From Escherichia phage AV109: a DNA stretch of 64,000 bases. Positions 1 to 64,000 of the stretch are shown piece after piece; position 1 is the first letter of the stretch, and the number at the start of each line of letters is the position of its first letter. The stretch lies in the sequence record OR352939.1; one strand, 5' to 3'. The position numbers and the translations under genes were made by a program. The notes beneath the pieces were generated by a model. It had not been told where the DNA came from. It was given only the letters and a program-made list of their open reading frames with translations, and ran no database searches.

Positions 1-90
1 AATATCGTCCATAACGAAAGGCCACCGGGCAAAATTACTTAATGCACATGACGGCCACTTAAAATTGCTTCTTATTTCTAATTCAGACAT
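1..90 (-). CDS. partial CDS (N-terminal part, continues past window start), hypothetical
   Basis: ATG at 90-88 overlapping the stop of the ORF at 83-301; frame open to window edge. Confidence 0.3.
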   Translation of the reverse strand, partial: MSELEIRSNFKWPSCALSNFARWPFVMDDI

Positions 91-301
91 CTTTAACACT
101 TATAATTTCAATATCAGCCCAATGACCGTATCCAGGTATACGGTCTTCGATAGATAAATTTCCGTCATTTTTAGGCATTTTAATTGACGTAACGTATGGT
201 TCTAGACGGTTTTCTGCATAATACGGAAAAACGTCTGTTACACGATAAGTAACTTCGATCATTTCTGTACCCAACAATTTCTGAATTAATTTCTTTAACA
301 T
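83..301 (-). CDS. hypothetical protein (72 aa)
   Basis: ORF in tightly packed minus-strand array downstream of rIII. Confidence 0.4.
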   Translation of the reverse strand: MLKKLIQKLLGTEMIEVTYRVTDVFPYYAENRLEPYVTSIKMPKNDGNLSIEDRIPGYGHWADIEIISVKDV

Positions 302-302
302 A

Positions 303-497
303 TTATCCTCGCTTTAAACATTTGATTACAGACAGTTCACCACCCATGCGAACGTCTTCAGTTCCATCGACCCATAGGACGGTGTAGGCTTCTTTAATAG
401 TAGCATTACCTAATTTAAAAGCAGGTAAAACCTTTGAAATCATACCAGGAATACCTATACCTTTTAACTGGACAGTTTGTGATAAGAATAGTTGCAT
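303..497 (-). CDS. hypothetical protein (64 aa)
   Basis: ORF abutting neighbours with overlapping stop/start. Confidence 0.35.
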   Translation of the reverse strand: MQLFLSQTVQLKGIGIPGMISKVLPAFKLGNATIKEAYTVLWVDGTEDVRMGGELSVIKCLKRG

Positions 498-784
498 TAG
501 AACCTCATCTGAAATCCGTGTGATTTAACATTACCGCCATAAATGTCAGAGGTATTGACTTCACGTGCAGCGCTAGGGTCGATGTTAATATCATGGTTGA
601 GCTTAGTGATTGCTAGGGTATCACGACCATTGACGGTACGGAATTCTACAGGGCATACCACATCTGCATAAGCCTTAATAGATTCACGAGTAGGCTGTTT
701 GTCAGCAGGAACACCTTTACCGGCTTTAGAGAAAACAACTTCACAGAAATTTTTACGAGTATCGAAATAAGTGGTCATAAACAT
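497..784 (-). CDS. hypothetical protein (95 aa)
   Basis: ORF in same operon-like array. Confidence 0.4.
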   Translation of the reverse strand: MFMTTYFDTRKNFCEVVFSKAGKGVPADKQPTRESIKAYADVVCPVEFRTVNGRDTLAITKLNHDINIDPSAAREVNTSDIYGGNVKSHGFQMRF

Positions 785-822
785 AATATTTTCCTCAAGG
801 AGGCCGAAGCCTCCATTTAAGA

Positions 823-1188
823 TTAGATATCAAACTCGTTAAGAACTACATCAAAGATTGCTTCAAGATGTTCAGGTTTAGCTCGGTTACTCAGGATATG
901 ACGAATCCAAGTTTTAACTAAGAGTTTACGATTATCACCGTTCCAACAAGGATGAGTGCCTAAATCGCGTTCACGGAAATCATCATCTAAAGCGATTTTA
1001 AAGTTGGAACCTTCCTTAGTGATTGAAAGAGTGATACCGTTTTCAAATCGCATATAAACGTAGTTAGGAGTCATGCACTGCTCGATTTCACATACTGAAC
1101 CGTTTTCATGTTTCCACAAGCAAACCATGTCGATAGAACCAGCGATACCGTTAGAAACATATTTACGTTCGAAGTTGATGTAGTTCAT
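823..1188 (-). CDS. hypothetical protein (121 aa)
   Basis: ORF with GGAGAA Shine-Dalgarno upstream of ATG 1188 and early promoter upstream. Confidence 0.5.
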   Translation of the reverse strand: MNYINFERKYVSNGIAGSIDMVCLWKHENGSVCEIEQCMTPNYVYMRFENGITLSITKEGSNFKIALDDDFRERDLGTHPCWNGDNRKLLVKTWIRHILSNRAKPEHLEAIFDVVLNEFDI

Positions 1189-1229
1189 TTTATTCTCCGG
1201 TTGTTTTATTGATTAGGTGGTACAAGTCT

Positions 1230-1258
1230 ATAGTAACACATCCTACAGGAGAGTAAAC
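1230..1258 (-). promoter_or_regulatory. T4-type early promoter (GTTTAC -35, 17 nt spacer, TACTAT -10)
   Basis: minus-strand GTTTAC at 1258-1253 and TACTAT at 1235-1230. Confidence 0.5.
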
Positions 1259-1294
1259 ATCTTTTTAAACTTTTTCTGCCCTAAACGCACAAAA

Positions 1295-1312
1295 GGGAGA
1301 CCGAAGTCTCCC
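1295..1312 (-). terminator. intrinsic terminator hairpin GGGAGAC-UUCG-GUCUCCC followed by UUUUGUG
   Basis: perfect 7-bp stem with C(UUCG)G tetraloop on minus-strand RNA, U-tract 3' of stem, just after stop of 59-aa ORF. Confidence 0.65.
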
Positions 1313-1317
1313 TAAAA

Positions 1318-1497
1318 TTATGCAACAACCTTTCCAAAACGAGAAGCATCATCTCGAAGAACTGCACGTGCTCTGCGCATGATCTTCTCAACGGTTTGAT
1401 TAATACGAGAGTTCGACCCACGCTTGTATCCAGCGCGTTTAGAGGTACCATCAACTTTCTTTTCAACTGCTTTCTTTGCTTTAGCTTGTTTTGCCAT
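1318..1497 (-). CDS. small basic protein (59 aa), hypothetical; not in ORF track
   Basis: ATG 1497-1495 to TAA 1320-1318, translated by hand: MAKQAKAKKAVEKK...; followed by terminator hairpin. Confidence 0.4.
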   Translation of the reverse strand: MAKQAKAKKAVEKKVDGTSKRAGYKRGSNSRINQTVEKIMRRARAVLRDDASRFGKVVA

Positions 1498-1660
1498 TAT
1501 AAATTCTCTTTAAATGAAAATGCAGGACTTATTGACATTGCCTGCTCAAGCCCTCAATGGGAACATAGGTTTTGGATATTTAACGACAGGATAACCATAA
1601 ACCCGTCATCATACCTACCATGACTTACACAGCTAACCTTTTGCTGACGCATGATAGCAA

Positions 1661-1909
1661 TTATTTCAAAGTAATAACAAAATGACGTACTGCTTTACGA
1701 GCTGCAGAAGCCAAAGGCTTAGCATATTTCAGTTCATCTTTTGCTTCCAGTTCAGAAGCCAAAGCTGCCTGGACCGGGTTCAGATGTTTGAAATAACGCA
1801 AGATTTCCAGTGCTTCGGCTTCAACATCAATCGACGCGCCGTAGTTTTCATGACCATTATTCCATGCGTTTCGTTGCAGTTCAAGAGCGTGTTGTAATTG
1901 TTTAATCAT
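1661..1909 (-). CDS. rIII: rIII lysis-inhibition accessory protein (82 aa)
   Basis: size and position immediately downstream of gene 31 as in T4; sequence resembles remembered T4 rIII. Confidence 0.7.
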   Translation of the reverse strand: MIKQLQHALELQRNAWNNGHENYGASIDVEAEALEILRYFKHLNPVQAALASELEAKDELKYAKPLASAARKAVRHFVITLK

Positions 1910-2025
1910 TTTAAATTCTCAATTCGAGATAATATTTAGTAGCCACGTTCGTCTGAATTTCACCTTCTTTCGACAAGTCTCTCAGTTGTAGGCTACCGCT
2001 TAGAAGAGTGTTCTCTTCATATAGT

Positions 2026-2033
2026 TATTTATA
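2026..2033 (-). promoter_or_regulatory. late promoter motif TATAAATA upstream of rIII
   Basis: exact TATAAATA on minus strand directly after gene 31 stop. Confidence 0.35.
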
Positions 2034-2366
2034 TCACTTATAAAGACACGGAATAGCTTTATAGTGGCATGTTACGAATTTCTGTTTAATTTCTTTAGGT
2101 TGTTTAAGTCCCAAAGCCACAAATGGATGTGGAACATTTCGAATTTGTCCAACTGGTAGTGGAGTCAAATCACCGACTTCAACAAAACCTTCAGGAACAT
2201 CAGGACCTACAGAATGAACTACACATAGTTCAGGAACTTCACCTTGAACACGTTTACCAATCACAAGTCCTGATTCGGTAACTTCTTCATCACCTGCTTG
2301 AGCGGGTTCAGAAACCAGAATGACATATTCACCAACAGCACGAATTGGGAGTTGTACTTCAGACAT
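2034..2366 (-). CDS. 31: gp31 co-chaperonin (GroES analogue) for capsid protein folding
   Basis: near-identical to T4 gp31 ([34 protein letters not shown]...[11 protein letters not shown]). Confidence 0.92.
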
Positions 2367-2396
2367 CTTATTTCCTTGTTGTTTGACGATAGATTA

Positions 2397-2421
2397 ATAA
2401 TACCATACTATTCGTAAAGCA
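2397..2421 (-). promoter_or_regulatory. MotA-dependent middle promoter candidate (MotA box TGCTTTA, ~12 nt, TATTAT -10) for gene 31
   Basis: minus-strand ..atatGCTTTAcgaatagtatggTATTAT.. 30 nt upstream of gene 31 ATG. Confidence 0.4.
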
Positions 2422-2423
2422 TA

Positions 2424-2732
2424 TTACATAAGAAGCAAACGTTCTACCGGAGTACCATCAACCGAAATTACTTTATCAAGGCGGAAAGAACGCCACTGAC
2501 CTAACTCGGTATCGAATGCTCGAACTGATTCACGAGGTTCAGAACGAACTTCTGTTGATGGGTTACTATTTTCATATTTGACTTCAAGTTCGTCGCGGGA
2601 AGCAAACATCGTACGAACATCACCGTTAGCCTTTTCAAATACAACACAATGAACGCCTACAGACAGAATAGTTTTAATACATTCACGAAGAACCATAGTT
2701 TCTTGTTCAGTTAAAATCATATTATTCACCAC
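2424..2732 (-). CDS. hypothetical protein (102 aa)
   Basis: ORF between cd and 31. Confidence 0.45.
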   Translation of the reverse strand: MVNNMILTEQETMVLRECIKTILSVGVHCVVFEKANGDVRTMFASRDELEVKYENSNPSTEVRSEPRESVRAFDTELGQWRSFRLDKVISVDGTPVERLLLM

Positions 2733-3303
2733 AAAAGTTTCGAATTTGTTCCCAATTCAGAGAACGAAGATTATTACGAGAGTACTGAATTACTTCAATA
2801 CCGGCTTTTTTTAGAATGTCTGCCCAATTTTCAGGAGATCGGTCATATAATTCTGCATATACAACCTTTTTAATACCTGACTGTGTAATAGCTTTAGTGC
2901 AATCAGGACATGGAGAAAGCGTCGTATACAACGTAGCACCTTCAATAGAATTACCTTTACGAGCTGCAAACAAAATTGCATTCAATTCCGCATGGATTTC
3001 GTTATTAGCAGACCATGCACTATGAGCGGCCCGATGTTCTTTAGCCAAAACAAAATTATCCACCCGTCCAAATGCTGTAGTGCCTTCTTTATGCCCAGCA
3101 ACGATGACCGGGCTTGGTTTATTCTTCAACCAACCATTTTCGGATGCATGTTCGCAACAGTTTGTACCACCTGAAGGAGAGCCATTATAACCTGTAGAAA
3201 TAATGCGTCCATCTTTTTCAATGACGGCGCCAACTTTCCATGAACAACATTTTGATTCTTGAGAAATCAGATAAGCAATCTGAAGATATGTGCTAGCTTT
3301 CAT
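2722..3303 (-). CDS. cd: dCMP deaminase
   Basis: 193 aa; cytidine/dCMP deaminase zinc motifs HAELNAI and SPCPDC; T4 cd length and position. Confidence 0.9.
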   Translation of the reverse strand: MKASTYLQIAYLISQESKCCSWKVGAVIEKDGRIISTGYNGSPSGGTNCCEHASENGWLKNKPSPVIVAGHKEGTTAFGRVDNFVLAKEHRAAHSAWSANNEIHAELNAILFAARKGNSIEGATLYTTLSPCPDCTKAITQSGIKKVVYAELYDRSPENWADILKKAGIEVIQYSRNNLRSLNWEQIRNFCGE

Positions 3304-4295
3304 TATTGAACCTTATTAATATAAGTTAACAGCTCTTTAGTTTGTTCCCAACTGATGCACGCATCGGTAATGGAAACGCCATAGGACATATTATCAGAAA
3401 TTTTTTGATTTCCTTCATGTAGGAATGATTCTATCATAATTCCTTTGACCAAATCATTAGCTGCTAAATTTTTACCAATACCAATTTGATTGCTATAATG
3501 CCCATCAGCGTTTGCATGGCTACAGTCAACCATTACATAATGATTCAGACCTACTGCCCTTGCTTTGTTAGAAGCTTCTTGAATATCAGAAGAATGATAG
3601 TTCGGGCCGTTAGTCCCGCCACGCAATACGATATGCGTATTCTGATTACCTTCAGCTTCAACAATGCCTACAGTACCATCGACGTCCATACCCATATACC
3701 GATGAGGCCGCGCGGCACTATACATCGCGTCTGTAGCTACTTTAATAGAACCATTGGTTGCGTTCTTGAAGCCTACGCACATCGGTAGACCTGAAGCAAT
3801 TTCACGATGTGTCTGACTTTCAGTCGTACGGGCGCCAATAGCAACCCATGAGAAAATACCAGAAAGATACTTAATCGTGAATGGGTCTAATACTTCAGTT
3901 GCTAATGGAAGTCCCATACGTAGAAGTTTACGACACAATGTTCGTGCAACTATAAGACCGTGGTTCATATCAAAACTTCCGTCAAGATATGGATCATTTA
4001 CAAGACCTTTCCAACCTACGGTAGTTCGAGGCTTTTCAAAATAAACGCGCATCACTAACAGAACATTAGGAAGACGAGTTTGAAGTTCAGCCAGACGTTT
4101 GCCGTATTCAACAGCAGCAATAGGGTCATGAATTGAACAAGGACCTACAACAATAAGTTTGCGTGGGTCTTCACCGTTCATAATCGAATTAACTTGTTCG
4201 CGATGAGAAGCCACTTGTGATGCGTAAGCTTCCGACAAAGGAATAATCTCAGCCAGTTCTTTTGGAGAAATAAGTTTTCTGACGACAGGTAACAT
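3303..4295 (-). CDS. 3-deoxy-D-arabino-heptulosonate-7-phosphate (DAHP) synthase, class I alpha (AroG/AroF-like)
   Basis: 330 aa with hallmark blocks LIVVGPCSIHD, MRVYFEKPRTTVGWKGL, AIGARTTESQTHRE, CVGFKN, LRGG..PNY, GVSITDACI closely matching E. coli AroG; AAGGA SD before ATG 4295. Confidence 0.85.
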   Translation of the reverse strand: MLPVVRKLISPKELAEIIPLSEAYASQVASHREQVNSIMNGEDPRKLIVVGPCSIHDPIAAVEYGKRLAELQTRLPNVLLVMRVYFEKPRTTVGWKGLVNDPYLDGSFDMNHGLIVARTLCRKLLRMGLPLATEVLDPFTIKYLSGIFSWVAIGARTTESQTHREIASGLPMCVGFKNATNGSIKVATDAMYSAARPHRYMGMDVDGTVGIVEAEGNQNTHIVLRGGTNGPNYHSSDIQEASNKARAVGLNHYVMVDCSHANADGHYSNQIGIGKNLAANDLVKGIMIESFLHEGNQKISDNMSYGVSITDACISWEQTKELLTYINKVQ

Positions 4296-4415
4296 AACAA
4301 TCCTTAGGAGATATAAACAGATTCTGATTCAACAATACCTTTAACCGGATTAGACAGGCTAAGTTGGTAGTGCTCAGATTTATGACCATTCTCGATAGTA
4401 ATGAGATAGCTCTCA

Positions 4416-4652
4416 TTATAGTGTTCCATATACTCGAGTTGCTTCAACAAGACCATCACTGCCTAATTTAAGATTAGTAATTTGGTCACCATCTTTAGGA
4501 TTAACGATTATGAGAAAAGAACGTGGAGATTCTTGAATAACTCGTAATGTTGCATCCTGGAAACGTTCAGACACTTTATTGATGAGTGCTTGAGCAAATT
4601 CTTTTACTTTAATCTGAAATTCGTGTACTGTAATTGGATTTTCACTTAGCAT
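4416..4652 (-). CDS. hypothetical protein (78 aa)
   Basis: ORF with GAGGAAA SD; early promoter upstream. Confidence 0.45.
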   Translation of the reverse strand: MLSENPITVHEFQIKVKEFAQALINKVSERFQDATLRVIQESPRSFLIIVNPKDGDQITNLKLGSDGLVEATRVYGTL

Positions 4653-4678
4653 TTCGATTTCCTCATTTTGGTAGAGTC

Positions 4679-4708
4679 ATCATAACACAACTCTACAGTG
4701 TTGTAAAC
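4679..4708 (-). promoter_or_regulatory. T4-type early promoter (GTTTAC / TATGAT)
   Basis: minus-strand GTTTAC at 4708-4703, TATGAT at 4684-4679. Confidence 0.45.
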
Positions 4709-4984
4709 TTAAATTGCAAAACATTTAATTTCTTGTGAATCGAAATCAACTTCACACTGAATTACTAGATCAGCATCAAGTCCAAACACAACAATCACAT
4801 GAGCCGAGCTGGGCAACAACGTAACAGACACAGAATCCACTTGGTCAGGCACTAGTGTATTCAAAACGTAGAGTAGTTCAGAGTGGACCTTAAGCTCAGT
4901 AGCCGTATCCAGCTTATCAAAGAAATGATTTGCGATAATCTGACTAAAAACTACCTTTACAATTTCAGAATATTTAGGGAACAT
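4709..4984 (-). CDS. hypothetical protein (91 aa)
   Basis: ORF in cd-proximal array. Confidence 0.4.
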   Translation of the reverse strand: MFPKYSEIVKVVFSQIIANHFFDKLDTATELKVHSELLYVLNTLVPDQVDSVSVTLLPSSAHVIVVFGLDADLVIQCEVDFDSQEIKCFAI

Positions 4985-4991
4985 AATTACC

Positions 4992-5216
4992 TCAGTGCAC
5001 AGTATTTACTTTAACTCGAACAACAAATCGCTCGGTTGGTTCACCGACGGGAACAAACTCTACATGATATTCACCTTTGTAACGAGTATTCAGATCATTA
5101 CGAATTCCTGCGAGTTTGTTGATTAATGTAGGACTCATATTAAGTCCCACTAGTTTACGAAGCATTTTGTATGCTTCATCTTCGATTTCATGATGTTTAT
5201 CGTACATAGTTTTCAT
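4992..5216 (-). CDS. hypothetical protein (74 aa)
   Basis: ORF in array. Confidence 0.4.
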   Translation of the reverse strand: MKTMYDKHHEIEDEAYKMLRKLVGLNMSPTLINKLAGIRNDLNTRYKGEYHVEFVPVGEPTERFVVRVKVNTVH

Positions 5217-5387
5217 TTAACCATTCAATTGCCTGGTCGACGTTATCAAATATACCGCCGTCCAAACGTTCTTCACGCTCATAGTCCATCACATCAATAC
5301 CGAACTGTCCATTTACTAAAGGCCAGGCTACAAACAAATATTCTTTATGATGTTCGATGGCCTCAATCACTTCATATAATCGTTTCA

Positions 5388-5388
<1 letters not shown>
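5197..5388 (-). CDS. hypothetical protein (63 aa)
   Basis: ORF abutting pseT stop. Confidence 0.35.
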
Positions 5389-6474
<1,086 letters not shown>

Positions 6475-6475
<1 letters not shown>

Positions 6476-6774
6476 TATTTTATTCCTAAGAAAGTTTCAA
6501 GAATACGAATGTTATGCTCGCGCCGGTCTTTATTAATTTCAGCAACATTTTTATTAATTGACGTACTTCTAACGTTTGAAGAAATAAATTTAATCATATG
6601 ACTTTTGAGTTGTTGCAAATCCAACCCTTTTTCTTTAGCAGCTTTACGAAGAGCTTTACCTGCTTCATCTAGTGCCTTTGCTGCATCTTTGTCATAATCG
6701 ACAAGTGACATTCCACGGCAGATATCAATATACTCATCAGACCGTTTGATGTAATTCTCTAGTAATGTTTTCAT
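6475..6774 (-). CDS. hypothetical protein (99 aa)
   Basis: ORF with early promoter upstream. Confidence 0.45.
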
Positions 6775-6802
6775 TTAGATTTCCTCAATTATCCATAGGA
6801 GC

Positions 6803-6832
6803 ATTATACTCTGCTCCCGAGAGTTTGTAAAC
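6803..6832 (-). promoter_or_regulatory. T4-type early promoter (GTTTAC / TATAAT); near-duplicate of promoter at 38292-38321
   Basis: minus-strand GTTTACAAACTCTCGGGAGCAGAGTATAATGCTC. Confidence 0.55.
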
Positions 6833-7056
6833 TATTTTACTAAAGATTCAATATACTCATGAAGAGCTTTAGTAGCTACTGCCCACTTATTCTGATATTC
6901 ATTTTTCAGATTAGCACGAGACTGAACTAACAAGCGGTCATTAGTCGGAGGCAAAGATTCTAATCGTTGAATCTGGCGCCCATAAATCATAGCCGCCATT
7001 TCAGATTCATAGATAAGCCCTTTAATGTATTCATGCTGTTCTTTAGTCATTGGCAT
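6832..7056 (-). CDS. hypothetical protein (74 aa)
   Basis: ORF. Confidence 0.4.
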   Translation of the reverse strand: MPMTKEQHEYIKGLIYESEMAAMIYGRQIQRLESLPPTNDRLLVQSRANLKNEYQNKWAVATKALHEYIESLVK

Positions 7057-7337
7057 TTTTCCTCTTTTAAACCACTACGATAATAACATAACATAGTCTT
7101 CTGGTCATGTACATATCTTTTTATGTCGTTTAACCAGATACGAAATTCTTGAGAGTCTTCAAATGGCATTCCAACCCATGGATTACCATCAATAACCTTT
7201 ACTTGCCATTTCTGGTTATATTCGGAAATAGGCGTAGGCCATGAAGGATGTAAAGTTTCTTTAGGGCTTAAGGGCACATCCTGGGCACATCCAGCCAAAA
7301 TGCCAATAGATAATACAACTGCGGTTAATTTAATCAT
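7047..7337 (-). CDS. outer-membrane lipoprotein, probable o-spanin (T4 PseT.2-like)
   Basis: signal peptide with lipobox ILAGC; directly downstream of a TM plus coiled-coil ORF; matches T4 spanin position between alc and pseT. Confidence 0.6.
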   Translation of the reverse strand: MIKLTAVVLSIGILAGCAQDVPLSPKETLHPSWPTPISEYNQKWQVKVIDGNPWVGMPFEDSQEFRIWLNDIKRYVHDQKTMLCYYRSGLKEEKCQ

Positions 7338-7690
7338 TCTGAGAGCTTCCTGAGGTCTTCTGCAAAGGAATCGAAGGACCTGTTGATTTGTTTTTCGACC
7401 AATCCTGGCTTACTTGCCACCACGTTCTTCTTCTTCGAATCCTGACGGAGCTTTTCATTTTCGGCCTTAAGTTGGTCAACTAAAACACGGTTCTTATAAG
7501 TCATTTCTTCGATTGACTGATATTGAACCTTGAAGTCGTCTAATACTTTAGCATTGTTTTTAGCGGTCTCTTTGACAGAAGCTAATTCAGTATTCAGCGA
7601 ATCGACTTTATGGTTCAGAAATGCTATTGTTACAGTAGCAACAACTGCAAAAGCTGCCACTACAATATATGATGCATTTACTTTAAGCAT
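7334..7690 (-). CDS. N-terminal TM plus coiled-coil protein, probable i-spanin (T4 PseT.3-like)
   Basis: hydrophobic segment IVVAAFAVVATVTIAFL followed by charged helical region; overlaps start of lipoprotein ORF. Confidence 0.6.
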   Translation of the reverse strand: MLKVNASYIVVAAFAVVATVTIAFLNHKVDSLNTELASVKETAKNNAKVLDDFKVQYQSIEEMTYKNRVLVDQLKAENEKLRQDSKKKNVVASKPGLVEKQINRSFDSFAEDLRKLSE

Positions 7691-8178
7691 GTTTGAATAA
7701 TCTCAATGATTTCGTCTCGGGATAATCCATTGATAAGAACTGTTTTAGGCCCGTCAGTTTGGATTTTGTATGATTCAAACAATACACACAACTCTTCTGC
7801 TGTATGATATGGGCTTGAGATTCCGAGACGGTTAAATTTGTCGGTAAGAGGGTCGCAAATAATATAGAATTTGATACCTGCGATATGTACGTTTGGTTGA
7901 CTAATATTAATGAACACATTAGCGTCATATTTAGTCAAATTGTTTTGAAGAAATTCTACCATAGAATTAACTGCTTCTGGCATCGCTTCGCGTTTCTCTT
8001 CAGCGTATCGGGTTGAATACTCTTTTTGTTTTACTTTCTTTTTAAGATTTTTGGCCAGTGTAACACGTAGGTCAGTAAGATAACCAACTGGACGTCCTTT
8101 CTTAAAGACCCGGATTCCGTCAGTTGTGTCTCCAAAAGCGTTTACGACCATATCGTTAGTAATCAATTGCATATTCAT
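7678..8178 (-). CDS. alc: Alc-like protein (inhibitor of transcription from cytosine-containing DNA), 166 aa
   Basis: size and position between rnlA and pseT region as in T4; start placed at ATG 8178 (MNMQLI) preceded by AGGAGA SD, not the track start 8220 which lies in the promoter. Confidence 0.55.
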   Translation of the reverse strand: MNMQLITNDMVVNAFGDTTDGIRVFKKGRPVGYLTDLRVTLAKNLKKKVKQKEYSTRYAEEKREAMPEAVNSMVEFLQNNLTKYDANVFINISQPNVHIAGIKFYIICDPLTDKFNRLGISSPYHTAEELCVLFESYKIQTDGPKTVLINGLSRDEIIEIIQTCLK

Positions 8179-8207
8179 AATTTTCTCCTCGTGTTGTTGA
8201 TAAACCC

Positions 8208-8237
8208 ATAGTATCACCATCCTTGGTGTTTGTAAAC
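8208..8237 (-). promoter_or_regulatory. T4-type early promoter (GTTTAC / TACTAT)
   Basis: minus-strand GTTTACAAACACCAAGGATGGTGATACTAT upstream of alc. Confidence 0.5.
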
Positions 8238-8239
8238 CG

Positions 8240-9373
<1,134 letters not shown>

Positions 9374-9392
9374 TCAGTTAGTTTTTTTTTAA

Positions 9393-9422
9393 ATTGTACC
9401 ACAATCCTTGTGGTATGTAAAC
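9393..9422 (-). promoter_or_regulatory. T4-type early promoter (GTTTAC / TACAAT)
   Basis: minus-strand GTTTAC at 9422-9417 and TACAAT at 9398-9393 upstream of rnlA. Confidence 0.45.
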
Positions 9423-9832
9423 TACTTTTTCTTATGTTGGATATTCCAAGGCGGGTTGAACTTTTTGATAAAAAGTGGTTCTTCAAGGTCCATTGTTGCG
9501 ATGGTCATTGAACCAAGTTCGTTGGTGACTGAAAGGTCAAAACATTGGCGGGCCCAGAATTCAACCTTTTTGCCTTGCATTAAGGCATCCAAAATCATAA
9601 GTGATTTTCTTGAATCTGAAGTCTGGTCTTTTCGATTTATGGCTGTTCGATAATAGTTAATGCGTTTCTTTAAATTCTTGGTTTTACCAATATACACAAG
9701 TTCGTCATCTATAGCAATAGCATATATAACATTTTTCTTATTAGGGGCATCAATGGTTTTAATTGTTGCATCTTCTAATAGCTCCAATTCTATATATTTA
9801 ATAAAGGAATATTCGGCGGCAATATCTTTCAT
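9422..9832 (-). CDS. denA: endonuclease II (GIY-YIG family, host DNA degradation)
   Basis: 136 aa as in T4; GIY-YIG-like VYIGKT motif; position between nrdB and rnlA. Confidence 0.8.
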   Translation of the reverse strand: MKDIAAEYSFIKYIELELLEDATIKTIDAPNKKNVIYAIAIDDELVYIGKTKNLKKRINYYRTAINRKDQTSDSRKSLMILDALMQGKKVEFWARQCFDLSVTNELGSMTIATMDLEEPLFIKKFNPPWNIQHKKK

Positions 9833-9840
9833 AATAAAGT

Positions 9841-9854
9841 GGGACCGAAGTCCC
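9841..9854 (-). other. UUCG-tetraloop hairpin (GGGAC-UUCG-GUCCC) between nrdB stop and denA start
   Basis: 5-bp GC stem with C(UUCG)G loop, 8 nt upstream of denA ATG; no clean U-tract. Confidence 0.45.
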
Positions 9855-9858
9855 GTCC

Positions 9859-10361
9859 TTAGAAATATTTTTTGTATGAATTGATTACATTTTGGTCTAC
9901 ATCATTATCAATTTGTGCGACAAGATAAGAACTGATTTCAACTTCCTGAGGAGCTGCTTGAACTAAATCAGAGTTCAGATATTCACGAATCCAAGGATAA
10001 GGATGTTTGGTCGGAGCATCAGTAATTGGACACGGCAAACCACACTGTTTCATACGAGACACAGTCAAGTAATCAACAAAAGCACACATACTCTGTGTAT
10101 TGATACCTGGACATGTACCGTCTTTAAAGAGGTGTGCAGCCCATTCCTTCTCTTGACTATTTACTTCCATAAAAATGTCAACTGCTTCTTGTTCACATTC
10201 TTTAGCAATTTGAACCCACTCATCACCATCAGTACCGGATTGAAGTTGACGGATAATGTACTGAGTACCCTTGAGATGGAGTTGTTCGTCACGAGCAATG
10301 AACTTCATAATCTTTGCATTGCCTTCCATAATTTCCATATTCTTATGGAAATTAAATGTAC
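9859..10361 (-). CDS. nrdB: ribonucleotide reductase small subunit NrdB, exon 2
   Basis: encodes ..CTFNFHKNMEIMEGNAKIMKFIARDEQLH.. C-terminal half; joins exon 1 in frame to give a 392-aa product. Confidence 0.75.
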
Positions 10362-10953
10362 CGTTATGTTCGATTGAGCTCGCTAATTCTCAACCCGTTC
10401 TCTTATGAACTGCTGCATATTACTATGCAGACCAGACTATATCACAATCCCGGAGGGATTCTCCCCATTTCGAGTCGCTTGACCCTACGTCCGAAGACTA
10501 GTCGTTGAACCTTGCTTTGCAATTGTCGCCGTGCCATCGTTTATATGTCGATGGTGATAAATCTTTCTTTTCACAATATGGACAATTCAATTGAATTCTA
10601 TTTGGATTTAATTTGCATCTGTCATTATGTTTTAGATAAAACCCAGGACCTTTACCAATGTGACCGCAGAAATCACATGTGATTTCTTTTTGTGCAGGAT
10701 GGGTTCCGTTCTTAACCATTTCTAATGTTTTTGCTGATGTTCTTCCATCAGAATCTTTAGGTATAGGCCCGTTAGCATCCATCCAAATTTTTCTATAATT
10801 CAATTGTGCATCCTCTTAAAAGTATAATCATATTTATTTTATAATATACTAATTAAAGGTGCAAGCAAAACCTTGGCTGCTAGTTTTCCTATAAAGGACT
10901 TTCCAGCAATTAAAGGAGTTTTCGATAAACGTTACCGTTTAAAGGCGCATTTT
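10362..10953 (-). ncRNA. group I self-splicing intron in nrdB (approx. boundaries)
   Basis: exon 1 frame hits a stop immediately after conserved YVSFA; exon 2 resumes conserved NrdB sequence ~590 nt downstream; proposed splice sites follow exon-U / intron-G rule and restore frame; T4 nrdB has a similar intron. Confidence 0.65.
10498..10803 (-). CDS. intron-encoded endonuclease I-TevIII-like ORF (101 aa, probably truncated)
   Basis: ORF inside nrdB intron with Cys/His zinc-finger-like motifs (CDFCGH, CPYCEK); short compared with full-length I-TevIII of RB3. Confidence 0.55.
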   Translation of the reverse strand: MNYRKIWMDANGPIPKDSDGRTSAKTLEMVKNGTHPAQKEITCDFCGHIGKGPGFYLKHNDRCKLNPNRIQLNCPYCEKKDLSPSTYKRWHGDNCKARFND

Positions 10954-11629
10954 ACGCAAAAGATACATAAAAACGAATAGCTTCCAATGCATTGATGACA
11001 TGCAAACAAAGATAAAGAGATTTCATTAGGTCTCGTTTAGCTTCGGTCTCTTGTTTAATAGCTCGGTTTAAACGAAGGTCGGCATCAGGAGATTCTTTAG
11101 CTTGTTCTACAAATTCTTTAGCATTTTCCCAATTACGAGTCTTGACTAGAACATCATCATAATATTTACCTATTGATTCAGCTCGTTTCATGATTGCTTC
11201 GTCTAATACAATCTCATCAAATACTTTGGATGGATCGGTATAAAGATTTCGCATAATATGAGTATACGAACGAGAGTGAATAGTTTCACTGAATGTCCAT
11301 GTTGCAACCCACGTATCTAATGAAGGGTCGGAAAGCAGTGCCATAAGTACCGCAGATGGGGCCCTGCCTTGGATAGAATCTAATAATGATTGATACTTAA
11401 GGTTGTTTGTAAAGATGTCCTGTTGGAACTGAGGAAGCTTATTGAACTGGGCCGAATCCAGCATCAGGTTTACTTCTTCTGGTCGCCAGAAAAACGACAA
11501 TTGCTTTTCAATAAGTTCTTCAAAAACTTTATGTCGCTGAATATCATAACGTGCGAGGCCAAGACCAGAACCAAAGAACATTGGTTCATTCAAAACATCG
11601 ACTTGTTGTGTGTTAAAAACTGTACTCAT
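10954..11629 (-). CDS. nrdB: ribonucleotide reductase small subunit NrdB, exon 1
   Basis: N-terminal 225 aa ending ..EAIRFYVSFA, matching class Ia R2. Confidence 0.8.
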
Positions 11630-11684
11630 TATATTTTCTCACTTAGTTATTAACTCATCCATGAGTAAATTATAATCAAAAGTC

Positions 11685-13949
11685 TTAAAGCTTACAAGCA
11701 GAACAATCTTCAGCTTTAGGTGTTTCTAATTCATAGTCATCTGTACCTGACCCATCACGAGTGTTATGATAGTAGAGGTTTTTTCCGCCAAAGTACCAGA
11801 AGTAAAGCAGATCGTCAAGCATTACTGACATTGGCACTTTACCTTTCTCAAATACTGCAGGGTCATAGTAAGTATTAGCAGAAGCAGATTGGCACACCCA
11901 TTTCAACATGATAGCAACTTGGGTCAAATAAGGTTTATTACCTTTCTTAGCAAGTTTCCACGCGTAGTCGTAAAGACTCATGTTATGTTCTATATTAGGA
12001 ACAACCTGTCGGAAGTTGCCTTCTTTAGATTCTTTAATACTTACAGGTCCACGAGGTGGTTCTATACCATTTGTGCTATTTGAGACTTGACTGCTTGACT
12101 CACAAGGCATGAGTGCAGACAACGTTGAGTTACGAATTCCATGTTCTTTGAGTTCAGCTCGAAGTTCTTCCCAGTCACAGACATAGTTCGGGGCTGCGAT
12201 TTGGTCAATCTTTTTATTGTACCAGTCGATAGGTAATTCGCCTCTAGACCATTTAGTGTCTGAATAATACTCACAAGGTCCTTTTTCTTTGGCGAGTTTG
12301 ATTGATGCTTTGATAAGGCCATATTGCAATCTCTCGAACAATTCATGGGTCAAATCGTTAGCGTCTTCATATGAAGCAAAGTTAGAAGCTAACCATGCAG
12401 CATAGTTCGTCACACCAACACCGAGATTTCGACGCTTTTTAGCTTTTAAAGCTTCTGGAACCGGATAATCTTGATAGTCTAACAGGTTATCAAGTGCACG
12501 TACTTGTACTTCAGCAAGTTCATTAATTTTATCTTGGTCTTGCCAATCAAATTTATCTAATACAAAAGCAGATAATGTGCATAAACCAATTTCAGCATCA
12601 GGACCATTCACATCATTAGTTGGAATAGCGATTTCACAACATAAGTTACTCTGACGAATTGGAGCTTTTTCACGAATAAACGGAGTGTAGTTATTCGTGT
12701 TATCAACAAACTGTGGATAAATTCGAGCAGTGCCAGAACGTTCAGTCATGAACAATTCAAAGAGTTCTAGTGCTTTGATTCTTTTCTTTCTGATTGTTGG
12801 GTCTTTTTCAGCTTTCTCATAAAGCTCACGGAATTTATCTTGATCTTCAAAGAACGAGTAGTATAGTTCACCTGACATTTCGTGAGGGCTAAATAAAGTA
12901 ATATAATCATTTTTACCAAGGCGTTCCATCATAAGGTCATTAATCTGAATTCCGTAGTCCATATGTCGAATACGGTTTTCATCCACGCCTTTGTTATTTT
13001 TCAGAACTAATAGGTTCTCTACTTCTAAGTGCCACATCGGATAATACGCTGTAGCAGCACCACCACGAATACCACCTTGAGAACAAGATTTTACTGCAGT
13101 TTGGAAATGTTTCCAGAATGGAATAACACCCGTATGTCGGACTTCACCCATACCGATCTTAGAACCTTCTGCACGAAGCATACCAACGTTGATACCGATA
13201 CCAGCTCGTTTAGAAATATATTCAATAATTGATGCTGAAGTTTTGTTAATAGATTTTAACGAATCACCGGCTTCAATAACTACACAACTAGAGAACTGGC
13301 GAGTCGGAGTGCGAGCACCTGCCATAATTGGAGTAGGCAATGAAACTTGATGAGTAGAAACGGCATCATAAAAACGAATAATATGTTTCAAACGGTCATG
13401 AGTTTCGTCTTGATGTAAGGCCATACCAATAGCCATGATAGCAAACTGTGGAGTTTCATAAATCTTCCCAGTTGTTTTATCTTTAACCAAGTATTTTTCT
13501 TTAAGCTGCATAGCACCAGCATAAGTCAGGTCAAAGTCTCGTTCATGTTTAATCTGTGAATCGAGATAAATGATTTCTTCTGCTGAATATTTAGACAACA
13601 ACTCAGGGTCATATTTGCCTTCATTAACACAGTAAGAAATATGGTCGATAAAAGCAGGCGGTTCAAACTGCCCATATACATCTTTACGAAGTGCAAACAT
13701 TAGCCCTTTGGCGGCGACATACTGATAATCGGGTTCTTCGACAGAAATCAAGTTAGCTGCAACTTTAATACAAATCTTCTGAATATCTTTGGTGCTCATC
13801 CCATCAACCAGATGAGTCTTAATTTCTTCATACAATTCGTATGGGTCGATTTGTGTTCCTTCACACTGCCAAGTTAATACTTGAATAATTTTCTGTGCAT
13901 CAAAATTTTGGGATACACCTGAATTTTTCACTACTTTAAAATTATACAT
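11685..13949 (-). CDS. nrdA: ribonucleotide reductase large subunit NrdA
   Basis: 754 aa, near-identical to remembered T4 NrdA, ends ..DCSACKL. Confidence 0.95.
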   Translation of the reverse strand: MYNFKVVKNSGVSQNFDAQKIIQVLTWQCEGTQIDPYELYEEIKTHLVDGMSTKDIQKICIKVAANLISVEEPDYQYVAAKGLMFALRKDVYGQFEPPAFIDHISYCVNEGKYDPELLSKYSAEEIIYLDSQIKHERDFDLTYAGAMQLKEKYLVKDKTTGKIYETPQFAIMAIGMALHQDETHDRLKHIIRFYDAVSTHQVSLPTPIMAGARTPTRQFSSCVVIEAGDSLKSINKTSASIIEYISKRAGIGINVGMLRAEGSKIGMGEVRHTGVIPFWKHFQTAVKSCSQGGIRGGAATAYYPMWHLEVENLLVLKNNKGVDENRIRHMDYGIQINDLMMERLGKNDYITLFSPHEMSGELYYSFFEDQDKFRELYEKAEKDPTIRKKRIKALELFELFMTERSGTARIYPQFVDNTNNYTPFIREKAPIRQSNLCCEIAIPTNDVNGPDAEIGLCTLSAFVLDKFDWQDQDKINELAEVQVRALDNLLDYQDYPVPEALKAKKRRNLGVGVTNYAAWLASNFASYEDANDLTHELFERLQYGLIKASIKLAKEKGPCEYYSDTKWSRGELPIDWYNKKIDQIAAPNYVCDWEELRAELKEHGIRNSTLSALMPCESSSQVSNSTNGIEPPRGPVSIKESKEGNFRQVVPNIEHNMSLYDYAWKLAKKGNKPYLTQVAIMLKWVCQSASANTYYDPAVFEKGKVPMSVMLDDLLYFWYFGGKNLYYHNTRDGSGTDDYELETPKAEDCSACKL

Positions 13950-14589
13950 AATAATTCCATGTTGGATAATTTGATGATTTTAGACGGCGTCTAACCGTTT
14001 GGGTGCTCATAGATAAAATTATTGACGCTTCATTTAATGTATCATATATTACGTCGTTTATAATTACTTTCTTTGCAAATGGATTCTTAGCTCCTATCAT
14101 AGCGTTAGAAATAGCTTGCTTAGTTGATTCTTTTAATGGGACTCCTTTAGAAATTTTTGTTTTAATTTTTATATTGTATTGTCCGCGTTTTTTACCTAAT
14201 AAAGAATTTCGTATCTTTTCTTTAGTCTCTTCAGATTTAACATGTCCTAGTTTGGAACGAGATATTTTATCTTTTGTTTTTTGGTCTAATTTTCGCCCTT
14301 TAAGCAAATCAACCATTTTTGCTCTAGCCCATCCAAATTCTTTATTATTTCTAGAACTCATTAAATTAACCGCGGTTGCTAAACCTAAATTGTTCGGATA
14401 TATTTTTAATAAAAGAAGATGAGCCAAATAATGTTCTGAATATGTTAATTTAACTAGATTGTATGACTCATTGGTGCCACCTAAACATTTTGGGATTATA
14501 TGATGCCATTCACCATCGATATCTTCAAAATTTCTTTCTTTATTTACTAAGTTTTTATATATTTTTAAATAATCCATAGTATAATCCAC
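13942..14589 (-). CDS. HNH homing endonuclease (Mob-like) with NUMOD repeats and C-terminal HTH
   Basis: HNH block WHHIIPKCLGGTNESYNLVKLT..EHYLAH; freestanding between td-side ORF and nrdA. Confidence 0.75.
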   Translation of the reverse strand: MDYTMDYLKIYKNLVNKERNFEDIDGEWHHIIPKCLGGTNESYNLVKLTYSEHYLAHLLLLKIYPNNLGLATAVNLMSSRNNKEFGWARAKMVDLLKGRKLDQKTKDKISRSKLGHVKSEETKEKIRNSLLGKKRGQYNIKIKTKISKGVPLKESTKQAISNAMIGAKNPFAKKVIINDVIYDTLNEASIILSMSTQTVRRRLKSSNYPTWNYYV

Positions 14590-14653
14590 TTTGTAGTATC
14601 AACGGGATAGTATTTATCCCGTTAATTTTATTATACACTTTTAAACTGAAGCG

Positions 14654-14908
14654 TTAATTATCCTCAGCAATAATTTCTTCGTATTCTTTAGGTGTCAAGA
14701 CCGTGATATTGAAATAAACCAACGGTTCTTTTTCCACACCGTAACCACCACAGAATTCACGATATTCATAAATTCGTTCATGTGAATAACAAATGAATCG
14801 TTCACCTTTAACTATGATTTCACTATTCGGTGAAGGGATATCTAGTTCGGTAGGATTTTTCATTTCAAAAATTGTGGTGCCATATGAATTAATAAAACGT
14901 AAAATCAT
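14654..14908 (-). CDS. hypothetical protein (84 aa)
   Basis: ORF between td and HNH gene. Confidence 0.4.
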   Translation of the reverse strand: MILRFINSYGTTIFEMKNPTELDIPSPNSEIIVKGERFICYSHERIYEYREFCGGYGVEKEPLVYFNITVLTPKEYEEIIAEDN

Positions 14909-14909
14909 T

Positions 14910-15221
14910 TTATACCGCCATTTTAGCTTTGATAGCTGGATGTGATTCGTAATTTTTAAGAACGAAATCAGAATGTGTCATCGTTCCGGTAACCCAGTCC
15001 ATTTGGATTTTTGTAGGCCAATTCTCAAAATTACTAGGCCAATTAATTTCAAGAGAACATAACTCTTTAGGTTCACGACGAAGAACTTCTTTGCATTGTT
15101 CTACATGATTGCTGTAGATATGCGTGTTGCCGCCTGAGAACACTAAATCACCTGGGATAAGGTTACACATCTTCGCTACAATATGTGTCAAGGCAGCGTA
15201 CGAGGCGATGTTGAACGGTAG
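14910..15221 (-). CDS. td: thymidylate synthase, exon 2
   Basis: encodes LPFNIASYA..HIVAKMCNLIPGD..SGGNTHIY..; exon 2 begins one codon after the intron-terminal G of AUG, as in T4. Confidence 0.9.
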   Translation of the reverse strand, partial: LPFNIASYAALTHIVAKMCNLIPGDLVFSGGNTHIYSNHVEQCKEVLRREPKELCSLEINWPSNFENWPTKIQMDWVTGTMTHSDFVLKNYESHPAIKAKMAV

Positions 15222-15368
15222 CATTATGTTCAGATAAGGTCGTTAATCTTATCCCGGAATTATATCCAGCTGCATGTCACCATGCAGAGCAGACTATATC
15301 TCCAACTTGTTAAAGCAAGTTGTCTATCGTTTCGAGTCACTTGACCCTACTCCCTAAAGGGATAGTCG

Positions 15369-16112
15369 TTAGGCATTTATGTAGAACCAATTCCACTTAT
15401 CAGATTTTACACGGTAAGTAACTAATCCTGATGAAATTTCAAAATGTCTAGCCGCATCGGCTGCACATTCAAAAATAATCCCATCGCATGAAATCTTTTT
15501 GATGTTAGCTGGCTTTTTGCCTTTCATCTTTTCAGATAGTTTAGTTTTAGTTTTTTCTGAATGTTTGTGATTAAAGAACGGGTTATTTTCACCTGAACGT
15601 TTTCGGCACTTTCCACAAGTATCGGCCGAAGATGGTATGCGAACACCGCATTTACAAAACTTGTGGTTTTCTGGATTCCATCGGCCATTTTTACTTCCGT
15701 GTTTACCATAAAGAGCTTTCCGACCATCAGGACCAAGCTTAAGCATCTTAGCTTTAACAGTTTCAGCTCGTTTCTTAGCAATTTCTTCTTTTAATGGATG
15801 ATTTGAAAGCACATCGCCAAAAGACGCATCAGCAATATTATATCCATTAATTTTAGAATTTAGCTCTTTAATCCAAAAATTTTCTCGTTCAATAATCAAA
15901 TCTTTCTCATATGGAATTTCTTCCAGTATAGAGCATTCAAAAACATTACCATGTTTATTAAAAGACCTTTGAAATTTTATAGAAGAGTGAACACCGTTTT
16001 CAAGGTCTTTAAAATGTCTCTTCCATCTTTTCTCAAAATCTTTAGCACTTCCAACATACACTTTACCGTTTAAAGTGTTTTTAATCTGATAAATTCCGCT
16101 TTTCATAAACAC
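15369..16112 (-). CDS. I-TevI: intron-encoded GIY-YIG homing endonuclease I-TevI
   Basis: near-identical to remembered T4 I-TevI (KSGIYQIKNTLN.KVYVGSAKDFEKRWKRHFKDLE ... DAARHF.ISSGLVTYRVKSDKWNWFYINA); true start probably the third codon (MKSG). Confidence 0.9.
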   Translation of the reverse strand: MFMKSGIYQIKNTLNGKVYVGSAKDFEKRWKRHFKDLENGVHSSIKFQRSFNKHGNVFECSILEEIPYEKDLIIERENFWIKELNSKINGYNIADASFGDVLSNHPLKEEIAKKRAETVKAKMLKLGPDGRKALYGKHGSKNGRWNPENHKFCKCGVRIPSSADTCGKCRKRSGENNPFFNHKHSEKTKTKLSEKMKGKKPANIKKISCDGIIFECAADAARHFEISSGLVTYRVKSDKWNWFYINA

Positions 16113-16129
16113 CTCTTTTTATATAGAAG

Positions 16130-16137
16130 TATTTATT
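16130..16137 (-). promoter_or_regulatory. variant late-promoter-like motif (AATAAATA) upstream of I-TevI
   Basis: 7/8 match to TATAAATA on minus strand inside the td intron. Confidence 0.25.
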
Positions 16138-16237
16138 AAAGGGTAGTCCTACAATTTAGCACGGGATTGTCTACTAGAGAGGTCCCCCGTTTAGATAGAT
16201 TACAAGTATAAGTCACCTTATACCTAGGCCTAAATTA

Positions 16238-16786
16238 ACCTAAGAAAACATCTACACTGCGTTGATACCATTGTAAATCAAGATGTCCATTACGCACATT
16301 AAATTGATAGAACATATGACAAGGAGGAAGAGCCATTTGATTTATTTCAGCCGGATTCCAGGCAGAAACAATTTGACGACGATCAGTTGGTAATTTTTTA
16401 ATACGGTCGATTGTTTCAACTAATTGGTCTACACCACCAAAATCACGCCATTGCTTACCATAAATAGGACCAAGTTCGCCGCTATGATATCCAAGGTCTT
16501 TTGCCTGATTTTCATAGTTGTCGTCCCAAATAGTTTTACCTTGAATAAGACTACCATGAGTACGAATACGCAAATCATTAACATTTGTAGAGCCAGACAT
16601 GAACCATAATAGCTCAGCAATACAAGCTTTCCATGCAAGCTTCTTGGTTGTTACTGCAGGAAATCCTTTAGTCAGATCCCATCGCAATTTAGTTCCGAAC
16701 AGGGCAATAGTGCCGGTACCTGTACGGTCGTCTGTTTCGTAGCCATTTTCTAGGATATCATTAATCAGGTATTGGTATTGTTTCAT
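16238..16786 (-). CDS. td: thymidylate synthase, exon 1
   Basis: 183 codons ending ..QRSVDVFLG then in-frame intron stop; exons sum to 286 aa as in T4. Confidence 0.9.
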
Positions 16787-17370
16787 TTATATACGCTCTC
16801 AGTAATTTCGGTGAGTTCATCGATTCTGTAGTAATGAGATTCTACCATAGAACGTTGAAGCATAATATCTTGAATGAAATCTTTATCAAGTTGAACGTCT
16901 GAATTAACACGACATTTCTTAATGATTTTAGTCATCACGATTTCATCAGCATAAGGCAATGCTTGTTTCAATAAAGCAGGGCCACCAATAACAGATACAT
17001 CAACATGTTCAGTAGAAAGTTTAAATGGTACGTCAGTTGCAGTGCTAAACAGGTTAATTTCACCACCCATTACCAAGGTAATAAATTCAGATTGGGTGAT
17101 ATAGAAACGCGCAAGTTCGTTGGTTTTGGTCCTAGGCAGTTCTCTGGCCATATCAGTGACAACCACATGAGTACGATCCTGGAGTAGACGAGGTAATGAT
17201 GCAAAAGTCTTAGCACCCATAACCATTACAGTGTTTTTAGTGCGAGCAACAAAGTTACTCATATCTTGTTTGATATGCTTCCATGGAAGTCCATCACCTA
17301 ATCCAAAAGCATATTCCAGTTTATCATCAACTGTTTTAGTCGGAGCGCATGCGAATACTAATTTAAGCAT
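16783..17370 (-). CDS. frd: dihydrofolate reductase
   Basis: 195 aa; near-identical to remembered T4 Frd (AFGLGDGLPW, VIGGPALL, PYADE). Confidence 0.9.
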   Translation of the reverse strand: MLKLVFACAPTKTVDDKLEYAFGLGDGLPWKHIKQDMSNFVARTKNTVMVMGAKTFASLPRLLQDRTHVVVTDMARELPRTKTNELARFYITQSEFITLVMGGEINLFSTATDVPFKLSTEHVDVSVIGGPALLKQALPYADEIVMTKIIKKCRVNSDVQLDKDFIQDIMLQRSMVESHYYRIDELTEITESVYK

Positions 17371-17373
17371 TTT

Positions 17374-17685
17374 TTATTTCCTCAGATTTTTCTTAACAAC
17401 TTTCCAATCAGCTTTAAACGATTCAACATCAGAGTGGTGAATCCAGAATCCTGCACTTTCACCATCTTCGTAGAGTGGACATCCATCGCATTCTTCGTTC
17501 CAACCCATTTCACGTAAAGCTTCTTCAGCTTGTTCAAGGAGTTCAGCGTCTTTACCAACGATGTTGAAGTACCATTTACCTCTAACTTCAGAATCTTTGA
17601 TGCTCTGGCGTTGCAATCTCATTTTATTCTCCTTCACTTTTGATTTGATAGGGCTACTATAACATAACCCTATCTGATTATACAC
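17374..17685 (-). CDS. hypothetical protein (103 aa)
   Basis: ORF between 32-side ORF and frd. Confidence 0.45.
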   Translation of the reverse strand: MYNQIGLCYSSPIKSKVKENKMRLQRQSIKDSEVRGKWYFNIVGKDAELLEQAEEALREMGWNEECDGCPLYEDGESAGFWIHHSDVESFKADWKVVKKNLRK

Positions 17686-18077
17686 TACTTTTTAAAAGTT
17701 TTTTGCAAAAGTTTGATGATTTCGTCGACGTTGGTTTCATCTACGATACAATGGATTTTTGTTACACCTAAAGTTATACCTTCGTTAGTAGGTTGAGGCT
17801 TTACTAAATCTACTTCAATAAAGTATTTGAACTCGTCAGGATAAATCTCGAAATAAGTTTCAATTTCACCACCGGCAGAACATACAGTACCGTCTTCCAT
17901 AGTTACACTTACTACGTTTGACGTATCGCTATCATAATCAGGTTCCATTCCGTTTACAACAAAACTAGGCCCATGGAGTTCAATCAATTTTAACATCTTA
18001 GCGTTATTGTGTGGTGCTTCTTGAACAAAGTCGTCTTTAAATAAAGGGTTAATGATATAAGATTTTCCGATTTCCAT
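17685..18077 (-). CDS. hypothetical protein (130 aa)
   Basis: ORF with SD GAGGAAA and early promoter upstream. Confidence 0.45.
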   Translation of the reverse strand: MEIGKSYIINPLFKDDFVQEAPHNNAKMLKLIELHGPSFVVNGMEPDYDSDTSNVVSVTMEDGTVCSAGGEIETYFEIYPDEFKYFIEVDLVKPQPTNEGITLGVTKIHCIVDETNVDEIIKLLQKTFKK

Positions 18078-18106
18078 TTTGATTTCCTCATGTTGTTGAT
18101 AGGTCT

Positions 18107-18135
18107 ATACTAACACATCCAGGGAAGAAGTAAAC
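18107..18135 (-). promoter_or_regulatory. T4-type early promoter (GTTTAC / TAGTAT)
   Basis: minus-strand GTTTAC 18135-18130, TAGTAT 18112-18107, followed by AGACCTATCAACA leader. Confidence 0.5.
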
Positions 18136-18166
18136 AACTTTTTCAGCAATTTACAGATACTCAAAA

Positions 18167-18184
18167 GGGAGACCGAAGTCTCCC
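18167..18184 (-). terminator. intrinsic terminator hairpin GGGAGAC-UUCG-GUCUCCC + UUUUGAG downstream of gene 32
   Basis: 18-nt element identical to copies at 1295-1312 and 27165-27182; 6 nt after gene 32 stop. Confidence 0.7.
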
Positions 18185-18190
18185 AATTTA

Positions 18191-19090
18191 TTATAGACCA
18201 GCTAACAGGTCATCGAGGTCGCCATCGTCAGAAGACGAGGAACTCATGAAGTCATCTTCAGTTTTTGCAGAACTAAAGGCTTCCATGTCTTTATCAAAAT
18301 CGTCAAGGTCAGAAGCAACTTTATCTGCAACAGAAGCTGCTGCGGCTGCTGCACCACCAAGAGCGGCAGTACCAAGAACTTGATTAAATTTAGTATTCAA
18401 TTCTTCAAACGATTTGAACTTATCTTTAGAAGTCATTTCAGAAAGGTCGACCATTTGTTCGAACAATTCTTTCTGGAAAGATTCATCATCAATGTTTGGA
18501 ATCGCAGATTGATTCAGGAATTTAGATTCGTCGTAGTTACTGAAACCAGAAACCTGTTTAACTTTCAGCACGAAGTTAGCACCTTCCCATGGGCAAGTTA
18601 CATCAACAGGAGTTTCACCCATTTCAGTATCGACTGCAATCATTGCATTGATTTTGTCCCAAATCTTTTTACCGAAACGATATTTGAATACTTTACCTTC
18701 ATTATCTGGAGCTTGAGGGTCTTTAACAACCAGAATATTAGCCCAATAAGAAGTTTTACGTTTCAGTTGAGAATATTCAGTTTTGTTGGTATTGTACAGG
18801 TCATTTTTACTAATGTACTGACATACAGGACAAGAGTCATAATCACCGTGTGTAGATGAACAGGTTTCAATATACCATTTGCCATTTTTCTTGAACCCGT
18901 GGTTAACAAGAATTGCAAACGGAAGTGCGTCATCTGTTTTTGCCGGCAGGAAACGAATTACCGCTTGGCCATTACCGGATGCGTCGAGTTTCAGCTTCCA
19001 TTCACCTTTATCTTCTGAAGAGAAACCTTTGTTACCATTCAGTTTAGCCATCTGAGCTGCGAGGTCTGCGGTACTTTTACGTTTAAACAT
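18191..19090 (-). CDS. 32: single-stranded DNA-binding protein gp32
   Basis: 299 aa, near-identical to remembered T4 gp32 incl. zinc site and acidic C-terminus [12 protein letters not shown]. Confidence 0.95.
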
Positions 19091-19165
19091 TTTATTTGCC
19101 TTTATTTAGATTATTAATTAAATTTTACAGTTGGTTGCTACGACACTTATACCTCGTAGCTGGTA
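19091..19165 (-). promoter_or_regulatory. gene 32 mRNA leader: A/U-rich translational operator and probable pseudoknot (autoregulation site)
   Basis: minus-strand ..CCAGCUACGAGGUAUAAGUGUCGUAGC.. (inverted repeat) followed by AAAAUUUAAUUAAUAAUCUAAAUAAAGG before ATG, resembling the T4 gene 32 operator. Confidence 0.45.
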
Positions 19166-19170
19166 TGATT

Positions 19171-19178
19171 TATTTATA
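19171..19178 (-). promoter_or_regulatory. late promoter motif TATAAATA upstream of gene 32
   Basis: exact TATAAATA on minus strand ~80 nt upstream of gene 32 ATG. Confidence 0.35.
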
Positions 19179-19207
19179 AAGTAATTTTAACACACAAGAA
19201 ATAAAGC

Positions 19208-19861
19208 TTAATACTTACATGATTTGATTGTTTCTATGAACAATTTCTTAGCAGCATTTCTATCGATTTGAAGTATTTTTCGATATGCCTTTAATTTGGT
19301 AGAATAATTTTGCCAGACTAAGTTATCGGTGAGTTCGTCGTGCTTATCTATAATATTCAAAAATGAGTCCAACAATAAGAAAGTCTCAAATGAAATTATA
19401 TTGCTTTGTAGCAATTTGAATATGTAGCTCGACTGAACGTTGCTATTATAATCAAATATCTCTTGAAGCGCACTAACTTCAACTTTCTTACTGAAATAGT
19501 AGATGTTACGTACGTCTTCAGCAAACGACTCTTTAGCTTGTTTGAGACGTCCAATATATTCCCTATAGAAAACTAATGCATCAGCGTCTGATATCTCACC
19601 AATCCATGCGTCTTGGTTAGCAACTAAGTTGCTTATGAATATCAAGGTGAGTTCCTTCAATTTATATTTCTCTGCTAGTTTTTCAAAGAAATATTTATCT
19701 CGGCGTTTTTGATACGCATTATCCGAAACACGCATGCACCAGTTATATTTGATTACGTCATACCGACCACCAAAGTGGTTTTTGCACATCAAGTATAGTT
19801 TATATACTGATTTTCCATTAATATAACGTTCTCCGTCAGGAGGCATGCGTATTTTAATCAT
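19208..19861 (-). CDS. 59: gp59 helicase-loading protein
   Basis: 217 aa, near-identical to remembered T4 gp59. Confidence 0.92.
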   Translation of the reverse strand: MIKIRMPPDGERYINGKSVYKLYLMCKNHFGGRYDVIKYNWCMRVSDNAYQKRRDKYFFEKLAEKYKLKELTLIFISNLVANQDAWIGEISDADALVFYREYIGRLKQAKESFAEDVRNIYYFSKKVEVSALQEIFDYNSNVQSSYIFKLLQSNIISFETFLLLDSFLNIIDKHDELTDNLVWQNYSTKLKAYRKILQIDRNAAKKLFIETIKSCKY

Positions 19862-20537
19862 AGTTCCATCCAGGCCATTTTGAAGATTTAAGTCTATATG
19901 TAACTAAAGACGCAGAAATATTAAAAACATTTGAAACTTCTTTACACGAGGCGTATTTTATACCATCAATAATTATAGGTTTTTGTTTTTTAATAGTTCT
20001 TTCTTTAGAATGCGGCTTTGAATTTGCTATTCTAAGAGCTTCTTTGGTTGAATCAGGCATCGGCTTATTCGTTTTTCGCCCTTTTCGGACTTTACTCAAG
20101 GCCAATTTGTGAGCTTCAGATAGTTTCTTACCCTTATTAGGTGACGGTATTTTTCTTTCTAGTCTTGTTTTAGATACTTTAGCCTTAGTCTCTTCAGATC
20201 TAGGTTTACCTAATTTAGAAAGTGAAATAGACCTTTTAGCTTCATCACTTTGTTTTTTACCAGGACCACCTTTACCACCGGGAACTAAGTTATAAGTATC
20301 ATCTCGCAAAACAAAATCTTCATTAACCAATTCTGCTTCTTTTTTATAGGCGTCCTTGTCATTATCATATTCATAAAGAATTTCGGTATAAAAATTTTTT
20401 AGTCCATATTTAGCTTTGGCCGCTAATATAGCGCGGCCTGATCCAATATACCAATCTTTCTCTTTATGTTTTTTGTGTACGCCTATATAAATTTTACCAT
20501 TTATTTTATTGGTAGTTTTATACACAACGTATTTCAT
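19854..20537 (-). CDS. GIY-YIG homing endonuclease (Seg-like) with NUMOD repeats and C-terminal HTH
   Basis: N-terminal GKIYIGV..YIGSG motif, NUMOD-like repeats, C-terminal IDGIKYASCKEVSNVFNISASLVTYRLKS like I-TevI DNA-binding tail. Confidence 0.75.
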   Translation of the reverse strand: MKYVVYKTTNKINGKIYIGVHKKHKEKDWYIGSGRAILAAKAKYGLKNFYTEILYEYDNDKDAYKKEAELVNEDFVLRDDTYNLVPGGKGGPGKKQSDEAKRSISLSKLGKPRSEETKAKVSKTRLERKIPSPNKGKKLSEAHKLALSKVRKGRKTNKPMPDSTKEALRIANSKPHSKERTIKKQKPIIIDGIKYASCKEVSNVFNISASLVTYRLKSSKWPGWNYD

Positions 20538-20872
20538 AATAAGAAATCTAACGTATTAGTTTTTTCACCACGAGCAACTGATGGGCGAAGCATGTTTTCG
20601 TCAATTGCTTCGCTTGTAATTTTTTCAACAATTCCTGTAGGAATAAATTTAGCAAATTGTGTTTCTGGAATAGAATTTTCTTCCAAGAAAGCAGTTGTTG
20701 CTTCTAAATAAGACATACCAAATTGTTCAACCATGGATTCGATAATGAATCCGTTTTCTTGTCGGTCAAGCAATTTAGCGATATCATCTTTATCGTGTTT
20801 TACTGCTAATTCTTGTTCAGATAAACCGGCCTCATCAACCGGTTTAATATCACTTAGTGAAAACTGTGTCAT
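20534..20872 (-). CDS. 33: gp33 late-transcription co-activator
   Basis: 112 aa near-identical to remembered T4 gp33. Confidence 0.92.
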   Translation of the reverse strand: MTQFSLSDIKPVDEAGLSEQELAVKHDKDDIAKLLDRQENGFIIESMVEQFGMSYLEATTAFLEENSIPETQFAKFIPTGIVEKITSEAIDENMLRPSVARGEKTNTLDFLL

Positions 20873-21119
20873 AAAGCTCGACTACCTCTTCGTTTTCAGC
20901 TTCAAATTGGTCACGAGCGTCTTTATGATAAAGAGCTAACAAACGATTAAACATTTTTCCATCGACGCCAAGCTCTTCTTTAGCACGAGTACGAATGTCT
21001 TTAATCAGTTCATTATAACCAGAAATTTTAAGTTTGTTATCGGAAGCTTCTTTGACTAGTTTAGCCAGTTCTTCACCATGCACATCTTGATTAAATTCAA
21101 CTGCTTCTTTCTTAGCCAT
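20850..21119 (-). CDS. dsbA: DsbA double-stranded DNA-binding protein (late transcription)
   Basis: 89 aa from internal ATG (MAKKEAVEF..); near-identical to remembered T4 DsbA; track start 21137 would overlap rnh. Confidence 0.8.
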   Translation of the reverse strand: MAKKEAVEFNQDVHGEELAKLVKEASDNKLKISGYNELIKDIRTRAKEELGVDGKMFNRLLALYHKDARDQFEAENEEVVELYDTVFTK

Positions 21120-21126
21120 GTTTACC

Positions 21127-22044
21127 TCAGAATTCATTAATTACACTTGTTAATTTAGAAAGACCAGATTTTACAAAGTATGAATAAATCTTGCCTTTAG
21201 GTTGTGGTTTATATGAGTTATAATACTCTATAATGGTTGAAGCAATATTATCAGGGATATAATCAAAATCAATGAGAACCAAATTTTCTTGATACCGTTT
21301 ATATTCTTCTGCACTTAATAATACTTCAGCTTGAGAACGGTCATTAGCAATTGCTTCAATAATCGTTGTTTTCATGCTCGGAGTTCGTTCACCATCAACT
21401 CTGGTAAACCAGAAGTCACCACGAACTCGAACAGATGCAACGCCGTCTTTACGGTCACCTTTAAGAATTTTAGTCATGCAATCAATTTCAGCAGAACCGT
21501 TCTTAATTTTAACCCATTTTTTCTGTGGTGGCGACCACTGTTTAACGTTAGGATATTTGTGTAATTGTGTAAAGTCACCATCTGATGCAACAATACATAC
21601 CTTATGACCGGCTAATGACAAATATTTAGTTAATACACCGATATGGTCATCCGCTTCATACTTGTCAATATCCATTACAACGTATGGCATGTATTTCTTA
21701 ATCTCATCAACAACTTGATGGAGTGCAGTAAAATATCCTTCCCAATCCCACTTTGAAGCTTCACGATCGGTTTTACGATTTTTCTTGTAATAGTAAGCAA
21801 AATCACGTCGCCAATAACCTGAAGTAGCATTATCCATACACAATACAAATTTTGTATAGCCTTGCTTACGGAACATCACTACGTTTTTACGAATTGAATT
21901 CAAGATTACATGGCGAACCATCGGAACAGTAATTTTATCGCCGTCTTCAAAGTTGTTTAATGCGGCTGCCAATGCAATGTTACTAAAGTCGGCAAGTGCA
22001 ATACCTTCTTTGTAATCTTCATCCAACATCATTTCTAAATCCAT
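21127..22044 (-). CDS. rnh: RNase H (5'-3' exonuclease / flap endonuclease)
   Basis: 305 aa near-identical to remembered T4 RNase H. Confidence 0.92.
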   Translation of the reverse strand: MDLEMMLDEDYKEGIALADFSNIALAAALNNFEDGDKITVPMVRHVILNSIRKNVVMFRKQGYTKFVLCMDNATSGYWRRDFAYYYKKNRKTDREASKWDWEGYFTALHQVVDEIKKYMPYVVMDIDKYEADDHIGVLTKYLSLAGHKVCIVASDGDFTQLHKYPNVKQWSPPQKKWVKIKNGSAEIDCMTKILKGDRKDGVASVRVRGDFWFTRVDGERTPSMKTTIIEAIANDRSQAEVLLSAEEYKRYQENLVLIDFDYIPDNIASTIIEYYNSYKPQPKGKIYSYFVKSGLSKLTSVINEF

Positions 22045-22076
22045 ATGAACCTCTTGTTCAGTTAGTCAACTTGTCT

Positions 22077-22106
22077 ATAGTAACACACTCATTTGAAAGC
22101 GTAAAC
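22077..22106 (-). promoter_or_regulatory. T4-type early promoter (GTTTAC / TACTAT) for rnh
   Basis: minus-strand GTTTAC 22106-22101 and TACTAT 22082-22077. Confidence 0.5.
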
Positions 22107-22109
22107 TGG

Positions 22110-22117
22110 TATAAATA
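22110..22117 (+). promoter_or_regulatory. late promoter TATAAATA for gene 34
   Basis: exact TATAAATA 30 nt upstream of gene 34 ATG, divergent from rnh early promoter. Confidence 0.7.
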
Positions 22118-22147
22118 AGTATTATTGAAACAATAAAGGAAAAACGA

Positions 22148-25100
22148 ATGGCCGACATCAAACGTAAGTTCAGAGCCGAAGACGGTCTGGACGCCGGTGG
22201 CGACAAGATTGTTAACGTAGCATTAGCCGACCGTACAGTAGGTACTGATGGCGTAAACGTTGACTTCCTGGTACAAGAAAACACCGTTCAAGTATATGAT
22301 TCTACACGTGGATATAACAAAGGATTTGTTGTTCTTTATGACAACCGTTTATATCAAGCAATAAATGATATCGTGTCTCCTTCCGGGGCATTTAACCTTT
22401 TACAATGGCGTGCAGTTCGTACTGATACACAATGGATAACTGTCGCTTCTGGGACTTATCAACTTTCTTCAGGTGAATCGATTTCGGTTAACACTGGTGC
22501 CGGCAATGATATGGTTTTCACGTTGCCAAATACTCCTGTTGATGGTGATACTGTTGTTTTGGCTGATATTGGTGGAAGAACCGGGACAGTTAAAGTACAG
22601 ATTAACGCGTCTGTACAGAGTATTTTAAACTTTAGAGGTGAACAAGTTCGTACGGTTTTAATGACGCGTCCGCGTTCACAACTATTGTTTGTGTTTAGTA
22701 ATCGTTTGTGGCAGATGTATATTACCGATTATGGTAAAGAATCAATCACTGTTACACCTGCGACACCATATCAAGCACAAGCAAATGATTTTATCGTTCG
22801 TCGTTTTACTAGTGCAGCACCAATCAACATTACACTTCCACGTAATGCTAACAATGGTGATATAATCAGCCTAGTCGATTTAGATAGATTAAACCCACTG
22901 TATCATACAATTGTTAAAACATTTGATGATACAACGTCTATTGGTGAAGTCGGGACTCATATTGCCGAAGGCAGAAATGACTCTGACGCGTTTTTTGTTT
23001 TTGATGCCGCAAATAGTTTATGGCGTATATGGGAAGGCGACCAGAAATCGCGTCTTCGTATTATCCGTGCGGATTCAAATATTCGTCCAAATGAAGAAGT
23101 TCTTATTTTTGGCACAAATAACGCTACAGCCGGAACTATTAATCTTACGCTGCCTTCCGGAATTTTGAGTGGTGACACTGTTAAAATTTCAATGAACTAC
23201 ATGCGTAAAGGCCAAACAGTAAAAATTAAAGCTGCCGAAGGTGATACAATTGCTTCTTCTGTCGCATTACTTCAGTTCCCTAAACGTTCTGAATATCCAC
23301 CTGATGCTCAATGGGTTTCTGTTACTGAACTAGAATTCAATGGCACTACTTCATATGTTCCTGTGTTAGAATTAGCGTATATCGAAGACACTGTTGCTGG
23401 TACACGTTATTGGGTTGTTCAACAAAACGTCCCTACAGTAGAACGTGTTGATGCTGGAACTGATGCTACACGAGCTCGTTTAGGTGTTATTGCTCTTGCT
23501 ACTCAAGCGCAAGCAAATGTTGATTTAGAGAATACTCCAGCTAAAGAAGTGGCTATTACTCCGGAAACATTGGCAAATCGTACAGCAACTGAAGCTCGAC
23601 GTGGTATCGCTAAAATTGCTACAACAGCACAAGTTAACCAGAATTCCACAGCATCATTTGTGGACGATACTATTGTTACGCCTAAAAAACTAAATGAGCG
23701 TACAGCAACTGAAACTCGTCGCGGTCTTGCTGAAATTGCTACTCAGACCGAAACCGATGCTGGTCTTGATGACACAACGATTATTACACCTAAGAAATTG
23801 CAGGCACGTCAGGGTTCTGAAACACTATCGGGTATAGTTAAATATGTATCAACTACTTCTGCTACTCCTGCTGAAACTCGTGGGGCTGCAGGCACTAACG
23901 TTTATAATAAAACCGTAAATAATTTAACTATTTCTCCTAAAGCCCTTGACCAATATAAAGCAACTTATGCTCAACAAGGTGCAGTAATTTTAGCTGTTGA
24001 AAGTGAAGTAATTGCTGGTCAATCCCAAGCAGGTTATTCTCACGCTGTAGTAACTCCTGAAACACTACATAAGAAAACTTCTACTGATGGACGTATTGGT
24101 TTAATTGAAATTGCTACGCAAGCAGAAACTAATGCTGGGACTGATTATACACGTGCAGTAACGCCTAAGACGTTAAATGATAGGAAAGCTACGGAAGGAT
24201 TATCCGGCATAGCCGAACTTGCTACGCAAGTCGAATTTGATACTGGAACTGATGATACTCGTATCTCGACTCCACTGAAAATTAAAACTCATTTTGATTC
24301 TTCTGACCGTACCAGTGTTAATTCTGATTCCGGACTTATTGAAGAAGGAACCTTGTGGAACCATTATACTCTTGATATTTCTAAAGCAAATGAAACACAA
24401 CGTGGTACACTTCGCGTAGCGACCCAGGCAGAATCTAATGCAGGAACTTTAGATGATGTTCTTATTACTCCTAAAAAGCTTTTAGGGACTAAGTCCACTG
24501 AAACGTCTGAAGGCGTAATTAAGGTTGCTACTCAGGCTGAAACTGTAACAGGAACTTCTGCTAATACTGCTGTATCTCCTAAGAATTTAAAATGGATTGT
24601 CCAGAAAGAACCAACATGGGCTGCTACTACAGCAATTCGCGGATTCGTTAAAACTTCATCCGGTTCTATTACATTCGTTGGTAATGATACAGTTGGTTCA
24701 ACACAACCTTTAGAATCATATGAGAAAAATAGCTATGCAGTATCACCATATGAATTAAACCGTGTATTAGCAAATTATTTGCCGTTAAAAGCAAAAGCTG
24801 TAGATAGTAATTTATTGGATGGTCTAGATTCATCTCAGTTCATTCGTAGGGATATTGCACAGACGGTTAATGGTTCACTAACCTTAACCCAACAAACGAA
24901 TCTGAGTGCCCCTCTTGTATCATCTAGTACTGCTACGTTTGGTGGTTCAGTTTCGGCAAATAGTACATTGACTATTTCTAATACGGGAACAGCTACTCGA
25001 CTGATTTTTGAAAAAGGACCTCAGTCCGGAACAAATCCTGCTCAAACGATGACTATCAGAGTTTGGGGAAATGAATTTGGTGGTGGTTCAGATACAACAC

Positions 25101-26023
25101 GTTCTACTGTATTTGAAGTTGGTGATGAAACATCTAATCACTTTTATTCTCAACGTAATAAAGCTGGGAATATAACGTTTAGCATTAATGGTACTGTGAT
25201 GCCAATAAATGTTAACGCTTCAGGCACGTTAAATGCGAATGGTGTAGCAACATTTGGTCGTTCAGTTACAGCCAATGGTGAATTCATTAGCAAGTCTGCA
25301 AATGCTTTTAGAGCAATAAACGGTGATTATGGATTCTTTATTCGTAATGATGCCTCTAATACCTATTTTTTGCTCACTGCAGCCGGTGATCAGACTGGTG
25401 GTTTTAATGGATTACGCCCATTATTAATTAATAATCAATCCGGTCAGATTACAATTGGTGAAGGCTTAATCATCGCCAAAGGTGTTACTATAAATTCAGG
25501 CGGTTTGACTGTTAACTCGAGAATTCGTTCTCAGGGTATTAAAACATCTGATTTATATACTCGTGCGCCAACATCTGATACTGTAGGATTCTGGTCAATC
25601 GATATTAACGATTCAGCCACTTATAACCAGTTCCCAGGTTATTTTAAAATGGTTGAAAAAACTAATGAAGTGACTGGGCTTCCATACTTAGAACGCGGCG
25701 AAGAAGTTAAATCTCCTGGTACATTGACTCAGTTTGGTAATACACTTGATTCACTTTACCAAGATTGGATTACTTATCCAACAACTCCAGAAGCACGTAC
25801 CACTCGCTGGACACGTACATGGCAGAAAACTAAAAATTCTTGGTCAAGTTTTGTTCAGGTATTTGATGGAGGTAACCCTCCTCAACCATCTGATATTGGT
25901 GCTTTACCATCTGATAATGCTACAATGGGGAATCTTACTATTCGTGATTTCTTAAGGATTGGTAATGTCCGCATTATTCCAGACCCTGTGAATAAATCTG
26001 TTAAATTCGAGTGGATTGAATAA
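22148..26023 (+). CDS. 34: long tail fibre proximal subunit gp34
   Basis: 1291 aa; N-terminus matches remembered T4 gp34; internal tandem repeat units. Confidence 0.95.
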   Translation: MADIKRKFRAEDGLDAGGDKIVNVALADRTVGTDGVNVDFLVQENTVQVYDSTRGYNKGFVVLYDNRLYQAINDIVSPSGAFNLLQWRAVRTDTQWITVASGTYQLSSGESISVNTGAGNDMVFTLPNTPVDGDTVVLADIGGRTGTVKVQINASVQSILNFRGEQVRTVLMTRPRSQLLFVFSNRLWQMYITDYGKESITVTPATPYQAQANDFIVRRFTSAAPINITLPRNANNGDIISLVDLDRLNPLYHTIVKTFDDTTSIGEVGTHIAEGRNDSDAFFVFDAANSLWRIWEGDQKSRLRIIRADSNIRPNEEVLIFGTNNATAGTINLTLPSGILSGDTVKISMNYMRKGQTVKIKAAEGDTIASSVALLQFPKRSEYPPDAQWVSVTELEFNGTTSYVPVLELAYIEDTVAGTRYWVVQQNVPTVERVDAGTDATRARLGVIALATQAQANVDLENTPAKEVAITPETLANRTATEARRGIAKIATTAQVNQNSTASFVDDTIVTPKKLNERTATETRRGLAEIATQTETDAGLDDTTIITPKKLQARQGSETLSGIVKYVSTTSATPAETRGAAGTNVYNKTVNNLTISPKALDQYKATYAQQGAVILAVESEVIAGQSQAGYSHAVVTPETLHKKTSTDGRIGLIEIATQAETNAGTDYTRAVTPKTLNDRKATEGLSGIAELATQVEFDTGTDDTRISTPLKIKTHFDSSDRTSVNSDSGLIEEGTLWNHYTLDISKANETQRGTLRVATQAESNAGTLDDVLITPKKLLGTKSTETSEGVIKVATQAETVTGTSANTAVSPKNLKWIVQKEPTWAATTAIRGFVKTSSGSITFVGNDTVGSTQPLESYEKNSYAVSPYELNRVLANYLPLKAKAVDSNLLDGLDSSQFIRRDIAQTVNGSLTLTQQTNLSAPLVSSSTATFGGSVSANSTLTISNTGTATRLIFEKGPQSGTNPAQTMTIRVWGNEFGGGSDTTRSTVFEVGDETSNHFYSQRNKAGNITFSINGTVMPINVNASGTLNANGVATFGRSVTANGEFISKSANAFRAINGDYGFFIRNDASNTYFLLTAAGDQTGGFNGLRPLLINNQSGQITIGEGLIIAKGVTINSGGLTVNSRIRSQGIKTSDLYTRAPTSDTVGFWSIDINDSATYNQFPGYFKMVEKTNEVTGLPYLERGEEVKSPGTLTQFGNTLDSLYQDWITYPTTPEARTTRWTRTWQKTKNSWSSFVQVFDGGNPPQPSDIGALPSDNATMGNLTIRDFLRIGNVRIIPDPVNKSVKFEWIE

Positions 26024-26031
26024 GAGGTATT

Positions 26032-27159
26032 ATGGAAAAATTTATGGCTAAGTTTGGACAAGGATACGTCCAAACGCCATTTTTATCGGAAAGCAATTCA
26101 GTACGATTTAAATTAAGCATAGCGGGCTCTTGCCCGCTATCAACATCTCCTGCTTATATTAAGTTCCAGGATAATCCACTTGGGTCCCAGGTTTTTTCCG
26201 TTGGATTAAACGTTCGTGTAATAAATCCTACAACGGGTGCAGTAGTTGAATCTAAGACATATAATTTCTCTACTGAAAACGACGCCACGTCAAGTGCATT
26301 TGTTACTTTCATGGACACATATGCTTCAAATTTTATATTTGCTCTTGTTACTAACGCTAAAACAAACTTTCCGCCAGAAGTTCTTGCATGGTTTAATAAA
26401 GCCGGAAGTTCTGCTATTCCATTAGCTCAACAAGTTTTAAATATAGTGGACATTTCTTATTCGGCATTTTATATTTCTGGTAAGAATGCTATAGCACTAG
26501 AACATATTAAGTATAGTAATAAGAAAACTTCAACCGACTATAGTACACCACTTGATGTTGTGTACGACACGATCGATGATATTGGTGCTACCGGCTTCCC
26601 TAGTCGTACGTACGAATCGACAGACACATTTTTATCTGCTGTTGGAGGTACTAATAACGAAATTAAAAGGATGCCTACAACATCCCTTATTACACCTCTC
26701 GCTGGGTATAAATTGAAGCCTGGAGATTTCCTTTATATGAAATTCCAACTAATGGCAGATGCTGATTTGTTAGCACAAGGGACGACACGACTTTCTATTC
26801 GTTTCTTTAAATCTCCTTCTACTTCACCTATTTCATTTAAGGATACAAACTTTGATGGGGCTGCAGGTGAATGGAAGATATATGAAGACTACATAGAAAT
26901 TCCTGCCGGTGCTGACGGGTTCACGATTTATTGTTATCGTACGGCCCCAGTCGGGCAAGGCGGATTAAGAAACGTTATATTCACTGAAGTGTCATGTAAT
27001 GGAAGCGTTTCAAAACCTGCTGAGTTTGGTATAAATGGTATTCGTGTAAATTATGTTTCAGAATCTTTAAGTGCCCCAGACATAATGACATTACCTACTC
27101 AATCTTCAACTGATACCGGTAAGGTATTTGGACAAGAATTTAAAGAAGCATCAGAATAA
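26032..27159 (+). CDS. 35: long tail fibre hinge protein gp35
   Basis: 375 aa near-identical to remembered T4 gp35. Confidence 0.92.
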   Translation: MEKFMAKFGQGYVQTPFLSESNSVRFKLSIAGSCPLSTSPAYIKFQDNPLGSQVFSVGLNVRVINPTTGAVVESKTYNFSTENDATSSAFVTFMDTYASNFIFALVTNAKTNFPPEVLAWFNKAGSSAIPLAQQVLNIVDISYSAFYISGKNAIALEHIKYSNKKTSTDYSTPLDVVYDTIDDIGATGFPSRTYESTDTFLSAVGGTNNEIKRMPTTSLITPLAGYKLKPGDFLYMKFQLMADADLLAQGTTRLSIRFFKSPSTSPISFKDTNFDGAAGEWKIYEDYIEIPAGADGFTIYCYRTAPVGQGGLRNVIFTEVSCNGSVSKPAEFGINGIRVNYVSESLSAPDIMTLPTQSSTDTGKVFGQEFKEASE

Positions 27160-27164
27160 ATTTA

Positions 27165-27182
27165 GGGAGACCGAAGTCTCCC
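27165..27182 (+). terminator. hairpin GGGAGACCGAAGTCTCCC + AUUUUUG after gene 35
   Basis: third copy of the 18-nt palindromic element, followed by T-tract and then the gene 36 late promoter. Confidence 0.55.
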
Positions 27183-27189
27183 ATTTTTG

Positions 27190-27197
27190 TATAAATA
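27190..27197 (+). promoter_or_regulatory. late promoter TATAAATA for genes 36-37-38-t
   Basis: exact TATAAATA 25 nt upstream of gene 36 ATG. Confidence 0.7.
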
Positions 27198-27221
27198 TGG
27201 TATACATATAAGGAGACAACT

Positions 27222-27884
27222 ATGGCCGATTTAAAAGCTGGTAGTACAACTGGCGGTGCTGTTATATGGCATCAAGGTAATTTCCCTTTAATGCCAGCAG
27301 GTGATGACGTCCTGTATAAAACGTTTAAACTCTATTCAGAATATAATAAACCACAAGCTGCTGATAATGATTTCGTTTCTAAAGCTAATGGTGGTACTTA
27401 CGCTGCAACTGTTCGATTTAACGAAGGCGTACATGTTCCTACTGTAGGTAGTAGTCAACAGTGTGGTGTTTATCCAGGTAACGGTGATGCAGCTACTTTT
27501 GATATGGCAAATATTGACATCGTTTCGTGGAATGGTATTGGTTTTAAGTCATCACAAGGTTCAGCAGACCGAACTGTTGTTATTAACGCTCGTAATGGTG
27601 ATATTAGTACAAAAGGCGTTGTGACAGCAGTAGGTCAAATAAGAAGTAATGCAGTTGCTCCAGTTGCAGCAAATGATCTCACAAGAAAAGATTATGTTGA
27701 TGGACGAATAAATATTGTTACGGATAACGCAAATTCCCGTGTATTGCGTTCTGGCGATACCATGACTGGTACTTTAACAGCACCAAACTTTTTCTCACAG
27801 AATCCGGCATCCGAGGCTAATCATGTTCCACGATTTGATCAAATCGTAATTAAGGATTCTGTTCAAGATTTCGGCTATTATTAA
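27222..27884 (+). CDS. 36: long tail fibre gp36 (distal hinge connector)
   Basis: 220 aa near-identical to remembered T4 gp36. Confidence 0.92.
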   Translation: MADLKAGSTTGGAVIWHQGNFPLMPAGDDVLYKTFKLYSEYNKPQAADNDFVSKANGGTYAATVRFNEGVHVPTVGSSQQCGVYPGNGDAATFDMANIDIVSWNGIGFKSSQGSADRTVVINARNGDISTKGVVTAVGQIRSNAVAPVAANDLTRKDYVDGRINIVTDNANSRVLRSGDTMTGTLTAPNFFSQNPASEANHVPRFDQIVIKDSVQDFGYY

Positions 27885-27892
27885 GAGGACTT

Positions 27893-30800
27893 ATGGCTAC
27901 ATTAAAACAGATACAATTTAAAAGAAGCAAAGTAGCAGGAGTTAATCCTACTGCAGCACAATTAGCCGAAGGCGAATTAGCGATAAACTTAAAAGATCGA
28001 ACTCTTTTTACTAAAGATGACCTCGGTAATATTATTAGCCTAGGCTTTGCTAAGGGTGGGGATATTAACGGTAATGTAACTCAAACTGGCGATTATTTAC
28101 AAAACGGCACGTATAATCTCAATGGAAATCAGTTTGTTTACGCAGGAAAATACATTGAATTTTTACCTAAAACCACTGGAAATGGCGCTTGGGCTAACCA
28201 ACATTCGAATAAAGCCCCTATCTTTACAGATTTAAGTTCAACTACTTCTGTTTCAGAATACCATCCACTGATTAAACAACGTTATAAAGATGGAACTTTT
28301 TCTGCTGGTACATTAGTAAACGAAGGTAGTTTTAAATTCCATTATATTGATGAAACCGGGACTTCAAAATACTGGACTTTTAATCGAAACGGTAATTTTC
28401 AAGTTGATTCCGGAAGTTTATTAGTATCTAATGGATATTTAGTTACTCAAAGTAATATTGAAACTAAAGCTGGTTCTTTAATTGGTCCTAAAGTTATTAC
28501 CAAAAATATCAATGTGAGTACTAAATCTTGGGACACTAATATTGATACTGCATATGATTTAGTTTCATTACCGACTTGGCACTATACTCCAACCGAAACA
28601 GATTTGGATACTAATGGTATAAACTACCTTCGTAAATTCCGCGGACATGTTTCTTCTGCTATTTTCCATGAAGTTGCTGATGCTCGTTCAGGTAAACCAC
28701 AGAATATTTCGTATTGGACGGGACGTAATGCTGAAGTTTATCAATGGTCTTATACCACAGACGGGCGTATGTCTGTTGCTAATTCGATAGGTATAGGTCT
28801 TGCTGATGTTGGTGACCAAGGACGTTATCCATTGGTTTCGTTTGGTAAAGGTATTGCAATTGGTGACAATGATACTGGTATTAAATGGGTTCGTGACGGC
28901 GTTATTGATTTGATTGCTAACGGTGTTTCGACCGGTACAATAAACAGTACTGGTGTTAATAGTACAAAGAAATTAACAGTTGGGTATAGCCGTGATTCTG
29001 GATCTACTTGGGATTATCCGAATACCAACCAGGCAATGTTCAGCGCTAGAACAGAAGTTGATGGTAATAATAACGGTGATGGTCAAACTCACATTGGTTA
29101 TAGTTCTAATGCTAAGATGTATCATTATTTCCGTGGCGCTGGCCGCATGGCCATCAGCATGGGTGAAGGTCTTATTGTCGAACCAGGAATTCTTGATATT
29201 AAAACCGGTTCAAATTCGTTAAATTTGCGTGCTGATGGTACCATCGCTTCTGTTCAAACGTTAAAACTTAATAATGGATTATATTTTAATGGTGATGGAA
29301 CTAATGCTTCTCTAATTTTTAAAGCAGCTTCAGGTATTGATGGTACTAAGCAAATTTTGTGGGAAGGCGGTACTCGTGCAGGTCAGAACAAAAGTTATGT
29401 GACCGTGAAAGCATGGGGTAACTCATTTAATGCTACTGGTGATAAAGCTCGAGAAACCGTATTTGAGGTTTCTGATGGCCAAGGTTATTATTTCTATTCT
29501 CAACGCGTAGCTCCGACCGGTTCTGAAACTACAGGCCCTGTTGTAACTCAGTTCAATGGACAGGTTAATGCTAGAGGAAGCTTAATAACCGACGGAAGTC
29601 TTAGAGTTAACGGATTAAGCACTCTAGTTGGCAACGTTACAATGAATAATGGATTGTTTGTTCAAGGCGGTTCTTCTATTACTGGACAAGTTAAAATTGG
29701 TGGAACAGCTGATGCATTAAGAATTTGGAATGCTGAATACGGTGCTATTTTCCGTCGTTCTGAAGATAAGCTTTATATTATTCCAACTCCGCAGAATGCT
29801 GGTGAATCAGGTGGTATTTCTAATTTACGTCCGTTCTATATTGCATTAAGTAATGGTAAAGTTTCTATGGATCATGATGTAGATATCGGCGGCGGCAGAT
29901 TTAAAGTAGAAGCTGCTGGAACTACGGCTGGTCAACGCATAACAGTAAATATGGCATCAGATGCTATTAGAATAAATGCTCCAACACAAGAGTCTTCTAA
30001 CTTCATTCAAGGACGTAAAGCAGATGTTCCGAAATGGTATTTAGGTATTGGCGACGGCGGCAACGTCGTTCGTATGCACAGTTACACATATTCACATGGT
30101 ATTGCATTAAACTCTGATTCTGTCGATATTACTAAACCTCTTAAAGTCGGAAATGCCCAACTAGGAACCGATGGCAATATCACGGGCGGTTCCGGTAACT
30201 TTGCTAACCTAAATACCGCATTAAACCGCAAGGTAAATTCAGGATTTGTAACATACGGTGCAACTGCCGGATGGTATAAATTCGCCACAGTAACGATGCC
30301 ACAATCTACTTCTACTGTTTCATTTACTGTAACTGGTGGTAAAGGATTTAATACTGGACTGTTTACACAGTGTGCTATAACAGAAATTGTTCTTCGTACT
30401 GGTAATGACCACCCAATAGGTTTAAACGCGGTGATGTATACCAGAACAGCTGCGGGTTTTACTGATATTGCTGTAGTTAATACCTCAGGAAATACATATG
30501 ATGTCTATGTTGAATCTGGCACTTATGCCAACCAATTAGCTTATACCTGGCATGCAGTTGATAATGCTACCGTAAAAGTTATTGGTGCTTTTGGTCCGAC
30601 TCAAGACCCGGTAGATTCTTTGCCGGTTGATTATGTTAAAGGCCAGGTAGCTAACATGCTTAACAACCTGGTAGACACAGGTAAAGTAAAACGTTATGAA
30701 GCCGATTCTGAAATAGCTATTAATAACCCAACCGGTATTCGTATCAGAAGTAACTATGATAAAACTGGTTCTGTGGCTACAATGTTACGAAATGATGGCG

Positions 30801-31666
30801 GTAGTTTTTATATTCTGTTTACAGATAAAAATGCCACCGATGGCGCAGCAACTGTTAATGGTGATTGGAATAGTAAACGTCCTTTCGCAATTAACTTAAC
30901 AACCGGCGAAGTGATAATGAATAATGGCATAGCTGTTCGCAGCGCTGCTTTATTCTATAATAGCATAAACGTCAAAGATAATGGTTCTATTAACTTTGAT
31001 AAGTCCGGTGCGAACCCAAGAAACATGCGTATATTCCACGCAGGTGATGGTACGCGAGGAAACCGCCTTGAAATTTCTGATGAAACTAACTATATTGCTT
31101 ACTTCCAAAAATTACCTGGTGGTCAAAACCAAGTTTCATTCAATAGTGCTACACTTTCTGGATTAACACAGTGCAATCAATTTGGTGTTAACACAACAAA
31201 CGCACTTGGTGGAAATAGTATAACGTTTGGTGATAATGACACCGGTATTAAGCAAAATGGCGATGGATTATTAGACATATATGCGAACAACGTGCAAGTG
31301 TTCCGTTTCCAAAACGGCGATTTGTACTCATATAAAAATATAAATGCTCCAAACGTTTATATTCGTTCTGATATTCGTTTAAAATCCAACTTTAAGCCTA
31401 TCGAAAATGCACTTGATAAAGTTGAAAAACTTAACGGTGTCATTTACGATAAAGCTGAATACATCGGTGGAGAGGCAATTGAAACTGAAGCGGGTATTGT
31501 GGCTCAAACGTTACAAGACGTTTTACCAGAAGCTGTCCGTGAAACAGAAGATAGCAAGGGTAATAAAATACTCACTGTTTCTTCTCAAGCCCAGATTGCT
31601 CTTCTGGTTGAAGCTGTGAAAACACTTTCTTCTCGTGTAAAAGAACTTGAATCTAAACTTATGTAA
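27893..31666 (+). CDS. 37: long tail fibre distal subunit gp37 with C-terminal intramolecular chaperone-like domain
   Basis: 1257 aa; N-terminal ~620 aa match remembered T4 gp37; C-terminus carries SDIRLK motif typical of self-cleaving chaperone domains (T2-type). Confidence 0.9.
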   Translation: MATLKQIQFKRSKVAGVNPTAAQLAEGELAINLKDRTLFTKDDLGNIISLGFAKGGDINGNVTQTGDYLQNGTYNLNGNQFVYAGKYIEFLPKTTGNGAWANQHSNKAPIFTDLSSTTSVSEYHPLIKQRYKDGTFSAGTLVNEGSFKFHYIDETGTSKYWTFNRNGNFQVDSGSLLVSNGYLVTQSNIETKAGSLIGPKVITKNINVSTKSWDTNIDTAYDLVSLPTWHYTPTETDLDTNGINYLRKFRGHVSSAIFHEVADARSGKPQNISYWTGRNAEVYQWSYTTDGRMSVANSIGIGLADVGDQGRYPLVSFGKGIAIGDNDTGIKWVRDGVIDLIANGVSTGTINSTGVNSTKKLTVGYSRDSGSTWDYPNTNQAMFSARTEVDGNNNGDGQTHIGYSSNAKMYHYFRGAGRMAISMGEGLIVEPGILDIKTGSNSLNLRADGTIASVQTLKLNNGLYFNGDGTNASLIFKAASGIDGTKQILWEGGTRAGQNKSYVTVKAWGNSFNATGDKARETVFEVSDGQGYYFYSQRVAPTGSETTGPVVTQFNGQVNARGSLITDGSLRVNGLSTLVGNVTMNNGLFVQGGSSITGQVKIGGTADALRIWNAEYGAIFRRSEDKLYIIPTPQNAGESGGISNLRPFYIALSNGKVSMDHDVDIGGGRFKVEAAGTTAGQRITVNMASDAIRINAPTQESSNFIQGRKADVPKWYLGIGDGGNVVRMHSYTYSHGIALNSDSVDITKPLKVGNAQLGTDGNITGGSGNFANLNTALNRKVNSGFVTYGATAGWYKFATVTMPQSTSTVSFTVTGGKGFNTGLFTQCAITEIVLRTGNDHPIGLNAVMYTRTAAGFTDIAVVNTSGNTYDVYVESGTYANQLAYTWHAVDNATVKVIGAFGPTQDPVDSLPVDYVKGQVANMLNNLVDTGKVKRYEADSEIAINNPTGIRIRSNYDKTGSVATMLRNDGGSFYILFTDKNATDGAATVNGDWNSKRPFAINLTTGEVIMNNGIAVRSAALFYNSINVKDNGSINFDKSGANPRNMRIFHAGDGTRGNRLEISDETNYIAYFQKLPGGQNQVSFNSATLSGLTQCNQFGVNTTNALGGNSITFGDNDTGIKQNGDGLLDIYANNVQVFRFQNGDLYSYKNINAPNVYIRSDIRLKSNFKPIENALDKVEKLNGVIYDKAEYIGGEAIETEAGIVAQTLQDVLPEAVRETEDSKGNKILTVSSQAQIALLVEAVKTLSSRVKELESKLM

Positions 31667-31667
31667 A

Positions 31668-31685
31668 AGAGGGCTTCGGCCCTCT
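31668..31685 (+). other. stable hairpin AGAGGGC-UUCG-GCCCUCU between genes 37 and 38
   Basis: 7-bp stem with C(UUCG)G loop immediately after gp37 stop and before gp38 SD. Confidence 0.5.
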
Positions 31686-31696
31686 AAGGATTTTTA

Positions 31697-32488
31697 ATGG
31701 CAATTGTAGGTGTTCCTGGCTGGATTGGCGAATCTGCCGTAAATGAAACTGGACAACGTTGGATGGATGCTGCAATGAAAGCAGTTCGTGTTTCAGTTCC
31801 TGGTTGGATGAGTTCAATGGCTGGGCAATCTAAAGAGATTCATTATAGCATTGGTGCTAGCAATTCTTACAATAAAGACACACTAATAAACTGGATAAAA
31901 GCCCAAGGAAGCACTCCTGTTGTTATTACTATTACAGGAAATATTGTTTCTCAATCTACCGGTGTTCCATGCTTAGATTTTCCTAGCTCATTAACTAATG
32001 CATATGTTACCTTAAATATTAATAGTGGGGTTCATGTATTAGGTCGGGGAGGAAATGGCGGAAGTAACTCTGCTGGCGGAGCAGGAGGAACTGCAATAAA
32101 TAACGGAATTGGAACTCGTTTAAGAATAAACAATAATGGTATTATTGGTGGCGGCGGAGGTGGCGGCGCTGGTGCTAGATACCATCCTTTCCCTCAAATG
32201 GATATGATATTTGGTGGCGGCGGAGGTCGTCCATTTGGCGCAGCTGGCGCAGCAGGAGGTGGCGCAGCGGCAGCATCCGCTGGTACAATTTCTGCTCCTG
32301 GTAAAGGTACTGTTTCTGGGGTTCACTATGGAGGAAATGGTGGAGATTTGGGAGCTGCTGGCAAATCTTCATATATTCAAGGTGGTACTGGAGGAACTGT
32401 TCACTCGGGTGGTGCAGCAGGTAAAGCTGTTACTGGTAATGCTCCAACTTGGACTAAAGTTGGTACAATATACGGTTCAAGAGTATAA
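31697..32488 (+). CDS. 38: gp38 tail-fibre tip adhesin (T2-type, glycine-rich motifs flanking variable segments)
   Basis: 263 aa; conserved N-terminus MAIVGVPGWIGESAVNETGQRWMDAAM, poly-Gly tracts (GGGGGGGAGA, GGGGG), C-terminal NAPTWTKVGTIYGSRV. Confidence 0.85.
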   Translation: MAIVGVPGWIGESAVNETGQRWMDAAMKAVRVSVPGWMSSMAGQSKEIHYSIGASNSYNKDTLINWIKAQGSTPVVITITGNIVSQSTGVPCLDFPSSLTNAYVTLNINSGVHVLGRGGNGGSNSAGGAGGTAINNGIGTRLRINNNGIIGGGGGGGAGARYHPFPQMDMIFGGGGGRPFGAAGAAGGGAAAASAGTISAPGKGTVSGVHYGGNGGDLGAAGKSSYIQGGTGGTVHSGGAAGKAVTGNAPTWTKVGTIYGSRV

Positions 32489-32519
32489 TTTTGAATAAAT
32501 ATCCTTAAAAGGAGGTATT

Positions 32520-33179
32520 ATGGCAACACCAAAAGTGGCATTTTCACCTAGTGATATTCTATTTGGGTTGCTAGATCGTATTTTCAAAGATAACGCTACT
32601 GGAAAGGTTTTAATGTCCCGAGTAGCGGTAATTATTCTTTTGTTCCTAATGGCACTAATATGGTACAAAGGAAGTATTTTGCTGGATTATTATGTAAGAG
32701 CTAAGTATGATACTTATACTGAAATAATCCAAAAAGAACGAGCTTTACGTTTTGAATCTGCGGCTCTAGAACAACTGCAAATAGTTCATATCTCATCTGG
32801 TGCAGATTTTAGTGCTGTGTATTCTTTCAGACCTAAAAACTTAAATTATTTTGTCGACCTTATAGCTTATGAAGGCAAACTACCTAGCACAATTTCTGAA
32901 AAGTCCCTTGGCGGATTCCCGGTGGATAAAACGGCCAATGAATATATAATTCATTTAAGTGGCCGTCATTTCTCATCTAAATCAGAATTTGCATTTTTGC
33001 CTACAAAATCTAAGACTGCCGAACTTTCTTATATGTATAGTTGTCCATACTTTAATTTGGATAACATCTATGCTGGAACTGTGACGATGTATTGGTATAA
33101 GGGGAGTAATATACTTGAGGAAGATCGCTTAGCGGCTATATGCAACCAAGCGATCCGAATACTAGGAAGGGCTAAATAA
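32520..33179 (+). CDS. t: holin T
   Basis: 219 aa near-identical to remembered T4 holin (SFSPSDILFG, one TM segment, large periplasmic domain). Confidence 0.92.
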   Translation: MATPKVAFSPSDILFGLLDRIFKDNATGKVLMSRVAVIILLFLMALIWYKGSILLDYYVRAKYDTYTEIIQKERALRFESAALEQLQIVHISSGADFSAVYSFRPKNLNYFVDLIAYEGKLPSTISEKSLGGFPVDKTANEYIIHLSGRHFSSKSEFAFLPTKSKTAELSYMYSCPYFNLDNIYAGTVTMYWYKGSNILEEDRLAAICNQAIRILGRAK

Positions 33180-33452
33180 TTAGTTGTTAGAATACATCGC
33201 TAAATGACGATAAATATTTTCAAAACCTTCATTGAATTCACTAATCAGTGTTTTCTTTTCTTCGGCAGTTAAATTTGTAATTAGTTTTCTGAACGAATTC
33301 TGATTTAACTGCCGACCATCTTTTTTAATTCCAATCTCATTCAAGAATCCGATGAAACTTGCTCGGTCTTCAACAATATCTTCCCTAGAGAATTTAATCA
33401 AAATAGAAGCAATAGTAATAATTTCACGTACGATTTCAATGTCTTTATTCAT
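33180..33452 (-). CDS. asiA: AsiA anti-sigma70 factor
   Basis: 90 aa near-identical to remembered T4 AsiA. Confidence 0.92.
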   Translation of the reverse strand: MNKDIEIVREIITIASILIKFSREDIVEDRASFIGFLNEIGIKKDGRQLNQNSFRKLITNLTAEEKKTLISEFNEGFENIYRHLAMYSNN

Positions 33453-33498
33453 AACGTTTTATTCATTCCACTTAGTTGATATGGATATAGTACCATTA

Positions 33499-33714
33499 TC
33501 AGTGTTGATTGTAAACGGCTTTTTCTACGCTTTTAACGTAATTGGTGTAGTCTTCCTGTTCGTACGAGTGTAAGGCCAAGAACGGAACTAATAGTTCATT
33601 ATAGACTAAAGCCTCACGCTCACGTTCGGCCTCTACTACGTTCTGAAGATTATGACTCATATTGTTCCTTATAACTATCAATATAGTCCTGTATGTCGAA
33701 GAACGATATTTCAT
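33499..33714 (-). CDS. hypothetical protein (71 aa; alternative start at 33660 gives 53 aa)
   Basis: ORF between asiA and upstream array. Confidence 0.35.
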   Translation of the reverse strand: MKYRSSTYRTILIVIRNNMSHNLQNVVEAEREREALVYNELLVPFLALHSYEQEDYTNYVKSVEKAVYNQH

Positions 33715-34036
33715 ATTCTAGGGCATTAAGAGCCTGTTCTTCGGTGTAGTCAGAACCAAATACAATAGTGATTTCACCTGGTTTAGAATGACTGAAATCA
33801 ACACTAAACTCAATTCTAGAGCAGACTTCATCTTCCATATCTATGATAACACTACGATACACTTCTCGGTTAACCTGATAAAGCTCTGCAAGTTCTTCAC
33901 AACGAATAACAAGTTCAGTGGCAGGATTTTCTTTGATTTTAGTAAGCATAGTCTTTACCCTTATGTTTTTGTTTACGTTTAGATTGAAGTTCTGATTTCT
34001 TTTTGTCCTTATGGACGGAAGCCTTATTGAAATCAT
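33650..34036 (-). CDS. hypothetical protein (128 aa; start uncertain)
   Basis: ORF; ATGA overlap with upstream stop at 34033-34036. Confidence 0.4.
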   Translation of the reverse strand: MISIRLPSIRTKRNQNFNLNVNKNIRVKTMLTKIKENPATELVIRCEELAELYQVNREVYRSVIIDMEDEVCSRIEFSVDFSHSKPGEITIVFGSDYTEEQALNALEYEISFFDIQDYIDSYKEQYES

Positions 34037-34251
34037 GTTTTGCTACAAGATTGTTCATAATGCTTTATAACCTCGTTTAAACATTTATCGGTAAAAGAAA
34101 ACTTTTTAGCCACAGAACATTCGATAATGTGCTCTTTCAAATCTTTAGAGTCGGTATATCCCATCTCAGTAATAAAGTGGCGAATTAAAGCTTTATTCTT
34201 ATCATTAACAGAATTAAAATAATCTGCTTTAGAATCAATTATTCTCATCAT
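34033..34251 (-). CDS. hypothetical protein (72 aa)
   Basis: ORF. Confidence 0.4.
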   Translation of the reverse strand: MMRIIDSKADYFNSVNDKNKALIRHFITEMGYTDSKDLKEHIIECSVAKKFSFTDKCLNEVIKHYEQSCSKT

Positions 34252-34516
34252 CTAATTTCCTTAATTGATATTGCAACGAGCTAATAATTTCTTCGTTCAT
34301 TTTAATATACATGTCACGCAAGAAAGGTTTTAACCCATCACGAATAATTGCTAACGTATCACCTTTACATAAATTAACCAAATAAGGATGGTCTAAAGCG
34401 TCCCAACCAGGCTGATTAGCATACATACCATAGTTTTCTTCCATCATATGATTAAGACGTTTGATATCTTGGATACGTGATTCAATAGCATCTTTCTGGA
34501 GTTGTTTAATATTCAT
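34235..34516 (-). CDS. hypothetical protein (93 aa)
   Basis: ORF in motA-asiA interval. Confidence 0.4.
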   Translation of the reverse strand: MNIKQLQKDAIESRIQDIKRLNHMMEENYGMYANQPGWDALDHPYLVNLCKGDTLAIIRDGLKPFLRDMYIKMNEEIISSLQYQLRKLDDENN

Positions 34517-34977
34517 TAATAAAGGTCCTCTGAATAAAGTTCTTTCTCACTTCCACCACGTTCAATACGTACCTGTCCAGCATACGTTGCAATAATCATT
34601 GCTTCTTCACGCGTCCAGTAATTAGAGTATTGGTCAATAAAGCCTTGGTCGTCACCACAAACTTGTTGCGAGACTAATTGAGGACCAACTATATCAAGTA
34701 CTTCAGCCATATCTTTAGAGTAATGACGAACTCCAGGAATAACTAGAGTTCCACCACTCTTCAATTTAAACCTATTAGCCGCACATACTATAACACGTTG
34801 AACTTTTTGGTCATTATTCCAATAGCACGTTTGCCAACAGATTTCAGGAACTTCATTCATTATATCATCAGCAGAATAATTATAACCGTAGGACTGGAAT
34901 TTTTCTGCTAGACTTTCAGGAGTCTCACGAGACAAGGCCAAATCTAATAGCTCTAAACGTTCTTTAAATGATTTCAT
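34516..34977 (-). CDS. hypothetical protein (153 aa)
   Basis: ORF. Confidence 0.45.
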
Positions 34978-35303
34978 TTAAACCATTCCTTAATACGTTG
35001 CCAAATAGATTTTTGTGCTTGTTTATTTACACCAATCGAACGAATAATCGGTTGTGACTGCTGATATTCTTTATAATCTTCTTTATAGATTTCGTAAGCG
35101 GCATCAACAAATGAACTGATCGCTGCCATGTAGTTTTTACGAAGGCCAAATGGAGCGTCATTATTTTCACGAATAACCGTATATTGGCCTGCTTTAATCT
35201 TTACAATTGTCCCTAAATAAGCCCCGTGGTACCAAATATCCCATCCTTCCTGAGTAGGTTCTGCACATTTACGAAGTTCGTTAATAATATTCAGCTTATT
35301 CAT
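34974..35303 (-). CDS. hypothetical protein (109 aa)
   Basis: ORF directly downstream of motA. Confidence 0.45.
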
Positions 35304-35313
35304 TATGTATTCC

Positions 35314-35946
35314 TCACAGTACGTTAGTTACAAGGGTAATGATTTCTTTGGACACATTAGGGAAGTCAATGTAAGTATATTTACCACCGATCTTAATCTT
35401 AACATCATTTTCAAGAGAAGTAAACAGCTTTGATTCAGTTTCTGACATGTTGTATGCAAAGATTCTAAGAGAACCATCTCGACGAATTTCGATCTGACGA
35501 ATACCTAGAACTCGTTTTGCAAATCGAACTTCCAAGTTACTACGGTTTTCACCGATTTCTTTAACTTCAACTTTATCTTTAATATTTTCAAAAACAAAGT
35601 TTGCTAGTTCATGCATTTCAGGAGTAACTCCACGTGCTTTTCTGGTGTTACGTTTCTGAAGAAGTTCTGGAGCATTTTCTTGAGCAAATAGGTCTGCAGC
35701 TTTTTGGATAATATCCATTGCTTCGCCTGTTGCTATAAGTCCATCACCAGATTTTTCGACTAAACCTTTCTTAATCAATACACCAATGTTAGAGTTAACA
35801 ACCGATGCATTGTATTCTGCCTCCAGAGCTTCACGGACATTGGCAGCAGTGGTGAAGTTGTTCTTAATGATATAAACCATTATTGCAGCAGTTTTTTCAT
35901 TCAGAGCGTTTTCAGAAGCTTTGATGATGTAAGTAACTTTAGACAT
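35314..35946 (-). CDS. motA: MotA middle-transcription activator
   Basis: 210 aa near-identical to remembered T4 MotA N-terminus. Confidence 0.9.
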   Translation of the reverse strand: MSKVTYIIKASENALNEKTAAIMVYIIKNNFTTAANVREALEAEYNASVVNSNIGVLIKKGLVEKSGDGLIATGEAMDIIQKAADLFAQENAPELLQKRNTRKARGVTPEMHELANFVFENIKDKVEVKEIGENRSNLEVRFAKRVLGIRQIEIRRDGSLRIFAYNMSETESKLFTSLENDVKIKIGGKYTYIDFPNVSKEIITLVTNVL

Positions 35947-35985
35947 TTTATTTCTCCAATTTGGTTGTTTTGTTTTGATAGGTCT

Positions 35986-36014
35986 ATAATATCATGTTTG
36001 AAGCATATGTAAAC
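35986..36014 (-). promoter_or_regulatory. T4-type early promoter (GTTTAC / TATTAT) for motA
   Basis: minus-strand GTTTAC 36014-36009, TATTAT 35991-35986, AGACCTATCAAAA leader. Confidence 0.5.
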
Positions 36015-36039
36015 TGTTTTGTGAGAAAAATGCACAAAA

Positions 36040-36055
36040 GGGAGCCGAAGCTCCC
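36040..36055 (-). terminator. intrinsic terminator hairpin GGGAGC-UUCG-GCUCCC + UUUUGUGCAUUUUU
   Basis: 6-bp GC stem with C(UUCG)G loop and U-tract, ~75 nt downstream of gene 52 stop. Confidence 0.65.
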
Positions 36056-36131
36056 TAATCATGTTTGTCCAACCAATACAGCCAAATCACTAGTGCAGCT
36101 ATTGCGCCGAGAAATCCTAAGGCTATGGCAC

Positions 36132-37457
36132 TCAAAGTGCCTCCAAGTCTTTAGTGTACTCTGTCACAACATCAGTAGACTTCCAATACTCATTTTCTTC
36201 TTTCTTAGCTTTAGCTTCTTCTGCTAGTTTACGTGCTTCATCGGAAGTGATATGGAAGATGTTAAGACCTACCAGTTTATCGACATGTTCTTTATACATT
36301 TCGATTTGTGCGAGCTCTTCAGTCAAAGCTTTACGAGTCTTGCCCTGAATCACAATTTCGCCGTTGATAACTTTTTTGATGAAGTGTGCCTTAGCAAAAG
36401 CCAGTTTAAATGCTTTTTCAGATTCAAGGATTTTGTTGTCAATACGTTTCTGAACGTAAGTCTTACGGACTTCAACAAAATCTTTGATTAAGTCCACTAC
36501 GTTATCGTAGACAGCTAATTTACCCTTTTCATTAATCACTGTGATGTTTTGTGAACGACGTTCGATGAGACTAAAATCTTTCATGATTTTTTCATGACGT
36601 AGCTCTTCATCATCAGGAAGCGAGTACTCTTTACGGAACTTCACCTTAAACCCAAAGCCGTGTTCACCGCAATCATCTTCCCATGAGATTAGACCTTTGT
36701 CTTCCAACGGGTCAAGAACCTTACTCACATACGTTTCACGGTCGAATTTATATGGGATTTCAGTTATCTGCATTTGAGTGCGAGATGTGAACTTATATGT
36801 TCCGTGAATCTCATAACGCCCATCAACTTCATGTACTTCACCACGGAATTCCGGGAATTCAACTTTTGGCTTAGTGACATTTTTACCTTGAAGAGCTTGT
36901 AATACAGCCTTTTTGACTGATTTAAAACTATGAGGCAGAATATTTGTTGCGTAACCGGTTGCAATACCAGAGACACCATTCAAAAGAACTGTCGGAATAA
37001 TAGGAAGATAGAATTTTGGTGGAATGTGTTCTTTATCTTCATGAGCTGGAGCATATTCAGTATCTTTATATACGTTATAGAAATTTTTACTTACACGAGC
37101 AAAAATATAACGAGATGCTGCAGCTTTTTGGACTGTTCGAGAACCAAAGTTGCCTTGACCATCTAACAGTGGATAGTTGTTGTTCCATGTGTTAGCCATC
37201 AATGCACCTGCATCTTGTGCAGAAGATTCACCATGGTGATAACCTAAATCGGCAACACCACCCGCAATTGACGCAAGTTTATGAAATTTTTCTTTATTAC
37301 CACGAGCCAAATCTAACGCACGATGGACCACAAAACGTTGAACCGGCTTAAATCCATCAATCATGTTTGGGATTGCACGGTTTTCAACGGTGTACATCGC
37401 ATATGCTAAGGCTTCGTTATCAATAATACTTTTTAGATTACGAGAATTCAATTGCAT
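36132..37457 (-). CDS. 52: DNA topoisomerase II medium subunit gp52 (GyrA-like breakage-reunion domain)
   Basis: 441 aa; matches remembered T4 gp52. Confidence 0.92.
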   Translation of the reverse strand: MQLNSRNLKSIIDNEALAYAMYTVENRAIPNMIDGFKPVQRFVVHRALDLARGNKEKFHKLASIAGGVADLGYHHGESSAQDAGALMANTWNNNYPLLDGQGNFGSRTVQKAAASRYIFARVSKNFYNVYKDTEYAPAHEDKEHIPPKFYLPIIPTVLLNGVSGIATGYATNILPHSFKSVKKAVLQALQGKNVTKPKVEFPEFRGEVHEVDGRYEIHGTYKFTSRTQMQITEIPYKFDRETYVSKVLDPLEDKGLISWEDDCGEHGFGFKVKFRKEYSLPDDEELRHEKIMKDFSLIERRSQNITVINEKGKLAVYDNVVDLIKDFVEVRKTYVQKRIDNKILESEKAFKLAFAKAHFIKKVINGEIVIQGKTRKALTEELAQIEMYKEHVDKLVGLNIFHITSDEARKLAEEAKAKKEENEYWKSTDVVTEYTKDLEAL

Positions 37458-37461
37458 ATTT

Positions 37462-37602
37462 TCACCATATTAATGAACGAATAACCATTATAACATCTGA
37501 AATGAAAAGCACTACTTGGATTAGTCCAAACGTCACACCGTAGTACAGAACCGTAAGCAACAACAAGAGCCCGAAGGCTCCTGCTAAGATTTTCTTAATC
37601 AT
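37462..37602 (-). CDS. small hydrophobic protein (46 aa), not in ORF track
   Basis: hand translation MIKKILAGAFGLLLLLTVLYYGVTFGLIQVVLFISDVIMVIRSLIW; TAATG overlap with upstream ORF. Confidence 0.35.
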   Translation of the reverse strand: MIKKILAGAFGLLLLLTVLYYGVTFGLIQVVLFISDVIMVIRSLIW

Positions 37603-37748
37603 TACTCGCCTTTTAACACGTTAAGAAGAGCTAAGACCGCTAAGGTACCTTGTGATACGGCCTGTTGAAATACTGTTGTTTCGCCTGTAACTAAAGTGTT
37701 AACGAATAAAAACGACCAACACAACAATGCAATAATCCATGCTACCAT
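37602..37748 (-). CDS. small hydrophobic protein (48 aa), not in ORF track; possibly Ac-like
   Basis: hand translation MVAWIIALLCWSFLFVNTLVTGETTVFQQAVSQGTLAVLALLNVLKGE preceded by GAGGTAATTAAA SD-like sequence. Confidence 0.35.
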   Translation of the reverse strand: MVAWIIALLCWSFLFVNTLVTGETTVFQQAVSQGTLAVLALLNVLKGE

Positions 37749-37800
37749 TTTAATTACCTCAAAAATAAATTAAAGGCCCAACTTAATAGGCCCGTATAAA

Positions 37801-38247
37801 TTAATAACTCTGCAGAATGAATTTAAAGTTATCAGCCAGAAGACGGTTCATTTCAGTGAGTGTTTGATATTCTGATGTATGGTTGCGAGTGAATGCCAGA
37901 GCCAATTGACCTTTACCGTAACCAGTGGTCAGTGGTTTCATGTTCTTAGCTGCAACAAAGATTACATCATATTCAATATTGTTAGTGCCCATGGTACGGG
38001 CTAGTTGCGAACGGCCTTGACGAATGTGAGAAAGAATTGCATCCAACCCTTGTTTAGAACGTTGACGTCCTACAAAGAATCGTGCTGCAACTTGACGCCA
38101 GTCGGATGAACCTTTAACAAAGAAGTAAAAACCTTCACGAGAACGAAACTCTTTAGAAACTTCAGAACCGTATTCACCATTACGAACTACTGCAACAACT
38201 TCACCGCCAACTGCCAGAAGGTCTTTACGAGTTAAATATTTGGACAT
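37801..38247 (-). CDS. ndd: Ndd nucleoid-disruption protein
   Basis: 148 aa; strongly matches remembered T4 Ndd ([70 protein letters not shown]). Confidence 0.85.
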
Positions 38248-38291
38248 GCTAATTTCCTCAATTGATTAATGTTTTTGTAATCCATGAGAGC

Positions 38292-38321
38292 ATTATACTC
38301 TGCTCTCAAGAGTTTGTACAA
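38292..38321 (-). promoter_or_regulatory. T4-type early promoter (TTGTAC / TATAAT) for ndd; near-duplicate of 6803-6832
   Basis: minus-strand TTGTACAAACTCTTGAGAGCAGAGTATAATGCTC. Confidence 0.5.
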
Positions 38322-38323
38322 TT

Positions 38324-38524
38324 TTATTCGGCTATATCAGAACGTTCAAAAAGCTCTTCAACAGTTAAACATTCAGTGTCATCTTCAATAAAGAATCGAG
38401 TCCAACACGTTGGGGCGATACAGTTATGAGTTTGTCCGGCGATAGAAGCTACACGAATAAGCTGCTGACCATTATTCAGAACAAATTTTTCACCAATTTC
38501 AACATCTTTAAAAAGCTTAGCCAT
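38324..38524 (-). CDS. hypothetical protein (66 aa)
   Basis: ORF with early promoter upstream. Confidence 0.4.
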   Translation of the reverse strand: MAKLFKDVEIGEKFVLNNGQQLIRVASIAGQTHNCIAPTCWTRFFIEDDTECLTVEELFERSDIAE

Positions 38525-38552
38525 TTTGTGTTCCTCATGTTTCAGTAGGACT

Positions 38553-38582
38553 ACTATACCATAATCCTACCTTGTTGTAAAC
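38553..38582 (-). promoter_or_regulatory. T4-type early promoter (GTTTAC / TATAGT)
   Basis: minus-strand GTTTAC 38582-38577, TATAGT 38558-38553. Confidence 0.5.
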
Positions 38583-38774
38583 AATTAAATTACATTAAAA
38601 TATGTTAAAGCCAACCATGTTCCAGTGAACGAACATGCAATGTAAAAACCAGTATCACAAATTGTTTTTAGTACAATAAGAAGTGCATTTTTCATAAGTA
38701 CCTCAATGCAATTGAAAATATTATACAAATCATAGGGATACTAAGCAACCATATTCCGATCCACATTTTAGAGC

Positions 38775-39038
38775 TCATATCTCAACTTCCACGAGTTCCA
38801 TATATCCTTTGTTGATAACCTCTTTAAGGTCTTTAGAAAGAATAACACCAAAATGGTCGTTCATATGTCCATTAACTAAACGAGTTATTTCGGCTTCAGA
38901 TGACATATAAGGCACGTCTGAGTCCCAATGAGATAGTCCCAAATGGGTATAAATCATCCCTTCGTCATCTGCAGTGTTGTACATTGAAACAAATTCGCCT
39001 GTTACTTTATGTTTTGCGTAGAAAAATTTAAATTTCAT
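38775..39038 (-). CDS. hypothetical protein (87 aa)
   Basis: ORF with AGAGGA SD and early promoter upstream. Confidence 0.45.
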   Translation of the reverse strand: MKFKFFYAKHKVTGEFVSMYNTADDEGMIYTHLGLSHWDSDVPYMSSEAEITRLVNGHMNDHFGVILSKDLKEVINKGYMELVEVEI

Positions 39039-39064
39039 GATGTTATCCTCTTTTAGATAGGACT

Positions 39065-39094
39065 ACTATATCATAGTCCTACTTAGTTGTAAAC
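39065..39094 (-). promoter_or_regulatory. T4-type early promoter (GTTTAC / TATAGT)
   Basis: minus-strand GTTTAC 39094-39089, TATAGT 39070-39065. Confidence 0.5.
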
Positions 39095-39106
39095 ACTTTT
39101 ATGAAA

Positions 39107-39664
39107 TTAAAGATGAAGATACCACCCGTTGTAGTTGCTCTTGCGGACGATTTTCTTTAGGTCTTCATGGTCTCCCACGAACTTTATAGAATAAGAGAAG
39201 ACGTCAGGTGAGGTTTCTTTGACATCTAATATAATAATGCAATCTGCGACTCGATGGTTCAAGAAGGGCCCTATATTGATTCCATTACCACCAGGATAAT
39301 CACCACTGTATCCTGTGGTAACCGAAATCCATTTAGAATCTATCTGGTGCGTCTTGACTTCGACACGCAACCCGCAGTATTTAGGATGAGCTAACACGTC
39401 CCATGCATACGTGTACGGGTCTTCTACGTCTTCATTACCTTTATTAACATATCCATCTAGCCAATTTGCTACTACATACTCTGCAAAGACTGCAACCTTA
39501 CAACGTCGAACAACGTCTTCTTTTATTTGACCTGGATCTTGTTTCAACGAGTACCGAGCAGTGTCAGCAATCTTCACCTTCATTTCACTAGTCAAAAACT
39601 CATTCGACAGGATAAATGTCGGAAGATTCTTCAGCCTCAACAGCCCCAAGTTCGTCTTTACCAT
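39107..39664 (-). CDS. denB: probable endonuclease IV (DenB-like), 185 aa from ATG 39664
   Basis: position adjacent to rIIB as in T4; internal ATG with AGAGGT SD gives exactly the T4 DenB length; identity not verified by sequence. Confidence 0.45.
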   Translation of the reverse strand: MVKTNLGLLRLKNLPTFILSNEFLTSEMKVKIADTARYSLKQDPGQIKEDVVRRCKVAVFAEYVVANWLDGYVNKGNEDVEDPYTYAWDVLAHPKYCGLRVEVKTHQIDSKWISVTTGYSGDYPGGNGINIGPFLNHRVADCIIILDVKETSPDVFSYSIKFVGDHEDLKKIVRKSNYNGWYLHL

Positions 39665-39887
39665 AGATACCTCTGATGTGTAGTTCGCCAAAATAAATGC
39701 GGTCACCTTCTTCAAGATATTCTGCATCTACAGGCGGAATTTCAATAACAACTTCGTCGCATTCTAACCAGCCGTAGTGTGCATCGCCCGGGTGTTTTAC
39801 CAATTTAGCACAATAAACTGATTTACACTTATGATGACCACGAAGATTAGCAATTTTGGATTCTGATACGTCAAATGGATGAATCAT
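39600..39887 (-). CDS. hypothetical protein (95 aa from ATG 39887), overlaps denB-like ORF
   Basis: AGGGG SD before ATG; 65-nt overlap with the denB-like start makes one of the two starts doubtful. Confidence 0.3.
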   Translation of the reverse strand: MIHPFDVSESKIANLRGHHKCKSVYCAKLVKHPGDAHYGWLECDEVVIEIPPVDAEYLEEGDRIYFGELHIRGIYGKDELGAVEAEESSDIYPVE

Positions 39888-39907
39888 AATTACCCCTAAA
39901 GAAAAAA

Positions 39908-39923
39908 GGGGACCGAAGTCCAC
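39908..39923 (-). terminator. hairpin GGAC-UUCG-GUCC followed by UUUUUUC after rIIB
   Basis: short GC stem with UUCG loop and U6 tract 5 nt after rIIB stop. Confidence 0.45.
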
Positions 39924-39928
39924 AATTA

Positions 39929-40855
39929 TTATTCTGCAAATAATTCAGTAACGTCTGAAATTACTTCGTAACGACAAGTACGCATCTTAGCATCGCCATA
40001 GTCAACTGGGATAGATACAACATCACGTGGATGAACTTTAACCTTAACAACTTTATCTGAGCTAGAACCGAAGTAACGAATATATGATTTAGCACAAACG
40101 TGGAGACCGCGAGAACAGGTTTGAGTATCATCGTCGTTAACTCGAGTACGAGGCATTGAAACAACTTTACCAGGCGAGTTATCAAATGTGCCGCTATAGC
40201 AATCTAAATAGTCTTTACGAACTACTTTCCATGCATAGAAATGCCCGTCTTCAGTGATTTCAATATCATTTGCAACCAAGAAGTCGAATAAACGTTGTAC
40301 AGCTTTTTCGCTTGGGTTTTCTAACAGGTTTTCAAGGAACGGCAGATAGAATTTAAAGTCTTCGCCTTTTTCCATGGAATCAATAATACGATTAACCAGT
40401 CCTGAACGAATCTCTATACCTTGATAAAATAAACTACCACCTTCAATAGTAACATTACCGTCAACAAACTTAGTAATAGCTTTCTTGATGTTAATAAGTT
40501 CGACAGCTTTACTAAGGTTTCCTGCGACCAAATTAGCTTTAATTTCTTCAAAATTTGCATGACTTGATGGGGTCGCATTGTATGCTACGCGTCCTTCAAT
40601 GATTGAAATAAATTTAGATGACGCATTCCATACGATTTCTGGACGATGACCTGTAATAATAGGTTCATCATTTTTCGGAACTTCTTCAACTTTAGAAGTC
40701 TCATCTTCGTCTTTAAAATTCTTAACAATCTTACGAAGAGTGTCAGTGGAAATATTGAAGTAATCAGCAATTTCCCGACGAGTCCATTGACCTGATTCAA
40801 CCAGTCTGTAAGCTTCTAACTGTTCTTCTTTAGACAAGCATTTAATATTGTACAT
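39929..40855 (-). CDS. rIIB: rIIB membrane-associated protein
   Basis: 308 aa; position and sequence consistent with T4 rIIB. Confidence 0.85.
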   Translation of the reverse strand: MYNIKCLSKEEQLEAYRLVESGQWTRREIADYFNISTDTLRKIVKNFKDEDETSKVEEVPKNDEPIITGHRPEIVWNASSKFISIIEGRVAYNATPSSHANFEEIKANLVAGNLSKAVELINIKKAITKFVDGNVTIEGGSLFYQGIEIRSGLVNRIIDSMEKGEDFKFYLPFLENLLENPSEKAVQRLFDFLVANDIEITEDGHFYAWKVVRKDYLDCYSGTFDNSPGKVVSMPRTRVNDDDTQTCSRGLHVCAKSYIRYFGSSSDKVVKVKVHPRDVVSIPVDYGDAKMRTCRYEVISDVTELFAE

Positions 40856-40864
40856 AATGTTTCC

Positions 40865-43078
40865 TTATTTGGCTGCTTCCACAGCCTTCATGAATTTAAC
40901 GATTTGAGCGACCTGTTCTTTTGAAAGAGTACCACGTCGTCCCATGTATTCTGACACAATATGATAATTGGTTTCGAATTCAATAACCATTTTATCATCA
41001 TTATCGTAAGCATTATCTTTAAGCTTATCGAAAATTTTAGCACACAATTCTAACTTCTTATTCAGGTCTGTATTAGTAGCACCTGCGAATCGATTCCATC
41101 CCCAACGATTATTTACTGTTGAGAGTTTTGCAAAATCTTTACTGATTTCTTTGTTTTTAGAGCTAAAATACTTACTAAGGAAGTTAAGCTCTTCATTACG
41201 AGTAATATGATTCAAATAAGGTTGAGCTCTACGACTTGGTGATACATACTCATCATAATCCGCTTTATCAATTAGCGTAATATAGTCATTAATTGATTTT
41301 TCGAACAAGCATTCTACTTCACCAAGTTTACGAACTTTCTTAGCAATCTGTGGACGAACTACAGTGAACTCTTTAATACCCGACAAATCAGCAATACGGG
41401 TCAAGAAATTGGAGTCATAGTTCAACCAACCTTTATCTGCGTCAAGACATTCAGCATTAGAACGATTACGAACTATAGCATAACCTTGGATTTCATCTGC
41501 TTCACTTGCCGGAATAAAGAGATCTTCTGATACCCAAACATCGTTTTCATTCTTAAAGAATCGATGAGCACTTGGCGATTTAGGACGAGGCTCATTAGTC
41601 CGTTTCTTGACTTCAATCCATGGCTTAACGATTTGTAAAAGCTCTGAAGTCTTGTACATGTTAATGTTGTCGCCATCAAAGATAACTTTAAGGCGTTCCA
41701 GAAGTTTCATTGCATCTTCGTCTGTAGGGTCAACGAATAGTATGCTTTTACCAAAACCGCGCGGAACTTTACCAGTTAATTTAACATCGTCTTTAGACAT
41801 TTCAATTGAATTAAGAGCTCGCATTAATGGAACGCGTCCCTTAACGTCGTCAATAACAATTTCAACATTTTTAATGTTAATGCCAATCAGACTGTTAATT
41901 GAAATAGTCGCCGATGAGCTACCACTTTCACGAATACGACGAAGACGAGGGGATTCAACTATATCGTATACTACGCCAAGATTACACCACTCAGGCCCCA
42001 TTTTAAAACGTTTGTACAACTCAGAATAAGTTAGTTGTTCTTTAGAGTATTTCAGTGATTCAATATTAGACCCGGCCTTTTCCATGTATTTACGAGCGGT
42101 ATAGCCAAGAGAATCAATTTCACGGAACACATGACGTGGGTATTTACAATCAATCCATTTCTTAGAATCTTCAGCGAACAATTTAGCATCGATTTCTGCA
42201 ACGCGTTTATGGATATTTGCTACTGTACGTTTATCAAATGACAATGCTTCACGAGACGGGGCTACATCTAGTTCACCCATAGGGAATTTAATATAAGCTG
42301 TAGTGCATCGCGTCATCATCCATGTTTGTTCTTTAATAACACTTCCGATTGGATATACAATACCACCATAAACAGCCATGATATTACCACGTTCACCCCA
42401 TGGAGCTTCCTTGGCCAAATATACATCGTCAAATTCTGGGAAGTATTTAATATCTTTAACACCACGAACTTCTGCAATATCACCTAGAGGACGCATAACA
42501 TAAGCAATTTCGGATGCGAACTTTTCAAAATCTTCTGGGTTAACAGGCACAACTACTTCAACGCCGGTCCGGTCATCAGGACCCATCTTATCTACGAAGG
42601 TTGGCTTAATCTGTGGACCCGTGTCATCTTGGTAGATTACGTAACCACGAACTTCACCGTTGTGATAAGACGTAAGGTTAAACGTATCGGTATATGCTAA
42701 TGGAGCTTTAGAGCCGAGTCCGAATCCACCAATGAAATCGTTACTCGATGTTTTAGTTGAAGCAAAATATGAGTTATAGATTCCTGGCTCTTTGTCATTA
42801 CCTCGAATGGTGAAATCACTCATACCCGGTCCAAAATCACGAACTACAAAACGTGGGTCTAAACGACCTGGAGCCTGAACAATAAACTTATCAGTGCAAC
42901 CATTAAGAATTTGCCCATCAATACAGTTTGTGATTAATTCACGTACACAAGCCAATTCTTTGTTTGTATAAAGGTCATTAGACAAAATCTTATAAACTTT
43001 GCTATTGCCTTGAATAGTAAATGCTGTGCTCTTACCGCCTGAACCAATAATCGTTTCTTTAGCCGTTTCGATAATCAT
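40865..43078 (-). CDS. rIIA: rIIA protein (GHKL-ATPase-like N-terminal domain)
   Basis: 737 aa; position upstream of rIIB; N-terminal ATPase-like motifs. Confidence 0.9.
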   Translation of the reverse strand: MIIETAKETIIGSGGKSTAFTIQGNSKVYKILSNDLYTNKELACVRELITNCIDGQILNGCTDKFIVQAPGRLDPRFVVRDFGPGMSDFTIRGNDKEPGIYNSYFASTKTSSNDFIGGFGLGSKAPLAYTDTFNLTSYHNGEVRGYVIYQDDTGPQIKPTFVDKMGPDDRTGVEVVVPVNPEDFEKFASEIAYVMRPLGDIAEVRGVKDIKYFPEFDDVYLAKEAPWGERGNIMAVYGGIVYPIGSVIKEQTWMMTRCTTAYIKFPMGELDVAPSREALSFDKRTVANIHKRVAEIDAKLFAEDSKKWIDCKYPRHVFREIDSLGYTARKYMEKAGSNIESLKYSKEQLTYSELYKRFKMGPEWCNLGVVYDIVESPRLRRIRESGSSSATISINSLIGINIKNVEIVIDDVKGRVPLMRALNSIEMSKDDVKLTGKVPRGFGKSILFVDPTDEDAMKLLERLKVIFDGDNINMYKTSELLQIVKPWIEVKKRTNEPRPKSPSAHRFFKNENDVWVSEDLFIPASEADEIQGYAIVRNRSNAECLDADKGWLNYDSNFLTRIADLSGIKEFTVVRPQIAKKVRKLGEVECLFEKSINDYITLIDKADYDEYVSPSRRAQPYLNHITRNEELNFLSKYFSSKNKEISKDFAKLSTVNNRWGWNRFAGATNTDLNKKLELCAKIFDKLKDNAYDNDDKMVIEFETNYHIVSEYMGRRGTLSKEQVAQIVKFMKAVEAAK

Positions 43079-43090
43079 GTTTTTCTCTCA

Positions 43091-43321
43091 TCACAAGTTA
43101 CGTTTAAAAATTTCTGCCACTTCGAGAAGTTCTTCTTTAGTAGCTGTGTCGGTTTGTATTTTATATCGAATTTCCTTAAAGCGTTCTTTAAAGGCTTCAG
43201 CTGATTCGATATCAAAAAATCTTTGGATAAGCCGGAATTCCCGGAGCACTGCTTTATCAAAAAGTTCCAAGTCCACGTTATATGTTCTCATAATATTCTC
43301 TTCAGTAGATTCCTGAGGCAC
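43091..43321 (-). CDS. hypothetical protein (76 aa), rIIA.1-like position
   Basis: ORF immediately upstream of rIIA. Confidence 0.4.
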   Translation of the reverse strand: MPQESTEENIMRTYNVDLELFDKAVLREFRLIQRFFDIESAEAFKERFKEIRYKIQTDTATKEELLEVAEIFKRNL

Positions 43322-43383
43322 TATTACTAAAGACCATATAATCTATCATCTTATGTGTAATAGTGCCTCAGGCGATTCAGGAT

Positions 43384-44484
43384 TTACGCTGTGAAGATTT
43401 TATCCCACATCGCAACAACTGCATCTCGATTATACTTCTTCCATACTGCTTCAGCACGTTTAACTCGAGCTTCGTATGTGTCAGTGAATTCTAATACAGC
43501 TTTTGTGTAAAGCGCAACTACTTCTTTCTTAGGAGTAGAGGAATCAATTTCTACACGCACAGTATCTGGGTCGTATTCAAATGTCGCATGAGGATAATCC
43601 TTAAAAACTAACTGGATTACAGGGACACCTTTAGAGATGGCTTCAATAGAACTATTCTCTACCGTACCTGTGTCAGGACACGTATTAATAAGTGCTTTAG
43701 CTGTTTTAAGACGTTCCATGATTTCACTATGTGGAGCATCAATAATAACAGGATACTTAGCCGGTGGTGCCCATTTACTAGGACAGTATCCTGCACCATT
43801 TTCGCCTAGTGCTTTAATCGCTTCAAGAGCAACATCAGTGCGACGCATTTTAGTGTCATAACGTTGGGCACTAATAATCAAATCAGTTGCTGGGAGAACT
43901 TCTGGCTTTTCGGTCAAACAAATAACCGGGTAGTCATCATGTTCAAATAATGGATTTTCACGCCAGTAATCATAATCAATGCTATCAGTAAGAGCTGAAG
44001 TCATATGGCAATATTTACGTTCAAATTCACGGAATGCTTTAGTAGGAGCATAGCTCTTACCACCGTATTTGTGGGTAAGAATAGTTTGTTTCCAAATTTC
44101 TACAATACCGCGAGATACAGGCTCAAATGGAGTTGCCATAAAATTTCTATGAACACTGGATAAACCGGCATCTTTAATTGCGTTAACAGTTAGTTTAGTC
44201 GGTTCCATAGTAACAACAAAATCGTATTCATGGATGCCGGCTAGTTCAACAATCTTACGAGCCATAGTATAACTCATACCTAGACTGAATTTAGTCAGAT
44301 GACCAACAGGATGATGATTAACTTTCCAGTCACCAAACGTGTCATTATCAAAGCCGATATAATCAATATCAGCACCGATGGACACAAGATATTTCAACAC
44401 ATTTAAATGTACTGCTTCAAGGCCACCTTGTACACGGTCAGGATTAAATGGGACTGCACGAGATGGGATAAACATAACTTTCAT
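43384..44484 (-). CDS. putative GT-B fold glycosyltransferase (366 aa)
   Basis: C-terminal block GTVENSSIEAISKGVPVI resembles the GT-B/GT4 E-x7-E nucleotide-sugar binding motif; located between gene 39 and rIIA. Confidence 0.45.
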   Translation of the reverse strand: MKVMFIPSRAVPFNPDRVQGGLEAVHLNVLKYLVSIGADIDYIGFDNDTFGDWKVNHHPVGHLTKFSLGMSYTMARKIVELAGIHEYDFVVTMEPTKLTVNAIKDAGLSSVHRNFMATPFEPVSRGIVEIWKQTILTHKYGGKSYAPTKAFREFERKYCHMTSALTDSIDYDYWRENPLFEHDDYPVICLTEKPEVLPATDLIISAQRYDTKMRRTDVALEAIKALGENGAGYCPSKWAPPAKYPVIIDAPHSEIMERLKTAKALINTCPDTGTVENSSIEAISKGVPVIQLVFKDYPHATFEYDPDTVRVEIDSSTPKKEVVALYTKAVLEFTDTYEARVKRAEAVWKKYNRDAVVAMWDKIFTA

Positions 44485-44510
44485 AATTAAGCCTTATTAA
44501 AATTAAAATG

Positions 44511-44528
44511 AAGCTCCCGAAGGAGCTT
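44511..44528 (-). terminator. hairpin AAGCUCC-UUCG-GGAGCUU overlapping HNH gene stop
   Basis: 7-bp stem, UUCG loop, followed by CAUUUUAAUUUU. Confidence 0.5.
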
Positions 44529-45339
44529 AGGACATCCAACACATTTTATAACCTTTGCAGGTTCTGTTAGGATTATTTAATGCTTTCAATATATTAGAAG
44601 ACCCTATATCTAAATACTCCCTTAATTCATAAAGATAGTTAAAATCAATAGTTTCACCTGTTTTTACACTTGTGATTCTTATAGGCCTTCTTTCATATTT
44701 AGATTTATACAACTCTCTAGTCTTAGCTTTAGTTTCTTCTGACCTAGGAGTGTATGGTTTAAATCCTTTTGTTTTAAATGTTTCCATTCTTGATTTAGTT
44801 ATTTTATCCTGGTGTTCTTTTGTTTTTACAGGTGCTTTTCGCCCATTCTCCCAAGATAACTTGTTGGCCTGTATTATTTTATCTATTGCTTCTTGCGTAT
44901 GAGTTTTACCATAAAATGGATTTAATTCGCCTATACGTTGTGAAGCAATATGTGACATTAATTCTCTTGTTGCTTTAGTATGTTTTTTACCTTTAAATGG
45001 ATTGCCATTTTTAGCAATCCATTCTTTCATAAATCTAGAGTGCTCTTTAGAGAATTCTTGTTTAAGCCAATCATAATCTCTAGAATTTCTAGCTCCCATG
45101 TAAAAAGCTCTAATAGCCATAAGCATAGAACGGTTCTTATGAATTTTATAAAGCAATAAATGGGCGATAAAATGCTCTCTAGGGGTCATTTTAACTAGAT
45201 TTGATTTAGCATTACTCCCACCCATAGATTTAGGCAAAATATGGTGAGTTTCAGTATAATTAGGAATAGTGCTGCGGTTTTTAGCCGCAGCGATAAGTTT
45301 ATCATAAATTTTACGATAATTCATTATCCTAGCATCCAA
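44527..45339 (-). CDS. HNH homing endonuclease (Mob-like) with NUMOD repeats
   Basis: HNH block THHILPKSMGGSNAKSNLVKMT..EHFIAH; NUMOD-like repeats; freestanding immediately downstream of gene 39. Confidence 0.75.
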   Translation of the reverse strand: MDARIMNYRKIYDKLIAAAKNRSTIPNYTETHHILPKSMGGSNAKSNLVKMTPREHFIAHLLLYKIHKNRSMLMAIRAFYMGARNSRDYDWLKQEFSKEHSRFMKEWIAKNGNPFKGKKHTKATRELMSHIASQRIGELNPFYGKTHTQEAIDKIIQANKLSWENGRKAPVKTKEHQDKITKSRMETFKTKGFKPYTPRSEETKAKTRELYKSKYERRPIRITSVKTGETIDFNYLYELREYLDIGSSNILKALNNPNRTCKGYKMCWMS

Positions 45340-47162
45340 TCTTTACGGAGTTCAGGGTCGTTACCCATGAGCATTTCAAATAGTTCTTTCCAATTTTCAG
45401 GAAGTTTAACTACGTCGTACACAGGGTTTTGAATCATTTCTTTATATTCATCCCGCTGAAGTGAGCCCAATCCCTTGATGTATCGAATACTATGCTTAGG
45501 CAGTGTATCTTTAACTTCTTCATACTCAGCTACAGTATAAAACCATTTTTGAGTTTTGCCAATTTGTGCAATAATTACAGGCGTTTTAACAAAGCGAATA
45601 CGTCCTTGTTCAAACAATTCAGGCCAATTACTAAAGAAAGCAAGCAAAGCCGGATAAATACTTCCAAGGCCGTCATGATCGGCATCGGTCATAATTGCAA
45701 TATTACGGTAGTTCGTATTCTCTGCCTTTTCACCAAGAATAAGACCCGTGATAGCACAGATATCAAAGAGCTCTTTGTTCTTCATCATATCGGCATATGA
45801 CATACCCCAGCTATTCATCACCTTACCACGTAATGGGAATCCGCCGTGTAGTTCACGGTCACGAACATCAATGAGATAACCAATTGCCGAATCACCTTCT
45901 GTTAAAAACAATGTCGTATCTGCATCTTTACCACATTGGTTAGCTTTAATATGCTTATGAACCTTAGCTTTAGTTGCCTTTTTAGCTGCTTTAGTTTCTG
46001 CAGCCTTTTCTGCTGCCAATTTACGAGCTAATGCGGCTTCAATTATAGGCATTAAAACTGCTTCAGAATTCAAAATATTTTTTGCCAATTTTTTTGTATC
46101 TAATTTAATATGCGTCCGAATTTCGCCATAAGGACTTGTTAAACGCTCTTTGGTTTGGGAATCAAAACGAAGGTTCTTCATTCCACGAACGAACATTAAG
46201 AGAGTGAGACATTCCTTGATTCGCGCTTTAGTCACGTCGATTTTATATTTGCGTTTAATAGCCGGAATTAATTCTTCGCTAATGTCGTCCATCACACATT
46301 CAATGTGATGACCACCGTTTTTGGTATGGATGTTATTCACATAAGTTAAATGACGGAAGCCATCTGGTGACCGTCCAATGGCAATAGAGCATCCGTCTTG
46401 TTCTTGAATGATGGTCTCTTCATCAAATTGTTTAGCAAACTTCTTAAAGTTACCTTGAATCTTTTTGCCATTAAATTTAAATTCAATACCAGGATAAACG
46501 ACCGCCAATGTTTGGAGCCGGTCTATAGTAATATCTTGGTATATTTTTTCAAATTGATTCATTTCAAAATGTGAGAAATCAGGAATAAACTCGACCTTAG
46601 TACCGTTGTTTTTAGACGGCTTAGATTTCCAAGAAATATTATCAGCGTTATTAGAACAATTAACGGTCAATTCATTTTTACCATCTGAAGTAGTGCCAAC
46701 AAAAGAGACAGAAAAAATATTTGTTAATGAAGAACCGACACCGTTTTGTCCACCCGTAACACGTTCTTTGTCGTCACCAAAGTTGCCACCGGCTTTTGTA
46801 CGTGTCCACGCCGCAACTGGTCCTGGAATTTCTTCTCCTTCAGGAGTAATAACTGTTTCTTGAGGAATACCTCGACCATTATCTTCAACAGTCACTTTAT
46901 TAGAATTTAAATCAATACTAACGGAAATTTTATTAGCATATTTGAAATTGGTTCGAATAGCTTCGTCTACTGAGTTGTCAATAATTTCATCAATTAATTT
47001 GAGAACACCTGCAACATATTTAACCTTTTTAAATTCACCGAATAGGAAACGTTCTTGTTCTTCATTGGCAACACTTCCAATATACATGCCAGGACGCTTC
47101 AAACAATGCTCTTTATCAGATAGCATTTCAATTTTATTATCAATCATTAGATTTTCTCTCAA
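45324..47162 (-). CDS. 39: DNA topoisomerase II large subunit gp39 (GyrB-like ATPase), unsplit
   Basis: 612 aa single ORF covering the regions that are split into genes 39 and 60 in T4; GHKL ATPase and TOPRIM motifs. Confidence 0.92.
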   Translation of the reverse strand: MRENLMIDNKIEMLSDKEHCLKRPGMYIGSVANEEQERFLFGEFKKVKYVAGVLKLIDEIIDNSVDEAIRTNFKYANKISVSIDLNSNKVTVEDNGRGIPQETVITPEGEEIPGPVAAWTRTKAGGNFGDDKERVTGGQNGVGSSLTNIFSVSFVGTTSDGKNELTVNCSNNADNISWKSKPSKNNGTKVEFIPDFSHFEMNQFEKIYQDITIDRLQTLAVVYPGIEFKFNGKKIQGNFKKFAKQFDEETIIQEQDGCSIAIGRSPDGFRHLTYVNNIHTKNGGHHIECVMDDISEELIPAIKRKYKIDVTKARIKECLTLLMFVRGMKNLRFDSQTKERLTSPYGEIRTHIKLDTKKLAKNILNSEAVLMPIIEAALARKLAAEKAAETKAAKKATKAKVHKHIKANQCGKDADTTLFLTEGDSAIGYLIDVRDRELHGGFPLRGKVMNSWGMSYADMMKNKELFDICAITGLILGEKAENTNYRNIAIMTDADHDGLGSIYPALLAFFSNWPELFEQGRIRFVKTPVIIAQIGKTQKWFYTVAEYEEVKDTLPKHSIRYIKGLGSLQRDEYKEMIQNPVYDVVKLPENWKELFEMLMGNDPELRKDWMLG

Positions 47163-47823
47163 ATTGCATGACTATATTTTTGTATGAACCTTCCGGAAAT
47201 CCACGTTTAATGCTTTCTTTAGCAAATTTCCCAACCTTTGGTTTATCCAATTCTAACCATAATTTATATAAAGCAGATTCATATTCCCATACAGGACTTT
47301 TACGATTTTTAAGCCCACACTTTATAAGCGCTTCCTTTGTATGTTTCTTATTATAAAATGGATTGTTTTTGCCACTCATTGCTTTAGAATGTTCCGGGCG
47401 CTTAATTCCATACATCGGATTAAGATCGCCTTTCTTGATAACGGATTGTAGTTCAATAGTTTCTTCAGAGTGATTGTGTCCATAAAATGGATTTAACTCT
47501 TTTGAAACATCCATACCAAAGCACCCATCGACTGTGGCATAAGACATGTTGAAAAATTTTTCAGATTTAACCACATTATGCAATTTCTGGTAATACAACT
47601 CACAAAACGTCGCTTCTTCCCGTGTATCAAATTCGCCAATAATACATGAATCAAATAAATGAGGATTATCTTTTATCTCTTTATCATAAATTTGTTTATA
47701 TTTTTTCGACTTTACCGTACCATGATAGTGATTGTTTGTATGTTTATCAAGATAAGTAGACCCTATATAAAACGGTGGCAACTTATCGCCTGTGTATATT
47801 GTTAAGTATGTTATGTATTTCAT
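47140..47823 (-). CDS. GIY-YIG homing endonuclease (Seg-like) with NUMOD repeats
   Basis: N-terminal YLTIYTG..FYIGST motif; repeated NPFYG.xHSEET / NPMYG / NPFYNKKHT modules; no obvious SD. Confidence 0.7.
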   Translation of the reverse strand: MKYITYLTIYTGDKLPPFYIGSTYLDKHTNNHYHGTVKSKKYKQIYDKEIKDNPHLFDSCIIGEFDTREEATFCELYYQKLHNVVKSEKFFNMSYATVDGCFGMDVSKELNPFYGHNHSEETIELQSVIKKGDLNPMYGIKRPEHSKAMSGKNNPFYNKKHTKEALIKCGLKNRKSPVWEYESALYKLWLELDKPKVGKFAKESIKRGFPEGSYKNIVMQFERKSND

Positions 47824-47856
47824 AAAGGTATTCTATCATCCGAAATCTAAAGCAAA

Positions 47857-47872
47857 AAGGGCCGAAGCCCTT
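47857..47872 (-). terminator. hairpin AAGGGC-UUCG-GCCCUU + UUUUG overlapping stop of upstream ORF
   Basis: 6-bp stem, UUCG loop, U-tract. Confidence 0.5.
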
Positions 47873-48293
47873 ATTTAAATTTAATTTTCTGAAGTGCATC
47901 AATTGCAGCCAAACGCCCTTGTTCACTTTTAACTGTAACGACCACATCGCCTGATACGATCACCGAACCATCAACAAATTCTATAGAGCCTTTTTTGAAA
48001 TCGACAGCTGTATCTGGTTCCGGAACTTCTTCAAAGAATTTAAATTCTGCACCATAAAGCAGAATATCACCTTGCATACTAATGATTGTACGTCCAGGTC
48101 CATCGGTTTCAGCGGCAATAATCGAAACGCCGTAACCAATCATCTCTTCCACAATAAAATCTTTGGACAATAAAGTAGTATGCAGATTAGTATTAAGACG
48201 TTTACCAGTCGTATTAAGAATTCTCAAGAAATTATCTTCCTGTCCTTTGATAATACGATATTTCTTACCAACTTCAAAACCTTTAAAAGCCAT
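47871..48293 (-). CDS. hypothetical protein (140 aa)
   Basis: ORF upstream of GIY-YIG gene. Confidence 0.45.
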   Translation of the reverse strand: MAFKGFEVGKKYRIIKGQEDNFLRILNTTGKRLNTNLHTTLLSKDFIVEEMIGYGVSIIAAETDGPGRTIISMQGDILLYGAEFKFFEEVPEPDTAVDFKKGSIEFVDGSVIVSGDVVVTVKSEQGRLAAIDALQKIKFK

Positions 48294-48295
48294 AA

Positions 48296-48475
48296 TTAAC
48301 CCTTCTTAAGTAAGTCGTAAAAACCACCGTTCACATGTTTAGGAGCAGAAACCCGACGAGTAGACAGACGATGACATTCAGGGCAAACATCGGTTTCTCG
48401 TTCAGAAATTCTTTTAATTTTTTCATATTCATGACCACAATCTTCAGATTGGCATTTATAGTCGTATAACGGCAT
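48296..48475 (-). CDS. zinc-ribbon small protein (59 aa), not in ORF track
   Basis: hand translation [42 protein letters not shown].. with two CxxC pairs; TAATG overlap with upstream ORF. Confidence 0.45.
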   Translation of the reverse strand: MPLYDYKCQSEDCGHEYEKIKRISERETDVCPECHRLSTRRVSAPKHVNGGFYDLLKKG

Positions 48476-48906
48476 TATTGTTCCTTAAAGCGAGCTTTCA
48501 ACATTTGATACAAAGACCATGCCTGGTCGTTATTTTCGATAGTAATCGTCATCACCGGAAATTCAGACAATTCGTCAAGTTCACCAGAATCTTGCTCTTC
48601 GGACTCTTGATATGGATTTCCAACTTCGTCAAAGAACTCTGCTTCATTCGTGGAGAGCCAGATAAAGTTTTCATCAAGGATATCACCGCCTGTTGCGTAT
48701 CCAACCGTGCCAGTAGATGTCACAATTTTAGTAGGACGACCAAGATGGTCAACATCTAATACTTTAAATGGTTCCATGCCAAGACGTCGTGCATAAATCC
48801 CATTATCAGTGTGGTTTTTAATAAACTCTTCTTGGGCACGTTTATCTTTAAATTGGTACCATGAGTTAACGTGGAATTTATTAGCCATTAGTAAGTTTCC
48901 TTCCAA
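48475..48906 (-). CDS. hypothetical protein (143 aa)
   Basis: ORF. Confidence 0.45.
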
Positions 48907-49115
48907 TAAGTTGTACCGTTTTCAGTGATTTCACGGAAGATACCATAGATAGGCATTTCATCGCCGAGTTTTTCGTAAACGTAAACCACTTCGGTGTAGC
49001 ATAAAAATTCGGTCCAGTTTTTCTGTACAACAACTAAATCAGGATTAAACAGAACATCTTCAAACTCATCGATGTTTGAATCAGTAGTTACGTTTTTAAT
49101 GATTTGACGTTTCAT
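48888..49115 (-). CDS. hypothetical protein (75 aa from ATG 49115)
   Basis: AGAGGAGAA SD before internal ATG; track start 49160 lies within the promoter. Confidence 0.4.
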
Positions 49116-49143
49116 AATATTCTCCTCTTGTTTTGATAGGTCT

Positions 49144-49173
49144 ATAGTATCATAGACCATAGTTGTTGTACAT
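49144..49173 (-). promoter_or_regulatory. early-promoter-like element (ATGTAC / TACTAT)
   Basis: TACTAT + AGACCTATCAAAA leader conserved; -35 is a weak match. Confidence 0.35.
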
Positions 49174-49697
49174 CATTTTAGCAAAATAAAATCAACTTGT
49201 TCTGCCAATGAACGTCTAAACATTAATTGACAACTTCCGAGGATGAAATCAGGTGCTTCATAGACCGCGATGTAGTATCCTTTAGCTTTCAAGAGTTCAA
49301 CATCCACCTGGTCATCAAACCATGCATAAACCGCATCAACACTTTCAAATCCAAAATAGAACCCTTGAGCCCAATCTTCGTTCAATTCAAATGTGTGCTC
49401 AATTCTATAGTATCTTAAGATATTTTGTTCAAGGAGTTTGTCTTCATTTACTGTAGGACGATTAGGGACATTATAGTTGTCGCCGTGATGGTAGAAGTTA
49501 CCTGAGAGTATTCCATGCTTATCAAGGAACTCCCATGTTTCTTCAGAGTTGTCGGTGCCCGACCAACCGTATGGCGAGCGAGGTTCTTTATTCCAAGAGG
49601 TTTCCCAAATTCTGACGGCTTTACCATCTTCGATAGCAATTCCTGGTAATGATTCACGTTGAGTACAAAAACTACGTTCTACGCGATAAACTAACAT
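49173..49697 (-). CDS. hypothetical protein (174 aa)
   Basis: ORF with AGAGGAGAA SD and early promoter upstream. Confidence 0.5.
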   Translation of the reverse strand: MLVYRVERSFCTQRESLPGIAIEDGKAVRIWETSWNKEPRSPYGWSGTDNSEETWEFLDKHGILSGNFYHHGDNYNVPNRPTVNEDKLLEQNILRYYRIEHTFELNEDWAQGFYFGFESVDAVYAWFDDQVDVELLKAKGYYIAVYEAPDFILGSCQLMFRRSLAEQVDFILLK

Positions 49698-49723
49698 ATT
49701 ATTCTCCTCTGGTTGATATGGTT

Positions 49724-49752
49724 ATAATATCAAAACCAAAGGAGAAGTAAAC
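49724..49752 (-). promoter_or_regulatory. T4-type early promoter (GTTTAC / TATTAT)
   Basis: minus-strand GTTTAC 49752-49747, TATTAT 49729-49724. Confidence 0.5.
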
Positions 49753-49756
49753 AATT

Positions 49757-50176
49757 TTATGCGAAAGCAGCTGGGCTATATTTTTTAATTTGGAATTCAG
49801 GAACTACCATGAACTGACCAGCGAAAACGATGTTATAAAGCTTAATACCGTCTTCTACCCAACGGTCGCTAATAAATCCGGCGATTTGCTTAGTTTTCCA
49901 CGGTGTTCCATCAGTTGCCGCAGCAATAGTGAATTCATGGTCTTTTTCAACAGAAACTGATCTGCATAGTCCCCATTTGAACGCTTTTTCTTCCGGTTCA
50001 ATGAATTGGCTTTTAACGTAACCAATGTTACCATCGGCGTCACGAACTTTAACTTCGTTACGTCCAAAAACCGGATCACTCACAGAAAGAACTTCAACCA
50101 ACTTCCCGGCAACTTTAGAGCGAGAAGCAACAGATACATATACGTAATCACCTGTAGAGAGATTTACAATATTCAT
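49757..50176 (-). CDS. hypothetical protein (139 aa), paralogue of 50186-50650
   Basis: shares RSK.AGKLVEV and C-terminal GFISD.WVEDG.KLYNIVF.G.F.VV with neighbour. Confidence 0.5.
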   Translation of the reverse strand: MNIVNLSTGDYVYVSVASRSKVAGKLVEVLSVSDPVFGRNEVKVRDADGNIGYVKSQFIEPEEKAFKWGLCRSVSVEKDHEFTIAAATDGTPWKTKQIAGFISDRWVEDGIKLYNIVFAGQFMVVPEFQIKKYSPAAFA

Positions 50177-50185
50177 AATAATTCC

Positions 50186-50650
50186 TTAAGCTTTACGAGG
50201 AGACACATAGCGAGTGATTTCAGATTCTTTAACAACTCGGAAGTCACCTAAGAATACGATATTGTATAACTTTTCACCATCTTCAACCCATTGGTCACTA
50301 ATGAAGCCACACATGGTATCAGTTGTGCTTGGATAACCGTATTCGTCGATGTAATCAAATTCTTTATCGGTTATAAATTCAACGCCTTTGCAAAGGGCCC
50401 ATTTGAACTGTGTAGTAGGCTCAACGATATCGCTTGAAGCAAAGTGGGCACTTACACGAGTTTCCAAGAATTTAGGACTTACATAGGCGAACTGAGTTTC
50501 AGTTTTTCCAGAACTAGGAATGATTCGAACTTTAACTTCATTAATACGGCCCATGCCATTAGTACGAAGTCCTACTACTTCAACCAGCTTTCCTGCAGCT
50601 TTAGAACGAGACGCTGTCGATACACGTTTAATTTCACCAATATTAATCAT
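50186..50650 (-). CDS. hypothetical protein (154 aa from ATG 50650), paralogue of 49757-50176
   Basis: internal ATG downstream of promoter; track start 50719 lies within the promoter. Confidence 0.5.
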   Translation of the reverse strand: MINIGEIKRVSTASRSKAAGKLVEVVGLRTNGMGRINEVKVRIIPSSGKTETQFAYVSPKFLETRVSAHFASSDIVEPTTQFKWALCKGVEFITDKEFDYIDEYGYPSTTDTMCGFISDQWVEDGEKLYNIVFLGDFRVVKESEITRYVSPRKA

Positions 50651-50680
50651 ATTTTTTCTCTCTTTGTTTAAATTGAATTC

Positions 50681-50710
50681 ATTATACTCCATCCATCCTT
50701 GGATGTACAA
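50681..50710 (-). promoter_or_regulatory. T4-type early promoter (TTGTAC / TATAAT) with duplicated CCAAGGATGG spacer motif
   Basis: minus-strand TTTACAACCAAGGATGG..TGTACATCCAAGGATGGAGTATAAT. Confidence 0.45.
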
Positions 50711-50742
50711 CATCTCCAACCATCCTTGGTTGTAAACTGGTT

Positions 50743-51420
50743 TTATCGCTGTTTTACACTTAACGGGTCAGGATTCTCAGGTACATCTTCAAGGCCAAGC
50801 GCATAACGCTGAGCATATTTTAACATCAAAATATCTTTAGCACAATCATGAATACTATCATGGGTAACGAATCCTTTTAGCGTACCCATCGGTAATGGAC
50901 ACATACTTAATCCTCGTGTCAACGAGTAAGCTTCGATTGCTGTACGAATATCGCGTTGTGCCCAGAATTTAACCGGTTCTAATTTATCGGTATCAATCTC
51001 TGGTTCAAGAACACCTTCATCACGATAGAGGTCACGAATCAAATCGACCAATATCGGGAAGTCAAAGCTCATACCACGGCACCACATCTGTGATTTCCAT
51101 TGGTCAACTTTATTAGCTCGGCAATAGTCTAAAAAGATTTTAATGCCTTCAAGCGTAGTGACATCGTCTTCAGACGGAGCCAAGTTTTTACGCGCTTCAG
51201 CCGATTGTTCTTTCCACCATTTCATAGTTGATTTAGCGAAAACTCGCTTCCCTTTCTGAGAAGCTAAATTAAATTTAATTCGCTTACCTCGTTGAACAAG
51301 TTCTTCAAATGATTCAACAACTTCAGGGTCGGAATTATATGCAATAACCGCAAGGTCAATAACAGCCGCTTTTGATGTATTGCCGAATGTTTCAAAATCT
51401 ATAATAACATCAGTGCTCAT
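50743..51420 (-). CDS. dexA: exonuclease A (DnaQ-like 3'-5' exonuclease)
   Basis: 225 aa; N-terminal IIDFETFG exonuclease motif; position downstream of dda as in T4. Confidence 0.85.
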   Translation of the reverse strand: MSTDVIIDFETFGNTSKAAVIDLAVIAYNSDPEVVESFEELVQRGKRIKFNLASQKGKRVFAKSTMKWWKEQSAEARKNLAPSEDDVTTLEGIKIFLDYCRANKVDQWKSQMWCRGMSFDFPILVDLIRDLYRDEGVLEPEIDTDKLEPVKFWAQRDIRTAIEAYSLTRGLSMCPLPMGTLKGFVTHDSIHDCAKDILMLKYAQRYALGLEDVPENPDPLSVKQR

Positions 51421-51429
51421 AATTTTCTC

Positions 51430-52743
51430 TCAAATAAAATGGACGTCAAAACGACCACGAGTTGTGCCGACATACAATAACTGTTTAGCTAGTTCTGAAT
51501 CGGCATAATGGATACACGGTGTATAAACAAAGGCAGTGTCAACAGACATACCCTGGGCCTTATGGAAGGTTGATACTGGTAGTGCCTTCACCTTAGTGAA
51601 CATACGTTTAGCATCCCAGAATTCGCTCCATGGAGCTTTACCACCTTTATTCCAGAATTTGTATGTTTCTGCGGTCTTAGCCAAAAACAAATTGAATTTA
51701 TAAAGCTCTTCTTCAGAAGAAATAACCTTTATATCTTCGCGGATGTATTCTTCATCATCCCCATATGTTTCTACTGTAAGATTCCAGTATCGTATCATAT
51801 ATTCGCCTGAAACACCACGTGCTTTAACGAATGTAGACGTTTCTACAGCATCTCGAATACGAACGAATTGCCCATTATTGAAAAGCATTTCGGTCATATT
51901 TTTACCATCTAGCTTATATGTCTTAGTAAACGGCTCTTGTAGAACAATGACTTCGTCTTTAATAAATGGTTTTTCTGTTTCAAGAAGTTTTCGGCGAATA
52001 ATTGAATTTAACTTGTCCACCGACTTATTTGTGAATGCCATCATTCGATTTTCAAAAAGGTCTTCAGGAGTTTTAACGACATTAAAATAGTTCGTCATAT
52101 ACGATTTAAGGTCTGTATATCCATGAACACCATGTCCGTCAACTACTTTATCGTAAATCCATTTGCCATTACGAATATCAGTTGCAACATCAATAATTGG
52201 TGCATTGCTACGTTTAACTTCTGTAAGGTTGCATTGCACAAAGTCTTTGTGAGTGAAGAAAGGACTTAGATACGCGGTTGATTCGCCTAGGTCTACCGGA
52301 CGAATCTGGCATCGGTCGCCGATTCCAATTACTGTGCACCATTTAGGGATACTAGCTAACATTATTTTAAACAGAGAACGGTCGCACATTGACGCTTCAT
52401 CAAATAACAGTACACGACACAAGGCTAAGTCGGGAACCTTTTTCTGTTCAAACAATACGTTTTCTTCGTATGTAGTTGGGTTGATTTTAAGAATGCTATG
52501 AATAGTCGATGCTTCTTGACCGGCAAGTTTGCTTAGAACCTTTTTAGCGGCATGTGTTGGTGCTGCTAAAATAATACCTGATTCTCCAGAAGAAATAAGA
52601 GCTTCAACGATAAATCTAGTAAGGGTTGTTTTACCTGTACCGGCAGGCCCATTAATAGTTACGTGATGTTTCTTTTCTTTAATAGCTTTCATAACAACGT
52701 TGAAGGCGTTTTTCTGGCCTTCAGTCAAATCATCAAATGTCAT
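51430..52743 (-). CDS. dda: Dda DNA helicase (SF1B)
   Basis: 437 aa; Walker A GPAGTGKTT; matches remembered T4 Dda. Confidence 0.92.
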   Translation of the reverse strand: MTFDDLTEGQKNAFNVVMKAIKEKKHHVTINGPAGTGKTTLTRFIVEALISSGESGIILAAPTHAAKKVLSKLAGQEASTIHSILKINPTTYEENVLFEQKKVPDLALCRVLLFDEASMCDRSLFKIMLASIPKWCTVIGIGDRCQIRPVDLGESTAYLSPFFTHKDFVQCNLTEVKRSNAPIIDVATDIRNGKWIYDKVVDGHGVHGYTDLKSYMTNYFNVVKTPEDLFENRMMAFTNKSVDKLNSIIRRKLLETEKPFIKDEVIVLQEPFTKTYKLDGKNMTEMLFNNGQFVRIRDAVETSTFVKARGVSGEYMIRYWNLTVETYGDDEEYIREDIKVISSEEELYKFNLFLAKTAETYKFWNKGGKAPWSEFWDAKRMFTKVKALPVSTFHKAQGMSVDTAFVYTPCIHYADSELAKQLLYVGTTRGRFDVHFI

Positions 52744-53051
52744 CGTAAAGTCCCTGCAATTGGAATACTAACAATACGGCCTGTGTCCAGGATTCGTTGA
52801 TACAATCTTTGTGTCTCCGCATCTAGTTTAACGTGTTTCATTTCAAGCTTATTAAACCAGAACTTACGCGGAGTTTCGACCATTCTTAGAACTCCCATTT
52901 TTAAATCTGTTTTATACTGTGTTTTCAAAGTATCGAAAACTTTATCTGCAATATCCTTTCTAAAAAATACTGCAGGACGATGCTCATCAAGTGGAACCGG
53001 GACAGTAAATCCTTCCATATCTCGATAAACTATTGCATATACATAAACCAT
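52740..53051 (-). CDS. hypothetical protein (103 aa), dda.1-like position
   Basis: ORF overlapping dda start. Confidence 0.45.
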   Translation of the reverse strand: MVYVYAIVYRDMEGFTVPVPLDEHRPAVFFRKDIADKVFDTLKTQYKTDLKMGVLRMVETPRKFWFNKLEMKHVKLDAETQRLYQRILDTGRIVSIPIAGTLR

Positions 53052-53053
53052 AA

Positions 53054-53800
53054 TTAACCTTTAATCAGTTGGAATAATGATGCGCTAAGTGGTAAGCCAC
53101 GTTTCAATTTTAATTTACCAATGAAACCAATCTTTTCAAAACGTTGCAGACCTTGGATAACTTTATCATATGTATCGAAAAGCGATTCAGCGTCAGTTAA
53201 TTTAGTTTTAGTTTTCCAGTCAGAGCCTTTAAGAAGAACGTTGAGTTTAGTAAGTTCATGGCCTTCTGCTTGATGTGAGCCATTAATGCGTGCTTTCAAA
53301 GCAACAATTCTAAGTTTAGACTCATTAGATAAAGGTTGATTTTTCATCATGTTCGCCATATGCTTAACACGGTTTTCACGTTTTGCTCGGATTTTTAAAA
53401 TAGTACCATAAACCTTTTTAATTTGGGCCCATTTCTTCTCGTCGAGATTAAGTTTCTCTACTTTACGAGCAGAAGGATTAGCGATACGTCTTGCAATAGC
53501 ATCACGTTTCTCAATAAGTTCTTCTAATGTTAAATCAGAACGAGCCGTGTTATATTTTTTCTTAACTGGGATAACATTACCTTTAATGTAGCCTATATCA
53601 TTATTAAAACGTTCTAAGGATAATTTCTCACCTTCAACAGAGTTATTAAAAGATTCACCTGAGTAAGCGCAGACCTTTTGATCAAGAATGTTTTTAAGGT
53701 AATTAAAGTCTAAGTTAAAATCCTTAGAGCGTCTCTTCGCAGAAGCTCTGGTGTGGTCAAGACGACGATTGATTTTGTTAATTTTATTATTTGATAACAT
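53054..53800 (-). CDS. hypothetical protein (248 aa), Srd-like by position
   Basis: basic protein at the T4 srd position between mod genes and dda.1; sequence identity not verified. Confidence 0.35.
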   Translation of the reverse strand: MLSNNKINKINRRLDHTRASAKRRSKDFNLDFNYLKNILDQKVCAYSGESFNNSVEGEKLSLERFNNDIGYIKGNVIPVKKKYNTARSDLTLEELIEKRDAIARRIANPSARKVEKLNLDEKKWAQIKKVYGTILKIRAKRENRVKHMANMMKNQPLSNESKLRIVALKARINGSHQAEGHELTKLNVLLKGSDWKTKTKLTDAESLFDTYDKVIQGLQRFEKIGFIGKLKLKRGLPLSASLFQLIKG

Positions 53801-53850
53801 AATATTTTCCTCTGTCTTACGGACGTTAAGGTCATTTAGCTGATAAGCTT

Positions 53851-53880
53851 ATAATATCATGCCCTCAGGTAGTGTACACT
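53851..53880 (-). promoter_or_regulatory. T4-type early promoter (GTGTAC / TATTAT)
   Basis: minus-strand GTGTAC 53880-53875, TATTAT 53856-53851. Confidence 0.45.
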
Positions 53881-53953
53881 CTTTTTTCATAAAATGCTTT
53901 AATTTTTTATGTGTTATAATGGTTCTGAGTTCCATCCGGTTATTCCAATTCAG

Positions 53954-54562
53954 TCAGTAACTGACAATAGACAGATTCCAGATTGTATAACGTCCATCTT
54001 GAATAATAGAATCTACACGCAGTGTAGTCCCTATAGGGAGCATAAATTCACATTCGTCAGATATAAGTCTAGCATTAGACCGTCTTGTCGCTTCAGGGAA
54101 AGCTCCATTGAACTCACAAGATGGCGCAGCCAGAATCATGTTAAGCATATGTTCACGGAAGTTGAAAGCAAATGGTGCATCTTTGATGCAGAACATATTA
54201 AATGTTCCGTAAAAATTATACGAAGCAAAGTTACGTGCTACACCGAACACTGGACTGAAGCTCATTACTCTGTCAAATTTAATAATACTACCAATGCCTT
54301 TATCATCAAGTGTGGCCATAGTTTTCTTAGAGATTCCACGATACATTGTCTCAGGAACAGAAGACGTCCAATTTCTACGAACGATTGAACTTAACTCCTG
54401 TTGAATACAGTCTGGCTTGTTTTCCATACACTGCCAAAGGATGCTTTGTTCATTATCGTTGAATTGACTATCAATTTCGTACTGCAATACATCTTGATAT
54501 TCGGGGTTTTGAGCACGACGAACCATTTCTTCAATTTCACACTCGTTATACGGCATAAACAT
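53954..54562 (-). CDS. Mod-like mono-ADP-ribosyltransferase (R-S-EXE type)
   Basis: 202 aa; YRG arginine, SFS serine block, ECE glutamates; paralogue of adjacent ORF; T4 modA/modB position. Confidence 0.7.
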   Translation of the reverse strand: MFMPYNECEIEEMVRRAQNPEYQDVLQYEIDSQFNDNEQSILWQCMENKPDCIQQELSSIVRRNWTSSVPETMYRGISKKTMATLDDKGIGSIIKFDRVMSFSPVFGVARNFASYNFYGTFNMFCIKDAPFAFNFREHMLNMILAAPSCEFNGAFPEATRRSNARLISDECEFMLPIGTTLRVDSIIQDGRYTIWNLSIVSY

Positions 54563-54590
54563 TTAGGTTTCTCCTGTGGTTGATAAAGGT

Positions 54591-54620
54591 ATAGTATCAT
54601 CATCGGAAGAGTTTGTACAC
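54591..54620 (-). promoter_or_regulatory. T4-type early promoter (GTGTAC / TACTAT)
   Basis: minus-strand GTGTAC 54620-54615, TACTAT 54596-54591. Confidence 0.45.
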
Positions 54621-55201
54621 TAAAAATTCAACATTTTCAAATGAATGATTTTGTATAATCGAGATAAAGGGTCATACTCTAACTCTTCAATTTTCACAAT
54701 CTCAAATCTAGAGATACCTGAAACCATGTACTCTTGTTCAGATTCAATCATATCTAGGACATCAACACGCGTTTCTTCCATAACATGCTTAGGGTTCTTT
54801 CCGGCGAGTACAATGTTAACCATGTTTTGGTAGTAATCAAAAATGAATGGAGCATTCCTGAGACTAAGAATAGTGTACGTCTGATACTCCCAACTCCCAG
54901 AGAATTGACGAGCTGTACTGAAATCAGTTGTGAACGATGTTACTCGTCCAGGAGACCAATGGCATCCAACAGAAAGAAGTGAAAGACGTTCTACTTCTTC
55001 TGGAGTTACACCACGGTAGAGTTCTACCGGTACTGTAGAAGTCATATGCTTACGAACAAGATGGTCTAATTCATAGTGGAAATCCGGGTCTTCCTTAGAA
55101 TCAGTGCAAGCCCAGAGAATGTTTTGTTCTTGGCGGGTGAATTTGCTATCAATCAGATTTGTTAGGTATTCGCGTTCTTGAAGTTCAGATTGACATGTCA
55201 T
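54620..55201 (-). CDS. Mod-like mono-ADP-ribosyltransferase (R-S-EXE type)
   Basis: 193 aa; YRG, TSFT, EQE motifs; paralogue of adjacent ORF. Confidence 0.7.
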   Translation of the reverse strand: MTCQSELQEREYLTNLIDSKFTRQEQNILWACTDSKEDPDFHYELDHLVRKHMTSTVPVELYRGVTPEEVERLSLLSVGCHWSPGRVTSFTTDFSTARQFSGSWEYQTYTILSLRNAPFIFDYYQNMVNIVLAGKNPKHVMEETRVDVLDMIESEQEYMVSGISRFEIVKIEELEYDPLSRLYKIIHLKMLNF

Positions 55202-55228
55202 GATAGACCTCCGTTTAAAGATAAGCCT

Positions 55229-55257
55229 ATCATAACACGAGAGGAGGGAATGTAAAC
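55229..55257 (-). promoter_or_regulatory. T4-type early promoter (GTTTAC / TATGAT)
   Basis: minus-strand GTTTAC 55257-55252, TATGAT 55234-55229. Confidence 0.5.
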
Positions 55258-55417
55258 TACTTTTTAAGCTTTCCTACTAAAGGACCATCAGGACCAGGTT
55301 GTTCTAACATGAATAAGGATGCTTTAAAAAGCAATGTCAACCCTTTCACCATTCGATACCATGTCTCAAAGTCTTTTTCCTTGATTTCTAGTAAGAATTT
55401 CTCTTTCAATTTATCTT

Positions 55418-55606
55418 TCATTTCCAAGGACTCCATGGTGGAGGGTCGTCATAATAAGAGGCAAGGTCTTTCAGGGCTTCAACAGGTAAACTAAAGCCAT
55501 GTCGTTGTATAATACTATCTAGTTCATCAACAAGTTCACTACGATGCACTTTAGGAGCCTCAACTTCAGGCTCGTCAAACATACTCATAAGGTCCATATT
55601 ATTCAC
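55418..55606 (-). CDS. hypothetical acidic protein (62 aa)
   Basis: ORF. Confidence 0.35.
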   Translation of the reverse strand: MNNMDLMSMFDEPEVEAPKVHRSELVDELDSIIQRHGFSLPVEALKDLASYYDDPPPWSPWK

Positions 55607-56063
55607 CTAAATAAAAACTAGGCTGCTCGGAGAATGTTTCTAGCGCTACACCTTTTGTCTTAAAAAATTTCCAAATAGCTCGTTGCAAATGGATTAAATC
55701 TGCTAATGATGTAATAAAGTATTTTTTGGCAAAATACTTATGGTCTCGCTTTTCAAACAAGTCTAAACGCTTTTCAGGATTCACATAAACTGCATTTTCC
55801 GTAGATTCATAACCTAAGTCCTTTATGCCTTCTTCAAGACTAAACGGAGAATTTTTAGAACGAGTAATAGCTCCAACTCGCTCTACACGAATTTTGTAAC
55901 CTTTAGGAATCTGCAATTTGCAGAATTCTTCTACGATATATTGCGGATTATTTAGACTTTTGTTAATGAGAATAGCTATTTCTAGTGGAGTCTTATCTTC
56001 TACTGGTATATGTTTAAACGACTTGGCTTCAAGCAAATACATTTTAAATAACATAGCATCCAT
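55599..56063 (-). CDS. hypothetical protein (154 aa)
   Basis: ORF. Confidence 0.45.
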   Translation of the reverse strand: MDAMLFKMYLLEAKSFKHIPVEDKTPLEIAILINKSLNNPQYIVEEFCKLQIPKGYKIRVERVGAITRSKNSPFSLEEGIKDLGYESTENAVYVNPEKRLDLFEKRDHKYFAKKYFITSLADLIHLQRAIWKFFKTKGVALETFSEQPSFYLGE

Positions 56064-56269
56064 TATAATTTCCTCGGTGGTTCACCCATATAAAGTTTTA
56101 CGATACGTTCGCCTTCATCTTCGACGAGCTTCTCTTCGTGTTTCTGGAATTCTTTAGCCATATTCTCTTCAAGAACATCCAGCCAATCTTCCGGACCGAC
56201 ACCATCGTCCCAGCTTTTAAACCATCTTACCACTCTGTTCATTCGCAGCTCCCTGAGCTTGAACCACAA
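56063..56269 (-). CDS. hypothetical protein (68 aa)
   Basis: ORF. Confidence 0.35.
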   Translation of the reverse strand: MWFKLRELRMNRVVRWFKSWDDGVGPEDWLDVLEENMAKEFQKHEEKLVEDEGERIVKLYMGEPPRKL

Positions 56270-56439
56270 TCAGAATAACTTGACCCAGAATCACCAGACC
56301 AAGACGGTACGTATGAATGATTATAACTTGAAGAGCTTGAAGCATTAACCTGTTTTGTTTTTGGACGAACAACTTCTTCCATCATCCCGTCACAGATATA
56401 TTCCCAACTTTTTTCGTGTGTATCAGGAATAGGCATCAT
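56239..56439 (-). CDS. hypothetical Ser-rich protein (66 aa from ATG 56439)
   Basis: internal ATG after upstream stop; track start overlaps upstream ORF. Confidence 0.35.
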   Translation of the reverse strand: MMPIPDTHEKSWEYICDGMMEEVVRPKTKQVNASSSSSYNHSYVPSWSGDSGSSYSDCGSSSGSCE

Positions 56440-56452
56440 ACCTTCGCCTGGT

Positions 56453-56680
56453 TTAACAGCAAATAACTTCTTCAGCGTCGTAAGCATTAATTGTTCCTCG
56501 AACAAAACGAACACCACCATCGCCCAAACGGATTTCGGCATTAAATTTGACGTCTTCACCATCCATCATGAATGAGTGTACGACTACATCATCGTAATAT
56601 CCAAGACCGTATTTCAACGAAACTTCTTGAGCAATCAAAGCACCTAATGTGTTATTAGGTTTAATCCAACGATTTAACAT
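56453..56680 (-). CDS. hypothetical protein (75 aa from ATG 56680)
   Basis: AGAGGAGAA SD before ATG; track start 56749 lies in promoter. Confidence 0.4.
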   Translation of the reverse strand: MLNRWIKPNNTLGALIAQEVSLKYGLGYYDDVVVHSFMMDGEDVKFNAEIRLGDGGVRFVRGTINAYDAEEVICC

Positions 56681-56708
56681 ATTGTTCTCCTCTTGAGTAA
56701 GTAAGAAT

Positions 56709-56738
56709 ATCTTAACACAGTTTTTAGTGGTTGTAAAC
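56709..56738 (-). promoter_or_regulatory. T4-type early promoter (GTTTAC / TAAGAT)
   Basis: minus-strand GTTTAC 56738-56733; weak -10. Confidence 0.4.
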
Positions 56739-56752
56739 TGTAGAAACAAAAA

Positions 56753-56774
56753 AAGGAATCCCGAAGGATTCCTT
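56753..56774 (-). terminator. intrinsic terminator hairpin AAGGAAUCC-UUCG-GGAUUCCUU + U7 after soc
   Basis: 9-bp stem, UUCG loop, long U-tract immediately downstream of soc stop. Confidence 0.7.
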
Positions 56775-56781
56775 AAATTAT

Positions 56782-57018
56782 TTAACCACTTACTGATGTA
56801 GGGGTAAACATTGCAGCGTTCTTAGTTTTCCAAGTTGCTGCATCAGAAACGACATCAGAATAAGCTGCCTTTTCTGACGGAAAGATTTGGTAATGAGAAT
56901 CTGCAATCCGATGTTCGTTTGAATAAATCTCAAACGGTACAGAAACTTCCATACCTTTGACTTCTTTGCCTTCACCAGCCGGACGTGTAAAGGTTTTGAT
57001 ATTAACGTAACCACCCAT
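56782..57018 (-). CDS. soc: small outer capsid protein Soc
   Basis: 78 aa; GYVNIKTF, HYQ.FPSEKAAYS blocks match remembered T4 Soc; late promoter upstream. Confidence 0.75.
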   Translation of the reverse strand: MGGYVNIKTFTRPAGEGKEVKGMEVSVPFEIYSNEHRIADSHYQIFPSEKAAYSDVVSDAATWKTKNAAMFTPTSVSG

Positions 57019-57049
57019 AATTAACTCCTTTGTTGTTTAATTACAGGTG

Positions 57050-57057
57050 TATTTATA
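57050..57057 (-). promoter_or_regulatory. late promoter TATAAATA for soc
   Basis: exact TATAAATA on minus strand 32 nt upstream of soc ATG. Confidence 0.65.
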
Positions 57058-57063
57058 ACTTAA

Positions 57064-57585
57064 TCAGTAACCATTATCCTGACGTTCAAAGTTGTGTTGG
57101 TTTTTCAAGTAGTAAAGTTTAAAGATTTCTTCAGCGGAAAGACCCAAACCTTGGAACATATTCAGAACAAAGTGGAGAATATCAATCATCTCGAATTTAA
57201 TTTCAAGCTGGTCTTCAGGAGACAGTTCATCGATACGACGATTACGATATTCAGCATGTTGTGCTTTCCATGGCTTCCACACAGAGCTGGCAGCTTTTTC
57301 ACCGTTGGACATACCACCGAGTGAAGTCAGCAGTTCACGGAATTCATCATCAATATAATCTTTCTGATTACGCAGCCAATCAACAACATCACCGGCAGTA
57401 GCCAATTCATCAGGATGTTTGTTATGTTCAGGCTTGTCATTTGCCAGACGAACCTGTAAAGATTTCTGCATATCAAGCATTACCTGCAGTGGGTCTTTAT
57501 CTTCGTGAATCAGAGCATTAAAATAAGCTTCTTCTGCTTTATCAACACCAGAAATAAGTTGTGAACATTCGTTAAAGTGTGCCAT
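57064..57585 (-). CDS. 56: dCTP/dCDP pyrophosphatase gp56 (MazG-like)
   Basis: 173 aa from ATG 57585 (MAHFNEC..), near-identical to remembered T4 gp56; track start 57600 is a TTG upstream. Confidence 0.88.
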   Translation of the reverse strand: MAHFNECSQLISGVDKAEEAYFNALIHEDKDPLQVMLDMQKSLQVRLANDKPEHNKHPDELATAGDVVDWLRNQKDYIDDEFRELLTSLGGMSNGEKAASSVWKPWKAQHAEYRNRRIDELSPEDQLEIKFEMIDILHFVLNMFQGLGLSAEEIFKLYYLKNQHNFERQDNGY

Positions 57586-57644
57586 TATTTTTCCTTTCAA
57601 TTCAGTATAAGAGAGTTAATTCTAACATTAATTTTATAAAGCGT

Positions 57645-57652
57645 AATAAATA
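57645..57652 (+). promoter_or_regulatory. variant late-promoter-like motif (AATAAATA) upstream of plus-strand small ORF
   Basis: 7/8 match to TATAAATA 22 nt upstream of ATG 57675; same variant as upstream of I-TevI. Confidence 0.25.
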
Positions 57653-57674
57653 ATAAGGTAACTAAGGAGATATT

Positions 57675-57872
57675 ATGTTTAAACTTCCATCGTTAATCAA
57701 CGCTATTAAAGGCAATAAAAAGAAAACTGCTATCGCTGCAATAGTTGTAGGTGGCATTATTTCATGGAACTTCGGGATTGCACCATTGTTAGTTGCCAAT
57801 GGTATTATAGTTCCTTCTGTTCCATTGGATACTGTAGTTGATTTGGCCTTTGCTATTATAGGGCTTGTTTAA
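57675..57872 (+). CDS. small hydrophobic protein (65 aa) on the opposite strand, convergent with gene 61
   Basis: strong SD AAGGAGA 6 nt before ATG; two predicted TM segments; occupies the only minus-strand gene-free gap between 56 and 61. Confidence 0.45.
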   Translation: MFKLPSLINAIKGNKKKTAIAAIVVGGIISWNFGIAPLLVANGIIVPSVPLDTVVDLAFAIIGLV

Positions 57873-58891
57873 ATCTTCGAATAACGAGATAATCTCATTT
57901 TAGCATGCAACCCACTTGAAATATTCTGTTTCATATATTCTAAAATTTCTTGTGGTGTTGCATTTTCTTTCATTACCATATCATTCACATCCTTTGAACT
58001 CCATGGAGCTCGGTCCCAGAACATGACACGTTCGCCTGCATCAACTAATCGCTTCATACGAGCTATAGTATCCGGATGCCTAGGTTCATTATCCATTACC
58101 CATACCCGGCGTTCTTTAAATGGTACCACATCTAAATCTATTGAGCCGCCTGTAATAGCGATTGCATTGGGTATGAATAAACTATCAATAGGACCTTCCA
58201 TTACCCAGACGTCCCCTTCCTTAACACGTTCAACACCATAAATTTTTGTTGCAGACTCAAACGCTTTAATAGTGATATATTTCTGAGGAGCATCTTTACG
58301 AAGTGCACGTCCTTGGAATGACTCGGCCTTCCCATCTTTATTAAAAATAGGAATCACTAAACGCGGTTCAGGAATCTCTTTCTTATACGTACCTGGTTGA
58401 ATCTTGTTGACCAATTTAGGCCATTCTAATGTGAACCATAATCTGTTCCATGATTCTTTAGGAATGCATCGAGACTTAACATATTTCACAATAGGATGCT
58501 CTTCAGGCAACTTGTCCAGACGAGAACAAGACGGCAAAGAATTTATAGTCTTTTTCTCTGGCTCCGGCTTAGCTTCAGGAACCTTTTCAATCTTTGGTTC
58601 CATTCTAGCTTTTTCTTTACGAACTTCCATTAGATATTCGCGATAAAGCTCTTCATCATACTCTTTTAAGTATCCGGAAATTGTATTGTGGTATTGACAG
58701 TTATAGCAATGTACATTACCAGGAGTACCGCCATAATACCAACCGCGAGCTTTCATTGCATCTGTCTGAGAGTCGCCACAAACTGGACATCGAAATGTTA
58801 ATTTAAATGTGCTTGAATTATTGATTTGTCTAAAACGAGGTAGGTGAGAAAACGCACGATAAGCAAATTCATTATCTATCCATTCAGCCAT
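57869..58891 (-). CDS. 61: DNA primase gp61
   Basis: 340 aa; zinc ribbon CPVCGDS..CYNC; near-identical to remembered T4 gp61. Confidence 0.93.
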   Translation of the reverse strand: MAEWIDNEFAYRAFSHLPRFRQINNSSTFKLTFRCPVCGDSQTDAMKARGWYYGGTPGNVHCYNCQYHNTISGYLKEYDEELYREYLMEVRKEKARMEPKIEKVPEAKPEPEKKTINSLPSCSRLDKLPEEHPIVKYVKSRCIPKESWNRLWFTLEWPKLVNKIQPGTYKKEIPEPRLVIPIFNKDGKAESFQGRALRKDAPQKYITIKAFESATKIYGVERVKEGDVWVMEGPIDSLFIPNAIAITGGSIDLDVVPFKERRVWVMDNEPRHPDTIARMKRLVDAGERVMFWDRAPWSSKDVNDMVMKENATPQEILEYMKQNISSGLHAKMRLSRYSKI

Positions 58892-58904
58892 AGTATTCTC
58901 CAGA

Positions 58905-58924
58905 GGCCTTAAATTAATAAGGCC
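58905..58924 (-). other. hairpin GGCCUUA-(6 nt)-UAAGGCC immediately upstream of gene 61 SD
   Basis: 7-bp inverted repeat between upstream ORF stop and gp61 RBS. Confidence 0.35.
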
Positions 58925-58930
58925 ATCTTA

Positions 58931-59425
58931 TCACAACTTATTAATATTTACTTTAATTCGCTTTCTTTTCTTGGAAGGAATTTGTTCGGGACCTTTATTT
59001 ACGACTGCACCTGTAGTTGTTCCTGATGCAATAGCTTGATGGCTGCCACCTGAATCACCAGCAACCATATCCTCAAATAAAGGGAGTTCTTTAAATATTT
59101 CTTTCTGTTGTTCTTCAGTAATGTTATAGCGTGAAGCTACAGCACTCCAAGCAGACATCATTGAGGCCATTCCATTAAGACCCGGAACAGTGCTCATCAT
59201 TCGCTTCATTGAACGAACTGAAGCATGAAAAGGTGTATAAGCCGCTTTCTCTTCAGGAGTAGAAGGACGTTTAAGAACACTTCCACGTTCATCGATGATT
59301 TTGGCTTCGTATGCTTTCCATTCGGTAAAAGGTTTTTGCATTAGTCGAATAAACTTATATGCATAAACAGAATCTATTGCAGTGTTAATAATACCCATAG
59401 GTACCTCCTGAGTATATTTAATCAA
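58931..59425 (-). CDS. hypothetical protein (164 aa)
   Basis: ORF in 41-61 island. Confidence 0.45.
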   Translation of the reverse strand: MIKYTQEVPMGIINTAIDSVYAYKFIRLMQKPFTEWKAYEAKIIDERGSVLKRPSTPEEKAAYTPFHASVRSMKRMMSTVPGLNGMASMMSAWSAVASRYNITEEQQKEIFKELPLFEDMVAGDSGGSHQAIASGTTTGAVVNKGPEQIPSKKRKRIKVNINKL

Positions 59426-59615
59426 TTACAAAGATTGCTTTGTCACCATTTATATCTGTGACTTCATATGTAGTGCCTTCATACTGTGGAATATTCCAAA
59501 TTACACCGTCATTAGCTTTTACGCTAATATGGCATTGGTGTTTTGAAACAACTTCATAATCTTCAAAACTTGTAAAAACACTAATTTTAGAACCAGTGCA
59601 AATTGCAGTAGTCAT
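59418..59615 (-). CDS. hypothetical protein (65 aa)
   Basis: ORF. Confidence 0.4.
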   Translation of the reverse strand: MTTAICTGSKISVFTSFEDYEVVSKHQCHISVKANDGVIWNIPQYEGTTYEVTDINGDKAIFVID

Positions 59616-59616
59616 T

Positions 59617-60276
59617 TTAACCTCGATTCATAAATGCATTAAATATTTGGTCATCAACAGAAATTTCTAATTCGACTTCAATTGCTTCAGCCTTTTCTTC
59701 AGGTGGTAATTCGTATCCACACACTACAATTTTTTCATCGATATCAAAATATACAGAAGCAATACGATTAATGTTATTTTCAGTTAAGTCTAAATCAACA
59801 TCAACATCTTTTTGATCTACACTTAAAGGATAACTAATACGGGTTATTTTATTATCTTTAACAAAGAGTCCACCAACATACTCTGTACTACGTTTGAAGT
59901 TTACACGTTTCCGAATTGAAAGATATGATACATCTTTACCGTGAGCTCGGCTCATAGGACATAATGAATAGCTAGAATAAGAGATGTCAAATCCTACACC
60001 TTCAATATGAGCCAACGTGTCATGATTAAACCAATTATAATCATATGCCAAATCCATTATATTGTAATATGTGAAAGGCACTGGATTAACATCATATGTT
60101 GTACCTTTAAAATCTGCCCAGGCAACGATTTCGTTATCTTTAACAATTACAAAAATTACACCAATATGGTATCCGTTATTATTTTCATTCGGCGTTATAT
60201 TATAACATTGTGCATTAGGAAATTTACCATATTTAAATGGCGCATTTTTGTGCATATAATAAATCATATTATTCAC
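59617..60276 (-). CDS. hypothetical protein (219 aa)
   Basis: ORF. Confidence 0.45.
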   Translation of the reverse strand: MNNMIYYMHKNAPFKYGKFPNAQCYNITPNENNNGYHIGVIFVIVKDNEIVAWADFKGTTYDVNPVPFTYYNIMDLAYDYNWFNHDTLAHIEGVGFDISYSSYSLCPMSRAHGKDVSYLSIRKRVNFKRSTEYVGGLFVKDNKITRISYPLSVDQKDVDVDLDLTENNINRIASVYFDIDEKIVVCGYELPPEEKAEAIEVELEISVDDQIFNAFMNRG

Positions 60277-60562
60277 CTGTGATTTCGGTTACGATATCTT
60301 TGTTATCGAAATTAGGGTCACAATACAAAACATAGTTGTACTGCATGATACCGCCAGACTTAAGTTGTTCAACAACTTTATTAACCATATTAGGACGGTC
60401 TCGTTTAGTGATGTTCATGATATCAGAGAAGATTTGTTGTTCAACATCTTCTTGATTTGCAGTCATTGACCACTCACAGAGGTCTTTATCATAACCTGCC
60501 GTAACTGGAGCCGGTGCACATGATACTGCAAGTAAGATTGCTGCCAATGATAACTTTTTCAT
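60269..60562 (-). CDS. sp: Spackle periplasmic superinfection-exclusion protein
   Basis: 97 aa with signal peptide; GYDKDLCEWSMTA..DIMNI.KRDRP..QLKSGG.MQYNYVLYCD.NF.NK matches remembered T4 Sp. Confidence 0.75.
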   Translation of the reverse strand: MKKLSLAAILLAVSCAPAPVTAGYDKDLCEWSMTANQEDVEQQIFSDIMNITKRDRPNMVNKVVEQLKSGGIMQYNYVLYCDPNFDNKDIVTEITGE

Positions 60563-60591
60563 TTTAACTCCTTAGTTGATTTGATAGGACT

Positions 60592-60621
60592 ACTATACTA
60601 TAGTCCATCTATAATGTAAAC
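60592..60621 (-). promoter_or_regulatory. T4-type early promoter (GTTTAC / TATAGT) for sp
   Basis: minus-strand GTTTAC 60621-60616, TATAGT 60597-60592. Confidence 0.5.
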
Positions 60622-60625
60622 AAGT

Positions 60626-60874
60626 TTATTCTTTTTCGCGAATAATAATTACTTGTTGAGGCTGCTGAGCAGATTTCTTTTCGGCAACGATAGACCAAAT
60701 TAAAGTTCCAATCCAACCAATCATCGTCCAGTTAAAGAGTAAAGATACAAAGAAGATTGCTGTTGTGCTTTTTGTGCCACGAATAAGTGCGATTACCCAA
60801 GGCAACATGTAAATGATGATTGAACCAATACCTGCGATTAAAACTGCTACTGAACTAGCTACGAATAATTCCAT
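60626..60874 (-). CDS. small integral membrane protein (82 aa, 2-3 TM segments)
   Basis: hydrophobic segments VAVLIAGIGSIIIYMLPWVIALI and AIFFVSLLFNWTMIGWIGTLIWSIV. Confidence 0.5.
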   Translation of the reverse strand: MELFVASSVAVLIAGIGSIIIYMLPWVIALIRGTKSTTAIFFVSLLFNWTMIGWIGTLIWSIVAEKKSAQQPQQVIIIREKE

Positions 60875-60935
60875 GTTAATTTCCTCTTGATTTGTTATGT
60901 TTATAGTATCTTATTTTAACTTTGGCGTAAACCAA

Positions 60936-61304
60936 TTAATTAAATTTGTTTAAACGTTCAATACACTGGACGTAGTTATTCGCGATTTGTTTCTGGGTAG
61001 GCTCTTTACCAGTTGTTTCAACATAGCGAATGAATGCGATTTCAGTAGCCTGTAAGCAATGTTCTTTAACGCGCTGTTCTTTTGACATAGCTACAGTATC
61101 AGAATCACGATAACGTTGAGCATGGGCATCAGCTTGAATCATTCGATTACCTACAGTAACCGGGTCTTCCACTTCAACTTTAGGTTGGTCGTACTGTTTA
61201 ACATTCGGATTGTAAATCAATTGGCCGACGTTATTAGGGATAAAGCCATGGGCACCACATCCGGTTAATCCAAATACCATTGCTAAAGCGATTAATTTTT
61301 TCAT
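60936..61304 (-). CDS. lipoprotein (122 aa)
   Basis: signal peptide with lipobox LTGC. Confidence 0.55.
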   Translation of the reverse strand: MKKLIALAMVFGLTGCGAHGFIPNNVGQLIYNPNVKQYDQPKVEVEDPVTVGNRMIQADAHAQRYRDSDTVAMSKEQRVKEHCLQATEIAFIRYVETTGKEPTQKQIANNYVQCIERLNKFN

Positions 61305-61332
61305 TTCAATTTCCTCTGTAGTTGATAGAAAG

Positions 61333-61362
61333 ATAGTAACACAGTATGTGGTGCTTGTAAAC
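61333..61362 (-). promoter_or_regulatory. T4-type early promoter (GTTTAC / TACTAT)
   Basis: minus-strand GTTTAC 61362-61357, TACTAT 61338-61333. Confidence 0.5.
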
Positions 61363-61375
61363 AGTTATTTTAAAA

Positions 61376-61564
61376 TTATCGAAAATCTGCTTCGAAAACT
61401 TTCTCGTCATTAACAAATGCTTTAACTAATGCTTTGTTCACTTCAGCAAGTTGTACCGTAACCCACTCGATTTCTTCGCGATCACCTGATAACATGATAT
61501 CTTTAGTGAACATCTCACCGCTTTTAAACCAACCGATAAAAGTAACTTTAGTTAATTTGCTCAT
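61376..61564 (-). CDS. hypothetical protein (62 aa from ATG 61564)
   Basis: ATGA overlap with upstream stop; track start 61585 overlaps upstream ORF. Confidence 0.35.
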   Translation of the reverse strand: MSKLTKVTFIGWFKSGEMFTKDIMLSGDREEIEWVTVQLAEVNKALVKAFVNDEKVFEADFR

Positions 61565-61878
61565 ATTTCCTCGCAAAATGCCCATTCAGCGTGATAAACT
61601 GTAGCGCCTTTAGTATCATTCATTTGAACTACATCTACCGGAGAAATTACTCGATAGAGACGTGGTTCACCTCCATAAGAGCGTGCTGCTCGTCCTGCAT
61701 AAATCTTTGCTAAACCGATATCTTCAGTAAAGAATACACGATCCAAGTTTTTCTTACGTCCAGTTTCAGACAGAACTCCTGTTTCTTCAGGAGGACAAAG
61801 CATGTTTTCGATGTTAGCTGAACTACTTGAACCGTGATAAAAAATCTTAAATTCTGCTTTACAATCGATGGTTTTCAT
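61561..61878 (-). CDS. hypothetical protein (105 aa)
   Basis: ORF with early promoter upstream. Confidence 0.45.
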   Translation of the reverse strand: MKTIDCKAEFKIFYHGSSSSANIENMLCPPEETGVLSETGRKKNLDRVFFTEDIGLAKIYAGRAARSYGGEPRLYRVISPVDVVQMNDTKGATVYHAEWAFCEEI

Positions 61879-61904
61879 TTTGTTCTCCAGTAGTTGATAG
61901 GTCT

Positions 61905-61933
61905 ATAATAACACAACTACTGGAGAAGTAAAC
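61905..61933 (-). promoter_or_regulatory. T4-type early promoter (GTTTAC / TATTAT)
   Basis: minus-strand GTTTAC 61933-61928, TATTAT 61910-61905, AGACCTATCAACT leader. Confidence 0.5.
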
Positions 61934-62308
61934 TTAAAAACGTAATTTAGATATATCTGCGTTGATTTCGTTTTGGTTTGCGTCGTATGCAATTAAACGA
62001 ACCGCTTTAGATGGGTCATTCAATGCATAGAAATGATGGAACATTGCTCGAACGATATCACCATTTACGAGTTCTACCTGGATAGGAGAACCTTTTTCGA
62101 GTTGGAAATGTTCATAAGCTTTGATGGTTCGTAGATAATCAAGTTTTTGATTTCCGGCTCCAACTATTTGTACGATACGTTTGCCCATGTTTTCCATACG
62201 AGATACAATAGTTTTAGGAGCAAGAATAACGTAGGTTGCCAGCGGAGAAACTACTTCAACAGTTGTGTTTTCGGTGATTGCAGTAAAAATTGCTTGAGAC
62301 ATATTCAT
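61934..62308 (-). CDS. hypothetical protein (124 aa)
   Basis: ORF with AAGAGGAAAA SD; first gene downstream of 41. Confidence 0.5.
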   Translation of the reverse strand: MNMSQAIFTAITENTTVEVVSPLATYVILAPKTIVSRMENMGKRIVQIVGAGNQKLDYLRTIKAYEHFQLEKGSPIQVELVNGDIVRAMFHHFYALNDPSKAVRLIAYDANQNEINADISKLRF

Positions 62309-62337
62309 AATGTTTTCCTCTTGGTTGGTGTAAGTAC

Positions 62338-62367
62338 ATCATATCATGCCTAGAGGAAGATGTAAAC
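62338..62367 (-). promoter_or_regulatory. T4-type early promoter (GTTTAC / TATGAT)
   Basis: minus-strand GTTTAC 62367-62362, TATGAT 62343-62338. Confidence 0.45.
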
Positions 62368-62371
62368 CCCG

Positions 62372-62393
62372 AAAGGAGACCGAAGTCTCCTTT
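62372..62393 (-). terminator. hairpin AAAGGAGAC-UUCG-GUCUCCUUU after gene 41
   Basis: 9-bp stem with UUCG loop 3 nt after gene 41 stop; variant of the repeated GGGAGACCGAAGTCTCCC element. Confidence 0.5.
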
Positions 62394-62396
62394 TTA

Positions 62397-63839
62397 TTAA
62401 AATTTTAACTCGTTGGCTAAGCTATCTAGGTCAGCACGTGTTGCTTTGGCTTTACCTACGCGTTCCGTACGATTCACCTCTGCCTGACGCATCTGAGCAC
62501 CTGCGTTTTCATTTACTGTGTTAGGTGTGTTCATGCCTTCTTGCTCAATCTCAACCCATTTCTGATTGCCTTTACGTACACCCATCAGGAATTTATTCCA
62601 CTTATTCTTATCACCATATCGTGATTTGATTTGTTTGATAAGTTGTTGTTCAGCTTGTGCAAGTTCTTCGGTTTCAATTACGGCCAACATGAAATCTGCC
62701 GTTGCTGGTAAACCTGCTGATTCTGCAATATCACTCATGTTCATGTCTGAAGCATCCCATGCTGCACGTCCTACTTGAGCTGCAGTCCATAGAACTGTTT
62801 CAGATTCTACTGCTAATGCACGAAGTTCTTCTGCGATAGCTTTAACTAATGTGTAGCTATTTTCAGTGTAAACTCTGATACGACAAGACCCACAAATACC
62901 TAAGTAATCAACCATGATTACAGATGGCACAAAGTTCTTCTTGAGTTTCAATTCATTAAGCAATGCACGGAATGTATTAGCATTAGCTCCGCCAGTAGGA
63001 TACTGTTTAACTACTAAACGTCCTAATGTGGATTTTGAACGCCATTTTTCCATCTTGGCTTTATATTCAGCATAAGATACGTTACCATCATCAATATCAT
63101 CGAGCGATACGTCAAGCATGTTTGCATCTATACGCTTAGCACAAACTTCTTCAGCCATTTCCATAGAAATATAAAGAACATTATGACCTGTTTGAAGATA
63201 ATCTGCAGCAAGTGAACAAAGGCCTAAAGATTTACCAACGTTAACACCGGCCATTAAAACATTCAGTGTACCGGTTTCAGCACCACCTTTAGTGATTTTA
63301 TTCAAAATGTTTAATTTGAACGGGACCTTACGTGCTTTGTTCAGATAAGAAAGCCAGCGTGCTTCATAGTCTTCCATCCAGTCATGTCCAACATAACTAT
63401 CGAACGAAATTGAAAGTGCTTGACGCATAATATCAGGAATAGCTCCTACGTCAGGCATTTTCTTGTTACGTTGTTCTGGAGGTAGTTCAGCATTAGACTG
63501 AATCTCAATGATTTTGGATGTAGCATTATACATCGCTTTTTGCTGGACATATTTCTCAGTTTCTTTAACCAACCATTCATGGTCTTCAGGAGTATCAGCC
63601 AATTTTTCAATTAGGTCCGAAGTTCCTTTATATTCGGCTTCAGTTAAAGAACTGTTATCTAAAGCCACCTTTAATGCATTGATAGATGGCATTGCATTAT
63701 ATTCGTTAACGTGGCTCTTTATAATTTTAAAGACATTTTTTGCCGGTCCACGCTCAAAATACTCAGAATCCATATAAGGCCAGACCTTAGAAAAATAAGC
63801 CTGGTCATATACTAGATGAGACAAAATAATTTCTACCAC
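62397..63839 (-). CDS. 41: replicative DNA helicase gp41 (DnaB-like)
   Basis: 480 aa near-identical to remembered T4 gp41; GTG start preceded by AAGGAG SD. Confidence 0.95.
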   Translation of the reverse strand: MVEIILSHLVYDQAYFSKVWPYMDSEYFERGPAKNVFKIIKSHVNEYNAMPSINALKVALDNSSLTEAEYKGTSDLIEKLADTPEDHEWLVKETEKYVQQKAMYNATSKIIEIQSNAELPPEQRNKKMPDVGAIPDIMRQALSISFDSYVGHDWMEDYEARWLSYLNKARKVPFKLNILNKITKGGAETGTLNVLMAGVNVGKSLGLCSLAADYLQTGHNVLYISMEMAEEVCAKRIDANMLDVSLDDIDDGNVSYAEYKAKMEKWRSKSTLGRLVVKQYPTGGANANTFRALLNELKLKKNFVPSVIMVDYLGICGSCRIRVYTENSYTLVKAIAEELRALAVESETVLWTAAQVGRAAWDASDMNMSDIAESAGLPATADFMLAVIETEELAQAEQQLIKQIKSRYGDKNKWNKFLMGVRKGNQKWVEIEQEGMNTPNTVNENAGAQMRQAEVNRTERVGKAKATRADLDSLANELKF

Positions 63840-63848
63840 GATAACTCC

Positions 63849-64000
63849 TTAAAAGAATTTAAATTTTTTCTTGGTTCGTTCATTAAAAGCTTGTTGTACT
63901 TGCATTGTAACACATTTTTCAACGTGTGGTGCAAGTTCTGCTTTTCTGTCCTGGTCAAGAACTGCAAAGTCCATTACGATTTTACCATCAACCCAGTCTA
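63849..64000 (-). CDS. partial CDS (C-terminal 49 codons of the gene upstream of 41), hypothetical
   Basis: frame open from window edge to TAA 63851-63849; hand translation ..DWVDGKIVMDFAVLDQDRKAELAPHVEKCVTMQVQQAFNERTKKKFKFF. Confidence 0.4.
   Translation of the reverse strand, partial: DWVDGKIVMDFAVLDQDRKAELAPHVEKCVTMQVQQAFNERTKKKFKFF

Follow-up and report, generated by a model that had tools for sequence, protein, structure and literature searches.

Gene content of the td-nrdB region

The window, i.e. the whole 64,000-nt stretch of Escherichia phage AV109 (OR352939.1) that was analysed, is nearly identical (sequence match of 100%) to a Mosigvirus, Escherichia phage AV114. The genes td, nrdA and nrdB, an HNH gene and two intron ORFs all lie on its minus strand (Table 1). 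The coordinates that a first-pass annotation, made from the sequence alone, had given for the two introns and the HNH ORF all hold, and its count of six homing-endonuclease genes in 64 kb was confirmed by Pfam, PHROG and TIGR profile matches in the window, as six homing-endonuclease-like genes.

The td intron (first letters UAAUUUAGGCC, last letters ...AACAUAAUG) had been described as 1016 nt long, with a 5' sequence and splice junctions that match the T4 td intron. The length is exact, and the two introns align end to end with 90.3% identity. Once joined, the td exons make an in-frame gene of 861 nt (286 aa), whose product aligns over residues 1-286 with the structure of T4 Td (1TIS), contiguously over the splice junction. 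The nrdB splice sites, which had been deduced from the terminal U of the exon, the terminal G of the intron and the restored frame, proved exactly right (U at 10954 as the end of the 5' exon, G at 10362 as the end of the intron). In the alignment with the 598-nt T4 intron, each site is flanked by the same bases in both phages. The two nrdB introns are 94.5-97.6% identical (97.6% when aligned bases are counted). The joined nrdB exons (1179 nt, 392 aa) are in frame, as had been proposed, and the product aligns with the E. coli R2 structure straight through the junction (...RFYVSFAC/TFNF...).

Table 1. Features of the td-nrdB region, in window coordinates
Feature	Position	Strand	Details
td exon 1	16238..16786	-	549 nt, ends ...CUUAGGU
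td group I intron	15222..16237	-	1016 nt
td intron helices P1; P2; P3	16238-16244/16223-16229; 16217-16222/16207-16212; 16194-16199/15323-15328	-	
td intron helices P4; P6; P6a	16185-16190/16161-16166; 16159-16160/15373-15374; 16146-16153/15380-15387	-	
td intron helices P7; P8	15362-15367/15292-15297; 15316-15322/15303-15309	-	
td intron helices P9; P9.2	15281-15287/15270-15276; 15248-15253/15233-15238	-	
I-TevI orthologue	15369..16106	-	GIY-YIG, 245 aa; ORF lies in the P6a loop
td exon 2	14910..15221	-	starts CUACCG...
nrdA.2-like small ORF	14654..14908	-	84 aa, Pfam DUF5496; 37% identical to T4 NrdA.2
Promoter-like element	14601..14657	-	TTAACG-16-TATAAT plus 9-bp hairpin (14601-14623), upstream of nrdA
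Free-standing HNH cassette	13920..14600	-	681 nt; aligned to empty-site Mosigviruses AV110 and G2469
MobE-type HNH homing-endonuclease gene	13942..14577	-	211 aa from ATG; ORF extends to GTG at 14589
nrdA	11685..13949	-	754 aa
nrdB exon 1	10954..11629	-	676 nt, ends ...UUUGCGU
nrdB group I intron	10362..10953	-	592 nt
nrdB intron helices P1; P2; P3	10954-10957/10945-10948; 10936-10940/10927-10931; 10913-10918/10461-10466	-	
nrdB intron helices P4; P5; P6	10903-10908/10878-10883; 10895-10898/10887-10890; 10875-10876/10510-10511	-	
nrdB intron helices P7; P8; P9	10499-10503/10435-10439; 10455-10459/10447-10451; 10424-10430/10413-10419	-	
nrdB intron helices P9.1; P9.2	10407-10410/10397-10400; 10389-10393/10374-10378	-	
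I-TevIII remnant	10498..10803	-	101 aa, TTG start; residues 1-~21, then ~190-269, in one frame
Deletion junction	10737..10744	-	single copy of AAGAACAT
nrdB exon 2	9859..10361	-	starts GUACAUUU...

The ribozyme cores of the two introns

Alignment with the T4 introns supports the annotation of the td and nrdB inserts as group I introns that occupy the same insertion sites as in T4. A scan of the whole window with RF00028 gave exactly two group I signals (15270-15500 and 10413-10650, E ~1.5e-5; Rfam). Neither intron reaches the Rfam gathering score within the window (36 bits versus 50), only because their ORFs sit in the P6 loop. As these ORFs split the core and keep the covariance model below threshold, the core was established through ORF-less relatives and explicit pair counts. 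HP3.2, an ORF-less relative of the td intron, scores 70.3 bits, above the Rfam threshold, and the nrdB intron goes from 35.9 bits in the window to 71.7 bits in the ORF-less CJY920.

Both cores are complete from P1 to P9.2 and show compensatory changes in relatives, the td helix coordinates having been verified; P3, P4 and P7 are all present and paired in the nrdB insert. Over the named pairs, 99.6% of cells are paired in nrdB (65 pairs) and 99.4% in td (74 pairs), versus 31-44% in controls with slid partners, a control biased in favour of the helices since these were drawn from the window sequence. Compensatory changes affect four pairs in each intron, in a set of only 5-7 closely related sequences; the double changes fall in P2, P5 and P9 for nrdB, in P8 and P9.2 for td. 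Nine hairpins of the nrdB intron are recovered in its minimum free energy fold, and its P1, in the structure drawn, is just 4 base pairs long. The P1 of td is preserved by changes on both sides, in the exon and in the guide sequence, and its P7.1 has one mispair in the window.

The nrdB insert could instead be viewed as a decayed relic that no longer splices, which would make nrdB a pseudogene and the phage dependent on the ribonucleotide reductase of its host. The endonuclease of this intron is indeed already degenerate, its Rfam score in the window is under the threshold and its P1 is short. However, the core helices are all fully paired in the window, the ORF in P6 accounts for the low score, as the value of CJY920 indicates, and both nrdB exons keep an intact frame that leads to a full-length R2. 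Furthermore, in the alignment of the intron without its ORF, every position of the window has the state of T4 or of RB9 (species Tequatrovirus RB3) and none has a state found only in the window. Published work has established that the T4 intron splices and that the RB3 intron homes (PMC1865063 and references therein). Such a relic appears extremely unlikely.

The intron-encoded endonucleases

That the td intron encodes I-TevI, as first annotated, is borne out by an intact ORF whose product is 89% identical to T4 I-TevI without any gap. The three Pfam domains GIY-YIG, I-TevI_ZnF and I-TevI_DNA-bd are all above their cut-offs and TIGR01453 scores 183 bits. The gene starts with ATG, the GTG at 16112 being merely the mechanical limit of the ORF, and at its other end the final codons, stop included, reach into the 3' strands of P6a and P6.

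The short ORF of the nrdB intron had been described as a truncated I-TevIII. It does encode a crippled zinc-finger I-TevIII; however, it results not from a truncation but from an in-frame internal deletion that kept the native TTG start. Aligned with RB9 I-TevIII and with the remnant of T4, it lacks residues ~22-189 of 269, so that the H-N-H domain is lost while both zinc fingers (CX2CX12-13HX3C) are retained. In keeping with this, the match to PHROG 12324 covers profile positions 189-269 and a Pfam search of the remnant gave no HNH match. The stop codon lies inside the 5' strand of P7.

The 8-bp sequence found once at the junction, AAGAACAT, is a direct repeat bordering 504 nt that are absent from the window and present in JM17, NRG-P0074 and G2469. 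A microhomology deletion between its two copies removed 168 codons, including the H-N-H catalytic domain. This type of junction occurs in only 4 of 117 records and differs by 13 nt from that of T4. The window allele could alternatively derive from the T4-type one by a second deletion of 13 nt between the two AAGAACA copies of T4, with a frame restored by chance. Both copies, 13 nt apart, are still found at T4-type junctions, the loss of 13 nt by slippage is mechanistically an easier step than that of 504 nt, and further small deletions are seen in T4-type alleles. Nevertheless, JM17 combines a full-length I-TevIII ORF with a 5-nt insertion and two substitutions that are specific to the window and absent from T4 and the other four sequences of the alignment, whereas the substitutions and indels specific to T4 are all missing from the window. 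In addition, JM17 and AV114 are both Mosigviruses and both come from Denmark, from pig feces and pig waste, respectively. Descent from the T4-type allele is therefore very unlikely, and these sequences indicate a JM17-like full-length allele as the source of the deletion, an event independent of the one in T4.

The 101-aa zinc-finger leftover should be unable to cleave DNA, which would leave the nrdB intron without mobility of its own. A comparable construct, 194C, retains zinc binding and dimerisation but shows no binding to DNA (PMC1865063). The remnant might still be a selected working protein, for example a regulator or a dimerising poison of the full-length I-TevIII made by co-infecting phages: the frame is exactly preserved by the deletion, the native start, both zinc fingers and an upstream late-promoter-like AATAAATA are kept, the ~75 C-terminal residues suffice for dimerisation and zinc binding (PMC1865063), and the independent deletion of T4 left the same domain translatable. 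This proposal, set against the lack of DNA binding by the 194C equivalent, seems improbable. In other lineages (F26, FL18, ESh36) the remnant is frameshifted or has lost 12 nt, and in CJY920 the whole ORF is gone, which looks like decay. The final codons also form part of P6a, P6 and P7, where the ribozyme constrains them in any case, and the allele is found in four sister isolates only.

The HNH cassette upstream of nrdA

The free-standing HNH gene annotated at 13942-14589 between td and nrdA is a real ORF, although its likely start is the ATG at 14577, where its homologues begin and where the AV114 annotation also places it. Its stop overlaps the ATG of nrdA. The cassette that carries it, whose ends were checked, stands in place of 56 nt found in the empty-site allele and swaps the first 7 codons of nrdA for 10 new ones. 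Its left edge abuts the promoter-like element, which is conserved, also in phages devoid of the HNH gene, and is a putative nrdA promoter region. Among 50,697 phage records, only 11 carry the cassette at 95% identity or more.

The protein matches PHROG 655 (E 7e-46). Its N-terminal HH...N...H region is 47% identical to RB9 MobE and 33% to T4 MobE, for which this motif is required for nicking (PMC2790892), and its C-terminal half carries a NUMOD3 motif and an I-TevI-like DNA-binding region. There is a small though appreciable chance that the gene is an inactive or domesticated remnant rather than a currently mobile homing endonuclease, as the protein matches none of the curated Pfam HNH models, no target site is known and few records contain the gene. 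On the other side, the 211-aa ORF is intact with its motif aligned to that of MobE, the association of NUMOD3 with a C-terminal I-TevI-like region is the typical modularity of homing endonucleases, and the cassette is polymorphic in presence, with sharp edges against empty-site relatives, among near-identical Mosigviruses. These features favour a mobile element.

Proposed functioning and origin

Taken together, the td and nrdB inserts are very probably classical group I introns of T-even phages, of subgroup IA2 type and at canonical sites, in an AV114-like phage of the Mosigvirus lineage, and the same confidence extends to the following joint explanation. By analogy with T4 and RB3, each pre-mRNA would fold into a P1-P9.2 core. 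P7 would bind an exogenous guanosine, which would attack the phosphate that follows the U in the U.G pair of P1; the freed 5' exon would then attack after the terminal G, joining the exons and giving intact Td and NrdB. Having an intact GIY-YIG I-TevI in its P6a loop, the td intron should remain capable of homing, through double-strand-break repair, into td alleles that lack an intron. The HNH gene, apparently located behind the nrdA promoter region and translationally coupled to nrdA, presumably encodes a protein that nicks or cuts the td-nrdA junction in related phages that lack the cassette, repair then copying the cassette in. At ~3 kb from the nrdB intron site, it is probably too far away to mobilise that intron.

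Both introns appear to be horizontally acquired because they are far closer to T4 (90-98% identity) than the surrounding exons (79% for nrdB, 70-80% for td).

Comparison with related elements

Two textbook self-splicing introns of T4 and a free-standing homing-endonuclease gene are ordinary for T4-like phages and belong to already known biology; the small twist relative to T4 is that the endonuclease gene of the nrdB intron was, to judge from its junction, disabled by its own, separate deletion.

The td intron has the same insertion site and size (1016 nt) as that of T4, with an ORF likewise in the P6a loop, and is 90% identical to it overall and 94-99% within the ribozyme core; both I-TevI proteins have 245 aa with catalytic, zinc-finger and DNA-binding domains. 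The window differs by its host gene, only 70-80% identical to T4 td, by a P1 held by a synonymous exon change together with guide-sequence changes, and by one weakened pair in P7.1.

The nrdB intron shares its insertion site and ribozyme with T4 (97.6% identity at aligned bases), where I-TevIII is also inactivated through loss of the H-N-H region with retention of the zinc fingers. However, the window lost 504 nt in frame, retaining the native TTG start and the first ~21 residues, whereas T4 lost 491 nt with a frameshift, its remnant being read from a different ATG in a 598-nt intron. The RB3/RB9 intron (1091 nt, full-length 269-aa I-TevIII) occupies the same site, is 97.3% identical outside the deletion and encodes zinc fingers identical to those of the window except for one D-to-E change. 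RB3 I-TevIII makes a double-strand break as a dimer (PMC1865063); the window remnant, lacking residues ~22-189 and hence the H-N-H domain, should be unable to make this break. In T4, the neighbouring mobE mobilises the nrdB intron in trans (PMC2790892), whereas only 55 nt separate nrdA from nrdB in the window, which leaves it without mobE.

Like T4/RB9 MobE and other Mob-type free-standing HNH endonucleases, the HNH protein has an N-terminal HH...N...H module (33-47% identity) and its gene is free-standing, lies between genes of the nrd cluster, follows the promoter of a neighbour and is polymorphic in presence. Unlike T4 mobE, which lies between nrdA and nrdB, it is found upstream of nrdA, where it replaces T4 nrdA.1; its insertion rewrites the first nrdA codons and its product has a different C-terminal half, made of NUMOD3 and the I-TevI-like DNA-binding region.

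Gene content and order of the region

The 7.1-kb region around the introns is a 100% match to Escherichia phage AV114 (OR352944.1, filed under Mosigvirus), except for one single-base gap, and its sister isolates AV115, AV116 and AV118 match the same region at 99.0–99.4%. The match covers 7101 nt in the window versus 7100 nt in the deposited OR352944.1, and downstream coordinates are shifted by one base; the difference is probably located at about 14620–14630, within a run of A residues in the promoter-like stretch that lies upstream of the HNH gene. Read from the annotation of AV114 together with the list of ORFs, the minus strand carries in order frd, td exon 1, I-TevI, td exon 2, an nrdA.2-like ORF, the HNH gene, nrdA, nrdB exon 1, a small 'homing endonuclease', nrdB exon 2, denA and RNA ligase. 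This order is that of T4, with two differences: where the window has only a 55-nt spacer between nrdA and nrdB, T4 carries nrdB.1 and mobE, and the position held here by the HNH gene is occupied in T4 by nrdA.1.

Six homing-endonuclease-like genes were counted in the window, the same number as in the first-pass annotation (see the table). The free-standing Seg-like gene overlaps the helicase-loader gene on one side and the neighbouring gene on the other, and scores 73.9 bits against TIGR01453. The large-subunit gene of topoisomerase is unsplit and is flanked by two homing-endonuclease-like genes; in T4, mobA and the gene 39/60 split are located in this neighbourhood.

Introns, homing-endonuclease-like genes and other selected features of the window
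Feature	Coordinates	Remark
denA	9422–9832	nuclease, outside the homing-endonuclease count
nrdB intron	10362–10953	contains the I-TevIII remnant
I-TevIII remnant	10498–10803	homing-endonuclease-like, in the count of six
HNH cassette	13920–14600	681 nt
HNH gene	13942–14589	homing-endonuclease-like, in the count of six
td intron	15222–16237	contains I-TevI
I-TevI	15369–16106	homing-endonuclease-like, in the count of six
Seg-like GIY-YIG gene	19854–20537	homing-endonuclease-like, in the count of six
denB	39107–39583	nuclease, outside the homing-endonuclease count
Mob-like HNH gene	44527–45324	homing-endonuclease-like, in the count of six
topoisomerase large-subunit gene	45324–47162	
gene with NUMOD3 motifs	47140–47823	homing-endonuclease-like, in the count of six; among families it best matches PHROG 10820, an 'HNH endonuclease' family

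Intron boundaries and group I core

The td insert is exactly 1016 nt long, as had been claimed. Removal of the introns restores in-frame reading frames of 861 nt for td and 1179 nt for nrdB. The spliced Td (286 aa) aligns over residues 1–286 with the solved T4 Td (1TIS), through ...VDVFLG/LPFNIA..., and the spliced NrdB (392 aa) aligns with E. coli R2 through ...RFYVSFAC/TFNF..., where a Cys codon is split U/GU. The predicted exon joins read ...CUUAGGU/CUACCG... for td and ...UUUGCGU/GUACAU... for nrdB. The exon bases flanking the introns and the intron ends are identical to those of T4 in both cases. As the R2 alignment runs uninterrupted through the nrdB junction and its flanks and ends are those of T4, the nrdB splice sites (a 592-nt intron), which the first-pass annotation had only inferred, are correct. 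At the 5' splice sites, P1 pairs CUUAGGU with GCCUAGG in td and GCGU with GCGC in nrdB, each with the U.G pair, and both introns have the terminal G of group I introns.

An Rfam scan of the window at the curated gathering threshold (50 bits) reported no match. With an E-value threshold, the whole window gives exactly two matches, both to the group I intron model RF00028 (E about 1.5e-5), one in td (15270–15500, 36.2 bits) and the other in nrdB (10413–10650, 35.9 bits). Both scores remain below the gathering score because, in both introns, the ORF looped out of P6/P6a splits the core. Reading the missing gathering-threshold matches as evidence against the introns was therefore rejected: the P6 ORFs explain the shortfall, and ORF-less versions pass. 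The ORF-less nrdB intron of CJY920 (related-phage locus L010, 801–1109) scores 71.7 bits and the ORF-less td intron of HP3.2 (locus L011, 801–1120) 70.3 bits, both above the Rfam threshold, and both align base for base with the intron ends of the window. Another natural ORF-less version of these introns is found in GRNsp7 (locus L014, 301–554).

Explicit P1–P9.2 structures, with P7 as a pseudoknot, were written on ORF-less constructs, on which the pairs were counted; they were drawn from the window sequence, with only 5–7 close relatives used for covariation. The nrdB structure comprises 65 pairs, with 99.6% of cells paired vs 34–44% when partners are slid, and the td structure 74 pairs, with 99.4% vs 31–41%. 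Compensatory double changes are found in P2 (two pairs), P5 and P9 of nrdB and compensatory changes in P8 and P9.2 of td (two pairs in each helix), while the P1 pairing of td is kept through changes in both exon and guide sequence. Compensatory changes are confined to P2, P5, P8, P9 and P9.2; P3, P4, P6 and P7 are invariant among the relatives used. In the window itself, all P3, P4, P6, P7 and P8 pairs are standard and the core helices are 100% paired in both introns, which both display the P3-P4-P6 and P7-P3-P8 core with its P3/P7 pseudoknot. The nrdB insert had been proposed to be a group I intron unless P3, P4 and P7 were absent; all three are fully paired, and the proposal stands. An unconstrained minimum free energy fold of the ORF-less nrdB intron independently recovered P2, P4, P5, P6a, P7.1, P8, P9, P9.1 and P9.2. 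A convincing P7.2 in the nrdB intron and a convincing P10 in either intron could not be drawn and were left out of the pair counts.

The td intron of the Proteus phage ABTNLPp2 (locus L013) carries in P9.2 a 24-nt segment, GGGTTGAGAACTAGCGAGCTCAAT, that is identical to the P9.2 segment of the nrdB intron of the Salmonella phage S16 (locus L012) and unlike T4 td. This identity suggests a domain exchange between td and nrdB introns. Shuffling between T4 introns has already been reported.

In the ORF-less nrdB intron alignment, every position of the window is in the state of T4 or of RB9 (species Tequatrovirus RB3). Published work has demonstrated splicing in T4 and homing of the RB3 intron (PMC1865063 and references 5–7 therein). 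Given their 90–98% identity to the T4/RB3 introns, we infer that both introns of the window would undergo guanosine-initiated self-splicing.

Horizontal origin of the introns

Over aligned bases, the two exons of nrdB share 79.4% and 79.3% identity with T4 and the intron 97.6%; for td, the exons are 79.8% and 69.6% identical, the intron 90.3% and the cores 94–99%. The introns are far more T4-like than the exons and therefore entered a diverged lineage by transfer. In the 50 nt of nrdB exon that adjoin the intron on each side, identity to T4 is 88–90%, which fits short co-conversion tracts.

At the 3' end of td exon 2 (14910–15040), the last ~130 nt are only 48–68% identical to T4 and include a small indel, vs ~80% for the rest of the gene, so the C-terminal region of Td differs from that of T4.

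I-TevI in the td intron

The td intron encodes I-TevI, in agreement with the first-pass annotation: its 245-aa ORF is 89% identical to T4 I-TevI in a gap-free alignment. The GIY-YIG catalytic domain, the linker zinc finger and the C-terminal helix-turn-helix domain are all recognized above Pfam cut-offs (PF01541, PF22635 and PF20987), and the ORF scores 183 bits against TIGR01453. The catalytic or zinc-binding residues Y6, Y17, R27, E75, N90, C151, C153, C164 and C167 are unchanged from T4 I-TevI. Judging from its sequence, the enzyme should be active.

The I-TevIII remnant in the nrdB intron

The 101-aa ORF of the nrdB intron had been described as a truncated I-TevIII. Its identity as I-TevIII holds but it is not truncated; it carries an internal in-frame deletion of residues ~22–189, which leaves the ~21 N-terminal residues, with their native TTG start, in frame with the last ~80 residues, including both zinc fingers. 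The N-terminal H-N-H motif falls within the deleted residues, and the remnant has no HNH family match. The dimerisation region and the two C-terminal zinc fingers of the I-TevIII form CX2CX12-13HX3C (PMC1865063) are present, with equivalents of the cysteines C211/C214 and C242/C245 as well as of the His/Cys residues that partner them. The ORF is a remnant and does not count as a functional I-TevIII. Robbins et al. found that the H-N-H motif of I-TevIII is catalytic, that residue 166 marks the minimal DNA-binding domain, and that a 194C fragment binds two zinc ions, dimerises and does not shift DNA (PMC1865063). By comparison, the remnant is predicted to be non-catalytic and would probably be unable to bind DNA.

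Both introns carry the motif AATAAATA about 30 nt upstream of the ORF start codons (window 10838 and region of 16137; intron positions 116 and 101), which resembles the T4 late-promoter consensus TATAAATA. A late promoter destroyed by a 5-nt insertion upstream of the remnant ORF was suspected; as AATAAATA persists in both introns, no claim is made either way.

Independent deletion of the I-TevIII catalytic domain

Compared with the full-length intron of RB9 (1091 nt), 504 nt are missing from the window and 491 nt from T4. The two deletions were initially assumed to be the same, but the alignment of their junctions (...GATGGAAGAA/CATAAGAAAAGAACATCAGC... in T4, ...GATGGAAGAACATCAGC... in the window) rejects this. 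Descent of the window allele from that of T4 through a secondary 13-nt deletion is unlikely given the markers of JM17, a Mosigvirus from Danish pig feces (AV114 is from Danish pig waste). JM17 has a full-length ORF, yet it shares with the window a 5-nt insertion and two substitutions that are absent from T4, RB9, G2469 and NRG-P0074. In JM17, a perfect 8-bp direct repeat, AAGAACAT, lies on each side of the 504 nt that the window lacks. The simplest reading of these sequences is that the window deletion was a microhomology or slippage event in a JM17-like allele, independent of that of T4.

Among 117 phage records containing this part of the nrdB intron, about 80 have a full-length ORF and about 33 a T4-type or further-decayed junction; the window junction occurs in only 4, which are those of the AV114 clade (AV114 and its sister isolates). 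Other lineages display further decay, with losses of 1–2 nt and 12 nt in F26, FL18 and ESh36, and CJY920 lost the whole I-TevIII ORF between two ACAATTG repeats. T4 and the AV114 clade represent at least two losses of the catalytic domain of I-TevIII. Each involves microhomologies at the same left endpoint, GGAAGAACA, and the zinc-finger/dimerisation domain is still translatable after both, in the window exactly in frame with the native start. This could be viewed as a repeatable route of domestication, the remnant being an expressed dimerising protein with its own job (e.g., as a poison of full-length I-TevIII dimers from co-infecting phages, or as a regulator of the expression of the intron or of nrdB) rather than debris in an intron stranded without mobE, but we consider this very improbable.

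The free-standing HNH cassette upstream of nrdA

The free-standing HNH gene that had been noticed between td and nrdA is present as an ORF. Its start is most likely ATG 14577, where its homologues begin, which would give a protein of 211 aa. The N-terminal ~75 residues form an HH...N...H module that is 47% identical to RB9 MobE and 33% to T4 MobE (BLASTP E 4e-22 and 2e-20, respectively). The protein belongs to PHROG 655 (E 7e-46); it contains a NUMOD3 motif and, towards its C terminus, a DNA-binding region that weakly resembles that of I-TevI. None of the curated Pfam HNH models matched it, and a PDB sequence search found no HNH homologue of solved structure, its only match being a marginal one to the DNA-binding domain of I-TevI (E 0.28). 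That the gene could be a diverged nrdA.1 was rejected, as the HNH protein and T4 nrdA.1 are not similar.

The cassette stands in place of 56 nt in the Mosigviruses AV110 (whose nrdB is also intron-less) and G2469, which carry an empty site, and the same cassette occupies the same site in NRG-P0074, together with a full-length I-TevIII. Such presence or absence of a free-standing cassette at a fixed site among close relatives is that of Mob-type elements. Its left edge adjoins a conserved promoter-like element and a hairpin. Its right edge, read by eye from the shared GGTGTATCCCAAAATTTTGATGC as MAFFT misaligned the right flank, lies within nrdA, whose first 7 codons (MQVTKSS) are replaced by 10 new ones (MYNFKVVKNS), and the HNH stop codon overlaps the nrdA ATG. 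Of 50,697 phage records, only 11 contain the gene at ≥95% protein identity. Judging by MobE (PMC2790892), the gene probably shares a transcript with nrdA, and the cassette-less junction would be its target.

Co-conversion by I-TevI reaches at most 2 kb (PMC2790892), and about 3 kb separate the HNH gene from the site of the nrdB intron. Therefore, unlike T4, this phage appears to lack any means of mobilising its nrdB intron.

Comparison with known systems

The GenBank records of AV114 (OR352944.1) and its relatives, including MK327934.1 (loci L004 and L016), annotate td and nrdB each as two separate CDSs, without joins or intron features, and the G2469 record states 'unable to determine exon/intron boundaries'. 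The exact splice sites of td and nrdB would correct these public annotations.

Taken as a whole, the region is confirmed to carry the textbook introns of T4 td and nrdB, together with a free-standing endonuclease of the Mob type, all already known, in a publicly deposited genome. The additions are only at the level of alleles: an independent in-frame deletion of I-TevIII, an nrdB intron in a phage that lacks mobE, and a rare HNH cassette whose presence alters the first codons of nrdA. The deletion and the stranded intron open no new question. The transfer of T-even introns into diverged phage lineages, followed by the decay of their endonuclease genes, is a known story, to which AV109 adds one more data point, with the microhomology deletion of I-TevIII and the nrdB intron devoid of both its own endonuclease and mobE as neat examples.

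Follow-up and report, generated by a model that had tools for sequence, protein, structure and literature searches.

The gene pair at positions 27893 to 32488 raises the question of how this phage builds the tip of its long tail fibre: as in T2, where a gp38 adhesin caps gp37, or as in T4, where gp38 is an assembly chaperone only, absent from the virion, and the tip of gp37 binds the receptor. The window, that is, the whole stretch of 64,000 nucleotides analysed, matches Escherichia phage AV114 (OR352944.1, genus Mosigvirus) with 100% identity; in that record gp37 carries the GenBank label 'tail fiber'. The combined results make it highly likely that this part of the window encodes the tip with which the AV114 long tail fibre binds its receptor, a module of the T2/T6/S16-type build, with the mechanism and cassette origin proposed below. 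The original prediction recognized the kind of module, adhesin-capped and not T4-type, as both the S74 domain in gp37 and the adhesin family of gp38 confirm, and its two open reading frames (1257 and 263 aa) agree exactly with those in Table 1; its GGN repeat, its T4-like N-terminal half of gp37, and the sense of its term 'T2-type' had to be corrected.

Table 1. Coordinates of the features of the gp37-gp38 module in the window.
Feature	Position	Strand	Evidence
Gene 37, long tail fibre distal subunit, 1257-aa precursor	27893..31666	+	ORF; PHROG 1699 (long tail fiber protein distal subunit), E = 2.6e-296
N-terminal part and shaft of gp37, ~aa 1-778, of the Mosigvirus backbone type	27893..30225	+	~95% nt identity to SHSML-52-1; match ends at 30225
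Conserved motif TDGNITGGSGNFANLNT, gp37 aa 759-775, cassette left crossover point	30167..30217	+	
gp37 distal shaft and tip, T2-type, aa 776-1158	30218..31366	+	No match to T4-type Mosigvirus gp37; Tequatrovirus-like patches
Intramolecular chaperone/Peptidase_S74 domain, aa 1159-1257, 99 aa	31367..31663	+	Pfam PF13884, E = 2.5e-15
C(UUCG)G hairpin between gp37 stop codon and gp38 ribosome-binding site	31668..31685	+	7-bp stem, UUCG loop
Gene 38, tail-fibre tip adhesin, 263 aa	31697..32488	+	Pfam GP38, E = 1.8e-69; Gp38_N, E = 7.3e-18
gp38 N-terminal attachment domain, aa 1-42, W9/W22/W37	31697..31822	+	Pfam Gp38_N, aa 1-42
gp38 glycine-rich specificity domain, aa 116-263	32042..32485	+	19-sequence alignment; conserved Gly-rich motifs alternate with hypervariable segments
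Poly-Gly runs of 7 codons (32147-32167) and 5 codons (32213-32227) on either side of a non-Gly stretch with hypervariable loop AGARYHPFPQMDMIF	32147..32227	+	

The C-terminus of gp37 carries a mark of the T2-type build. The Peptidase_S74 match covers aa 1159-1216 with 56.9 bits, against a Pfam cut-off of 22 bits, and starts at the motif SDIRLK (aa 1159-1164, nt 31367-31384), 99 residues before the C-terminus. Ser1159 and Lys1164 of this motif align with SDRRIK of S16 and with the auto-processing domain of MYRF (7DC3), and gp37 aa 1103-1255 align to S16 gp37 (PDB 6F45_A). The self-cleavage site of S16 gp37 has been mapped to DLNVS^SDRRIKK (PMC7917993); the corresponding cleavage in AV114 is predicted between R1158 and S1159, and gp38 is predicted to dock on the new C-terminus, ...NVYIR, of the mature protein. 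A SDIRLK-type motif was present in all 9 T2-type gp37 proteins examined (9/9), and a search for it in the gp37 of T4 and SHSML-52-1 found it in neither. Structure prediction from single sequences, run twice, gave models of low confidence (pLDDT 33 and 49); the S74 domain is clear by sequence. The Pfam match and the S16 and MYRF alignments together bear out the self-cleaving chaperone domain that had been proposed for this end of gp37.

The adhesin assignment of gp38 is supported by Pfam family GP38 (PF05268), by structures in the PDB (6F45_D, E = 3.7e-48 over the full length; 9V85, E = 8.5e-32), and by PHROG 2056, 'tail fiber protein; host specificity' (E = 1.8e-101). The family and 6F45_D matches support a glycine-rich, T2-type adhesin that sets receptor specificity. 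W9, W22, and W37 align with the three Trp of S16 gp38. Glycine makes up 23% of the protein and 33% of aa 120-263, and the GC content climbs to 50-54% across 32000-32450. Both termini are conserved, as predicted, in the gp38 comparisons, including the alignment of 19 sequences.

The label 'tail assembly protein' given to gp38 in OR352944.1, and the occurrence of the T4-type arrangement in close Mosigvirus relatives such as SHSML-52-1, would speak for a chaperone-type gp38. This reading retains next to no probability: blastp gave no match of gp38 to the T4-type gp38 of T4 or SHSML-52-1 at E ≤ 10, the protein matches the adhesin family and can be aligned from end to end with the S16 adhesin structure, and gp37 shows no T4-type similarity past aa ~775 and has no collar and needle region. 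We rejected it on the adhesin family match and the missing T4-type gp38 match. Strict T2 specificity, in which the adhesin binds FadL and/or OmpF like T2 gp38, is extremely unlikely, although gp38 has an overall identity of 63% to T2 versus 56% to T6 and the AV114 paper groups the phage with T2 by alignment (PMC10844046). The excess identity to T2 stems from the N-terminal 115 aa (87/115 for T2 versus 54/115 for T6), with the first 45 residues at 43/45 versus 30/45, whereas the specificity domain is nearer T6 (91/146 identical, versus 77/145 for T2), as is the first hypervariable loop (aa 158-172; 8/15 residues shared with T6, 1/15 with T2). Plating on receptor-deletion mutants of E. coli ECOR4 gave Tsx as the receptor of AV114 and AV115 (PMC10844046), and a dependence on Tsx is also listed for the BASEL phage Bas43 (PMC8594841 supplement), which shares 98.5% identity with AV114 in gp38. 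AV114 gp38 joins a T2-like attachment end to a specificity domain closer to T6, which fits Tsx and not the FadL/OmpF of T2; 'T2-type' holds for the arrangement and fails for the specificity. The checks proposed with the original prediction, alignment with the T2 and T6 adhesins and plating on receptor mutants, are already in print for AV114 (PMC10844046).

Because AV114 and AV115 share one gp38 protein sequence but differ somewhat in the strains they infect (29 versus 33, with differing ST lists), gp38 is not the sole host-range determinant. A second one could be the distal gp37 shaft, which is variable (aa ~776-1100), through a co-receptor or fibre geometry for example, as gene 37 is only 68-77% identical between the two phages at nt 30200-31550, with flanks of ~100%. 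We consider this unlikely, since no receptor-binding fold was detected in the segment by Pfam and PDB sequence comparison, the two genomes may differ elsewhere too, and defence systems and O-antigens have a strong influence on host range among wild strains. Both phages, moreover, depend on Tsx (PMC10844046). The glycine codons of gp38 present a further alternative, a contingency locus at which replication slippage alters tract length and so switches or diversifies receptor binding. The stretch 32148-32235, described earlier as a GGN simple repeat, encodes GGGGGGGAGARYHPFPQMDMIFGGGGGRPF, in which Gly accounts for 13 of 30 codons and 15 non-Gly codons separate two short runs; that description did not hold. 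The Gly codons do cluster here, and a 17-nt sequence that contains the Gly runs, TTGGTGGCGGCGGAGGT, is repeated exactly, directly and in frame at 32145 and 32211, 66 nt apart. The codons are mixed, however (GGT GGC GGC GGA GGT...), and a scan of the gp38 gene found no trinucleotide repeated perfectly in tandem at least 3 times and no single nucleotide repeated 6 or more times in a row; Tandem Repeats Finder reported weak arrays only (32146-32174, period 12, 2.4 copies, score 44; 32236-32253, period 9, 2 copies). When 19 distinct gp38 sequences are aligned, the first Gly block is gap-free, with G/A substitutions as its differences, the second run has 5 Gly in 16 and 4 Gly in 3, and all other indels fall inside hypervariable segments. 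With no perfect repeat, and no length polymorphism beyond the 4-Gly second run in 3/19, slippage is unsupported, and a contingency locus is very unlikely; deletion analysis of T6 gp38 also found every glycine-rich motif essential (PMC3157838). Of the slippage or recombination originally suggested for the glycine codons, homologous recombination at the conserved Gly-rich motifs, already in print, remains plausible.

The module is mosaic relative to T4, as had been proposed, and also relative to its own genomic backbone. gp37 aa 1-828 are 92% identical to the gp37 of Mosigvirus SHSML-52-1, while aa 1-662 are 47% identical to T4 and 53% to T2; the N-terminal half is T4-like only loosely, and the N-terminal two-thirds are Mosigvirus-type. 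Pfam places Gp34_trimer at aa 514-650 and gp37_trimer at aa 691-765. The motif core GNITGGSGNFANLN is kept in T4, T2, SHSML-52-1, RB18, Bas43, TB004, and AV115, and T4-type and T2-type gp37 diverge directly after it. In megablast, Mosigvirus matches stop at 30225 and Bas43-like Tequatrovirus matches start at 30164; sliding-window identity likewise follows the Mosigvirus backbone to 30225 and resumes it from 32495, with Tequatrovirus-like patches between. Judged by these comparisons, gp37 aa ~776-1257 and gp38 (nt ~30218-32488) are a foreign T2-type tip cassette of ~2.3 kb in a Mosigvirus backbone, with crossovers at GNITGGSGNFANLN and where gp38 meets the holin gene. By the same measure, this cassette is itself a patchwork: identity is 91-95% to Bas43 at 30200-30650, 86-99% to RB18/TB004 at 30650-30950, at most 87% to any reference at 30950-31250, and 95-99% to T2/Bas43/RB18 from 31250 onward. 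Both junctions occur only in AV114 and AV115 among 50,697 phage records. The relatives that match suggest transfer from Tequatrovirus to Mosigvirus. Since gp38 adhesins are known in several Mosigviruses (PMC10844046, PMC12032242), members of that genus may exchange the cassette among themselves. The type of cassette, its receptor, and the mode of recombination have each been in print before, and the module is real and ordinary.

Genes 36-37-38 would probably be transcribed late, from a promoter with the consensus TATAAATA found at 27190. The hairpin between genes 37 and 38 (-13.4 kcal/mol, z = -2.07) was flagged as terminator-like, and its exact core is kept at the same junction in T4, T2, RB18, Bas43, and others. 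The last 99 residues of the 1257-aa gp37 precursor would act as an intramolecular chaperone that aids trimerisation of the fibre end and then, by homology, would cleave itself from the fibre through the Ser1159/Lys1164 pair. Cleavage would bare the ...NVYIR tip, onto which, as the S16 structure suggests, one gp38 would dock by its N-terminal domain with Trp9, Trp22, and Trp37 as prongs. The C-terminal domain would then form a polyglycine scaffold offering the hypervariable loops to Tsx, the outer-membrane nucleoside channel. Self-cleavage, docking, and gp38 stoichiometry are modelled here on S16 and T2. No sequence evidence contradicting a T2/T6/S16-type tip module was seen.

Among known systems, T2 (Tequatrovirus T2, MH751506) shares with AV114 the gene order 36-37-38-t, a 99-aa S74 tail on gp37 with an identical PNVYIR/SDIRLK site, the last 167 aa of gp37 (aa 1091-1257, 94.6% identity), the gp38 N-terminus, and the C(UUCG)G hairpin. 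It differs in its receptor, in the remainder of gp38, above all the first hypervariable loop, in gp37 aa 1-662, and in its Tequatrovirus backbone. The Tequatroviruses Bas43 (TadeuszReichstein), Phaginator, Kha5h, and RB18 have gp38 proteins 97.7-99.2% identical to that of AV114 (96-98% at the nucleotide level in the three genes compared, Bas43, Phaginator, and RB18), but in the gp37 shaft and in the genes on either side (holin, gp36) their nucleotide identity to AV114 is only ~67-88%, AV114 having the Mosigvirus version. In Salmonella phage S16 (PDB 6F45, a complex of gp37 and gp38; Dunne et al. 2018, as cited in PMC7917993), gp38 can be aligned from end to end with ~50% identity, including the three Trp and all Gly-rich blocks, and the S16 gp37 C-terminus aligns through the cleavage site and chaperone domain; S16, however, uses Salmonella OmpC, has different and shorter loops, carries DLNVS instead of NVYIR before the cleavage site, and has a gp37 of 749 aa and not 1257 aa. 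T6 gp38 shares the Tsx receptor, a 62% identical specificity domain, and a related first hypervariable loop (RYHPFPQMDMIF versus YYSPFPQMRLTF), whereas T6 gp37 is largely unrelated except at its two ends. The sister Mosigvirus SHSML-52-1 is 95-99% identical up to gp37 aa ~775 and again from the holin gene on; between these points it has, like T4, a collar-and-needle gp37 tip with no S74 domain and a 183-aa gp38 chaperone, where AV114 carries the adhesin cassette.

A megablast search of 50,697 phage records returned Escherichia phage AV114 (OR352944.1; Straboviridae, Tevenvirinae, Mosigvirus; pig waste, Denmark) as a 100% full-length match to nucleotides 27893-32488, and record coordinates minus 32000 give the window coordinates used here. 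The genes around those for gp37, the distal subunit of the long tail fibre, and gp38 form the canonical T-even long-tail-fibre block. gp38 starts 30 nt past the gp37 stop and ends 31 nt before the start of t, and has both the size (~250-265 aa) and the location, directly between gene 37 and holin t, that characterize the tip adhesins. The original prediction placed both reading frames exactly, and its observation of a T2-type module, with a chaperone-like domain at the end of gp37 and a glycine-rich gp38 adhesin, is real and its interpretation largely correct. The literature already covers the phage, the adhesin type, the receptor, and the logic of recombination; domain content, the SDIRLK motif, family memberships, and the mosaic map are demonstrated here at the level of sequence. 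The isolation host of AV114 is given as E. coli ESBL056 in GenBank and as ESBL197 in Table 1 of PMC10844046 (where ESBL56 corresponds to AV113), which is a bookkeeping discrepancy. The fibre hinge protein gp35 gave a Pfam match, unexpected for such a protein and just over threshold, to ILEI 'Interleukin-like EMT inducer' (PF15711; aa 58-129; 29.2 bits against a cut-off of 27).

Coordinates and sequence relationships of the AV114 tail-fibre locus (window nucleotides unless marked aa)
Feature	Position	Details
gp34	22148-26023	
gp35	26032-27159	
gp36	27222-27884	
gp37	27893-31666	1257 aa
gp38	31697-32488	263 aa
holin t	32520-33179	
asiA, arn/motA genes	3' of holin t	other strand
gp35, gp36, gp37 nt 1-2333	26000-30225	SHSML-52-1 mostly 95-99% (81-91% at 28850-29150 and in a few other windows); T4/T2/T6 only 57-89% (96% in one gp34-end window)
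gp37 segment	30200-30650	best match Bas43, 91-95%
gp37 segment	30650-30950	best match RB18/TB004, 86-99%
gp37 segment	30950-31250	at most 87% to any fetched reference
gp37 tip and chaperone domain	31250-31700	T2/Bas43/RB18/TB004, 95-100%
gene 38	31697-32488	Bas43/Phaginator/RB18, 93-100% by window, 96-98% over the gene
just past the gp38 stop	from 32495	SHSML-52-1 98-99%; Tequatroviruses about 67-86%
Gp34_trimer (Pfam)	gp37 aa 514-650	
gp37_trimer (Pfam)	gp37 aa 691-765	
gp38 attachment domain and linker	gp38 aa 1-115	identical: T2 87/115, T6 54/115
gp38 specificity domain	gp38 aa 116-263	identical: T2 77/145, T6 91/146
gp38 loop between two Gly runs	gp38 aa 158-172	identical: T2 1/15, T6 8/15
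first Gly run	32147-32167	7 codons, mixed (GGT GGC GGC GGA GGT GGC GGC)
second Gly run	32213-32227	5 codons

We mapped the mosaic structure of the locus with a table of nucleotide identities in 150-nt sliding windows against eleven reference loci. Nucleotides were used because a whole-protein blastp of gp37 against Bas43 (the BASEL phage TadeuszReichstein) missed a match at aa 750-1040 that was recovered by a sub-query. The flanks (26000-30225 and from 32495) were 95-99% identical to SHSML-52-1, a sister Mosigvirus with a T4-type tip, and about 60-89% identical to T4, T2, and T6, in line with the taxonomy on the AV114 record. Similarity to SHSML-52-1 ends at 30225, and at the protein level the left crossover falls on the motif TDGNITGGSGNFANLNT (gp37 aa 759-775, nt 30167-30217), whose core is common to T4, T2, SHSML-52-1, RB18, Bas43, TB004, and phage AV115. 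Directly after this motif, T4-type gp37 runs into the collar (…SLKTDI.SSYPIGAPIPWP…) and T2-type gp37 continues as …LNRKVNSGF.TYGATAGWYKFATVT…. With a junction-spanning megablast query, Mosigvirus matches stopped at 30225 and Bas43-like matches began at 30164. Among the 50,697 records, only AV114 and AV115 combine this junction with the right one, where gp38 is joined to a Mosigvirus holin. Despite the same gp38 protein and near-identical flanks, AV115 is 68-77% identical to AV114 at 30200-31550, where it resembles Phaginator (85%) and Bas43 (83%) more closely, and its gp37 has 1297 aa versus 1257 aa in AV114; the tip cassette has thus been reshuffled internally as well. The stretch at 28850-29150, inside a gene 37 that is otherwise 95-100% Mosigvirus-type, is 81-91% identical to SHSML-52-1, with roughly the same similarity (77-85%) to Phaginator and to TB004, and its sequence suggests a small additional exchange. 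Adhesin swapping by exchange at conserved motifs of the distal fibre locus has been described (Tétart et al. 1996/1998, as summarised in PMC3157838), and T4-type and adhesin-type tips are known to coexist within Mosigvirus (PMC10844046, PMC12032242). With the crossovers placed exactly, it can be seen how a T4-type tip gives way to a T2-type cassette within a single genus, and these natural cut points could serve in the engineering of fibre swaps.

A perfect C(UUCG)G hairpin (31668-31685 (+), AGAGGGC-UUCG-GCCCUCU, -13.4 kcal/mol) separates the gp37 stop from the ribosome-binding site of gp38. Its 12-nt core, GGGCTTCGGCCC, occurs twice in the window versus zero copies expected by chance, the second copy being at 47859-47870 (-), and is present exactly at the g37/g38 junction of T4, T2, AV115, Phaginator, Bas43, RB18, TB004, and two IMG/VR contigs. 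Since T4 and T2-type phages share it, the hairpin is kept whichever tip cassette is present. Just 5' of gene 36, the unit GTATAAATATG is found in 1.9 tandem copies (27189-27209 (+)); it contains the T4 late-promoter consensus TATAAATA, with the sole exact copy within the unit at 27190, and a second exact consensus lies at 22110, ahead of gene 34. Judging from these two consensus matches, genes 36-38 would probably be co-transcribed late. Sigma-70-like promoter matches in the region are consensus matches only and were not taken as functional, these being late genes.

By profile comparison, gp38 belongs to the T2/T6/S16-type adhesin family, exceeding the curated thresholds of both GP38 (PF05268; aa 47-263, 234.4 bits against a cut-off of 25, E=1.8e-69) and Gp38_N (PF21721; aa 1-42, 64.7 bits against 25, E=7.3e-18). 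It also matched PHROG 2056 "tail fiber protein; host specificity" (E=1.8e-101), the GFP-gp38 fusion structure 9V85 and, over its full length, the crystal structure of the adhesin of Salmonella phage S16 (6F45_D, E=3.7e-48). In the 6F45_D alignment, W9, W22, and W37 of gp38 coincide with Trp residues of S16 gp38, and PMC7917993 describes the role of these residues as prongs. The C-terminal part, aligned across 19 distinct homologues, alternates conserved Gly blocks with hypervariable segments; Gly content is 23% overall and 33% in aa 120-263, and Gly and Ala codons raise the GC content to 50-54% at 32000-32450. A single-sequence AlphaFold2 model of gp38 was unusable (pLDDT 33), and the polyglycine-II sandwich fold is inferred from ~50% sequence identity to 6F45_D. 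By analogy with S16 and T2, this scaffold would display the hypervariable loops. Two minus-strand ORFs of 65-68 aa (32120-32372 (-)) overlap the glycine-rich portion of gene 38 and are most likely by-products of its stop-poor GGN/GCN composition rather than genes.

We weighed this assignment against a T4-type tip, in which gp38 is a chaperone of the 183-aa T4 kind and gp37 ends in a collar and needle. Neither T4 nor SHSML-52-1 gp38 gave a blastp match to AV114 gp38 at E<=10, and alignment of gp37 with either phage fails after aa ~775-828, which rules out a T4-type tip and bears out the prediction of a T2-type adhesin. The GenBank label of WPK34987.1 (31697-32488), 'tail assembly protein', denotes the T4 gp38 role, and RB18 and several other records label the adhesin 'distal long tail fiber assembly catalyst'. 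As gp38 is in the adhesin family and has no match to T4 gp38, the label is a carry-over from T4 nomenclature; it is wrong here, and such labels mislead for T2-type gp38. Strict T2 specificity (FadL/OmpF) was also considered, since AV114 gp38 is most like T2 gp38 by alignment (PMC10844046). Protein identity to AV114 gp38 was 100% for AV115, 99.2% for Phaginator, 98.5% for Bas43, 97.7% for RB18, 96.6% for TB004, 90% for Krischvirus kaaroe, 63.1% for T2, 55.6% for T6, and 49.6% for S16. Segment by segment, gp38 is T2-like at the end that grips the fibre and T6-like at the end that faces the cell, and the loop at aa 158-172 reads RYHPFPQMDMIF in AV114 and YYSPFPQMRLTF in T6. This pattern agrees with the report that Tsx-recognising gp38s have a characteristic set of hypervariable segments in common (Trojet et al., PMC3157838). 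The receptor-mutant assay proposed with the original prediction had already been published: Vitt et al. 2024 (PMC10844046) report, from plating on E. coli ECOR4 deletion mutants, Tsx as the receptor of AV114 and of AV115, and the BASEL table (PMC8594841 supplement) independently gives Tsx as the primary receptor of Bas43. The segment-wise comparison and these receptor data rule out strict T2 specificity, and the T6-like specificity segment resolves the apparent mismatch. Overall gp38 identity can therefore mislead on receptor, being T2-like in a phage with T6-like loops that uses Tsx. In Krischvirus kaaroe (L012, 4986-5771), the gp38 adhesin gene is not adjacent to gene 37, and its product is ~96% identical to AV114 gp38 over aa 46-263 versus only 28/43 identities in aa 1-45; from these identities, the specificity portion appears to have moved between genera, with the attachment end still matched to the resident fibre.

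The stretch at 32148-32235, described in the original prediction as a GGN simple repeat prone to slippage or recombination, encodes GGGGGGGAGARYHPFPQMDMIFGGGGGRPF, two short Gly runs around 15 non-Gly codons, and that description was overstated. No trinucleotide in at least 3 perfect tandem copies and no homopolymer of at least 6 was found in gene 38, and Tandem Repeats Finder reported only weak arrays (scores 44 and 36). An exact, in-frame 17-nt direct repeat, TTGGTGGCGGCGGAGGT, is present at 32145 and 32211, 66 nt apart; it occurs otherwise only in AV115 and Bas43, with a single copy in RB18, and is thus not a conserved device. We surveyed Gly-run lengths in ten reference adhesins and eleven IMG/VR relatives (58-72% identical), giving the 19 distinct sequences. 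The first block was ungapped and fixed, its run of 7-9 Gly differing by G/A substitutions; the second had five Gly in 16 sequences and four in the other three, and all other indels fell within hypervariable segments. According to published work (PMC3157838), none of the glycine-rich motifs of T6 gp38 is dispensable. With no perfect DNA repeat, no variation in run length beyond those three sequences, and motifs that are essential in T6, we rejected slippage; homologous recombination at the conserved Gly motifs, the other half of the proposal, is plausible. It is unlikely that gp37 aa ~776-1100, between the GNITGGSGNFANLN motif and the chaperone domain, forms a second module, for specificity or geometry, that can be exchanged independently. 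This segment is a patchwork in AV114, with 68-77% nucleotide identity to AV115, and published host ranges comprise 29 ESBL strains for AV114 versus 33 for AV115, of partly different sequence types. Such a module would adjust host range in addition to gp38 and its binding of Tsx, and would explain the different strain sets. The range of bacteria open to AV114 adsorption is set by the tip module, and for this reason published biocontrol cocktails include the phage as their "Tsx" member (PMC10844046). The practical lessons are modest and current understanding is unchanged.

The SDIRLK motif lies at gp37 aa 1159-1164 (nt 31367-31384), 99 residues before the C-terminus, at the start of a Peptidase_S74 domain ("chaperone of endosialidase", PF13884; aa 1159-1216 of 1257, E=2.5e-15, 56.9 bits against a cut-off of 22) placed at the extreme C-terminus of this fibre protein. 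In a sub-query against solved structures, gp37 aa 1103-1255 aligned with the S16 distal subunit (6F45_A, E=5.3e-14), and the S74 part with the auto-processing domain of human MYRF (7DC3), SDIRLK standing opposite S16 SDRRIK and MYRF (A)DLRAK. S1159 and K1164 correspond to the catalytic Ser...Lys pair of the S-D-x-R-x-K motif, which is kept in 9/9 T2-type gp37 proteins examined and absent from gp37 of T4 and the T4-type SHSML-52-1. A single-sequence AlphaFold2 model of aa 1090-1257 was of low confidence and unusable (pLDDT 49), and the fold conclusions for gp37 and gp38 draw on strong homology to solved structures. For S16, PMC7917993, quoting Dunne et al. 2018, gives the gp37 cleavage site as DLNVS^SDRRIKK and states that release of the chaperone there uncovers the gp38 docking surface. 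In AV114 the cut should fall at R1158|S1159 (…APNVYIR^SDIRLK…), so that the mature chain would have 1158 aa and the fragment cut off 99 aa. If AV114 follows S16 and T2, the 99-aa domain would assist gp37 trimerisation, the Ser1159/Lys1164 pair would mediate self-cleavage at this site, and one gp38 would then dock through Trp9/22/37 onto the exposed NVYIR tip. The PNVYIR|SDIRLK site with its 99-aa tail is also found in T2, RB18, Bas43, Phaginator, TB004, and AV115; at the same position T6 gp37 carries SDSRLK and S16 gp37 SDRRIK, and the last 167 aa of T2 gp37 are 94.6% identical to those of AV114.

Follow-up and report, generated by a model that had tools for sequence, protein, structure and literature searches.

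Phages of the genus Mosigvirus do not have glucosyl-hmC in their DNA, which instead contains 5-hydroxy-dC bearing one or two D-arabinofuranoses. Arabinose on 5-hydroxycytosine, rather than glucose on hmC, has been reported for the DNA of RB69, NP, Bas46, and Bas47 (PMC13326640, PMC13390438, PMC12923530), that of Bas46 and Bas47 being doubly arabinosylated (PMC12923530). RB69 gp48 has been demonstrated by experiment to be a 5-hydroxy-dCMP synthase, and RB69 gp3 is labelled 'beta-arabinosyltransferase 2', its role being described as 'proposed' (PMC13326640). In the Acinetobacter phage DLP3 (Lazarusvirus), gp76 and gp77 jointly attach a third arabinofuranose (Araf) to RB69 DNA in vitro, with UDP-Araf as the donor; single DLP3 transferases are inactive in vitro, the two being required together (PMC13326640). 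Mosigvirus and Acinetobacter phages are the groups reported to have two or three sugars on their DNA. Two crystal structures are also available under the title 'phage HY126 glycosyltransferase', PDB 9IQZ (apo) and PDB 9IR0 ('with UDP').

The 64,000-nt stretch of DNA analysed here (the window) is approximately 99.9% identical to Escherichia phage AV115, a Mosigvirus, up to the window end. On its minus strand, at 43384..44484, the ORF listing includes a gene of 366 aa plus stop, with an ATG start, which on sequence comparison is the orthologue of RB69 ORF003c/gp3 (NP_861693), Bas47_0105, and the HY126 glycosyltransferase (PDB 9IQZ/9IR0). The encoded protein is 96% identical to RB69 gp3 over its full length and without gaps, both proteins being 366 aa with 16 amino-acid differences between them. 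It is likewise 96% identical to Bas47_0105, which is annotated 'putative hmC-arabinosyltransferase', and about 96% identical to the HY126 protein (PDB 9IQZ, E 1e-241). PHROG 8302 covers residues 1-366 of the 366 (E 4.8e-218). Scans of the protein returned no Pfam family at E up to 1 and no NCBIfam family at E up to 10, and when the family profile was compared with PDB sequences 9IQZ was the only match. A full-text literature search by the PDB codes 9IQZ/9IR0 returned no relevant paper. The product is the putative DNA arabinofuranosyltransferase 2 of RB69-like (Mosigvirus) phages, which has already been described, and there is nothing new in its presence here. Its pI of 6.15 is similar to that of T4 AGT.

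The 5-hydroxy-dCMP synthase, the genes for UDP-arabinose synthesis, and the first arabinosyltransferase are all present in AV115, outside the 64-kb region, so the rest of the pathway was observed in the same kind of genome. The modification cluster lies approximately 1.5 kb past the window end, flanked by uvsX and the DNA polymerase gene, and encodes a ThyA homologue, a 299-aa transferase, a U32-like protein, a bifunctional NTP-transferase/kinase, and a SIS-domain arabinose-5-P isomerase. Its ThyA homologue shares 99% identity with RB69 gp48 and 25% with T4 gp42, and has RSQN at the site where T4 gp42 reads RSND. The single gp3-family gene of Mosigvirus is about 20 kb from this cluster. The initial annotation had raised the possibility of a DNA-modifying pathway of a type other than that of T4, and for this ORF that suggestion is supported.

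With an alignment of six sequences, the AF2 model of the protein had a pLDDT of 62 and was not used; with five distant relatives from an exhaustive HMMER search added, the pLDDT was 91.7 and the pTM 0.87. This model has a GT-B fold, with a TM of 0.96-0.97 to 9IR0/9IQZ, and its next structural neighbours are the GT4-type GT-B enzymes BshA, PimA, WaaG, MshA, and BGluT. A predicted structure had been proposed as the check on the glycosyltransferase assignment, and it does contain the GT-B fold, with solved GT4 structures among the closest. Identity to these CAZy GT4 enzymes (BshA 3MBO/6N1X, PimA 2GEJ, WaaG 2IV7, MshA 3C4Q, and tetrahydrobiopterin glucosyltransferase 5ZER/9V0L) is 9-15%, and the GT4 HMMs (Pfam Glycos_transf_1 PF00534 and Glyco_trans_4) do not match the ORF at the curated threshold. 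GT4 enzymes are retaining. It counts against the main explanation developed below that these neighbours are retaining, whereas in the product proposed there a beta linkage sits on an alpha one.

The block GTVENSSIEAISKGVPVI (43615..43668, minus strand; residues G273-I290), read from the sequence and the family alignments, forms a loop, a helix, and a strand of the C-terminal Rossmann domain in the model, in which the secondary structure elements are strand 264-267, helix 277-284, and strand 289-294. Within it T274, E281, A282, and G286 are invariant in the family alignments, and G273, E276, S279, P288, and V289 are near-invariant. It had been read initially as an E-x7-E sugar-nucleotide motif, and this spacing is not found: residues 272-281 are T272-G273-T274-V275-E276-N277-S278-S279-I280-E281, the real spacing of the glutamates E276 and E281 is E-x4-E, and position -8 from E281 is the near-invariant G273. 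Only the second Glu of EX7E is kept, as E281, followed by A-x3-G-x-P-V. Spacing aside, the block is the counterpart of the EX7E region in GT4 enzymes, from which the ORF differs in having Gly273 in place of the first Glu and in its proposed acceptor, a sugar on DNA.

The gp3 family is narrow. It was found in 211 records, all from Mosigvirus, with one copy, and Acinetobacter phages, with two copies. The tblastn identities are bimodal: Mosigvirus-type matches are at 90% or above, those in Acinetobacter phages are below 60%, and none lie in between. A word-indexed search of 5.8 billion proteins identified five clusters related to the ORF and an exhaustive search of 1.84 billion representatives identified 11; from these two protein searches no wider family could be built beyond the five and 11 clusters. 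The Acinetobacter members DLP3 gp77 and gp76 are 42-43% identical to the ORF over the full length, and R208, R214, N267, T268, T274, E281, G286, Q291, E303, and R340 are invariant in both the ORF and DLP3 gp76/gp77. They are tandem paralogues within the DLP3 arabinosylation cluster, unlike the lone Mosigvirus gene, and DLP3 DNA has three sugars where Mosigvirus DNA has one or two.

It is probable, in our view, that the ORF encodes a soluble GT-B DNA glycosyltransferase, orthologous to Mosigvirus RB69 gp3, that transfers the second arabinofuranose. This reading brings together the orthology, the fold, and the remaining pathway genes seen here with evidence from others: UDP in the HY126 crystal structure, the DNA chemistry of RB69, Bas46, and Bas47, and the finding that the Acinetobacter paralogues act on arabinosylated DNA. 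In these phages the thymidylate-synthase homologue converts dCMP to 5-hydroxy-dCMP, which then enters the DNA, and the first transferase (the 299-aa homologue of RB69 gp46:47) puts alpha-D-arabinofuranose on the 5-hydroxyl. The ORF protein would most likely bind UDP-arabinofuranose in its C-terminal Rossmann domain, where R208, R214, E281, and G286 are invariant, and would then add a second arabinofuranose onto the first. The expected product would be beta-D-Araf-(1-3)-alpha-D-Araf-5-O-dC, as found in RB69 DNA; the bulkier sugar helps to protect the DNA from host nucleases and other defences. That the enzyme adds the second rather than the first sugar is what we infer to be most likely, and the same holds for the linkage made. 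The initial guess of a second-sugar transferase thus fits the role proposed for RB69 gp3 (PMC13326640, PMC13390438). In the literature examined, coverage of which was partial, no direct assay of RB69 gp3 or of its Mosigvirus orthologues was found. PMC13216743 cites a Bas46 deletion designated 'Aat'. Since single DLP3 transferases are inactive and gp76 and gp77 are both needed, the lone gp3 might also need a partner.

It is unlikely, although it has been argued in print, that the ORF encodes the first, base-proximal arabinosyltransferase, acting on the cytosine 5-hydroxyl (hydroxymethyl in the 2018 view). Thomas et al. (2018; PMC6024577) proposed ORF003c as the only arabinosyltransferase, i.e. 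the first, and the literature examined contains no direct assay separating the first step from the second. However, in every arabinosylating group another transferase, the 299-aa homologue of RB69 gp46:47, adjoins the 5-hydroxy-dCMP synthase. This first transferase is also more widely distributed, with 348 records against the 211 for the gp3 family and a much wider range of genera. Among its carriers are phages of Serratia sp. ATCC 39006, which lack a gp3-family gene; a phage of that host, LC53, is reported to be mono-arabinosylated. In addition, the DNA on which the DLP3 paralogues of the ORF act already carries arabinose (PMC13326640). The argument from distribution draws on DNA chemistry from a few analysed phages.

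Codon-by-codon comparison and megablast identified a divergent central segment of the gene (43840..44190, minus strand), which spans codons ~99-215 and takes in the linker together with the last part of the N-terminal domain. Fifteen of the 16 residues that differ from RB69 gp3 fall in this segment, at positions 101-191. At the DNA level its identity to phages outside the AV114-118 group is never above 88%, compared with approximately 99% for its flanks (megablast). Positive selection was considered as the main cause of the clustered substitutions and rejected, because synonymous changes cluster in the same segment; recombination with a divergent allele is the more likely source. The N-terminal domain, in which the 15 changes fall, is presumably acceptor-binding. 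There is a slim chance that the AV114-118 central segment alters the linkage or the di-arabinosylated fraction, or allows a third sugar. If this were true, the DNA of the AV114-118 lineage would be decorated differently from the DNA of RB69, Bas46, and Bas47.

An enzyme modifying a molecule of the host or virion surface, such as the LPS core, the O-antigen, or a receptor, rather than DNA, had also been offered as an alternative, and is very unlikely. Several of the top structural neighbours are indeed LPS or cell-envelope transferases (WaaG, WaaB, PimA, and WbnH), however these matches, at 9-15% identity, are due to the fold common to GT4 enzymes. No transmembrane-like or hydrophobic segment was found in the protein, the gene is located amid early DNA-metabolism genes, and the Acinetobacter homologues are encoded inside a DNA-modification cluster and are active on DNA in vitro (PMC13326640). 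The surface alternative finds no support.

Likeness to the glucosyltransferases of T4 and its relatives is one of type. T4 a-gt (1Y6F/1XV5) and b-gt are, like the ORF product, phage GT-B enzymes that use a UDP-sugar and act on a 5-substituted cytosine in duplex DNA after replication, and the second-glucose (gentiobiosyl-forming) transferase of T2/T6 resembles it in that the ORF enzyme too is thought to extend a first sugar. Kinship to the T4 alpha- or beta-glucosyltransferase, which the initial annotation had named for comparison, does not go beyond the common fold; hhalign of the ORF against T4 a-gt and b-gt gave a probability below 1%. It is extremely unlikely that the ORF is an hmC glucosyltransferase, adding a first or second glucose in the manner of T2/T6. 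The ThyA homologue is of the 5-hydroxy-dCMP synthase (RB69 gp48) type and not of the T4 gp42 type, the sugar of the group is D-arabinofuranose, as in the DNA of the four phages analysed by others, and the tblastn relatives of the ORF leave a gap between 90% and 60% identity. Neither hmC as the substrate nor glucose as the sugar is supported.

The ORF lies between rIIA.1 and gene 39, as it does in RB69 and Bas47, with an HNH gene additional in this genome. Downstream, rIIA.1 (43091..43291, minus strand) was identified by Pfam T4_RIIA1 (E 6e-30) and has a matching 201-nt gene in RB69 and Bas47. The ORF had been described as lying where T4 has only rIIA.1; it is an extra gene with respect to T4, however rIIA.1 has not been replaced. 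T4 has only a short spacer at the position of the ORF, before gene 60. Since rIIA.1 is also present here, the ORF is an addition to the interval that separates rIIA.1 from the topoisomerase gene.

Upstream, the HNH endonuclease gene that had been noted is borne out as a free-standing NUMOD3/HNH homing-endonuclease gene (44527..45323, minus strand; Pfam NUMOD3 and a weak HNH match, PHROG 655). Next to it, further upstream, is gene 39, the unsplit topoisomerase II large subunit, at 45324..47147 on the minus strand, as identified by ORF listing, alignment, and annotation. Alignment with RB69 and Bas47 places the HNH gene as an exact insertion of about 800 bp in the last codons of gene 39, the 3′ end of which has been remade by it (KDWMLG* vs KEWMS*). 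Copies of the HNH gene with at least 98.6% identity were found in 27 records, including Tequatrovirus fPS-90, in which it is at least 99% identical and at the same gene 39 end, without the transferase gene. Its GC content is 0.317, compared with 0.375 for the window and 0.394 for the transferase gene, which is near that of its neighbours. The domains, the presence or absence at a fixed target, and the spread across divergent genomes are those of a homing endonuclease. Judged from the junction and the distribution, the HNH gene alone is mobile, and it is not part of the transferase system.

A hairpin on the minus strand at 44511..44528, AAGCUCC-UUCG-GGAGCUU followed by CAUUUUAAUU, was identified by terminator scan and folding, and has a 7-bp stem and a UUCG loop. 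Its fold in a 66-nt context is no better than that of shuffles (z -0.46). An identical hairpin follows the gene 39 stop in RB69 and Bas47, both of which lack the HNH gene, and a terminator is annotated at the matching place in fPS-90. This is the native 3′-end hairpin, or terminator-like site, of gene 39, and the transferase ATG follows 26 nt downstream of it. The hairpin is thus present as first described, but it is not the border of a cassette. An AAGG Shine-Dalgarno-like element (44492..44495, minus strand), read from the sequence and kept in RB69 and Bas47, is 8-11 nt upstream of the ATG. With the gene 39 terminator-like hairpin only 26 nt before this ATG, it is probable that the transferase gene is co-transcribed by read-through from gene 39 upstream. 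Within the spacer that separates rIIA.1 from the transferase gene, RNA folding identified a long hairpin (43315..43369, minus strand) with perfect 13-bp arms at 43315-43327 and 43357-43369; it has a free energy of -28.2 kcal/mol and a z of -4.79, none of 200 shuffles being as good, and there is no U-run after it. This region was aligned with RB69 and Bas47. Although the transferase gene adjoins the HNH gene and has a hairpin on either side, the initial suggestion of a single hairpin-bounded mobile cassette comprising both genes has next to no chance of being correct. It is refuted by the exact insertion junction and by the separate occurrence of the two, the transferase gene being found without an HNH neighbour in RB69, Bas47, and most Mosigviruses, and the HNH gene without the transferase in fPS-90. 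Their differing GC content also speaks against it.

The gene, its family, the crystal structure, and the proposed role have all been published before, and the window is an unremarkable representative of Mosigvirus. In GenBank, most records of the ORF, that of AV115 included, have it as a 'hypothetical protein', and some mislabel the family as 'DNA alpha-glucosyltransferase'. The practical value of this analysis is better annotation of the ORF family.

Arabinosylated 5-hydroxycytosine, a hypermodification of phage DNA, has been clarified recently. It influences how sensitive the DNA is to restriction enzymes, CRISPR-Cas, DNA glycosylases, and type IV systems, and therefore matters in choosing or engineering therapeutic phages. 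Within the pathway, the gp3-family gene represents the step thought to set whether the DNA has one sugar or two.

The 366-aa glycosyltransferase ORF lies at 43384–44484 on the minus strand in the ORF listing, with an ATG start, exactly as placed in the initial annotation, and shares one orientation with all of its neighbours. In minus-strand order, these are a seg-like GIY-YIG/NUMOD3 gene (47140–47823), gene 39 (45324–47147), and an HNH/NUMOD3 gene (44527–45323), then the transferase ORF and, directly after it, rIIA.1 (43091–43291; Pfam T4_RIIA1, E 6e-30), rIIA (40865–43078), and rIIB. Since rIIA.1 is present in the window too, and in T4 is directly followed by gene 60, the transferase ORF is an extra gene and has not replaced rIIA.1. 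The topoisomerase II large subunit at 45324–47147 is a single unsplit gene of ~607 aa, a known trait of RB69-like phages; its T4 counterpart is divided between genes 39 and 60, with mobA in between.

It had been proposed that the transferase belongs to a mobile cassette with the adjacent HNH gene and hairpin. Alignment of the junction with RB69 and Bas47 shows the HNH gene to be an exact insertion of ~800 bp within the final codons of gene 39. Gene 39 of RB69 and of Bas47 terminates in ...AAAGAATGGATGTCCTAA with the hairpin directly after, whereas in the window it terminates in a rebuilt ...AAAGATTGGATGCTAGGATAA, changing the C-terminus from KEWMS* to KDWMLG* (gene 39 3′ end, 45324–45345), and the HNH ORF begins immediately after. 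The HNH ORF terminates on the old TGGATGTCCTAA, therefore the former gene 39 stop has been reused; silent differences are clustered in gene 39 right beside the insertion. Phages that lack the HNH gene have the identical hairpin (44511–44528), which is therefore native to the 3′ end of gene 39; in fPS-90 it is annotated as a terminator. Only 27 records carry the HNH gene at ≥98.6 % identity. These include Tequatrovirus fPS-90, where it is at the same site with at least 99 % identity, in the order gene 39, HNH, terminator, rIIA.1, with no transferase. The HNH gene has a GC content of 0.317, below both the transferase (0.394) and the window as a whole (0.375). The exact insertion, the HNH gene without the transferase in fPS-90, and the hairpin kept by HNH-free phages contradict a cassette that includes the transferase: the homing endonuclease is mobile and the transferase is a resident gene. 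A second free-standing homing endonuclease gene, with a GIY-YIG-like N-terminus and NUMOD3 repeats (PHROG 10820 and 314), is the seg-like gene at 47140–47823, directly upstream of gene 39 and overlapping its start. No gene is present at this position in RB69 or Bas47. Endonuclease genes thus stand on both sides of gene 39, each of low GC (0.32–0.33).

The gap between the hairpin and the transferase ATG is just 26 nt and leaves no room for a promoter-like site; read-through transcription from gene 39 is therefore the probable route of transferase expression. Beyond the transferase stop, ahead of the start of rIIA.1, lies a perfect 13-bp inverted repeat (43315–43369), with arms GAGGCACTATTAC and GTAATAGTGCCTC 29 nt apart. 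As coding-strand RNA its fold has an energy of −28.2 kcal/mol (z −4.8), equalled by none of 200 shuffles; with no U-run after it, this hairpin is not a classic terminator. Relative to the window, RB69 has three differing positions in the right arm and Bas47 has two.

Across 2.4 kb spanning the transferase ORF, the window matches Escherichia phages AV114, AV115, and AV116 (Mosigvirus) at 100 % identity and ~160 further Mosigvirus records at 93–97 %. The protein has 96 % gap-free identity to RB69 ORF003c/gp3 and 96 % identity to Bas47_0105, annotated ‘putative hmC-arabinosyltransferase’; it is matched end to end by PHROG 8302 (‘unknown function’). Transferase codons ~99–215 (43840–44190) contain many synonymous and non-synonymous differences from RB69 and Bas47, including 15 of the 16 amino-acid differences from RB69, between flanks that are almost identical (about 99 %). 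This 351-nt central segment has ≤88 % DNA identity to every phage outside the AV114–118 group. Because the synonymous changes are clustered there too, recombination with a divergent allele is favoured over selection alone; the gene is a mosaic, and the pattern suggests that the allele is an unsampled one.

The gp3 family, consisting of RB69 gp3 and its homologues, is very small, with five clusters among 5.8 billion proteins in a word-indexed search and 11 representatives at E ≤1e-3 among 1.84 billion in an exhaustive HMMER search. Pfam and NCBIfam scans of the transferase protein gave zero matches. By tblastn, 211 sequenced-phage records have the family: ~155 are Mosigviruses, with a single copy apiece at ≥90 % identity, and ~56 are Acinetobacter phages, with two copies apiece at ~42 % identity; no sequenced-phage match has an identity between these two levels. 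Shigella phage JK45 (MK962757.1, 601–2204) has the full gene and, after it, an incomplete extra copy encoding the C-terminal 136 aa, explained by either tandem partial duplication or misassembly; JK45 is classified as Tequatrovirus, yet has the Mosigvirus-type gene. GenBank annotations for the family are out of date. The gene is a ‘hypothetical protein’ in AV115, and homologues are named ‘DNA alpha-glucosyltransferase’ in other records.

The reading of the ORF as a glycosyltransferase with a GT-B fold is borne out by structure. The AlphaFold2 model from a 13-sequence alignment is confident (pLDDT 91.7, pTM 0.87), and its top Foldseek matches in the PDB are 9IR0 and 9IQZ (TM 0.96–0.97), which also match the transferase at E 1e-241. 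These were released on 2025-07-16 as ‘phage HY126 glycosyltransferase with UDP’ and ‘phage HY126 glycosyltransferase’, respectively. The next PDB matches are GT-B enzymes of GT4 type (tetrahydrobiopterin glucosyltransferase, BshA, PimA, WaaG, and MshA; TM 0.56–0.66, 10–14 % identity). Outside the family, the viral structure library (BFVD) gives as nearest matches transferases from RL2RES, a Rhizobium phage, and phiM9, a Sinorhizobium phage (TM 0.67–0.76, 13–17 % identity); a glycosylated 5-hydroxycytosine gene cluster is reported in Rhizobium phage RL38JI and related Pootjesviridae (PMC13326640). The protein lacks membrane-like segments; its pI, 6.15, is similar to that of T4 AGT.

The block GTVENSSIEAISKGVPVI (residues 273–290; 43615–43668, minus strand) had been read as an E-x7-E motif. 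Its glutamates are E276 and E281, a spacing of E-x4-E, and the position eight residues ahead of E281 is G273, nearly invariant in family alignments. In the model, strand 264–267, a loop, helix 277–284, and a G-x-P-V-I strand (289–294) give the strand-loop-helix-strand arrangement in which the EX7E of GT4 enzymes sits. It follows that the block corresponds to the EX7E region by homology without containing the motif itself. Residues R208, R214, N267, T268, T274, E281, A282, G286, Q291, E303, P306, and R340 are invariant in the family; all are in the C-terminal domain, the nucleotide-sugar-binding half of GT-B enzymes.

Glucosylation of hmC, as in T4, does not hold for either enzyme family, base, or sugar. 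The gp3-family profile had no hhalign match to T4 alpha- or beta-glucosyltransferase, placing the transferase in neither family. The modification cluster is just outside the window, the final 4 kb of which are colinear with AV115 at 99.90 % identity. In AV115 it begins ~1.5 kb past the window end, flanked by uvsX and the DNA polymerase gene, and encodes a 182-aa protein, a 299-aa transferase, a ThyA homologue, a U32-like protein, a 128-aa protein, a 561-aa NTP-transferase/kinase, and a SIS-domain arabinose-5-phosphate isomerase; this pathway (5532–12081) is labelled almost wholly ‘hypothetical protein’. The ThyA homologue shares 99 % identity with RB69 gp48 but only 25 % with T4 gp42, so the DNA this phage makes contains 5-hydroxycytosine rather than hmC; in RB69, gp48 is the thymidylate synthase homologue that makes the precursor 5-hydroxy-dCMP (PMC13326640). 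RB69 DNA was originally reported to contain arabinosyl-hmC, with ORF003c as the proposed transferase (PMC6024577). The chemistry has been revised to beta-D-Araf-(1-3)-alpha-D-Araf-5-hydroxy-2′-deoxycytidine (Araf, arabinofuranose), with gp46:47 as the proposed first arabinosyltransferase and gp3 as the proposed ‘beta-arabinosyltransferase 2’ (PMC13326640). Mosigviruses encode two putative DNA arabinosyltransferases (PMC13390438), and doubly arabinosylated hydroxycytosine is present in Bas46 and Bas47 (PMC12923530). The sugar of this RB69-type pathway is thus arabinose and not glucose. The gene, crystal structure, and proposed role are already published.

The suggestion of a non-T4 DNA-modifying enzyme adding a second sugar is judged correct, the second-sugar role being probable on three indirect lines of evidence. 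First, the homologues in Acinetobacter phage DLP3, gp77 (43 % identity) and gp76 (42 %), are within a modification cluster, adjoining a nucleotide kinase and the first transferase, the homologue of RB69 gp46:47 (299 aa in AV115). Together they add a third Araf from UDP-Araf onto RB69 DNA in vitro, where single DLP3 transferases are inactive (PMC13326640); since they act on RB69 DNA, the family extends sugars already present on DNA. Second, the first transferase has a much broader distribution (348 records against 211), occurring in Dhakavirus and phages of Klebsiella, Enterobacter, Edwardsiella, Yersinia, Pectobacterium, Serratia, Proteus, and Providencia, among others, and the gp3 family is limited to the two groups reported with two or three sugars. 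In Serratia sp. ATCC 39006 phages, the first transferase is present and a gp3 homologue is absent; one phage of this host, LC53, is reported to be mono-arabinosylated. Third, copy number tracks sugar number: the di-arabinosylating Mosigviruses have a single copy, whereas DLP3, which adds three sugars, has two. GT4, a retaining family, provides the nearest structural relatives, although the proposed RB69-type product has a beta linkage upon an alpha one. The three lines point the same way, to a putative DNA enzyme adding the second Araf.
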